Shown: one piece after another, positions 1 to 34,351 of the stretch
How the letters are laid out: each line of letters starts with the position of its first letter
Numbering within the stretch: the stretch's first letter is position 1
IMG/VR virus record: IMGVR_UViG_3300033562_002363
Span: 1-34,351 of that record
Origin: a virus
Taxonomy: Duplodnaviria > Caudoviricetes
Length of the DNA: 34,351 nucleotides
Direction: 5' to 3' (one strand)
Notes under the pieces: generated by a model
What the model saw: the letters and a program-made list of their open reading frames with translations, nothing else
What the model was told of the DNA's origin: nothing
Databases searched by the model: none
Translations under genes and position numbers: made by a program

Positions 1-48
1 AAACTGTTGAACTGCGAGGTTCCGGGGGTTCGAATCCCTCCCTCTCCG
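1..48 (+). tRNA. 3' half of a tRNA-Ser (long variable arm); probable prophage att core
   Basis: Variable arm GAACT-GCGA-GGTTC, T-arm GGGGG-TTCGAAT-CCCTC, acceptor 3' strand CCTCTCC plus discriminator G48. The anticodon lies at or before the window edge, so Ser is inferred from the long variable arm and discriminator G. The integrase follows immediately. Confidence 0.85.
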
Positions 49-69
49 CAAAAAACGCCAAACGGCGTG

Positions 70-122
70 CATATCAGAGATTTACGGCGATTTCGCTGAA
101 ATTTCGGGACAAAAACAGGACA
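70..122. promoter_or_regulatory. Putative att accessory sites: IHF-like site and tandem arm-type repeats
   Basis: TATCAG-AGAT-TTA (72-84) fits the WATCAR-N4-TTR consensus. CGGGACA (105-111) and CAGGACA (116-122) are direct repeats 11 bp apart, between the tRNA end and the integrase start. Confidence 0.4.
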
Positions 123-162
123 TTTTTACTCTTGTCAATAAAATGGCAGGAGTAAAAAAAAA

Positions 163-1326
163 ATGTCAACCAGTCAAAACAATCCCTCGCTTCTCAATTT
201 TATACCCCCTCGCCTTACGAAAGGCAAAGAATGGTATATATCATCTTACTCTACTTATCCTGCAACCGGTAAGCTTAGAAGAGTAAGAATCAAGTTAAAC
301 AGAATCAAATCCATTTCTCAACGAAATGCTGTAGCAAAACGGCTTATTAGCGAACTATCAGTTAAGCTGCTGTCCGGATGGAATTACTTCATTGAGGCAG
401 AAGCACCAAAGTCGTATCATTTTCTGTTCAGCGTACTAGACACCTTTATTAATGTTCACGCTAAAGAACTTGAGGAACATTCCATGAGATCCTATAGATC
501 ATATGTAAAAATATTGAAGGCGTTTCTCCTCAGAAAAGGATACTCAGATAAAATGTATGTAATCAATTTTGACCGCCGGCTAGCTTCAGATTTGATGATA
601 GAAATCAAGGAAGGAGATTACTCATTGAGGACATATAACAATTACCTTCAGTTCTATACATCACTATTCAACTGGTTACTTGAGTTCAATTATATAGCTA
701 CAAATCCATTTTCGCACATAAAAAAGATTCCTAAAAAACGACTGATTAAGATACGTCAACCACTATCAGAGGATCATCGAGCTGAATTAAAAAGATTCCT
801 CCTTGAAATCGAAGGGAACAACAACTATTATGTAATGTGTTTACTATGCTATTATTGTTTCCTTCGTCCAAATGAAATTTCTCTATTAAGGGTTAAGGAT
901 ATCGATCAAAACAGACAGCTTGTATCTGTTTCAGAAACAATTGCAAAAAATGACAATGTCAGCTACAGGACCATTCCAGATGTAATGATGCCATATATAA
1001 AGAAATTGAAATTGAACAATCCTCCTGATTATTACCTATTCAGCATGGATGTAACTGGTGAGTTTATACCTGGGAAAAAACGTGCAGAAGGTCGTGAAAC
1101 AGCCAGATATTGGAGTTATATTCGGCAGTCGCTTAATTGGCCAATGTGGTTACAATTCTATTCCTTAAAGGATACAGGTATAACAAATATGCTGAGTGAC
1201 GGAGTTGCAACGAATTTTGTTCAGGGGCAAGCGGATCACAGCTCTTTATCAATGACTTCAATCTACGCAGTCAAGAAAAGCAGCGCTGCAGAAGAACAGA
1301 TCCGGAAGAAATCAAAGGCATTTTAG
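163..1326 (+). CDS. int: Tyrosine recombinase / phage integrase
   Basis: 387 aa. Catalytic-type motifs FLRPNE (R), AKND (K), YSLKDTG (variant of HxxR) and QADHSSLSMTSIY (H...Y). Core-binding region with TYNNYL...NPF. Adjacent to the tRNA 3' end. Confidence 0.92.
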   Translation: MSTSQNNPSLLNFIPPRLTKGKEWYISSYSTYPATGKLRRVRIKLNRIKSISQRNAVAKRLISELSVKLLSGWNYFIEAEAPKSYHFLFSVLDTFINVHAKELEEHSMRSYRSYVKILKAFLLRKGYSDKMYVINFDRRLASDLMIEIKEGDYSLRTYNNYLQFYTSLFNWLLEFNYIATNPFSHIKKIPKKRLIKIRQPLSEDHRAELKRFLLEIEGNNNYYVMCLLCYYCFLRPNEISLLRVKDIDQNRQLVSVSETIAKNDNVSYRTIPDVMMPYIKKLKLNNPPDYYLFSMDVTGEFIPGKKRAEGRETARYWSYIRQSLNWPMWLQFYSLKDTGITNMLSDGVATNFVQGQADHSSLSMTSIYAVKKSSAAEEQIRKKSKAF

Positions 1327-1517
1327 AAATTCAAATACCAACCAATGCCCTCAGGAGAACAATCGGCAATCTGCCCTCCTAATTTCTTCTGAACAGCCCG
1401 GATAAATTCCAATGAAGTGGAATGACACCACTCAGAAGTAATAGCGTAAGAATCATTTTCAGCAAGCAATTCTCTCAGAGAATCAGTAATTTTCGCAATT
1501 TTAATAATGTCGTACAT
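1323..1517 (-). CDS. Small hypothetical protein (~64 aa), convergent with the integrase
   Basis: Open frame overlapping the int stop by 4 nt. ATG at 1517 is preferred because ATG 1541 lies inside the terminator hairpin. No motif recognised. Confidence 0.4.
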   Translation of the reverse strand: MYDIIKIAKITDSLRELLAENDSYAITSEWCHSTSLEFIRAVQKKLGGQIADCSPEGIGWYLNF

Positions 1518-1518
1518 T

Positions 1519-1554
1519 AAAAATGAGTAAAAGGGCTCCAATTGGCAGCCCTTT
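1519..1554 (-). terminator. Rho-independent terminator ending the late/lysis operon
   Basis: Stem AAAGGGCT (1530-1537) / AGCCCTTT (1547-1554), followed on the - strand by a T-rich tract, just after the stop of 1560..2045. Confidence 0.7.
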
Positions 1555-1559
1555 ATCTT

Positions 1560-2045
1560 TTATCGCTTTAAATTATAGATATTGTAGTAAACTCCAACGC
1601 CAATATATGGTCCTGGCCTAAGTTTATCAGAGAAGTTTACTCCATAACCGGCAGAAATGCCGATGCCCCACCTCGAAGGGTGAACAGCTTTAGTTATTGT
1701 GTTTGTAATTGTTTTTTGATACACTTCTATATAATCGAGATTCGGTCTGTAGCCGGAAACAACGGCCTTATATGTGCTGTCCTGGTAAGTCTTTCTCTCT
1801 TTTGGGAGAATGATATTATTATTCACTATCACCAGGCTATCCACCGGCAGGAGGATTGTTTCCGTGATCTCCACTAGTATCGGCACAGGGCTAAATGTTT
1901 TTATTGTATCGCGGATAGTATCTCTGACAATAGTCACTGTAGGCTCTATCTCACGAAGCTTTTTCACTTGGTACCTGAGTAAACTTATCCAAATGACTAA
2001 AATTACAAAAACGATAAAAACTGATAAGTTTATATACTTTTTCAT
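1560..2045 (-). CDS. Putative spanin-like lysis protein (resembles DUF6808-type Bacteroidota phage proteins)
   Basis: N-terminal transmembrane helix, VRDTIRDTI repeats, C-terminal beta-rich RWGIGISAGYG...PYIGVGVYY. Lies directly after the endolysin candidate. Confidence 0.6.
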   Translation of the reverse strand: MKKYINLSVFIVFVILVIWISLLRYQVKKLREIEPTVTIVRDTIRDTIKTFSPVPILVEITETILLPVDSLVIVNNNIILPKERKTYQDSTYKAVVSGYRPNLDYIEVYQKTITNTITKAVHPSRWGIGISAGYGVNFSDKLRPGPYIGVGVYYNIYNLKR

Positions 2046-2452
2046 TGAATCTCAATTTCGATTTGTTCTCCTCTGTTTTGAGCATCTTTTAAAAGCTCTA
2101 CTAATATCAGCTCATACTTTGTTGAGTTGATTACCTTCCCTTTTACCTTATTTTCGCCTACCAATATGCATCCCTCTGTGTGTTCAGGAATATTTCCTCG
2201 ATGTATGAGTACACCTTCAAAGTGAGGCACATCCAGGAGCCGAGGGAGATCTCTTTTGAACTTAGGAGATTTATTGACTATCACTTTGTATTTTCCCGCA
2301 GGTATGGCTGTCTTGCCTGGGATCTTCTTTTCCATTGTCAATAATCTCACCGTGTCCTCCAGCGTATTGCACAAATAAGTTCCGTTCACGAATAGGTCAC
2401 CTATAGTATAGAATTGGCCTTTATAACTTCTCTGAATGTGAAGTTTCATCAT
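2042..2452 (-). CDS. Putative endolysin (DUF5675-like, His/Cys peptidase motif)
   Basis: YTIGDL...TLED...TAIPAGKY...LIHRGN...TEGCILVG pattern; located in the lysis cassette. Confidence 0.75.
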   Translation of the reverse strand: MMKLHIQRSYKGQFYTIGDLFVNGTYLCNTLEDTVRLLTMEKKIPGKTAIPAGKYKVIVNKSPKFKRDLPRLLDVPHFEGVLIHRGNIPEHTEGCILVGENKVKGKVINSTKYELILVELLKDAQNRGEQIEIEIQ

Positions 2453-2497
2453 TACCCTCCTTTTCTTTAAATAATTGTATTGTAGTTAATTCTATAA

Positions 2498-2926
2498 TTA
2501 TCCATTTCTCTTGTCATCCCCTTTACATGTAAATGTTCCTATAGTTGGAATTCTTGATGTACAAGGAAGATTCAGACAAATATGTTGCTCAGCATATATA
2601 CGGCGAGATATTTCACTGGAGAGCGTATTTTGCATTCCTGCTAATTGCCTTTTAATATTTTCAATTTCGTAGTCATAGCCTCTCATCTTACTTTTTAAAT
2701 CATAATTTTCAACGGCTAGAGAATCTCTTTCCTTTATAGTATCCACCAGTGTTTTTCCTTGTAATTCCATCACTTCTCTGATGTTGCCCAGGTTAAGTCC
2801 ATCTGCTTTAGCCCCCTCCTGACTGGCTTCTGCCCCCGCTTTCTTTCGTTGTGCACGAATAAAAATGAACTGAAAGATATTTACTCCTGCAAATAGGCTA
2901 GCTAATATTCCTAGTAGAGTTTCCAT
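2498..2926 (-). CDS. Putative holin-like membrane protein with coiled coil
   Basis: N-terminal hydrophobic helix followed by basic residues and a heptad-like region; directly upstream of the endolysin candidate. Confidence 0.5.
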   Translation of the reverse strand: METLLGILASLFAGVNIFQFIFIRAQRKKAGAEASQEGAKADGLNLGNIREVMELQGKTLVDTIKERDSLAVENYDLKSKMRGYDYEIENIKRQLAGMQNTLSSEISRRIYAEQHICLNLPCTSRIPTIGTFTCKGDDKRNG

Positions 2927-2969
2927 TGCTATTAATTTTACCGCTTTTCGGCGTGGTTAATAATTTATT

Positions 2970-4052
2970 TTAATTATGTATAACTCCATTTATTTTAACT
3001 CCTGTGCTTGCCACCTCAAATGCTATCGCGCCTATTTTTACAAATAATCCGTTTTGCGAAAAGTGCAGATATACATTTGATGCCCAAACCGAAGCGATTC
3101 CGTCGGTTCCTATCTCTGTCTGAGCAACTACCTTTCTCACTGTAACAGTAATTGATGAGCCGGACTGATAACCCCAATCGCTTGATGTGTGAGAGGAATC
3201 CATTATCTGTTCATCGCCCTGCCACTCAGTGTATGACATATGATTATGTAATGCAGCAAGCCGGTAAGTGCCCGCCGAGAGCCCTCGGATTGTGGCCGTA
3301 ATATTTTTCATCCCAATCGTCTCGTTTGTGTCTCCAATCTGCCCCACGTCTGTCCATAATGTGCCGTTATATTTCTGCAACACAACACTTACGTTTGCCA
3401 TTCCACGAGCATATACGCCTTCTGACACATATGCATACACCTGTATGTTACCTACCTCTATTTCAAGCACTCCGTCAACCAACGTTGTAAACTCAGTAGA
3501 CACTTGCATTCCCTGCCATGTGCCAAAGTTTGGATATACCCAATTATTCTCTTTCGACCCCATGTCCGAGCTGGTTGGAGTAAATGAGACTGTTGAAGCT
3601 CCAGCTTGAATAGTTGCCAGTGACGATATAGGTCCGGGATGTTGAAATAATTTTAAATTCCCATTATCGTCATAGACAGCAATCTGTTGTTTATCCCCGG
3701 CGTTGATTTCTATTCGCTTTCCTGACAAAGCTGTTTTAAGCTCTTTAGCAATTAACTGCTGTATCGCGGCGGCATCGGCAAGAAGCAATTTTGTGGCAAC
3801 AGCCTCGAACTGCTCCGGGAATATCACCCATTTGGCCGTATTGGTCGGCACAACACCCTGAAATGTTCCGGAGGTAGTTTTGGTCTTGTAGGCTTGTCCA
3901 TTATATTTGACGGCATCTATTCGCCCGGGATTGCCATAATAAACAGCATTAGCATCATATTCCCCCCGGAACACAAGTAATGGTCCTGTTGGGCCCTGTT
4001 CTCCTTGTGCCGGAGCTCTCCGTACTACTGCCGATCCTTTATAGCCTGCCAT
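2970..4052 (-). CDS. Tail fibre / tail tip protein
   Basis: 360 aa. Short collagen-like GEQGPTGP, an FRGEY...VKYNGQAY...PTNTAKW module, and a beta-rich body. Last gene of the tail module. Confidence 0.6.
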   Translation of the reverse strand: MAGYKGSAVVRRAPAQGEQGPTGPLLVFRGEYDANAVYYGNPGRIDAVKYNGQAYKTKTTSGTFQGVVPTNTAKWVIFPEQFEAVATKLLLADAAAIQQLIAKELKTALSGKRIEINAGDKQQIAVYDDNGNLKLFQHPGPISSLATIQAGASTVSFTPTSSDMGSKENNWVYPNFGTWQGMQVSTEFTTLVDGVLEIEVGNIQVYAYVSEGVYARGMANVSVVLQKYNGTLWTDVGQIGDTNETIGMKNITATIRGLSAGTYRLAALHNHMSYTEWQGDEQIMDSSHTSSDWGYQSGSSITVTVRKVVAQTEIGTDGIASVWASNVYLHFSQNGLFVKIGAIAFEVASTGVKINGVIHN

Positions 4053-4056
4053 AGTG

Positions 4057-4410
4057 TTAAATGTTTTCTATTACTGATTGTGCAACACTCTTTGCATAAA
4101 GCCTGTAATCCTGAAACGCCTCATATTCTGCTAAGTAAATAACTGCCTTTTCATGTTCAGGATTGTCTTTAACAAGTTCTCTGTTGGCAAAAATTGCATC
4201 TCGCTTATCGTCCGGATATTTATCCCGGATAATAGCTGAAACGAGAGCTGCGTATGAGTGATCTCCGTCTACATCTACATTCGTTCCTCTGAACTTTGTG
4301 GATGTCTCTTCGTTGTACTCAACTTCAAAGGGTTCAAACCCGAAGAAGAGCCTTAATTTATTTCCCTCTCTGATGACAGGTAAGGGCATTGCGTCGAATT
4401 CTGCTTTCAT
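4057..4410 (-). CDS. Hypothetical phage protein downstream of the DGR RT
   Basis: 117-aa ORF tightly packed with its neighbours; helical C-terminus YAALVSAIIRDKY...FQDYRLYAK. Confidence 0.7.
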   Translation of the reverse strand: MKAEFDAMPLPVIREGNKLRLFFGFEPFEVEYNEETSTKFRGTNVDVDGDHSYAALVSAIIRDKYPDDKRDAIFANRELVKDNPEHEKAVIYLAEYEAFQDYRLYAKSVAQSVIENI

Positions 4411-4421
4411 AATATCAGTTT

Positions 4422-4979
4422 TTAATCAAAGTAATAATCTGCTTTATTGTTGTTTCCTGTACGGCGTTTCACCGTTGCCTTGAACGGAAAACACTCTTTT
4501 TCTCTGCATTGGTCAAGGATATCCTTAATCTTGTAGTTATTAGTGATAAACTTACACTCTTTCCCTTCTAACTCAATGAGAACAGCGTACCGGTCTCCTC
4601 CGTTCTTTGTCTGCACTCCTGTCTCGAAGTCCTTTACAACGACCTCCTGATTAAGGATATCCATCAATGTCTTTACTTCTACATCGAAGAACCGTTTCCC
4701 ATCCTTGCCTATGTTCTTCGCTTTTACATTCAGTTCATTAAAACTCTTCATTCCTGTTATCTTTTTCCATAAGTTCCTGCAATCTCCGTGCATGCACCAT
4801 CCTTTATAACTGCAGAGTATCTCATATTTTCGTTCTTTATCTTTTATCTGCGAATACTTTTTCGCAAATCGTTGTTTCATATCTTTACGCAGCAAGGTCT
4901 TTTGGTGAGAGAACCGGTACCCCAGGAAGTCTATCGACCGCCCTCTTTCCTCTTTTGCGCTTTCGTGTCTTTGTCTCAT
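4422..4979 (-). CDS. C-terminal part of DGR RT1 (domain 7 + thumb) fused to a ~110-aa accessory domain
   Basis: GRSIDFLGYRF...LLRKDMKQRF...CSYKGWCMHGDC aligns with RT2 RGIDFLGYVF...LLRKGIKQRF...CSWIGWAKHCNS. It continues in frame into MKSFNELNV... (internal ATG at 4751). Confidence 0.85.
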   Translation of the reverse strand: MRQRHESAKEERGRSIDFLGYRFSHQKTLLRKDMKQRFAKKYSQIKDKERKYEILCSYKGWCMHGDCRNLWKKITGMKSFNELNVKAKNIGKDGKRFFDVEVKTLMDILNQEVVVKDFETGVQTKNGGDRYAVLIELEGKECKFITNNYKIKDILDQCREKECFPFKATVKRRTGNNNKADYYFD

Positions 4980-5772
4980 TCCTTATCTCTACCCCTACCG
5001 GAAACACCGCATAGTTCGGTTTGATTATTAAATTAAGTTGCTTACTTACTACCTCGTTTACAGCTTTGTATATCTCCCACATCCGCTCTTTGCTCTCTCC
5101 CAGAAAAACCATATCATCGCAGTACCGGAAGTAATATTTTACACTCAAATCCTCCTTGATGAAGTGATCCAATCCACTAACGGCGAAGTTGGCCAGGAGC
5201 TGACTGGTATAAGAGCCTATCGGAAGTCCTTTTTCTGTTGAACGAATGATTTCACTTATGAGAGAAATAAACCTCTCGTCTTTGAATTTTCTTCTCAAGT
5301 CTGAAATAAGAACCTCTTGATCTATGTTGGGATAAAACTTCTGAATATCTGTTTTAAGACACCATGTTGAACCCTGTTTATCTTTCATAGCTCTCTTTAC
5401 CCTGTTCACCGCTAAAGTCACTCCACGCCCATTTATGCAAGCGTAGGTGTCGTAAATAAGAGACTTGGTAAGAATGGGATTAATGACTCTCATTATCGCG
5501 TGATGCAGGATCCTGTCCGGGAAGAAAGGGAGCTTGGATATCTCTCTTATTTTGCCTCTGTCGGCCACAATGGTCATTGTTCTGTATTCAGAAGTTTTGA
5601 ATGTTTCTGAAATAAGTTGCTGTTGAAGCTCCAAAAGCTTTCTCTCTGAGTCCTTCAGGAAGAGTCTCACACCATACGAAGTTTTTTTCTTGCCGCGAGC
5701 CGCTTCCTTTGCCGCTGCAGTAAGATTCTCTATTGAGTAGATCTGTTCGTATATATGTCCTATTCTCTTCAT
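4885..5772 (-). CDS. DGR reverse transcriptase RT1, N-terminal part (domains 1-6)
   Basis: Start MKRIGHIYEQI at 5772. Motifs DRILHHAI, LKTDIQKFYPNID, GLPIGSYTSQLLAN (DGR-type SQ) and YFRYCDD. The frame diverges from RT after FPV and ends in a basic tail. Confidence 0.93.
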   Translation of the reverse strand: MKRIGHIYEQIYSIENLTAAAKEAARGKKKTSYGVRLFLKDSERKLLELQQQLISETFKTSEYRTMTIVADRGKIREISKLPFFPDRILHHAIMRVINPILTKSLIYDTYACINGRGVTLAVNRVKRAMKDKQGSTWCLKTDIQKFYPNIDQEVLISDLRRKFKDERFISLISEIIRSTEKGLPIGSYTSQLLANFAVSGLDHFIKEDLSVKYYFRYCDDMVFLGESKERMWEIYKAVNEVVSKQLNLIIKPNYAVFPVGVEIRNETKTRKRKRGKRAVDRLPGVPVLSPKDLAA

Positions 5773-5897
5773 TTCATTATTGCTTTTGTTGCGACCGGAG
5801 TCTTCGAGTATTCCTACCAACACCGTTTATCGCTCTTTATTTTTTGCCTCGCTGATTTTCAGGGGCAAGGTTTGCGGGATTGTCAAAAATCGTGTTT
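5773..5897 (-). ncRNA. DGR RNA spacer between TR and RT (putative priming / RT-binding structure)
   Basis: Non-coding segment 3' of TR containing ACCTTGCC...GGCAAAAAAT (TTGCC can pair with GGCAA) and GTGTTGGTAGG...CGAAGACTCC. Position is equivalent to the spacer needed for cDNA priming in Bordetella phage BPP-1. Confidence 0.55.
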
Positions 5898-6010
5898 AAA
5901 AGTTAGCTGAGCCCCGATGTTCGAATTCGCATTCGAGAAAACGTTATTCGCATTCGAAGCTGACAAGCTGCATATCGAACCGTTATTCGCGTTCCCGCCG
6001 AACAGCCAGA
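5898..6010 (-). repeat. DGR template repeat (TR) including IMH*
   Basis: Aligns ungapped to 6115-6227 (offset 217). In the target frame it reads WLFGGNANNGSICSLSASNANNVFSNANSNIGAQL, with 9 AAY codons. Confidence 0.96.
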
Positions 6011-6032
6011 GCATTTAACCCCGCGCCACCTA

Positions 6033-6069
6033 CCTGAATTGCTTCAGGATTTGCTGCCGCTTACGCGGC
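6033..6069 (-). promoter_or_regulatory. Two tandem GNRA-loop hairpins between the target stop and TR (DGR homing hairpin candidates)
   Basis: On the - strand: GCCGC-GTAA-GCGGC (6056-6069) and CCTGAA-GCAA-TTCAGG (6033-6048). Confidence 0.7.
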
Positions 6070-7305
6070 TTATACATTCAACTGTGCACCGGTTACCATC
6101 TTGAGGGCTCCATAAAAAGCAAGCCGAGAGCCGAAGTGCGAATCCGCACCCGAGAAAACGTTATACGCATACGAAGCCGACAAGCCGCAAATCGAACCGT
6201 AATTCGCGTCCCCGCCGAACAGCCAGACTTCTCCTGCAGCAGCAGAGTAGTGTGCATCTGCCCAACGATTAGTAGAGCCACCACTTATAGTGAGAGGAAT
6301 GATGTCAAAATAAGCACCAAGCTTCATTGTGTTTATGTACTGCCCAGAGGCAGATGTCAAACGCTGCGAAGTGCGATAATCAACACCAACAGGAGGCTTA
6401 TCGTTAGCCACCTTGTTGCCGTCGAAAATATATACCACATCGCCGTTTGAAACGATGCCTTGAACAAATTCCCATAACTGTCCGTAAGGATTTTCCAGGC
6501 CCCTGTAAGAAATACACTGCACTGTTGCACTAACGGCATCAAGAGTGTTTACAGCCCCGGAAACATCGCCCAGAGGTATGGTCTTGCCTGTTTGGATGTT
6601 TTGCTCATTGGCAAAAGATGATCCGGTTCCGTCCAGCCCAACTCCTAAAACAGCCTGAATAGAGGTATTGCCATACTCGGCCAGAAACATCATCATGATT
6701 TTTACTCGATGACTGTATGATTGCAGGCCCCAGTCTTTGCCGTTCACTTGAGCAGCTGCCCAAAACTGAGAAATAGTTTGTGTGCCAGTTGGTACAAGAT
6801 TAGGTTTACTTACCAACGCTGTTGATACCTTGTTTGCTTTGTACGCCCCTATACACATTGCCGGAGCTTTCTTTCCACCAATAGGAATCATCGAAGTCCA
6901 TAAAATAGGTAAGCCGCCTTCTGTTGTAACTAAGTAGTACAGGTCCGGAGAAAACCACATTGTGTGCCCTTTTGAGTGATCAACCGCCGTTCCGTCTACA
7001 AAATATGCTGAATTCGTTGGGTTCAGCTTGGCTGCTGTGCCATCTGTCTTAACCAGATAGCGACCACATTGAGAGTAATACAATTCTTTCATTTGCATGT
7101 TTCCAATTTGTGGCCACGAAGTACCAGAGTTATACTCAAGGTATGTTCCCCATGCTACCTGACGAAGTAATTGGCTCTGCCCTACATTCATCGAGTCCAT
7201 GAGTTTCTCAAGGGTGATTCTTTTGATTGAACCACCGACTTCACAAAGTATATTTTGGCTCTTTAATAACTGCTCTATGGCAGTAGCTAATGCTAAATCG
7301 TTCAT
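6070..7305 (-). CDS. DGR target protein; putative receptor-binding tail protein with a C-type-lectin (FGE-like) fold
   Basis: VR at the 3' end; motifs IGAYKA, YRGLENPYGQLWEFVQG and terminal GSRLAF. Located in the tail module. Confidence 0.88.
   Translation of the reverse strand: MNDLALATAIEQLLKSQNILCEVGGSIKRITLEKLMDSMNVGQSQLLRQVAWGTYLEYNSGTSWPQIGNMQMKELYYSQCGRYLVKTDGTAAKLNPTNSAYFVDGTAVDHSKGHTMWFSPDLYYLVTTEGGLPILWTSMIPIGGKKAPAMCIGAYKANKVSTALVSKPNLVPTGTQTISQFWAAAQVNGKDWGLQSYSHRVKIMMMFLAEYGNTSIQAVLGVGLDGTGSSFANEQNIQTGKTIPLGDVSGAVNTLDAVSATVQCISYRGLENPYGQLWEFVQGIVSNGDVVYIFDGNKVANDKPPVGVDYRTSQRLTSASGQYINTMKLGAYFDIIPLTISGGSTNRWADAHYSAAAGEVWLFGGDANYGSICGLSASYAYNVFSGADSHFGSRLAFYGALKMVTGAQLNV
6115..6227 (-). 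repeat. DGR variable repeat (VR) including IMH
   Basis: Over 6131-6227 (97 bp) there are 12 mismatches to TR, all at TR adenines of the sense strand. Encodes WLFGGDANYGSICGLSASYAYNVFSGADSHFGSRLAF. Confidence 0.96.
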
Positions 7306-7315
7306 ATCTTAATTA

Positions 7316-8371
7316 TTATATAGTTGCTGTTGCTGCTATTGTTATGTCTCCGTTTTCCTCTGTCTGCCCGGCCTCTATCCTGTCACAATCTGCCTTGGTC
7401 ACGGTAAACTGCGATGCTCCAAAGGCTGTAGCCAAAGCGATTGCCTGCGCCCTGCAGTTATATGCCTCAAAAGCCCACGAAAGCCCTGTTGTTATTTGCA
7501 CATTGTCGCTGTGGCGATAAAGTTTTGCGTTCCAAACCGAAGAAGTGTTTAAGTCAGATACTTCCGCATTTGATACCGGAGTGAGTTGCACGAAATAAGG
7601 ATCTGATGTGTCGTAAATGGCAAACATATACGAGCTCACGAGCTTGTCTGCCCCATCAATAGTAACATAGAAGTTACAAATGAACACCTGCGAGCCGGAC
7701 ACATCTGCCCTGGTGATAGCGCAAGTTTTATCTGTGCTTTTTGCTTTAAAGGTTGTTGCTCCCTTAAGCCATTCTGTCTTGAAATCGCCGATTGAAGTGA
7801 TGTCCAAAGTGAGACGAGCTGTTGCAGTAATGCTCTCAACCGTTCCCTCACGAAGAGTTTTTGAAGTGCTGTCCACTACACCGGTATAAGAGTTTTTCCC
7901 AACTAACTCAATTCTTATGTCAATGTCCGCTCCTACAGGAGTTTCATAGCCGGTATTGACCACCGCCTCAAAACGAAGTGTGTCCACATTGGTATTGACC
8001 AGACTGGCCAAGTTGCCGATTATCTTCAATGCACCTGTAGTGGTATTCAAGGAGAACAATCCTGCTCCTGTGGTTCCTCCCCCCATAACACCTGTACAAA
8101 TACCATTAACATCAAATAACAGTACCTGGTGATTATACTTCCAAAACGCAGAGCCGGGGATGATTGCTACCTCACCGGTCTTGACCGATGAAGTGATTAC
8201 TGGAGTAATTGTAGGCTGATTTGCGCCAACCGACCAGTCCGGCATTATTACTCCGCCACCGTCACTTATTGACTGATAGAGAGCTTTGTCCCATTCCAGG
8301 CGAACAGTAATTGTGTCGCCATAGCGAGTACGCTTAATTACTACTTGTCCTTGTACTACATTCATCTCCAT
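7316..8371 (-). CDS. Tail-associated structural protein, beta-rich (Ig-like domains likely)
   Basis: 351 aa, Thr/Gly/Val rich, in the tail operon; alternative start at 8365. Confidence 0.6.
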   Translation of the reverse strand: MEMNVVQGQVVIKRTRYGDTITVRLEWDKALYQSISDGGGVIMPDWSVGANQPTITPVITSSVKTGEVAIIPGSAFWKYNHQVLLFDVNGICTGVMGGGTTGAGLFSLNTTTGALKIIGNLASLVNTNVDTLRFEAVVNTGYETPVGADIDIRIELVGKNSYTGVVDSTSKTLREGTVESITATARLTLDITSIGDFKTEWLKGATTFKAKSTDKTCAITRADVSGSQVFICNFYVTIDGADKLVSSYMFAIYDTSDPYFVQLTPVSNAEVSDLNTSSVWNAKLYRHSDNVQITTGLSWAFEAYNCRAQAIALATAFGASQFTVTKADCDRIEAGQTEENGDITIAATATI

Positions 8372-8580
8372 ATCTCCTTATTAAGTTCATTAATTGCCTC
8401 ATCCTCGCTAATCTCCTCTCCTGAAATGAGAGCGAGTTTTTCTTCATAGGTTCCTGCCTTTACCGAGGCGAGATCTTTTTCGTTGAGCATCACCCGGCCA
8501 TCGTCACTTCGATGACGACCTCGGAAATCTATCGAGGAGTGCTGCCTTGTGAGTTCTGTGTTTGCTATTATATATTTCAT
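8362..8580 (-). CDS. Small hypothetical phage protein
   Basis: 72-aa ORF packed between tail genes (MKYIIA...GRVMLNEKDL). Confidence 0.7.
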   Translation of the reverse strand: MKYIIANTELTRQHSSIDFRGRHRSDDGRVMLNEKDLASVKAGTYEEKLALISGEEISEDEAINELNKEIWR

Positions 8581-8584
8581 AACA

Positions 8585-9703
8585 TCAGTTATTTATGTAT
8601 GGTTCTCCTAAACTATTCATGTAAGCAACCCCTGCGCTGTTGCCCGTTAGTTTCATTGCGGGCTTTTCGTTGACATCACAATAGATCTCACACGCCGAAG
8701 TGTCAATCCCTGTTTTGTCAGCCGGGATCTCTGCTGTTTCGCCCATGTTGTGAGTCACATCCCCTTTCGCCGTAGAAACCGTATGCCACACGATCGAGAA
8801 ATATAGAGCAGGGTTGCTCACCACCGTTCCCCTTGTGTGAAGGATAGCTTTTGCAGGAATGACAGCCTGTTTGCTCTGTACATCGCCATAACTCATCATA
8901 TCAAGGGTAAAGACAGGGTACTGCCTGATTACTGAAAACTGAACGGCAGCAACTTCAACGGAAGCCTTGAGCAGCTTAATCATATAGTCAGCCTTTTGTA
9001 TCATTCTTACGTCAAACACAAATGCTCCCAGGGCCGATGAAATCAGCTCCGGACAGTTAGCCGAAGTTGCCGCAACAAAGCTTCCTGCAACATTTTTAAG
9101 GATTGAGAAAGTGATTCCGGCTGTGTTGTTTGCAATTACATCCGCTCCACGAAAAGCCACAGCAGTAAAAGTCACTTCATTGGCAGAAGCGGTAAGGGGA
9201 TTGTGAATATATTCCACCGGCTGATTAAGTTCCAAAGTGTACTTATCCGAAGCCACCGCCTGAGTTGAGAGCATAATGCCATCAATGGCAACAGAGATAT
9301 TTATCCCCCGGCGAGTGTCCGGAAGTGTAGCGCGGAACGAAAGCAGAATAGGAGCCTCAGAAGATACATTCTTTAGAACAGTCAAAGAACCCCGCATTGA
9401 AGTGTCGGACAGGTCAATAGAATAAAGCCCATTGGCATAGTCTTGAGTAGTTGTAATGTCCACTCCTCCGACGTACCATTTAATGCCTCCAAGAGCCATA
9501 TTTGCTGCTCCATTGGGATAGACTCCGTCCGGATCCGTAACCGATACCATCGGTAGAATGACAGTCGGAGTGATGGCCCTATTAGGTTCGTATGCCAACT
9601 CAACAGCCTTATAGACCTGAGTGAGCGCACTCCCAAGCACCTCAAAATGTCGGGTGACAATGAGAGGGGCAAAGGTTCGTTTTATGTGTTGAGAAACTTT
9701 CAT
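8585..9703 (-). CDS. Tail-associated structural protein, beta-rich
   Basis: 372 aa. N-terminal LTQVY...YEPNRAITPTVILP is loosely similar to LYQSI...PDWSVGANQPTITP in 7316..8371. Confidence 0.6.
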   Translation of the reverse strand: MKVSQHIKRTFAPLIVTRHFEVLGSALTQVYKAVELAYEPNRAITPTVILPMVSVTDPDGVYPNGAANMALGGIKWYVGGVDITTTQDYANGLYSIDLSDTSMRGSLTVLKNVSSEAPILLSFRATLPDTRRGINISVAIDGIMLSTQAVASDKYTLELNQPVEYIHNPLTASANEVTFTAVAFRGADVIANNTAGITFSILKNVAGSFVAATSANCPELISSALGAFVFDVRMIQKADYMIKLLKASVEVAAVQFSVIRQYPVFTLDMMSYGDVQSKQAVIPAKAILHTRGTVVSNPALYFSIVWHTVSTAKGDVTHNMGETAEIPADKTGIDTSACEIYCDVNEKPAMKLTGNSAGVAYMNSLGEPYINN

Positions 9704-9704
9704 A

Positions 9705-11222
9705 TCAAATTTCTATTGTTGTACTTATCGTTAAATCTTCATATGTTGCAGTTATATAAAATCTGCAGCTCACGTTTGCCTGTAGAGCATTACCCAAATC
9801 GGCAAAGCTTATCAGCGCAGAATTGGTAAGAGACTTATGAGCGTGATTCCATGCTATATCATCTGCAGCATCACCACTACTTCTTATCCACTCCCACTTA
9901 GTCATAACCGATGTTATGTCCGACCATCTTTTATACACCTTGACCATAATAGTAGTCGTCTCATCTGCACCAATCATCCATCCCAAAGAACTATCAACCT
10001 CCATCCTAACTACTCCCTCTCCAATGCTTTTATCTATTTCATTTATCAGTTGCTGATAAGATATTGTCTTCCATTCTTCTGTGTAGGGAGATTGTACGGG
10101 GAATAGGAGCTCAGGAACAATCTCCGCCTGCGGGAAATCAACCAGGCGGGGAGCTAAAAAAAAAAGCCCCTCCGGAGTGGTTATCTCAAGATTCTCAGGA
10201 AGAGGATCCGTAGATCGCTTAATATTGAGCAACCCTTTATCTGCAGCTATCCGATATGTGAAGCTGAAGGACTTCATGTCTTCGGAAGAACTGTCGGTTA
10301 CTTCACTTTCTTTCAGGGTTAATTTTCTGATTACTCCTGAATCAACTTTATATTTCCGAATAGCCCGGAAGAAATCCCATAACCAGGCAGCTTCGCCTTT
10401 CGACTTCCAACCGGTTGACTTCTGGTACAATCTGGAAACTGTATCATCAAGCTGTTCGCTTTCTTCTTCATATATCCCTTCAGTGTGTGTGAGCTCCGGA
10501 GCAAATATTGACTCCCCGGCAAATACAGCAGTATCTATCCCTCCCAAGGAATTCTCAAACAGAAAATGTTCATCAACAGTTTCAATCTCTTTATATATGT
10601 ACCTCTGAATATATGTCAAGCGCTGTTCAGATGCATTCTCAACCCACACATCAAAATAACCCTGTTTTTCTCCTGCCTGGAGAGCCATGATCCGAGAGAA
10701 CATCATGTTTACAGAAACGCATGATCCTGCAGCAAGAGCTGTAAGAGTCTGCACTGGAAAAGTCTCATTTGTCAAATAAAACTTAACCTTCAATGTCCCG
10801 GCCACCGGTGCAAAGTAAGTTAACCATTCCGGCTGAGAGTAGCCCACCTGTTTGCTCTGAGGCTGCCATGTCAAAAAATTCTGTGCTAAAAATTCAGTAG
10901 CTGAAACAGCCAGGTTCTCAACACCGGCACGAATAGCAAGAAATGTTTTTGTCTCAAGGTCAATATGAGCAACAAATTCCTTGCAGATTCCGGTCTGAAG
11001 AAAAACATCAGTTGTCGGAATAATGAACGAAAGCTCATTTTTAACGACCTCTTTAACATCAATAGTTATTTTCCCATCCGAAGCAGGGGAATAAGACTCA
11101 TCAATGAGTAGAGTTGCCCCGCAATATAATTTAAAGCGGATATCTTCAACAGAAGAGATCACAAACTTCTTTAAATTAGAAGCCAGGGAAAGTGCATCGG
11201 GGTATGTAAGTATGTTTGCCAT
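9705..11222 (-). CDS. Tail tip / distal tail protein with C-terminal Ig-like extension
   Basis: 505 aa with FLFENSLGGIDT motif; second gene after the tape measure gene; internal T10 slippery run. Confidence 0.65.
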   Translation of the reverse strand: MANILTYPDALSLASNLKKFVISSVEDIRFKLYCGATLLIDESYSPASDGKITIDVKEVVKNELSFIIPTTDVFLQTGICKEFVAHIDLETKTFLAIRAGVENLAVSATEFLAQNFLTWQPQSKQVGYSQPEWLTYFAPVAGTLKVKFYLTNETFPVQTLTALAAGSCVSVNMMFSRIMALQAGEKQGYFDVWVENASEQRLTYIQRYIYKEIETVDEHFLFENSLGGIDTAVFAGESIFAPELTHTEGIYEEESEQLDDTVSRLYQKSTGWKSKGEAAWLWDFFRAIRKYKVDSGVIRKLTLKESEVTDSSSEDMKSFSFTYRIAADKGLLNIKRSTDPLPENLEITTPEGLFFLAPRLVDFPQAEIVPELLFPVQSPYTEEWKTISYQQLINEIDKSIGEGVVRMEVDSSLGWMIGADETTTIMVKVYKRWSDITSVMTKWEWIRSSGDAADDIAWNHAHKSLTNSALISFADLGNALQANVSCRFYITATYEDLTISTTIEI

Positions 11223-11232
11223 AATTCTTAAC

Positions 11233-11267
11233 CAAAATTATCATCAATGAACACTAAACGAAAGGAC
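11233..11267 (-). promoter_or_regulatory. Putative late promoter, copy 1
   Basis: GTCCTTT-N21-AATTTTG ending ~10 nt before ATG 11222. Confidence 0.65.
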
Positions 11268-11272
11268 ACATT

Positions 11273-13099
11273 TTATTGCGAAAAAGGAATTTGTTCCTCT
11301 TCAATCAACGGATATTGTTTCTTTATAAGCATAAACTTGCTTAGGTTGTGGATAATCTTATTTGATATGCTATATGACAGTGATTTGAGCAATAGAGGCT
11401 GTCCTTTATATGCTTTAAGTTTATCGTGTCTTAATGAAAGGAATTGCACATCACTATAATCAACTTTACACTCGATTTCGGAAGTGCAATTTTTAATTAT
11501 CCCGTTCCAGTTCCTAAAGAATAGCTTATATATATCTGTTGTAGTAAGATCATAATCACACCAGGCATTACCAGCATTATTTCTTTTCTGTGTAGTTCCT
11601 AAGTAATATTTTGGCGGGACAGTCCCCGGATGAAAGTCGTTTGCAGCATAGGCGGTTTCATCTGCTTTGCCGGCCGCATAAGCAATAATTATATTTTGCT
11701 CTGAGTTATTAGTCTTTTCACTCCCCTTTTGAAGAGATATGTTAGATGTTCTCGAGGCTCCAATTGACAGACAAAGAATTGCGGCTTCTAATTCCCCTAC
11801 CAAACCGAGTCTGATTTCAACCAAAACAGGCATTACATCCTCAGATTTATATTCCATTTTATTGGAAAACTTATCCGAGCAGAAACGAAAATAATTAGTT
11901 CCAAGAGGGATATAGCTAGCTCGGCCACCAACACGCTGATAGTATAGGTCATAATACTGGCCGGTTGATTTTCTTATTATAAGATGATGCTTAAATGTTT
12001 GTAAACTTCCCCAGTTATAAGTGTTCCACTCTGTCTCATTTATTTCTGTTAGAGCAGTGTAGTTTTTAGCCAAGTCAAAAATTGTATCTGCCGCAGGTTT
12101 TGCTCCAGGCAAATCAGTATTTGATTGAATGTTCACCTCTTTTGCATCAACAAAGAGATATTTAATAATTCCATCAACAGACAAAGAAATGTCTTCGTCT
12201 GCAGCACTACTTATGATTGTGTCGAGAGATATTAACTCAACAGATTTCTCCTCTGGATAAATATATGCATGAGTTAAAAATTTGTTTTCGATAAATATTA
12301 AAAACTCGGAAATAGAGCACGTCGGCACTAAATCGGCATAATTAATCACTCCCTTACATATCGTATCTGAGTTGTTATTTATTAATGCAATTTTCTTTAG
12401 AAGAGGATTATCCTTAAACGGACTCTTATCCACTGAATAACCAAACTCTGCAAAAATCAATTCAATCGCTCTCCACATCCACAAAAACGGAGTTATACCA
12501 AATCCGACCGGAACTGAAACAGAATCTGTCCCTTGATAAATATCTCTCGCAGCCCATTTAAGCTGCCACGGATTAGATGTTGATGTATAATCAGGACAAT
12601 TCAACAACTGATACCCATTCTCTTCATTATAATCAACAGCAACGGGGAAAGCCGTAAAATCATCAGTTATCTCTCCCTTCATGCACTTATATATATGATT
12701 ATACCAGGCTTCGATAGGATTTTGTTCTGCAGCAAAATCATTCCGTATAATCTTCGAGAAAATATCAGATAATTTTATATCCTTAATTCTGGTGTACAGT
12801 TCGCTCTCATTGAGCATTATTGCGCCTATAATACCATCAGAACCCACAGAGTCAACAACGAGTTGCCCAGTCTTCTGAAAGAGCCCTGCTTCTAATTTTG
12901 AGGTATATTTACGTATATATTTATCTCTTCGGCCAATTCTATTGGGATAAGAGAGAGCTTGTAAATTTCGGGGTGAAGCAGGTAGTGTTATAGGTATACT
13001 CTGAGTCCCTTCATGTGAGAATACTGGCGAATTTTGTTCTATAGAAAAAGAAAATCCGGCAGGCAAATCCATTTGCCCTTTTTCAGTTAATAGTCTCAT
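11273..13099 (-). CDS. Tail protein (hub-like) following the tape measure gene
   Basis: 608 aa; N-terminal DLPAGFSFSIEQNSPVF...SIPITLP...N pattern; overlaps the tape measure stop. Confidence 0.65.
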   Translation of the reverse strand: MRLLTEKGQMDLPAGFSFSIEQNSPVFSHEGTQSIPITLPASPRNLQALSYPNRIGRRDKYIRKYTSKLEAGLFQKTGQLVVDSVGSDGIIGAIMLNESELYTRIKDIKLSDIFSKIIRNDFAAEQNPIEAWYNHIYKCMKGEITDDFTAFPVAVDYNEENGYQLLNCPDYTSTSNPWQLKWAARDIYQGTDSVSVPVGFGITPFLWMWRAIELIFAEFGYSVDKSPFKDNPLLKKIALINNNSDTICKGVINYADLVPTCSISEFLIFIENKFLTHAYIYPEEKSVELISLDTIISSAADEDISLSVDGIIKYLFVDAKEVNIQSNTDLPGAKPAADTIFDLAKNYTALTEINETEWNTYNWGSLQTFKHHLIIRKSTGQYYDLYYQRVGGRASYIPLGTNYFRFCSDKFSNKMEYKSEDVMPVLVEIRLGLVGELEAAILCLSIGASRTSNISLQKGSEKTNNSEQNIIIAYAAGKADETAYAANDFHPGTVPPKYYLGTTQKRNNAGNAWCDYDLTTTDIYKLFFRNWNGIIKNCTSEIECKVDYSDVQFLSLRHDKLKAYKGQPLLLKSLSYSISNKIIHNLSKFMLIKKQYPLIEEEQIPFSQ

Positions 13100-16000
13100 A
13101 GGTTTCCTTCTCTTTTAAAACGATTTTTAATCTCCTGTTTAGCATTAAATTCATCAAGAACCATATATGCGGGTATAGGCGACTCTGCCATTTGTTTCAG
13201 TAAATTGATTGCTTGTTGAAGTAATTGATCCGTTTTAGAATCTCTGTTAGCTGAAGAAGCATAACCGCCCGTAAAAAATTGCTTTGGAGGACCCTGAAAG
13301 GAGTATTTATTAACTCTCTCTCTCTCTAGATTTCTAAATATAGATGGATTCGACCGAACCATCGAAGCCGGAGCAACCCACTCATTTGCATGCACTATCC
13401 CAACGGGCTTAAGATCTGAATTCGAATTTTCAGTAAAACCGCCTCCGGCATATCCGGACACAGATTTACTATTTCCAGACGTAGAAGTACTATTGATACC
13501 TTCCTGAAGAGATGATTTAAGCGCATTCCTTTGTGCTATAATAGTACCTACCTGGAATAGTGTTGTGGCACCAATTAGTGCCGCGGCGATTGGTCCTGCG
13601 ATTGGTCCTAACTGAGCTACTGCTTGTATAGCAGCTAATGCACCGGCAGATACAGTTTGCAGTATCTTTATTGCCATATCCTTATCAGCATACTCTATCT
13701 GAAGTTCAAGTTTCTTCTTTTCGTATTTCTGCTCAATTTTAGCCCTTGCATCGGCACTATCTCCATATAATCGCAGTTCTTGCTCTTTCTGCCTCTCCAA
13801 TCTATTGAATTCCTCATCACGGATCGTTTGATATAATTCAGCAATTGCATTTACTATCCCATTCACCGCACTGGCAACCTTTTCCGCTGCTTCAATTCTG
13901 AGTTGCCCGATCTTCCACTCGTATTCTTTAGTGGTAATGAGCCCTTCTTTATGCATCTTTTCAAGGTTTTCTTTTTCAACCTTGAACTTTTTAGACCAGG
14001 AGCGAGAAGCATACTGTTCTTTAATTTCGGCAGCAGACTGTTCAAACTTTTTCTGTTTGTCCAAAATCGATTTTAATAATTTATCTTGCTCCGGATCTTC
14101 ATCAATATCCTCTTCAACAGGCCCCTTCTTTAGCCAGAACTCACGTATTTTAGCTTGAATCTCTGCTTTTTTAATCGCGACTTCACCAAGTTTAATCAGT
14201 GAGTCATAATATGCCCCTTCTGTCTCAGTATTATCTTTTCCATACTTTAGATATACCAGATTCCTTTTTTCAAGGAAAGCTATAGTATTGGTAAGAGACT
14301 CTAATTCATATTGTTCTTGATTGATAGAAGTTGCAAAGAGAGATTTCTTTAACAGATTTTGCTTTTGTCTCTCCTGAACATCAATAGACTCTAACTCTTT
14401 TTTAAATGCTTCTTCCTTCTTTTTTCTCTGTTTCTCTGTTTCTGTCTCAATTGTATCAGTAACCTGTTCACCGGCAGCCTTTACTTTTGTAGGATCAAAC
14501 ACAGGACCCATTATTTCTTCCGGCATCAGAAATTCAAACTTCTTTGTCGTTGCATTAACATCATCAATCATTTTAGTGTATGCATTTGCATACTGTCGGA
14601 ATGGAGCAATATTAAAAGCGCGACCGATATCCCTGTTTAACTGATTTACCAACGTTTTCCAACTCCGTCCGGAATTAACCGAATTGGTAAACGCCTGTGC
14701 TTGGATGCGTGCCACATCTTCGGTCATTCCTGCCTGATCCATCAAGGTTTTTACTATATCTTCATAAGCATCGGCTTGCTTTTCAATAGCCTTATTTGTG
14801 ATATCAGTAACCGCCTGTTCTTTTATTTTCAACCCGATTGACCGCTCTATTTCATTATTTATCAGCTTTCTTGCCTCTTCTATATTAGTAAGGTTTCCCT
14901 TTTCATCAATCAAATATGATATGTAAGGACCGTATTTCTCAACCAATTTTTCAATTGCCTGCTTGTACTGATCAGAACCAACAACGGAATTCTGTACAAT
15001 TCCCAATAAATCAGCAGCCTCTCTTTTAGCTGTTTCTGTTTCAGAGTAGAATGATTTTGTCGCTTTTGTAAGATCTGACTGGTAGGTAATAAGTTTATAC
15101 ATACCATATCCCAAAGCTGCAATAGCTGTAATTATTGCCCCCAATGCGGACGCAGACATGGAAGCATTCAACATTTGCCACGCTGCTGTAGCCCTTACTG
15201 TGTTGCCCCGAACCAAAGCCATTGCTGCGGAAAATGCAAGAGAGGTAATTCGTGCTGCAGACATTATTGTATTACCGGTAGCAACTACAACGTTCCATGA
15301 TTTATAAGCAACGATTGCCCCTACAAATACAGCAGCTGCATACAGAAATTCCTTATCAATAGCCATTATAGCCTTAAGGAATAAAGTTGTTGCATTTGTT
15401 GATTTAAGGAACGCCGGAGATAGTTTCTCACCTAAAATGATTACCTGATCCTGAAACTTCTTCTTGGCCTTATCCAACTTGGCCTGCATCGTTTCATTCT
15501 TGATATTATACTCATTCTGCAGAGAAGTGGCCTTTGTAAACTCCACATTCGAGAGTTTCTGAGCCTCTGTAACCAGATTGATATTTGTACCCAGTGAACT
15601 TAACACACTCACGAAACGCGCACCTTCACCACCCATCTCTTGGAAAAGAGGCACCATTTGAGCAAAACCACCTTTAGAGTTGAGCCCGGTGAGAACTTTA
15701 ATTATAGCAGCGTTTGCATCTTCGGACAGGAGCTTTGAGAAAGCCTTAACATCTACACCGGCAATCTTTGCCATCGTATCTGTCTCAGAATACATCTTCA
15801 TCAGGAAGTTCTGAAAAGCAGTGGCCGACATTTCCACTTGTGCCCCGGACTGGTCAAGTGCCGATGCATAGCCCAATATGTTTTGAAGAGAAATCCCGGC
15901 TTGATACGACGATCCGGCCACTCTCTTTGTGAAATCAACCAGGTACTGTTCAGCAGCTGATGAGTCCTGTCCGAGAGCATTAATAGCAGAGCCAATTGAT

Positions 16001-16830
16001 GCATAGGATTTTTCAATACCCATCTCCTTAGTCAGCTTGAACACTTCAGATATTTTTCCTATGTTCAAAACAGCATCTTCACCCAAATCCTCACGAAGAG
16101 CGACATTGATTTTGTTCGCTGCCCTAACAAACGCCAAAACATCTTCACTCCCAGATAGACCCAATTTACCGGCCTCGCGAGCCAGTTCATTCAATTCTTC
16201 CCGGGATGTTCTTGTATTAAGTTTTTTAAACTCCTCATTCAATAAAACAACCTCTTCTCTTGTCAACTGAGTTGTTTTACTTACATCAGCATAGATATCA
16301 TCAAATTTTGCAGCTTCCTGTGATGCACCTCTGAGAGCAAAGGATATTCCAGTAACGGAAGCAATCGCAGCTGTAGCAAGCCCAAAATACTTATTAAAGG
16401 AGTTGCCGGCACGACTTATCCAGTTGTTGTTTTCCTTGAAACGGCCATTTAGAACATCAAGGCGGTTTCTTACCTGATCTAACTGTTTACTCTTAGTAAT
16501 GAAGAGTTGAGTGTCCGGAGTCAGCCCCTTTATTTCATTACGAAGAGATTTAGCAGCTTTCTCAAGTTGAGTAATAGTTGAGCCATTGAGATTCTTAAGA
16601 ATAGAATTATAGTTAAACGTCTCCTGGCGAAGCTTCTTTGTAGTAGCCTCGATGGACTTCAACTCAGTACTCAACTTATTTACCTGCTTTGTATCTCCAG
16701 CTTTTGATGCTTCGATGATTGCGTCCCTATATTGCTTTGCCTTAAGTTTAAGCCCGTCAAGTGCATTTTCTGCAGCCTTGCCGTTTAGCGTTACAATCGA
16801 TTCTGCCCTTGCTACATTACTTCGTGCCAT
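13096..16830 (-). CDS. Tail tape measure protein
   Basis: 1244 aa, helical/coiled coil. Core region FDDIYADVSKTT...LAREAGKLG, hydrophobic Ala-rich segments, C-terminal GYAGGG...GIVHANEWV. Confidence 0.92.
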   Translation of the reverse strand: MARSNVARAESIVTLNGKAAENALDGLKLKAKQYRDAIIEASKAGDTKQVNKLSTELKSIEATTKKLRQETFNYNSILKNLNGSTITQLEKAAKSLRNEIKGLTPDTQLFITKSKQLDQVRNRLDVLNGRFKENNNWISRAGNSFNKYFGLATAAIASVTGISFALRGASQEAAKFDDIYADVSKTTQLTREEVVLLNEEFKKLNTRTSREELNELAREAGKLGLSGSEDVLAFVRAANKINVALREDLGEDAVLNIGKISEVFKLTKEMGIEKSYASIGSAINALGQDSSAAEQYLVDFTKRVAGSSYQAGISLQNILGYASALDQSGAQVEMSATAFQNFLMKMYSETDTMAKIAGVDVKAFSKLLSEDANAAIIKVLTGLNSKGGFAQMVPLFQEMGGEGARFVSVLSSLGTNINLVTEAQKLSNVEFTKATSLQNEYNIKNETMQAKLDKAKKKFQDQVIILGEKLSPAFLKSTNATTLFLKAIMAIDKEFLYAAAVFVGAIVAYKSWNVVVATGNTIMSAARITSLAFSAAMALVRGNTVRATAAWQMLNASMSASALGAIITAIAALGYGMYKLITYQSDLTKATKSFYSETETAKREAADLLGIVQNSVVGSDQYKQAIEKLVEKYGPYISYLIDEKGNLTNIEEARKLINNEIERSIGLKIKEQAVTDITNKAIEKQADAYEDIVKTLMDQAGMTEDVARIQAQAFTNSVNSGRSWKTLVNQLNRDIGRAFNIAPFRQYANAYTKMIDDVNATTKKFEFLMPEEIMGPVFDPTKVKAAGEQVTDTIETETEKQRKKKEEAFKKELESIDVQERQKQNLLKKSLFATSINQEQYELESLTNTIAFLEKRNLVYLKYGKDNTETEGAYYDSLIKLGEVAIKKAEIQAKIREFWLKKGPVEEDIDEDPEQDKLLKSILDKQKKFEQSAAEIKEQYASRSWSKKFKVEKENLEKMHKEGLITTKEYEWKIGQLRIEAAEKVASAVNGIVNAIAELYQTIRDEEFNRLERQKEQELRLYGDSADARAKIEQKYEKKKLELQIEYADKDMAIKILQTVSAGALAAIQAVAQLGPIAGPIAAALIGATTLFQVGTIIAQRNALKSSLQEGINSTSTSGNSKSVSGYAGGGFTENSNSDLKPVGIVHANEWVAPASMVRSNPSIFRNLERERVNKYSFQGPPKQFFTGGYASSANRDSKTDQLLQQAINLLKQMAESPIPAYMVLDEFNAKQEIKNRFKREGNL

Positions 16831-16895
16831 AATTCTTAATTATTATATGATGATGTTGCCCAAGCCGCATCGTTTTTTCCGGTTGTACTTCTATC

Positions 16896-17258
16896 TTAAA
16901 TAAGTTTGATTGCTTCCTGAGCCCTTTCTCCGTATCTCTCAGCCATAAATCCCGCAAGCTTTCTGACCTCTGAGGCAAGTTGTTTCGAGTACCAGGGCTT
17001 TGCTCTCCGGTTTGATCCAGCAACCTGATCATACTTTACTCCTTTACCTACACCCATATCCGGAAATATCCCATAATAGAGGAAAGTGAAGGTGATTTTG
17101 AAAGGATCTCCCTGTGCATCCATTTCTATCTGAGAAGTAAATGACCGAAGCAGCTCCTGAGTCTCAATAATCCCCAGGCGTGATATCTTGGTCTCCCATC
17201 GTTGTATAACTATGTCAGCCCAGGCGGTAACGATGTCTATAGAATTCTTGTCACTCAT
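16896..17258 (-). CDS. Putative neck / tail completion protein
   Basis: YGIFPDMGVGKG...RRAKPWYSK pattern; located before the tape measure gene; ATG 17258 preferred. Confidence 0.55.
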   Translation of the reverse strand: MSDKNSIDIVTAWADIVIQRWETKISRLGIIETQELLRSFTSQIEMDAQGDPFKITFTFLYYGIFPDMGVGKGVKYDQVAGSNRRAKPWYSKQLASEVRKLAGFMAERYGERAQEAIKLI

Positions 17259-17721
17259 GTATGCGTAAATCAATATCTTCCCGGAATGTTAATACCATCT
17301 CATAACCAAGGCACTTAGGCCCGCCCATCCGTTTGTTATAGGCGACATGACTAGGATCCCATCCTGCCAGCTCCGGTTCTACACTAATATCCCGGATAAA
17401 TAATTTGATGATCTCTTTAGCCAGGGCAAACGTCCTTGTGAATATTGCGGTTGCTCCTGTTGTTTCATCTCGATCGCCCTGGTCCATTATCCACAGCGCG
17501 ATTGAGGTATTATCAAGAGGACCTTCCAACAGATTATCCATTGTACCGGAAGAGCGATCTTCCAGAACAACACACGGAAACTCTGTTGTACGCAGAGCTC
17601 CCAGTATTGCAACGATTTCATCATAACCATCACCCTCTTTTAGCTGATTAACGAACTTGTCTGCGTCCTCAAACTCTTTCAGTTCTGGGAGCACCTTCTT
17701 AAGATATGTGGTTGTTATCAT
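17251..17721 (-). CDS. Putative tail terminator / virion structural protein
   Basis: 156 aa, acidic, FPCVVLE...GYEMVLTF; head-tail region. Confidence 0.5.
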   Translation of the reverse strand: MITTTYLKKVLPELKEFEDADKFVNQLKEGDGYDEIVAILGALRTTEFPCVVLEDRSSGTMDNLLEGPLDNTSIALWIMDQGDRDETTGATAIFTRTFALAKEIIKLFIRDISVEPELAGWDPSHVAYNKRMGGPKCLGYEMVLTFREDIDLRIHE

Positions 17722-18421
17722 GCTTTTTTGCGATTGTATAAATGTTATCCAGGGACTTCATCACAGCGTGAACATCTGTGTTCAATAGCTCCTGATTTCG
17801 CTCAGGATGGTTCTCATTCAGGATTGAGAGTATTTCCTGCAGTATGTCGGCAGGGCTCTTTGTTGATGGCTCATCAGACTCATCTCCATCTTTAAGAACA
17901 GCAGGGTACATCTCCTTCAGAGTTTTCTTTAATCCGGACCACCAGATTTTCAATTCAATGATTTCTACGGGAGAAAGAGATTTTCTTTTTACTCCAGTCA
18001 GAGACTCATACATGGCACAAATCAGTGACATTTCCTGTTTGAGCAGATAGCGATTATAATAAGCATCAGCGAAATAATACTGTTTGAAAGTAACATCGTA
18101 AAGCTTCCGACTTACTGAAAGGATTGGACTCTCCGGTAACCCTACAGAATCCAGGATAAAGGCAAGTTCCTCACAGGCGGATGCTATAATTGAGGCTCGC
18201 AACGAAAATCGCTGACCTTTCTTTTTAAAGAAGAATTCAGCTGCAGGAGTATCTTCATCCAGTCCCGGACGCATAACAACTTTTATCTTGTTTATCTTAC
18301 GAAAAACCTCAAATAAGAAGTCCTCGCGGGATCTTAAACAAAGCATCTCTGCAGCAATTATTGAGAGGTGTTCTTTTGTCACCTCTTCCCAACATGTTGG
18401 ATATTTAAGGTCTATGTTCAT
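17699..18421 (-). CDS. Hypothetical virion morphogenesis protein
   Basis: 240 aa, N-terminal PTCWEEVT motif; overlaps both neighbours. Confidence 0.6.
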   Translation of the reverse strand: MNIDLKYPTCWEEVTKEHLSIIAAEMLCLRSREDFLFEVFRKINKIKVVMRPGLDEDTPAAEFFFKKKGQRFSLRASIIASACEELAFILDSVGLPESPILSVSRKLYDVTFKQYYFADAYYNRYLLKQEMSLICAMYESLTGVKRKSLSPVEIIELKIWWSGLKKTLKEMYPAVLKDGDESDEPSTKSPADILQEILSILNENHPERNQELLNTDVHAVMKSLDNIYTIAKKHDNNHIS

Positions 18422-19269
18422 CCTAGCATCGAATAAAAAGGTGTGTTTTCTCTGACTGAATCAAGACTTGCAGCTTCAGGAGATGCAATAAAAGTTGGAA
18501 AGGAGTCTGGCCTAGCTTTCATAAATGCAACAGCTTTTAAAGTGAACGTCATTGCTGTTTTTCTATCATCAAGAACAAAGGCCGCCAGTGCATACTTTAA
18601 GTAGGATATCACCTGTTTTTCCTCCACAGACGATACATCTCCATCCTTGTACTTCTCAATGAGCTCAGAGCAATAATCGGCAGAGATATAGGGTGCAACA
18701 TCAACCATTAAAGCACTGTTGAGATTCGGGTATAACCGGCTGAATTCCGCATACGATTTTGGGTACTTCTCAGCAACGGCAGGGGAGTACTGTGCATATT
18801 GCTTAAACTCCCGATAGGTTGATATCAACCCGGAAGCGATATAATCAAACTGAGTCGTCCCTCTCCAGTCTTCATAAGTAGTTGAGCGAACCAAAAACGA
18901 TATGAGAGCATCCGTAGCTTCATCCAATCTGTCCGAGAGAGATTTTATAAGAGCATCAACTCGCAAACGAGAAGCCGGTGTCATCTCTGCCGAGTTTTCA
19001 ACAGCAAAGCCCGATTCTGTCAGTACTAGATCAGCTGAAGGAACACCCATCAGGAAACCTGATATAGAAATAACCCTTTCCACTAATCGGCGAAGAGTTG
19101 CATCAGCCTCAAGCTTCAGTTCAAGCTTAATGACCAGATCTGCACCAAGAATCGTTTGTTCAAGATTATCCTGGGCTGTTTGCCTGAAATCGGCAAAAGC
19201 ATCTGTACTTCCCTTAATCACAAGAGTAGGGATGTACTTTTTCATTATTGCCATTGATTCTACTATCAT
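18418..19269 (-). CDS. Putative head-tail adaptor
   Basis: 283 aa, helical, DLVLTESGFAV...PAS motif; directly after the portal. Confidence 0.55.
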   Translation of the reverse strand: MIVESMAIMKKYIPTLVIKGSTDAFADFRQTAQDNLEQTILGADLVIKLELKLEADATLRRLVERVISISGFLMGVPSADLVLTESGFAVENSAEMTPASRLRVDALIKSLSDRLDEATDALISFLVRSTTYEDWRGTTQFDYIASGLISTYREFKQYAQYSPAVAEKYPKSYAEFSRLYPNLNSALMVDVAPYISADYCSELIEKYKDGDVSSVEEKQVISYLKYALAAFVLDDRKTAMTFTLKAVAFMKARPDSFPTFIASPEAASLDSVRENTPFYSMLG

Positions 19270-19271
19270 GA

Positions 19272-20609
19272 TTACATCTTATTATTTGTAGATTCTTGTT
19301 TCCCGGATTTGTTCTGATCCAGAGTTGTGAAAACATACTCCGGCACAACGATTGTCCTGTCCGGTTTCCATTCATTGACCTGGCGAATAAGTTGCAACGG
19401 CCTCAGACAGCGGTCCATAAGCGGTTTCATCAAAGCTTGTTTCATTAGGAACAGTTCTCGCTTGTCTGTTCCTCCCATAGAACTGCCATTCTTCCCGGGC
19501 ACAGCACCAATGAGTGAAGGGTGAACACCCATAGCGTAACTCATGATGTTTGCAACTGTTTCGATATCGCTAATAAACTCCCCTCCGGAGATATCATTTT
19601 TTACCGGAACAACCTCTATCCACTTATGTAGAATAGCCGTACTTCCGGAAGGCAAATATTCCTGCATAGTAATGATTGCTTTTGCTGCAGACTCGGCTCC
19701 CGACAAGAACTCTGTCATGGCCTTTACTTCTCCGTCCTTGATTTCTTTTACTTTGATAGGATTTGACTTGTCAACCTTTGCAGTATTCAGAATCTCTTCC
19801 CAATAGCGGGGAGAAATGTATATAATGAACTTTACTCCCAGGTTGTTCTTCATTATTGCTTTCTTAAGAGCAGGAATGGCAATTGAATGATCATACCAAC
19901 CCGACTCAAATAATGAATACCAATCAGGACGCGGATAATATGGACGGCCGGGAGAAGGCATATATATAGGATAAATCATTCGTCTCTTACCTAATGTTAT
20001 CCTTGCCTTTGCGTCAACCAATGCATTAAACTCATCTATTACCTGAGAAGCAGTAATATCCGATTTGGCCGGAGTGTCCTTCCAGTTTGCTGCATAGAAA
20101 TGAGTATCTATAACTCCTTTCCTGTTCATCACGGACCACCTTGAGAAGATTGCTTCTTTATGTCTGATGCTATAAATGGTATTGCTATTAGCATCCGGTA
20201 TCAACTCAGACCAGCCGTTATGAAAGTAGACCATATCTGTCAGTTGCTCCAGATAGAACATTGGAATATCATTTCGTTCAAAAAATTCCTGCTCTTTCCC
20301 GTTGTCGTACACTTCTACATAGTCTACTATCTTTCCGTTTCTATCTCTTATGATATCAACCAGTCTTGGCCCCAAACCATAACACACATCACGATTGAAC
20401 CGCACATTAGTACTCATGATATCTGACTTCTCGATGTTAGTACGTATCTCAAGTGGGAGATTGTTGTCAGCTCCCCATGGGGAGATTTCAAACTTATCAA
20501 TCTTAACCGGTTGTATTTCCTTATCGTAATCAAACAACTCCTGACCGGCACTTGATAAGATTATTCCCGACAACTTGGAATCAATCCCTGATATTTCATG
20601 TATTTCCAT
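19272..20609 (-). CDS. Portal protein
   Basis: 445 aa; PWGADNNLP, SPGRPYYPRPDW, AMGVHPSLIG and GTDKRE motifs; downstream of the terminase. Confidence 0.85.
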   Translation of the reverse strand: MEIHEISGIDSKLSGIILSSAGQELFDYDKEIQPVKIDKFEISPWGADNNLPLEIRTNIEKSDIMSTNVRFNRDVCYGLGPRLVDIIRDRNGKIVDYVEVYDNGKEQEFFERNDIPMFYLEQLTDMVYFHNGWSELIPDANSNTIYSIRHKEAIFSRWSVMNRKGVIDTHFYAANWKDTPAKSDITASQVIDEFNALVDAKARITLGKRRMIYPIYMPSPGRPYYPRPDWYSLFESGWYDHSIAIPALKKAIMKNNLGVKFIIYISPRYWEEILNTAKVDKSNPIKVKEIKDGEVKAMTEFLSGAESAAKAIITMQEYLPSGSTAILHKWIEVVPVKNDISGGEFISDIETVANIMSYAMGVHPSLIGAVPGKNGSSMGGTDKRELFLMKQALMKPLMDRCLRPLQLIRQVNEWKPDRTIVVPEYVFTTLDQNKSGKQESTNNKM

Positions 20610-20833
20610 TATAATACGACCTCCTCTCCGTTGAATTCTGTTATGGTTAAACGATTTACTTTTCGAACCTGACCACTATCGATGATCAGTATGTTGAGTG
20701 TATCTCCCGAAGAGTGAAAGCTTGTGCACTTTGCCTTCCGGACATGAATTCTCTCTCCTGACTCAGCTACCCAGCCAATAGAGAAAACCTTGATCAACTC
20801 AACCAGTTCGTGTATTTTACTAGAATGTATCAT
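20609..20833 (-). CDS. Small hypothetical phage protein (74 aa)
   Basis: ATG 20833 (MIHSSKIHELV...ITEFNGEEVVL) lies just after promoter copy 2; its stop overlaps the portal ATG. Confidence 0.7.
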   Translation of the reverse strand: MIHSSKIHELVELIKVFSIGWVAESGERIHVRKAKCTSFHSSGDTLNILIIDSGQVRKVNRLTITEFNGEEVVL

Positions 20834-20838
20834 GGAAG

Positions 20839-20873
20839 CGAATTTAACACCCACGATACGGCAATTAAAGGAC
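20839..20873 (-). promoter_or_regulatory. Putative late promoter, copy 2
   Basis: GTCCTTT-N21-AAATTCG ending ~5 nt before ATG 20833. Confidence 0.65.
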
Positions 20874-21139
20874 AGAATTATCAGTGAAATATGGCTCCCT
20901 CTTCGCTCTTTGCTTCTTTCTCGGCGATAACAGAAAGAAGCCCATTCGGGAGAACAGGGGAGTCCAACTTTCAAGAGGGCAAATATCTGACTTTCACTCA
21001 TCAACACTCATCAAAAATTTTTAACAAAAATTTTGATGTAGGGAGTGCATGCGCCGCCCTGTCGAAAAATGCAATTGCACCCCCCTCAAACGACCTCGTA
21101 ATATGCTTTGACCTCTCCGTCTGACACCACCCTCACGGC

Positions 21140-21164
21140 AAAAAAAAAGGAGGCAATTGCCTCC
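21140..21164 (-). terminator. Rho-independent terminator after the terminase large subunit
   Basis: GGAGGC-AATT-GCCTCC hairpin (21149-21164) followed on the - strand by T9. Confidence 0.75.
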
Positions 21165-21189
21165 GTTGTGTGCCTACCATGTGAGGAAC

Positions 21190-22797
21190 CTATCCCATTG
21201 CCGAGCCAAAGCCATAGCCCCCTGAGCTATACGGGAACAGACAGTTACCAAGCACCAGGGTATCAAATGCATCTGAACCATCTGTCCTATACTCAAGCGG
21301 ATCATCTTCACTCTCGATCAGCTTCTCCCCGCCCTTGTACTTCTTAAACCCCTTTGATGTTGTGGCTATATCAGCCAGGGATATCGATACAATAAGGGGC
21401 TCATTGTTCTCTTTATTAATCATTGGCATTAAGTGCTTTGCACCTGTAAAGCAATCATTCAAGATGTTGTACTTCTCAAAGTGTTTCATCGGGTTACCTA
21501 TGTGCACCCTGGTAACGGACCATCCATTCTTATACAGTTGCTCACATATCACAGATGCAAAGTCATCATCGTTTACTGCATAGTTAGAACCTAAGGCAGT
21601 GTTATCATAGTAGTAGATAAACTCTTTTGTGTGGTGATATCGATAGTAGTGACAGAAGTCATCAATCAATTCCCGCAGCTTACGTGTGTACTTAACATAA
21701 AACGATTTAAGAACCTTAAGAGTCCGGCCATCTCTCTGCCCGACTACTAACCAGTTAATGTTTGCATTATAGTCAAAAGCCCCCGAAATAGGAGCTTTCA
21801 GATCTATATCTGAGTCTAACTTACAGCCATAGTCCTGGTCTTTATCAAACTCATAAAGATTATCAATCAGGGGTTTATTGTTATTGGCTATATAACAGTG
21901 TATCTTATCATTGAAGTTAGGATAAAACCCGCCCTTAAGTTTCTCAATCCGTTTGGACATGATTGCAGTTTGAAACAAGAGAGGGGCGAGATCCCTTTTT
22001 GCCTGCCTTAAATACTGAAGCCCCACGATATCTACATTTTCAAAAGTAGATTTCTCACTATAATAGACAGCAATAGAACGAAACTGAGCAATTAACATCT
22101 CAACTTCCCGGATTGATCGCGCCTTATAATCACTGTTAGAGAGTGTTTGTAACCTATGCCACTCAGCCATTAATTCCTTTATTGAATCAATGACCTCCGG
22201 ATTCATCTTCTCCCTATAACTCCAAAGCCATTTCTCCGACTTTGCTACCGGCATATCTGATGTAAAAACATATCCGTGATGCCAGGGACAATCCCCAAAA
22301 TATTTTTTAGTTCCTCCGTTAGCAGGGAAGGTCTCGTTTTTTAACTTATCATAGTTGAGCCCTTTGGCTTCATCCCCAACCACATAATCTAAAGTCATTG
22401 AGTTTGAGGACATTTTAACATCCTGAGATATAATGACATTAATTGAGCCATTGTACCAAGACATCACATCATCAAAGTTATTAGGCTCAACATGTGGTCT
22501 CTTGAAATTTAATTTCTTTGGCGGCCTCCTTCCTATGACATAGTGTACATCTCTATAAAACCCAAACTCACTTAAGCCCTGTAGCATTGCCGGAAGAGTT
22601 CTCATGTGTGCCTGCTTGAATGTTGAAGAGATAAACGCTCCTGTAGAGCGAGGCATCAACTGTACATTACGGATAGTACGAGGCGCAATGACTCCATACG
22701 ACTTACCTGTTCTGCGACCCCAGATATCTACCTCTGTGTTCGCGGCAATTAACATCGCCTCTTGCTGTGCAGTGTTAAGGTACAGGTTCTTCTTCAT
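21190..22797 (-). CDS. terL: Terminase large subunit
   Basis: 535 aa; Walker A WGRRTGKS, Walker B YVVGDEAK, RNase H-like acidic residues AFDYN and TDGSDAFD. Confidence 0.9.
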   Translation of the reverse strand: MKKNLYLNTAQQEAMLIAANTEVDIWGRRTGKSYGVIAPRTIRNVQLMPRSTGAFISSTFKQAHMRTLPAMLQGLSEFGFYRDVHYVIGRRPPKKLNFKRPHVEPNNFDDVMSWYNGSINVIISQDVKMSSNSMTLDYVVGDEAKGLNYDKLKNETFPANGGTKKYFGDCPWHHGYVFTSDMPVAKSEKWLWSYREKMNPEVIDSIKELMAEWHRLQTLSNSDYKARSIREVEMLIAQFRSIAVYYSEKSTFENVDIVGLQYLRQAKRDLAPLLFQTAIMSKRIEKLKGGFYPNFNDKIHCYIANNNKPLIDNLYEFDKDQDYGCKLDSDIDLKAPISGAFDYNANINWLVVGQRDGRTLKVLKSFYVKYTRKLRELIDDFCHYYRYHHTKEFIYYYDNTALGSNYAVNDDDFASVICEQLYKNGWSVTRVHIGNPMKHFEKYNILNDCFTGAKHLMPMINKENNEPLIVSISLADIATTSKGFKKYKGGEKLIESEDDPLEYRTDGSDAFDTLVLGNCLFPYSSGGYGFGSAMG

Positions 22798-23359
22798 AAT
22801 CTACGTATGATGATGTATCAAGGTCTATATCCTCCTCATATTTTTTGAAGAGTTTCTTTGCCTTTTCGACAATACCGGGAACCGGTTTTACTCCTGCAGC
22901 GGATGGATCCAGAGTGAAAGACAAGTCCTTTGGAACAATCTCATCATAAGGCAATTTCTCTCCGTCATCCTCATTTGTGCGGTTGTTGTACGCAATGCCT
23001 TCAGCTATTTTAGTAAGAGCCTTGGCCTTTCTGTCGTTTCCAGCAACAGCTGCAGCATGTGCCTGGTCAAGTATGTAGTTTGCCTTGTAGCGATAAAACT
23101 CTTTATTTGCTACCGGTACATTGCCCAGAACAGTTTTAAGCAAAGCAATGTCAGTGTATGCAGCAGATTTTGTTGATTCATAATTAACCATGATGTAATC
23201 CCGGATATCAGCATCCGTCATAGTTGGTTTATCTAACCAAATCGTATACACATCCCGGAGCCGCTCTAATATCTTCATATTTCCCTCGGAGAGCTCATTC
23301 CTCTTTTCTATACTAAAAAGAGCCTGAGTAATAAGGTCAAATGTGTCTTGTCGTGCCAT
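22775..23359 (-). CDS. Putative terminase small subunit
   Basis: 194 aa, helical with an HTH-like N-terminal half; immediately upstream of and overlapping terL. Confidence 0.5.
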   Translation of the reverse strand: MARQDTFDLITQALFSIEKRNELSEGNMKILERLRDVYTIWLDKPTMTDADIRDYIMVNYESTKSAAYTDIALLKTVLGNVPVANKEFYRYKANYILDQAHAAAVAGNDRKAKALTKIAEGIAYNNRTNEDDGEKLPYDEIVPKDLSFTLDPSAAGVKPVPGIVEKAKKLFKKYEEDIDLDTSSYVDYEEEPVP

Positions 23360-23634
23360 TATTGTTCCGCTTCGTTCATATCCTGTAAATGCTCAAGCAT
23401 TTTTTCTTCTGCCTGGGGAGATCCTTTCTTTGCAAAGTCTTTAGTACTTATTCGTAAAGTTTTCATAGCCTCCAACTTCCCAATCCAGTACGCATTGTTG
23501 AGATCCGAATGTCCAAACCTTACCTCGCGCCGGAGTTCTTCAAAATCAATTCCCGTCAATAGGGATATCTCCTTCAGAGTGAAGAAGAGGCCCGCTAGTT
23601 CCTGTACCTGTTCTAATTGAGTTTGAGTTATCAT
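23359..23634 (-). CDS. Small HTH-like protein (packaging-associated?)
   Basis: 91 aa; FTLKEISLLTGIDFEEL is HTH-like; AKKGSPQA motif; coupled to the next gene. Confidence 0.6.
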   Translation of the reverse strand: MITQTQLEQVQELAGLFFTLKEISLLTGIDFEELRREVRFGHSDLNNAYWIGKLEAMKTLRISTKDFAKKGSPQAEEKMLEHLQDMNEAEQ

Positions 23635-24061
23635 ATATCCGTTTTAAATCCTCTTTAATTGCGCAGACTTCATCTGTCCTGTTTGTTACATAAAATGTCT
23701 CTATTCTATAGTTCATCGTTGCGTTTGCACTCATAACCGCCACTGCAGAAAAATCCGAACTGTCAACCATCAAAAGCTTTGCATGAGTATTGTTGAGATA
23801 TATCCTGTCAACAACGTTTTCAAGCATAATCAGCTTTTCCCGGTGCCGGATCATCACGGCATAATCCAAAACAACAGTGATGTTGTTAATCCTCCCGGAT
23901 TCTTTCATCCTCCAGAGCCTCTTTACCCACCCTTCAGCAATCGCAAACGAGCAAATTACGACATCGCACGGCTGTTGAGCGTATTTCAACATCCCCTCAA
24001 GAATAGACCAGGAATCCGCCCTTTCTATATGAATCGAAGGGATCTTCAACGAGTGCTCCAT
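23546..24061 (-). CDS. Phospholipase D-superfamily (single HKD) putative nuclease
   Basis: THAKLLMVD...MSANAT fits HxK(x4)D...SxN. ATG 24061 lies just after promoter copy 3. Confidence 0.7.
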   Translation of the reverse strand: MEHSLKIPSIHIERADSWSILEGMLKYAQQPCDVVICSFAIAEGWVKRLWRMKESGRINNITVVLDYAVMIRHREKLIMLENVVDRIYLNNTHAKLLMVDSSDFSAVAVMSANATMNYRIETFYVTNRTDEVCAIKEDLKRIYDNSNSIRTGTGTSGPLLHSEGDIPIDGN

Positions 24062-24067
24062 ATAAAA

Positions 24068-24102
24068 CAAAAATACCCGACCTAAGCCGGGTATTAAAGG
24101 AC
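24068..24102 (-). promoter_or_regulatory. Putative late promoter, copy 3, with an embedded terminator-like hairpin
   Basis: GTCCTTT-N21-ATTTTTG. The spacer holds the inverted repeat AATACCCG (24072-24079) / CGGGTATT (24088-24095), followed on the - strand by TTTGTTTT. Confidence 0.65.
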
Positions 24103-24138
24103 GGAAACGATATCATCTTCCTGATATCAGGAAAACGA

Positions 24139-24816
24139 TTAAAAACCTTTGTCTTTTAGCTTTTGAAGAGTTTCGGGTTTCATGGTAGCCCCGGCATCAA
24201 GGATGATTTGCATCTTAGCTTTAATCAACTCACGCTGATTATCGTTAAGATCCTTGGATATCATCTTTGAGATGTATGCCCTGGCTGAAATAACCTGTGA
24301 ACTGATTCCCGATTCTGTCTTTGCAGCAGACTCCGGAACAAATCCCTGGTCAATAATTGCCCAATTATCTTTAATCTTTGTTGTTATCGCAACAAGCTGT
24401 TTTCGATAGTCTGCACGTCCAACGTCACCATTTGCATTCTTCATCTTCTCATGAAGAGAACGCTGAACCTTGTAGTCTTCCACTATCACATCATAAACCT
24501 CCTGAAGTGCAGCCGGGAGATCTTCCCTGTTAACTCTTCGCTCATCAATAACAACAACCTTTTTCTCCTTCACAACTTCAACCAGTGTGCTTGCTATGGT
24601 CCCGCCAAACTGCGCAGGGTTAGCTTTATAAAAAGGATTTGGAGTAAGTTTCGGCATTGTCGAAAGTTTTTCAAGCTCATACTTGAGCATTTCCATCTGT
24701 CTCTTACGGCCGATATAATTTATAAAAGACTGATTGCGGGAATACTGGCAAAATAGGGCAAAACCCCGATCAAAATCGGGGTTCGCTTCTTTTAACCAGT
24801 TGAGTATTTCTTGCAT
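24139..24816 (-). CDS. Hypothetical phage protein (helical)
   Basis: MQEILNWL start 1 nt after the tail tube stop; LKYELEKL and RSLHEKMK motifs. Confidence 0.7.
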   Translation of the reverse strand: MQEILNWLKEANPDFDRGFALFCQYSRNQSFINYIGRKRQMEMLKYELEKLSTMPKLTPNPFYKANPAQFGGTIASTLVEVVKEKKVVVIDERRVNREDLPAALQEVYDVIVEDYKVQRSLHEKMKNANGDVGRADYRKQLVAITTKIKDNWAIIDQGFVPESAAKTESGISSQVISARAYISKMISKDLNDNQRELIKAKMQIILDAGATMKPETLQKLKDKGF

Positions 24817-24817
24817 G

Positions 24818-25408
24818 TTAAGGAACTGCTGGTGTAAATACTCCTGTCTCGATATCAAGAGAACCTGCGGCCGTAACTAGGTCTCCTTTATAGCAAGGCA
24901 GTGGAGTCACATCGGCGCACTCCAGGTTAATAGTAACACCCTTTGCTGATCCTGCAGCATCTCCAGAGTCTCCTGAGAGAGATGTAGAAACGCGATAACT
25001 CTCATTACCGATGACATGATATCTTCCGTTTGGAGTATGTATCAGATACACGTAATCTCCGTTAGCCGACATCTTGGCATAAGCCCTTACTTCATCAGTA
25101 ACGTCCGGAAAAGAAAGAGCACCCTTGTTAGTAAACATCCTTGAGTCAGTCTCTCCTATCGGCTCGAAATTTACCTTTCCTTTGCCCTGAGTAGAATACA
25201 TGGTCTCCCACTTTTTAGTTGCGGCAAGAACGAAGTCGCCGACATAGTTCACATACTCCCCGATAGTCGCAGCTACAGAAGGGTCATCCTTAATCACCGG
25301 CCAGGCGGTGATATGAGCCTTGGGTATGCGGTATGCTATCGGAACGATTCCCGAAGGATTGACTTTGCCATTAGGCCAGTCAAGATTTCCAAGTGTTAAA
25401 TCTGCCAT
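24818..25408 (-). CDS. Putative major tail (tube) protein
   Basis: 196 aa, beta-rich, NPSGI...GRYHVIG...GVTINLE; directly after the capsid gene. Confidence 0.6.
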   Translation of the reverse strand: MADLTLGNLDWPNGKVNPSGIVPIAYRIPKAHITAWPVIKDDPSVAATIGEYVNYVGDFVLAATKKWETMYSTQGKGKVNFEPIGETDSRMFTNKGALSFPDVTDEVRAYAKMSANGDYVYLIHTPNGRYHVIGNESYRVSTSLSGDSGDAAGSAKGVTINLECADVTPLPCYKGDLVTAAGSLDIETGVFTPAVP

Positions 25409-25410
25409 AA

Positions 25411-26985
25411 TTATTCAGCGGTACCTGTACCGGTTAAATTAATAGTGAGAGATGCACCGCCACCAACAGCTACAATCTTACCTGCGTAAGCCTGAGCAGC
25501 CAAAGGAGCGAATGTTACAGTTATTTCCTTACCACCTGCAGCTTCAGCCTGAGCCTTAGTTACCGAGTAAGCCGAAAGAGTAAAGCCGGCACCTTGCACG
25601 GCCAGTTCAACGTTACCAGAAAGGTTTGCACCTGAGATAACTACAGTCTTGGTAGAAGTTGCATTTGCAACAGTATTGTCACAAGCTACAGGAGAAGGAA
25701 CCGCAGAGAGCACCGGTGTTGCGATACCAGTACCAGTAAGATTGATCTCTTCAGATACATCGCCACATGTGGCAATGATCTTGCCTATGTAGTTTTGAGC
25801 AGCAAGAGGAGAGAAGGTAACTGTTATCTCCTTGCCTCCAACAGCCTCGGCCTGAGCCTTGGTTACTTCGTAAGTAGAGAGAGTAAAGCCAGCACCTTGT
25901 ACAGCCAATTCGACAGTACCTGTAAGGTTTGCACCTGTAATAGCTACAGTCTTAGTCGAAGTCGCAGCTACTTCAGTATCGTTACAAACGACAGTTTCCT
26001 GATCTGATCCCAGAACTGGTGAGTCAGTAGGAACATCTATAACTGAGAAGTGAGCGGCCATGAGGCGTTTTGGATGAATAGACTCAAACTGAGCGCCGAA
26101 AAAGGCAGTCATAAAGAACTGAACAGCCTTAGGGTTGTCACATTTGTTGATCTCTACTTTTTCCTGGTCTGACATCTGGTCTACTCCAACGAGCATTGTG
26201 TTCTTTGTAGTCAGAAACATGTGAGTTGAATCGATCATCCCTGGAAGATCTACAAGTTCGCATTTCTTGTTTGTACCATGCAGGAAAGTCTGTTCATACT
26301 GTGTATTATATACTACAGGTCCGAATGCTGCAAGAGCCCACTCATCGTACATTTCCTTGATATCTACAGGAATGAACAGTTTAGTTCCCCTTTTTTTCAA
26401 CACCTGAGAAGCTCCGCTGTAAATAGCTTTCAGCTTATCACCTACGTTGGCGGCGTTAATTCCTCCCAGTTCAATGAAGTTGCCTTTTGCGACAGAGATA
26501 TTTCCGGCAACTTTCTCAGCAATGGTAATGGTATCAAAACCATCGAAAAGATCCATAGTTTCGTTTCCGGAAGCATTACGAACACCAGTGAAAATAGTTT
26601 TAGGAAGATCTTCAGTCGCTTGTTTAGACATCTCGACAGCTAAAGTCTTAACTACCTCCAGCTCCGTTCTCTTTTTAGATAGCGGCTCTGAATATGCAGT
26701 GCTATAGAGAGTATAAGGGTCAAATTCCTCTACAACGTCACCCAAAAAGGTCTCCAAGGTACGTCCATCGATAGAGGCAGTATTTGTCTCACCCTTTGCA
26801 GTTTTGTAAGGTCTTAGTTTTGCGCCGGAACGGGCCTCACCTACCGTTTCCTTGCCACGTACACCGTAGCGTATGGTCATGTGATTGGTAGTGTCTGAGA
26901 GAGCGACTACCGGCATGAGAAGAATTTCCTTGCGGAATTTGTGCCCTGATCCAATCAGAGCAGCTTTAATGTCAAGTTCAGCCAT
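25411..26985 (-). CDS. Major capsid protein with two C-terminal Ig-like domains
   Basis: ~320-aa capsid-sized N-terminal part (DLFDGFDTI) directly after the S49 protease, plus two ~101-aa tandem repeats. Confidence 0.8.
   Translation of the reverse strand: MAELDIKAALIGSGHKFRKEILLMPVVALSDTTNHMTIRYGVRGKETVGEARSGAKLRPYKTAKGETNTASIDGRTLETFLGDVVEEFDPYTLYSTAYSEPLSKKRTELEVVKTLAVEMSKQATEDLPKTIFTGVRNASGNETMDLFDGFDTITIAEKVAGNISVAKGNFIELGGINAANVGDKLKAIYSGASQVLKKRGTKLFIPVDIKEMYDEWALAAFGPVVYNTQYEQTFLHGTNKKCELVDLPGMIDSTHMFLTTKNTMLVGVDQMSDQEKVEINKCDNPKAVQFFMTAFFGAQFESIHPKRLMAAHFSVIDVPTDSPVLGSDQETVVCNDTEVAATSTKTVAITGANLTGTVELAVQGAGFTLSTYEVTKAQAEAVGGKEITVTFSPLAAQNYIGKIIATCGDVSEEINLTGTGIATPVLSAVPSPVACDNTVANATSTKTVVISGANLSGNVELAVQGAGFTLSAYSVTKAQAEAAGGKEITVTFAPLAAQAYAGKIVAVGGGASLTINLTGTGTAE
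25417..26022 (-). repeat. Tandem 303-bp intragenic duplication encoding two Ig-like domains
   Basis: 25720-26022 and 25417-25719 share ATSTKTV.I.GANL.G.VELAVQGAGFTLS.Y.VTKAQAEA.GGKEITVTF.PLAAQ.Y.GKI...INLTGTG. Confidence 0.92.
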
Positions 26986-28277
26986 TATCTACTGTTTTTT
27001 AAATGATTTTCACAGAATTGCTTAGCATTAGCAAACTCATCTTCCGGCTCAGATTTACCTTTACCATCAGTCAGTTTGATAATAGTACTTGCGTCATCTG
27101 CTGCACCTCCTGAGGTTACAGCTGCAAGGGCAGTTTCAAGCTCAGTGATGCGCGCATCCTTAGCTGATATAGCAGTCTCATTTGCAGAGACGGTTTCTGC
27201 CAGAGTAGTTTTCTCAGCGTCCAGCTGAGTTACCCTCTCTGATGCCTGGGCACCAACGACCAGAGCAGCCTCAATATCTTGTAGCTGTCCTTCGTTGAAC
27301 GAGGCTTGTCCATCAACAAGAGCGAACTCTTTGACAGATTCAATTTGGTTGAGATTTTTCAACTCATTCATTGTCTTTTTATTTTGTGGTTTTGATGAAT
27401 TTACTTTTGGGACTTGAGACAGATTTGCCAGTTCAATGACTTTAGCAACGGCATCCTCAAACGTTCCAATAGAATCTATGAGCGTACCAACAACCTCTGA
27501 GGCTTTATATGTTCGCCCTTTCAACTGCGAGTCCACAACAGTTGGCCGATTAGTTTTAACATCTGCCTTAAATTGTTCACAAAGAGGATTAAGCATTCTC
27601 TCCTTAATGAGAGTAAAATTGCCCTCAAGAGCAGCTTCATATTCTTCATTCTTTTCTTCGGATCCATCAGCATATATCCGAGCCCGAACCCGACCATCAG
27701 GTAACTTTGAATATTTTGGGAAACCCTCTGTTTCCATAAGCACACCTATACATCCAACTAGATCACTTTCTCTTGATGCCATGATATGTTCAGCATAACT
27801 GATCATGTAGTATGAAGCTGAAGCAGATATTCCGTCAACCAAACCAACTATCGGCTTACACAAAGATTTGATGGCATCTGCCATTTCCGGAACAGCTGAA
27901 GCCATTCCTCCCCCTGATTCATTAATAAATAGATGTCCAATAACTTTTGGGTCTTTGTCTCCTTGTTTCATCCGGTTAGCAAGCGTTCTTGTTCCGCGGG
28001 GTCCACACTCAGCATCATGTTTTAATACAACTCCACGAAGGGTTGTAACCAAAACAAACTTCTCATCACCATAATCCATCGCACCAGGCTTGTCTGCAGA
28101 AACCACCTTTCCCGAACTCATTGAAACTAAAAAAGGCACGCAATTTTCCGGTTCTGGCTCTTTTGAAAACTCAAGCCCCGAAAGCGCACCTCTTAGAAGA
28201 GGATAATACGCAGAAGCAGTGTCCGGATGTATCATCCAAACACCTTCCACAACTGATTTTATGAAGGAATATTGCAT
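26985..28277 (-). CDS. S49 (SppA/ClpP-like) prohead protease with C-terminal coiled-coil scaffold
   Basis: INESGGG, SASASYY and VGCIGV motifs; C-terminal heptads. A possible internal start MNELKNL could give a separate scaffold protein. Confidence 0.88.
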   Translation of the reverse strand: MQYSFIKSVVEGVWMIHPDTASAYYPLLRGALSGLEFSKEPEPENCVPFLVSMSSGKVVSADKPGAMDYGDEKFVLVTTLRGVVLKHDAECGPRGTRTLANRMKQGDKDPKVIGHLFINESGGGMASAVPEMADAIKSLCKPIVGLVDGISASASYYMISYAEHIMASRESDLVGCIGVLMETEGFPKYSKLPDGRVRARIYADGSEEKNEEYEAALEGNFTLIKERMLNPLCEQFKADVKTNRPTVVDSQLKGRTYKASEVVGTLIDSIGTFEDAVAKVIELANLSQVPKVNSSKPQNKKTMNELKNLNQIESVKEFALVDGQASFNEGQLQDIEAALVVGAQASERVTQLDAEKTTLAETVSANETAISAKDARITELETALAAVTSGGAADDASTIIKLTDGKGKSEPEDEFANAKQFCENHLKNSR

Positions 28278-28307
28278 AGACTGAGATTTGTGATTGACAT
28301 TTCAATA

Positions 28308-28342
28308 CAAATATGAGTCTCAGCCTATGCGAATGAAAGGAC
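28308..28342 (-). promoter_or_regulatory. Putative late promoter, copy 4
   Basis: GTCCTTT-N21-ATATTTG ending ~30 nt before ATG 28277. Confidence 0.65.
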
Positions 28343-28782
28343 TAAACAGAAGTGTCCGTAATAGATCCGTGAGGCGATTTAAGAGAGATGGTAAGTTGAT
28401 ATTCTGAGGTAGTCAACCCCTCAATTATGTTTTTAAAAGCAAATTTTGGAAGATAATCCAGACTACCGACAATAAATTTCTCCCCGGAAGCTGCCTTAAC
28501 CCGGTAAATATATTTTCCTGTCAGTAACTTTTGCAGTGTCAACTTTGCAACTTTTTTCTTTATTGTTCTGATCGTACCGGTGATGTTGATTTGACTGTAC
28601 TTCCCCTGAGCATCGTCAAGCCACTCCTCTTCAAACGAACACATCAACGAGGTAAAATCAATTGCAGAAAAAGCAGCTGTAATAAACGCTGTTACATCTA
28701 TTGATCCGTTGCGGGGTACAAAACTCCAGTTTCTGCAATTTGCAGCCGGAATAAATTCTAAAGCTTCAATTCCAAGTTTCAT
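28342..28782 (-). CDS. Hypothetical phage protein
   Basis: 146-aa ORF with a GEKFIVGS motif reminiscent of GRYHVIGN in the tail tube protein. Confidence 0.65.
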   Translation of the reverse strand: MKLGIEALEFIPAANCRNWSFVPRNGSIDVTAFITAAFSAIDFTSLMCSFEEEWLDDAQGKYSQINITGTIRTIKKKVAKLTLQKLLTGKYIYRVKAASGEKFIVGSLDYLPKFAFKNIIEGLTTSEYQLTISLKSPHGSITDTSV

Positions 28783-28808
28783 CGTATATATTTTTATCGT
28801 TTTTATCG

Positions 28809-28874
28809 GACATAAACAGGGTCAATTATATTTTAAAAAAACATTTTTCAATAAGACATTAACAGGGTCAATTA
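28809..28874. repeat. Pair of 20-bp direct repeats GACATWAACAGGGTCAATTA
   Basis: 28809-28828 and 28855-28874 are 19/20 identical with starts 46 bp apart, almost entirely intergenic. Confidence 0.85.
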
Positions 28875-29387
28875 AAACATTAATGGGCAAACATTTTTAA
28901 CTGAACATCTTAGTCTATAACGATACCAGTCCTTTTGAAGCATGGCTGTTGATATTTTATTCATTGGAATATTATGGTCGTGACAAAATTCTTCAATAGC
29001 ATCGATAATCTTCATGTCGTCGTTATTATTCAAACATCCTTTCATGTATGTTCGGAATACATTTTTAAATTCCTTTTCAAAGTGTTTTCTGATTTCTGCC
29101 TGTCCGGCTTCATCAAGATATGAGCGAAACAAAGTATTGACCTGTAGTTTTCTACCTTTATCTATACTATATGTCTTGCCAGCTTTTGTACCTCTTAAAA
29201 TTATTGATATATATTCTGATCTATCCTGAATTCTAATATATTGCCCCGGCTGAAGAAGCAGATGCTGCTTCACGCGGCACCAGAGAATAGTATCTTTTTC
29301 AGGATCCAATACATCAGATCCGTTATTGGTAGAGACTATAAATTCCTTCAAGGCACTACCTACACGAACATCAATAGTCATTCTCAT
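28872..29387 (-). CDS. Hypothetical protein, candidate transcription regulator
   Basis: 171 aa; C-terminal DAIEEFC...ISTAMLQKDWYRYR is HTH-like; sits between the replication and late modules. Confidence 0.55.
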   Translation of the reverse strand: MRMTIDVRVGSALKEFIVSTNNGSDVLDPEKDTILWCRVKQHLLLQPGQYIRIQDRSEYISIILRGTKAGKTYSIDKGRKLQVNTLFRSYLDEAGQAEIRKHFEKEFKNVFRTYMKGCLNNNDDMKIIDAIEEFCHDHNIPMNKISTAMLQKDWYRYRLRCSVKNVCPLMF

Positions 29388-29417
29388 AATTCAAAGATTA
29401 TTTATTTATCAACTTAA

Positions 29418-29660
29418 TTAAACCCCAATTTTTTTCACATACACATCAAGCCCTCGGCGGATGCAACTTTTAGCAACGTCAAAGCTTGATTGCCTTATTT
29501 TTGTAGCAATAAACAGATCCTTCCAACTACCAAGCTCTCCACGATAGAGAATCAGGGATCCAATCTTAATATCTGTAACATTAGCCCTTGTCATAGTGTC
29601 CGGAACATTGTCATAAATCCAACAACCGGTATCTTCATCTTTATATGGGTATTTTTCCAT
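29418..29660 (-). CDS. Small hypothetical protein
   Basis: 80-aa ORF with an AT-rich leader, co-oriented with its neighbours. Confidence 0.6.
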   Translation of the reverse strand: MEKYPYKDEDTGCWIYDNVPDTMTRANVTDIKIGSLILYRGELGSWKDLFIATKIRQSSFDVAKSCIRRGLDVYVKKIGV

Positions 29661-29707
29661 GTTTTCTAAAAATTAAAAAATTAGTGAGTAAAGTTTCCGC
29701 TAAACGC

Positions 29708-29990
29708 TGCCCTTTTGCCCCAAATGCTGTAACTTACTGATTATCATCGGGGCAATTTGGATAGAGGGTTTTGCCCCCGATTTGCCCCAAATATTTTTAA
29801 TAACAACATAAACAATAGATAATCAATTATATACAGGCTTGTTTTTAAAACAATAAAAGTTGCCCCAAAGTTGCCCCAAAAGGGCGAACAAAAACCAAAA
29901 TGCCCCAAAATGCCCTGATTTTGCCCTACCTTTAACAAATTGATTATCTTATTATTATAAAGATATTTTTTTTCTTGGGGCAAAAGGGCA
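29708..29990. repeat. TGCCC iteron-like array bounded by 16-bp inverted repeats; putative replication origin
   Basis: About 9 direct and 3 inverted TGCCC copies around an AT-rich core. TGCCCTTTTGCCCCAA (29708-29723) is the exact reverse complement of 29975-29990. Directly downstream of the primase-helicase. Confidence 0.75.
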
Positions 29991-30052
29991 AAGGAAAAGG
30001 GAAACTGAATACATCCATTTATTTTTTTCATATAGGCTCAAATTTTTTTAAT

Positions 30053-32908
30053 TTAAATTGGCGGTAAGTCATCATTAAACTCTAAAGAATTATCATCATC
30101 AAGCGGCATGGTTGAGATAAAATAAAAGTATTGATCTTCTCCATTTTCTTTCTTCCGGATTTCATTGCGTTCTCGATCTGATTCTGTAGTTAAGAGGTGT
30201 TCCGGATTAAATATCCATTCTTTGTATTGACAAAATTGAATTACGCGATTTTTGAATGTATTTATCTTTATCATCCGGGCAACCTTTTCATTAAGAGTTG
30301 CACGATAAGCTTCAAATGCAGTATGTTTATTTACCATTGTATTTAATCTATCCTCATTGAAATAATCTTCAGCCCACCAGATGAACTCATCACCAATTGC
30401 CCGCTGTATGTTACGCTTTTCAATCTGTCCCATTGGCGGTTGAATTCGGACCCGGAATTTTAAATAAGAAGAGAGACAGGACAACATAAAATTGTAAAAC
30501 TTATTCATCTCTACAGGCGTGTAGTCTGTAATCAAGTTTTTACCAAATTCAGTATATGGACTTCTTTCCTTCATTCCTTTCATTGGATCCTCCGGATGAT
30601 AGTAAGAACTGAATGCCGTGAACCAGGTTCTTCTCCTAAGCGAAGCGTCGAAATTTTTTTTTTTTTTTTTTGATGTGAACCCAACCTTTGGACTATCTTT
30701 ATAATCAAGAACAAAAGCATTTGCATATTTTGCGTTTACAGTCATCTTGCCGGTAATCATTGGCATGAATCTGTGCAGATCAACAAACTCGTTTAGGTCA
30801 TCAAAAAAGACATGGTCAGTAATATTTCTTTCAACCCCTGCGAACATGAACTCGGATTTATCTTGCTGTAGATCCTGGCCATTGATAAAAAGTTGTTTAC
30901 GAACCTGTTCAATAGAAGAGATATATAAGGATTTTCCTGTACCTCCCATGTGTTGACCGATATCGGCACCTTCTAATTCCATCGAATAAACTCCGTATGC
31001 CTGGCCAGCCTCTTTGTATTTAAAAATCTGATATCCTAACGCAGTGATTTTATTGACAAAATGAAGATCCACTTCCTGTTTTTCTTCTTCAGACAACGAA
31101 TGGCCGAGTTCTTCTTTCCTCCAGTATAGCCGGCCGGTGTTATAGATATAACGCATGAAAGAAAATTCCCAATCCGCAATTGATACTTCATACTTTTCAG
31201 TTTCGGGCAAAGCGTCAATTTTCTTTTTCAGCGCAACGCGCTCGGGGGAGAGGGGGGCGAGGTCGCCTGATTTATATTGATTGATTAAAGTAGAAAAGGA
31301 TTTGGTATAATTGACCTCGAACAGAGGCTTCTCTATCGAGAAATCGTGGTCAATTATTTTGTGTTTATATACATAATAATCCCCATATCCGGGCTTTAAT
31401 ACTTCGATGCCGGTAGCTGTAACCCGCACAACTGCATTCCGGAAAAAGAAGGCATCAGAATGCTTATCAAAAGCCTCGAAATTCGGTGTTATTGTCTTAA
31501 GCTTATCCAAGGATCCTATTTTGATCTGATTGCTCCTGTGGATCGCATTTACAAGCTGCTGTGAGTAATATTCTGGATGTTCCTTTAGGTAATCAATCAG
31601 ATAATTTGAACACATAGAAGAGACACTGTCTTCATCAATGAGTTCAACAACATTATCCTTTACAAAACAAAAGGTATATCCTTTTTTATTGGTACTTGTT
31701 TCTATCTTCCAAAACCCACTTGCATTGAGAAACGCGTATAATTGCTCATTATTGATGTCATACCCTACAAAATCCCCTTTCTTATCCTTCTTATCTACCC
31801 AAAACTTCAACGAATAGGAAAGTTTAACAAGTTGGTCAAATAGTTTACGAGGGTTTTGTTGCTCTGGCCGGCGATAGTGAACGAAGAAATCTTTTGCATC
31901 CTTACAGTATTTTCCTCCCCGGGCACGAATCTTTCTTAGAGATTCCGGAAGCACAATAATATTTAGATCCAAATATGTCAACGCCAGTTGAAACATCCGC
32001 TTAAGCCCGGTATCATCAATATCATAGCAAATAAATACTTTCTTTGATAACCTGGTTAATAAGGAAAACTCATACGGAGAAAGCCTTGATGACTCACTAT
32101 TGAGCCAACAGACATGATATCCGGAAGCGTAAACATTAAGGGCATCAGAGGGGCCGGAACAAAGAACGAGCTCTTCCCACCTTTCATCCGTATGTGATTC
32201 TCGGTCAACCTCAGGGAATGATCCTTTTTTAGCATCTGCAAATAACCTTAAGAACTTATCATCCCCGAATATGGCATCCTCCGGCTTCTCACCGACATAA
32301 AGAAATCGTAAGTCTCCAAGAGGTTGGTAAAGCTTTCCGAAAGAACCATAATCGTACAGATATATTGGATATTCATCTGTAGAGAAAAACTGCCAAGACT
32401 CTCCTTTCTCATTACGCTTTGATATGTAAGAATCAACCGGCTTCAACCGGAAATCTTCGCAATGCTTCTGCTCTATGTTATATCCAAGTCTCTCAAGTTC
32501 CTTAGACGTGAATATTCCGGACTCTCGCAGGTTAACGACTATTTTATCTGAAGGAGAAGCCCTCTCGATGCGTGGTTTTGGTCCGGCAGATACAGAAACT
32601 TTATCTTCAAGAAGATGAGGAGCGTATTTTTTAGCAATCAGCTCAAGTGCCTGAGGAAAAGAAACCCCTTCCTGTTCCATCACAAGAGAAATAGCCGTAT
32701 GTGCTTTATTGTCTCCTCCTCCTTTATCCTGGAGAAACCAAACTCCGTCCTTTTGATAAACAGAAGCTGAAGGGTTTTTATCATCACCCCTTAAGCGAAA
32801 GTTTCTGCGAGAAGAGAACCCCACAGATGATTGCGGGAAGTACTCCAAAATTACATTCTTTCCTCCTTCAGTAGCGAGGAGAACTTCATCTTTCTCAATT
32901 CTAGCCAT
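30053..32908 (-). CDS. Fused TOPRIM primase / SF3 helicase
   Basis: 951 aa; TOPRIM-like LVLCSGPSDAL...ICYDIDDTG and CKDAKD; Walker A GGTGKS; Walker B VFFDD; arginine-finger region DASLRRR. Confidence 0.85.
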   Translation of the reverse strand: MARIEKDEVLLATEGGKNVILEYFPQSSVGFSSRRNFRLRGDDKNPSASVYQKDGVWFLQDKGGGDNKAHTAISLVMEQEGVSFPQALELIAKKYAPHLLEDKVSVSAGPKPRIERASPSDKIVVNLRESGIFTSKELERLGYNIEQKHCEDFRLKPVDSYISKRNEKGESWQFFSTDEYPIYLYDYGSFGKLYQPLGDLRFLYVGEKPEDAIFGDDKFLRLFADAKKGSFPEVDRESHTDERWEELVLCSGPSDALNVYASGYHVCWLNSESSRLSPYEFSLLTRLSKKVFICYDIDDTGLKRMFQLALTYLDLNIIVLPESLRKIRARGGKYCKDAKDFFVHYRRPEQQNPRKLFDQLVKLSYSLKFWVDKKDKKGDFVGYDINNEQLYAFLNASGFWKIETSTNKKGYTFCFVKDNVVELIDEDSVSSMCSNYLIDYLKEHPEYYSQQLVNAIHRSNQIKIGSLDKLKTITPNFEAFDKHSDAFFFRNAVVRVTATGIEVLKPGYGDYYVYKHKIIDHDFSIEKPLFEVNYTKSFSTLINQYKSGDLAPLSPERVALKKKIDALPETEKYEVSIADWEFSFMRYIYNTGRLYWRKEELGHSLSEEEKQEVDLHFVNKITALGYQIFKYKEAGQAYGVYSMELEGADIGQHMGGTGKSLYISSIEQVRKQLFINGQDLQQDKSEFMFAGVERNITDHVFFDDLNEFVDLHRFMPMITGKMTVNAKYANAFVLDYKDSPKVGFTSKKKKKNFDASLRRRTWFTAFSSYYHPEDPMKGMKERSPYTEFGKNLITDYTPVEMNKFYNFMLSCLSSYLKFRVRIQPPMGQIEKRNIQRAIGDEFIWWAEDYFNEDRLNTMVNKHTAFEAYRATLNEKVARMIKINTFKNRVIQFCQYKEWIFNPEHLLTTESDRERNEIRKKENGEDQYFYFISTMPLDDDNSLEFNDDLPPI

Positions 32909-33149
32909 TGTCTTGACTGTTTATCTTATAATGAGATTTAGGAAGTATAACCGGCGTCATCATCAAAGTGCCTTTGAAGTACTTTACGTCAGAAACCTTA
33001 ATCTTGTGATGCACAACTTTATCAAACATATCAAGTTCCCGGGGCTCACAATCCAGAATACAAGTGATACTGTCGGACAGGTCAAAACTTTCTATGCTCC
33101 CAAACAACACGGGCAGGTACTCAGTACCATCATGAGTGATTATTGTCAT
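32901..33149 (-). CDS. Small hypothetical protein
   Basis: 82-aa ORF overlapping the primase start by 8 nt. Confidence 0.6.
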   Translation of the reverse strand: MTIITHDGTEYLPVLFGSIESFDLSDSITCILDCEPRELDMFDKVVHHKIKVSDVKYFKGTLMMTPVILPKSHYKINSQDNG

Positions 33150-33152
33150 AGC

Positions 33153-33392
33153 TTACTCATCTTGTTGTTTATAGTAACGATTGGCCAGCTCCTTAAAATC
33201 GGGGATCAAGGCATCAAATTCCTCCGCAGCTTCAACGGTAGTGGCCTGGAGGGATAGTACCTTTTCTTTCTCCGCTCCCGGGGAAAAGAACAGAGCTGTT
33301 ATCGCTTGATGGGAATAAACTGTCTTTGCTACATAGCTCGCTATCTGTAGAGCTTTCAATATCGTTGTTGTCTGTTTCTGATTTAGGTCCAT
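33153..33392 (-). CDS. Small hypothetical protein
   Basis: 79-aa helical ORF ending 3 nt before the next ATG. Confidence 0.55.
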   Translation of the reverse strand: MDLNQKQTTTILKALQIASYVAKTVYSHQAITALFFSPGAEKEKVLSLQATTVEAAEEFDALIPDFKELANRYYKQQDE

Positions 33393-33621
33393 CTTCTAGT
33401 AGATTAAATGCGGTTAAAACTTTTGATGCTGATTTTATGATATCGGATAGAGAGGCATCAATCTCTCCTTCTAATATTTTCGACTGAATAAGATCCTTAT
33501 GCTGCCGATCTTTAAAATAAGCCCTTTGGCTAGCACGAAGAGTTCCAATCTTCGTAACGAAACGATTTATTCGAATCAGGTCCGATTCAAGACCTAACTC
33601 CCTTAGTTCTTGTAACTTCAT
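33232..33621 (-). CDS. Hypothetical early protein
   Basis: LRASQRAYFKDR...SKILEGEID helical motif. Its low-complexity C-terminal ~50 codons overlap 33153..33392. ATG at 33621. Confidence 0.55.
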   Translation of the reverse strand: MKLQELRELGLESDLIRINRFVTKIGTLRASQRAYFKDRQHKDLIQSKILEGEIDASLSDIIKSASKVLTAFNLLEDGPKSETDNNDIESSTDSELCSKDSLFPSSDNSSVLFPGSGERKGTIPPGHYR

Positions 33622-33733
33622 CTTCAAGCGATTTAATTTTTCCCTTTAAATACGTGATTGCTCCAATAGATCCAATGACTAGCAAGCCAATAATGCACAG
33701 GCAGCCAATAAGTAAAAGAGTAGTTGTTTCCAT
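33587..33733 (-). CDS. Small single-TM protein (48 aa), not in the ORF track
   Basis: METTTLLLIGCLCIIGLLVIGSIGAITYLKGKIKSLEDEVTRTKGVRS; starts 2 nt after the RT2 stop. Confidence 0.6.
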   Translation of the reverse strand: METTTLLLIGCLCIIGLLVIGSIGAITYLKGKIKSLEDEVTRTKGVRS

Positions 33734-33735
33734 AA

Positions 33736-34350
33736 TTATTTTGATTGCTTTAATATTTTATCTAATAAGCGCTTACTATTACAATGCTTCGCCCAACCGA
33801 TCCATGAACAGATGGCCTGCAGATATTCTTTCTGAGATAGATTCTTCTTATTAATCTTCGATACGCGCCTGCAAAACCGTTGTTTTATTCCCTTCCGAAG
33901 CAAAATATGAGAGTGATAAAACACATATCCCAGGAAATCAATACCTCTCGATTTTACAGGAAAAATCTGCCAATTATTCTTAACTGTTAGCTTCAGATTG
34001 TTTAAAAGGTAATCTTGCATTTCGATGAAGATATTTTGGAGATATTCCTTGCTGCCATGCAGTAAAACAATATCATCAGCATATCTGAAGTAATATTTGA
34101 CATGCTTTACTTCCTTGATCCAATGGTCGAAATAAGTTAAATACAGGTTGGCAAAATACTGAGAGAGGTAATTGCCGATTGGAACTCCCGGAGCGGAATC
34201 AATAATCTCATCCAACAGCTGCAGTAATTGTGTGTCTTTGATTTTCCTACGAATAATACACTTAAGCACATCGTGATTGATAGAAGGATAAAACTTTTTA
34301 ACATCCAACTTCAAACAGTATTGGGTGTTCTCTGGATCCTGCCGGAGTGT
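33736..34350 (-). CDS. Second DGR-type reverse transcriptase RT2 (5'-truncated by the window edge)
   Basis: Frame is open to the edge (TLRQDPENTQYCLKLDVKKFYPSI). Motifs GVPIGNYLSQYFAN, YFRYADD, and a continuous FPVKSRGIDFLGY. Confidence 0.9.
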   Translation of the reverse strand, partial: TLRQDPENTQYCLKLDVKKFYPSINHDVLKCIIRRKIKDTQLLQLLDEIIDSAPGVPIGNYLSQYFANLYLTYFDHWIKEVKHVKYYFRYADDIVLLHGSKEYLQNIFIEMQDYLLNNLKLTVKNNWQIFPVKSRGIDFLGYVFYHSHILLRKGIKQRFCRRVSKINKKNLSQKEYLQAICSWIGWAKHCNSKRLLDKILKQSK

Positions 34351-34351
34351 T

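Follow-up and report, generated by a model that had tools for sequence, protein, structure and literature searches.

The window, as we call the complete stretch of 34,351 nt that was analysed, is a virus record rated 88% complete, with an integrase, tail genes and a second reverse transcriptase (RT2) that is cut by the contig end. On its minus strand lies a DGR cassette (Table 1). It consists of a DGR-type RT (YxDD, SQ motif, bRT fold), the motifs of which are spread over two open reading frames, a pair of template repeat (TR) and variable repeat (VR) with mismatches at TR adenines, and a target gene that carries the VR at its 3' end.

Table 1. Features of the DGR cassette in the window
Feature	Position	Strand	Remarks
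DGR target gene, tail protein-like	6070..7305	-	411 aa, VR at 3' end; phrog_5302 tail protein, E 2e-48
Variable repeat (VR)	6115..6227	-	113 nt; inside target C-terminus
Template repeat (TR)	5898..6010	-	same 100-nt core in L001 and L002
ORF-A, RT fingers and palm (RT0-6) with basic tail	4885..5772	-	295 aa; RVT_1, E 3.8e-19; phrog_1423; best solved relative 8UB7
YCDD in ORF-A	5124-5113	-	
Dual-coded junction, RT6 (FPV) to RT7 (IDF)	4935..4995	-	61 nt; A frame Lys/Arg tail; B frame ATG and invariant Gly-Arg
+1-frame ATG, likely ORF-B start	4977..4979	-	inside A-frame AAT GAG; kept in 35 of 35 lineages
ORF-B, RT7, thumb and C-terminal domain	4422..4979	-	185 aa
C-terminal domain of ORF-B, about 105 aa, predicted OB-fold/SSB-like (weak lead)	4425..4751	-	VIA, RPA70N, Atlas, phrog_19665

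ORF-A runs from its ATG at 5772 through YCDD and NYAVFPV into a basic tail, ETKTRKRKRGKR (in a fuller reading GVEIRNETKTRKRKRGKRAVDRLPG), and ends at the TAA at 4885. ORF-B lies at an offset of +1 and overlaps it by 95 nt. Between its ATG at 4979 and its end at 4422 it contains GRSIDFLGY and SYKGW and then about 105 further residues, a domain that was absent from the first-pass annotation of the locus. A TAA one codon upstream of ATG 4979 closes the B frame. FPV of ORF-A ends at 4996 and IDFLGY of ORF-B begins at 4934. In the phrog_1423 profile the two ORFs are consecutive parts of one RT (ORF-A positions 96-363, ORF-B positions 365-538); a Pfam search gave no match in ORF-B. The split itself, as first annotated with its coordinates, +1 offset, 95-nt overlap and 61-nt spacer, was thus found again on the sequence. 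The same annotation also spoke of a 49-nt insert, having set the 61-nt spacer of the split RT against the 12 nt of RT2 (FPV-KSRG-IDF). Both lengths are correct, but RT2 is an unrelated yardstick, and the nearest single-chain relatives, P0037 and P0175, have 27-36 nt at this place.

Over 113 nt, the VR of the window differs from the TR at 15 TR adenines and at two adjacent non-A positions near the 3' end. This non-adenine pair (GG in the TR, CT in the VR) is absent from the VRs of the relatives L001 and L002. All mismatches are at adenines in L001 (15), L002 (14) and the distant L228 (12), and the window, L001 and L002 share the TR core, but each VR departs from it differently. The VR had been taken as a sign of past mutagenesis, which these adenine-site mismatches bear out; the pattern says nothing of the present rate. 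For the further suggestion that the split controls the rate of retrohoming, no support was found. Two relatives rated complete (records G404 and G405; L002, 42 kb with terminal repeats, and L228, a 53 kb provirus) have one RT match each, and this match is the split RT; complementation by a second RT is thus not needed in this clade. RT2 of the window (33736-34351, minus strand) is a single-chain, DGR-like RT with GNYLSQ and YADD. Although truncated, it could in principle act in trans in the window. No TR match for RT2 was found within the window, and the search for a second RT in the complete relative G404 was also negative. Searches for bAvd (PF22296) gave no match in the window's own record or in four relatives, two of them complete. 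The accessory protein Avd is common in DGRs, but not universal, and a remote accessory gene is conceivable here.

Some further features of the window were recorded. Directly after ORF-B lies a 117-aa gene (4057-4410, minus strand) with no Pfam or PHROG match. Similar-looking genes lie behind the RT in relatives of the two-piece, three-piece and fused kinds (L001, L002, L051, L228, L004). It may encode a tail protein or a DGR accessory protein that has escaped recognition. Positions 1-51 look, by eye, like the terminal 3' part of a tRNA (T-arm GGTTCGAATCCC); a tyrosine integrase gene (163-1326, plus strand, phrog_1) follows directly. The arrangement looks like that at a prophage attachment site; ARAGORN found no whole tRNA at the window start. 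Through two direct repeats of 274 nt, 73% alike (25418-25994), an Ig-like domain is present twice at the C-terminal end of a 524-aa gene (25411-26985), which by its position likely encodes the major capsid protein. At about 30650-30672, within a 951-aa ORF (30053-32908), there is a run of about 17 T on the plus strand, which may be an assembly artefact.

A broken RT frame could reflect an assembly error, or a pseudogene that is complemented by RT2, which is present at 33736-34351. For this exact strain there are no independent reads: the contig from run X1 that covers 4300-5259 with 0 differences and 0 gaps may be the source of the record, and is then not independent. However, contigs of wastewater relatives, from four samples of one study, cross the junction either without a gap (X4 record 22) or with a net gain of 3 nt (X4 record 21, X5 record 28, X3 record 11), and the only indels listed in the bridging wastewater contigs are two 3-nt insertions. 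In L001 (90% identity) and L002 (85%), the +1 offset, the ATG and the stop are all retained, and the overlap is longer by 3 nt in each. In three pairwise comparisons (Nei-Gojobori), dN/dS was 0.036-0.061 for ORF-A and 0.051-0.101 for ORF-B; both halves are under purifying selection. The split extends throughout the clade, down to about 53% identity. Taken together, the 3-nt indels, the dN/dS values of at most 0.10 and the complete relatives with a single RT match and A-only VR changes rule out a sequencing indel or pseudogene, and we regard error or complementation as barely conceivable. One X2 contig jumps 94 nt at 4980-5075, just upstream of the ORF-B ATG (side 36 nt), and possibly originates from another organism.

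The first-pass annotation had argued that a simple sequencing indel would not explain the locus, and it holds up, as relatives keep the +1 offset and junction indels are of 3 nt. Its reading of a natural split is likewise supported, because relatives retain the split, the offset and the ATG, and because both halves are under purifying selection. In this locus a DGR RT is divided between two genes, and the split is real, conserved and functional.

The distribution of this layout was examined in 325 locus records, which are redundant and include the window, by classing them according to motif spacing. Both breaks, each at +1, were present in 166 records, no break in 102, and the RT6/RT7 break only (the two-piece form) in 12. 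Another 12 have the RT6/RT7 break with the first break unscored, two are in frame with the first break unscored, eight are odd, and 23 without a full motif chain were dropped. The 12 two-piece records correspond to the window and four independent contigs (L001, which equals L053, L002, L092 and L228). Among the 120 best homologues of ORF-A, 13 protein clusters (P0042-P0053 at 91-51% identity, and the partial P0141) show the split ending; seen at the protein level, they end in the tail and an RL[SP]G-type motif, which results when the IDFLG codons are read in the other frame. The two-piece form was found in wastewater and in a mat sample, not in the gut. No two-piece RT occurred among the 21 loci of the GTDB scan, and 401 sampled genomes of the order of G001 yielded two matches, G001 itself (three-piece, L133) and the single-chain L239. 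Judged from its relatives, the window would come from a phage with a Bacteroidota host. By its matching layout, the RT of Quimbyvirus is probably of the LoVEphage type. The three-piece loci examined here are those of LoVEphage and its kin, including Phocaeicola phage PV4-TP1 (PQ571302.1).

All four architectures exist, since P0012 and P0031 (272 aa) carry the first (RT3/RT4) break only and are fused at the second junction. Eight three-piece records have an apparent J2 offset of 0. In six of these the fused frame is interrupted by stops, which suggests 1-nt assembly errors; the remaining two (from one contig) fuse in an A-run, and none was counted as a true fusion. One Bacteroides genome (G002:C195 and G002:C55) holds a three-piece RT and a second match in an open frame of 466 aa, probably a single-chain RT that has this C-terminal domain as well.

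Two readings of the overlap had been offered initially, a two-subunit RT and a programmed +1 frameshift. To compare them, the loci with an RT6/RT7 break were dereplicated at 85%, which left 35 lineages (3 two-piece, 26 three-piece, 6 unscored). A +1-frame ATG is found 12-22 codons upstream of IDF in all of them, compared with 189 of 615 windows of equal size taken from the RT cores (31%). The ratio of ATG to ACG is 40:2 at the junction vs 233:101 in the RT core (Fisher p 1.7e-4), a value that overstates independence because of the kinship among the 35 lineages, of which 32 are three-piece or unclassified. It is the ATG and not the amino acid that is conserved, because the A-frame dipeptide over it varies in nine forms (NE, DG, HE, YG, NG, DE, HG, HD, ND) and its place, counted from YxDD, ranges from codon 43 to codon 49. 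At the other (RT3/RT4) break, an ATG is present in 25 of 26 lineages. On proteins alone, the dipeptide pattern [NDHY][EDGAV] was matched by 13 of 13 clusters against a background of 101 of 157, which makes it a weak test. The ATG lies 95 nt upstream of the ORF-A stop, which is far for simple re-initiation.

As to the initiation signal, an SD-like AAGGA had been noted ahead of ATG 4979. This motif is not conserved (AAAGA in L001 and L002), and according to PMC6847099, Bacteroidetes mRNAs are without SD, with an A at -3 acting as a positive determinant of initiation; an SD-driven start (GATAAGGA) was ruled out on these two grounds. In the 35 lineages no enrichment of A at -3 was detected at the ORF-B start (16 of 35 junction ATGs have it; the figures are 110 of 233 for control sites and 15 of 24 for gene starts of the window), and the window itself has G there.

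A programmed +1 ribosomal frameshift in the purine-rich junction would produce one fusion protein, as Benler et al. (2021) suggested for the three-ORF form. This is workable, since the B frame stays open throughout the overlap, and a full RT would result if ribosomes shifted immediately ahead of the invariant Gly-Arg. The A tail is both translated and under selection, single-chain relatives show that fusion is tolerated, and AAA-A sites occur in 28 of the 35 junctions, at no fixed place. Such a shift leaves the ATG in 35 of 35 lineages unexplained, however, and no positive signal for it was found. A conserved slippery 6-7-mer was not found (the best, A/G-rich, occurs in 20 of 35), tandem AGR codons are present in four of 35 lineages, and no stable RNA structure is predicted at or after the junction (z +1.66, +0.56 and +0.67). 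The A-frame stop follows the IDF start by 47 nt in the window, 23 nt in L092 and 56 nt in L228. None of these three two-piece DNA lineages has a shifty stop of the prfB type, and the 13 protein clusters all read through; with the stop 23-56 nt beyond the IDF start, a stop-triggered shift would skip RT7. In 25 of the 32 other lineages the stop lies 2 nt past the IDF start, where such a model could use it. We consider the frameshift unlikely, and of the two initial readings the separate start is the better supported one, given the ATG in all 35 lineages, among which no conserved slippery site was found.

The overlap is dual-coded. Lys and Arg make up 363 of 608 positions of the A tails, with all six Arg codons in use, and the Gly-Arg before IDF in the B frame is invariant; judged from this coding pattern, the overlap is under selection in both frames. 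It could be asked whether both routes operate, ORF-B being started separately while a minor frameshifted fusion is also made. Selection in both frames, together with the interconversion of fused and split forms in evolution, would be in keeping with this, but no positive shift signal speaks for it, and we give it a slim chance. Transcriptional slippage, which would drop one base in a fraction of the mRNAs, finds an A-rich junction and a precedent in the three-piece assembly L018/L163, where a +2 change in an A-run fuses the frames. L018 may be an assembly error, however, and with a longest homopolymer of 4 nt in the window junction and at most 6 nt across the 35 lineages, slippage appears very improbable. 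On the comparison of lineages, we therefore favour two separately started subunits over a frameshift and hold this to be the probable arrangement.

Structure comparisons suggest what the two chains may contribute. The best solved relative in the ORF-A alignment is the BPP-1 DGR RT (8UB7, E 4.6e-65). The single-chain relative P0175 was modelled with a pLDDT of 92 and a TM of 0.89 to 8UB7, and in this prediction the junction forms a short hairpin linking the strands of RT6 and RT7. ORF-B modelled alone (pLDDT 68.5) has a thumb of three helices, a beta domain that is predicted well, and disorder at the N-terminus. This C-terminal domain resembles the PRD1 SSB P12 (VIA Z 5.8, rmsd 3.1, 85 aligned) and RPA70N (E 0.05). 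It also matches phrog_19665 and an Atlas cluster in which 44% of the members carry PF17427 Phi29 SSB (score 0.94). Foldseek with the ORF-B model returned nothing at E<=0.001. With these middling scores, an OB-fold similar to ssDNA-binding proteins is a weak lead for the predicted domain, and that it stands in for Avd is speculation. As halves of one fold, the ORF-A and ORF-B chains would be expected to associate.

Phylogenetic trees were calculated from the RT0-6 columns with the junctions excluded (241-243 columns). The careful tree has 39 rows; 34 of the 73 rows were omitted for reasons of speed, long branches and gaps. In this tree the two- and three-piece rows form one clade (99/99), which adjoins a clade of single-chain Bacteroidota RTs that share the C-terminal domain. 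Five single-chain RTs (P0175, P0220, L051, P0206 and P0216) fall inside the split clade. A constraint that keeps all split rows together was rejected (AU p 5e-7), and placing P0175 outside the window's subclade was weakly rejected (p 0.037, for a group picked after earlier trees). The fused in-clade proteins have longer spacers that end in GR-x-IDF or a close variant, and by their sequences the in-clade single-chain RTs are likely re-fusions. P0206 and P0216 are found near or inside the three-piece clade and have in-frame inserts of about 30 aa at the first junction; they are compatible with other orders of splits and fusions as well. The simplest reading of these sequences would be one origin of the RT6/RT7 break, a later second break and repeated re-fusion. 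The single origin is suggested by the tree together with the shared length and sequence of the spacer. The two-piece form is simpler and likely older than the three-piece form; branching at the base of the split clade is not resolved in the careful trees, and the order of two and then three pieces lacks tree support.

In the mechanism that we propose, the DGR RT of the cassette is encoded by two overlapping, conserved genes that are likely translated separately, with the products likely assembling as a two-chain enzyme. Ribosomes would begin ORF-B at ATG 4979 with no SD to guide them, where the RNA is unstructured and rich in A, and this start is possibly coupled to the translation of ORF-A. 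Pairing of the two chains would be non-covalent, at the junction of RT6 and RT7, and binding of TR RNA or cDNA would be aided by the basic tail together with the predicted SSB-like domain. The junction would have arisen once; a further break of this kind would have been added later in the Quimby/LoVE lineage, and re-fusion would have occurred in several lineages. In its widest form the proposal concerns a whole clade of Bacteroidota phage DGRs with a natural two-subunit RT and no Avd. A palm chain with a basic tail would pair with a separately started thumb chain whose SSB-like OB domain takes the accessory role, the two-piece form would be a step towards the three-piece Quimby/LoVE form, and the break would have been undone by re-fusion at least three times. 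This full combination we put forward tentatively, as a possibility with somewhat less than even chances.

The three-ORF RT belongs to one of the commonest gut phages and has been read as a double frameshift since 2021; we found no test of that reading in the literature. An RT with one junction isolates the question of frameshift or subunit and is the simplest test case, for which P0175 is a close natural single-chain control. If the subunit reading is true, the RT is a polymerase that is split by nature at a defined break point, and it would lend itself to conditional, two-component tools for DGR mutagenesis. The clade is probably dropped from DGR surveys by RT-length filters, because gene callers overlook the start of ORF-B and give fragments of 109-170 aa.

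In the literature searched, which did not extend to subscription journals and supplements, the two-piece clade, its position in the tree and natural re-fusions were not found to have been reported. The only split DGR RT found there is that of Quimbyvirus. According to Benler et al. 2021 (PMC8008677), it consists of three overlapping ORFs, for which two programmed frameshifts were suggested, and A-specific VR changes were shown. The implication of the first-pass annotation that characterised DGR RTs are single chains only is at odds with this three-ORF RT. By term look-up, no split or frameshifted RT came up in the available parts of PMC5758913, PMC8525569, PMC12629997, PMC8143477, PMC8144416 and bioRxiv 2024.11.15.621889. 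PMC3521204 lists a frameshifted Bacteroides RT as inactivated, but notes intact, A-only VRs.

The LoVEphage-type three-ORF RTs have the same junction as the window, after RT6, at a +1 offset and with the ATG in the same position, and often the same distance of 190 nt from YxDD to IDF. The basic tails are alike (GVEIRNETKTRKRKRGKR in the window, GAEIRNENKRHRKRKRSKR in the three-piece L004), and the C-terminal domain is the same, at 45-53% identity, whereas the RT cores are only about 44% identical. From RT3 to RT4, the window has 129 nt in frame and the three-piece loci have 169-181 nt (+1). The RT of the window is thus in two pieces and not three, because RT3-RT4 is continuous. ORF-A of the window reads through IDFLG, while in the three-piece loci the corresponding frame stops there. 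Where frameshifts were proposed for the three-ORF RT in 2021, the evidence presented here favours a separate start. BPP-1 bRT (8UB7) follows the same adenine logic of TR and VR as the window cassette. It is, however, one chain of 328 aa with no FPV-IDF insert and no extra C-terminal domain, and works with Avd. The single-chain Bacteroidota DGR RTs (P0039, P0040 and L239, and within the clade P0175, P0037/L051, P0220 and P0206) have the same domain order as the split RT, in one chain of 430-480 aa. Those within the clade have a spacer 3-8 aa longer than the canonical 141-nt form and nest among the split forms, and one of them, P0175, is 67% identical to ORF-A and 79% identical to ORF-B.
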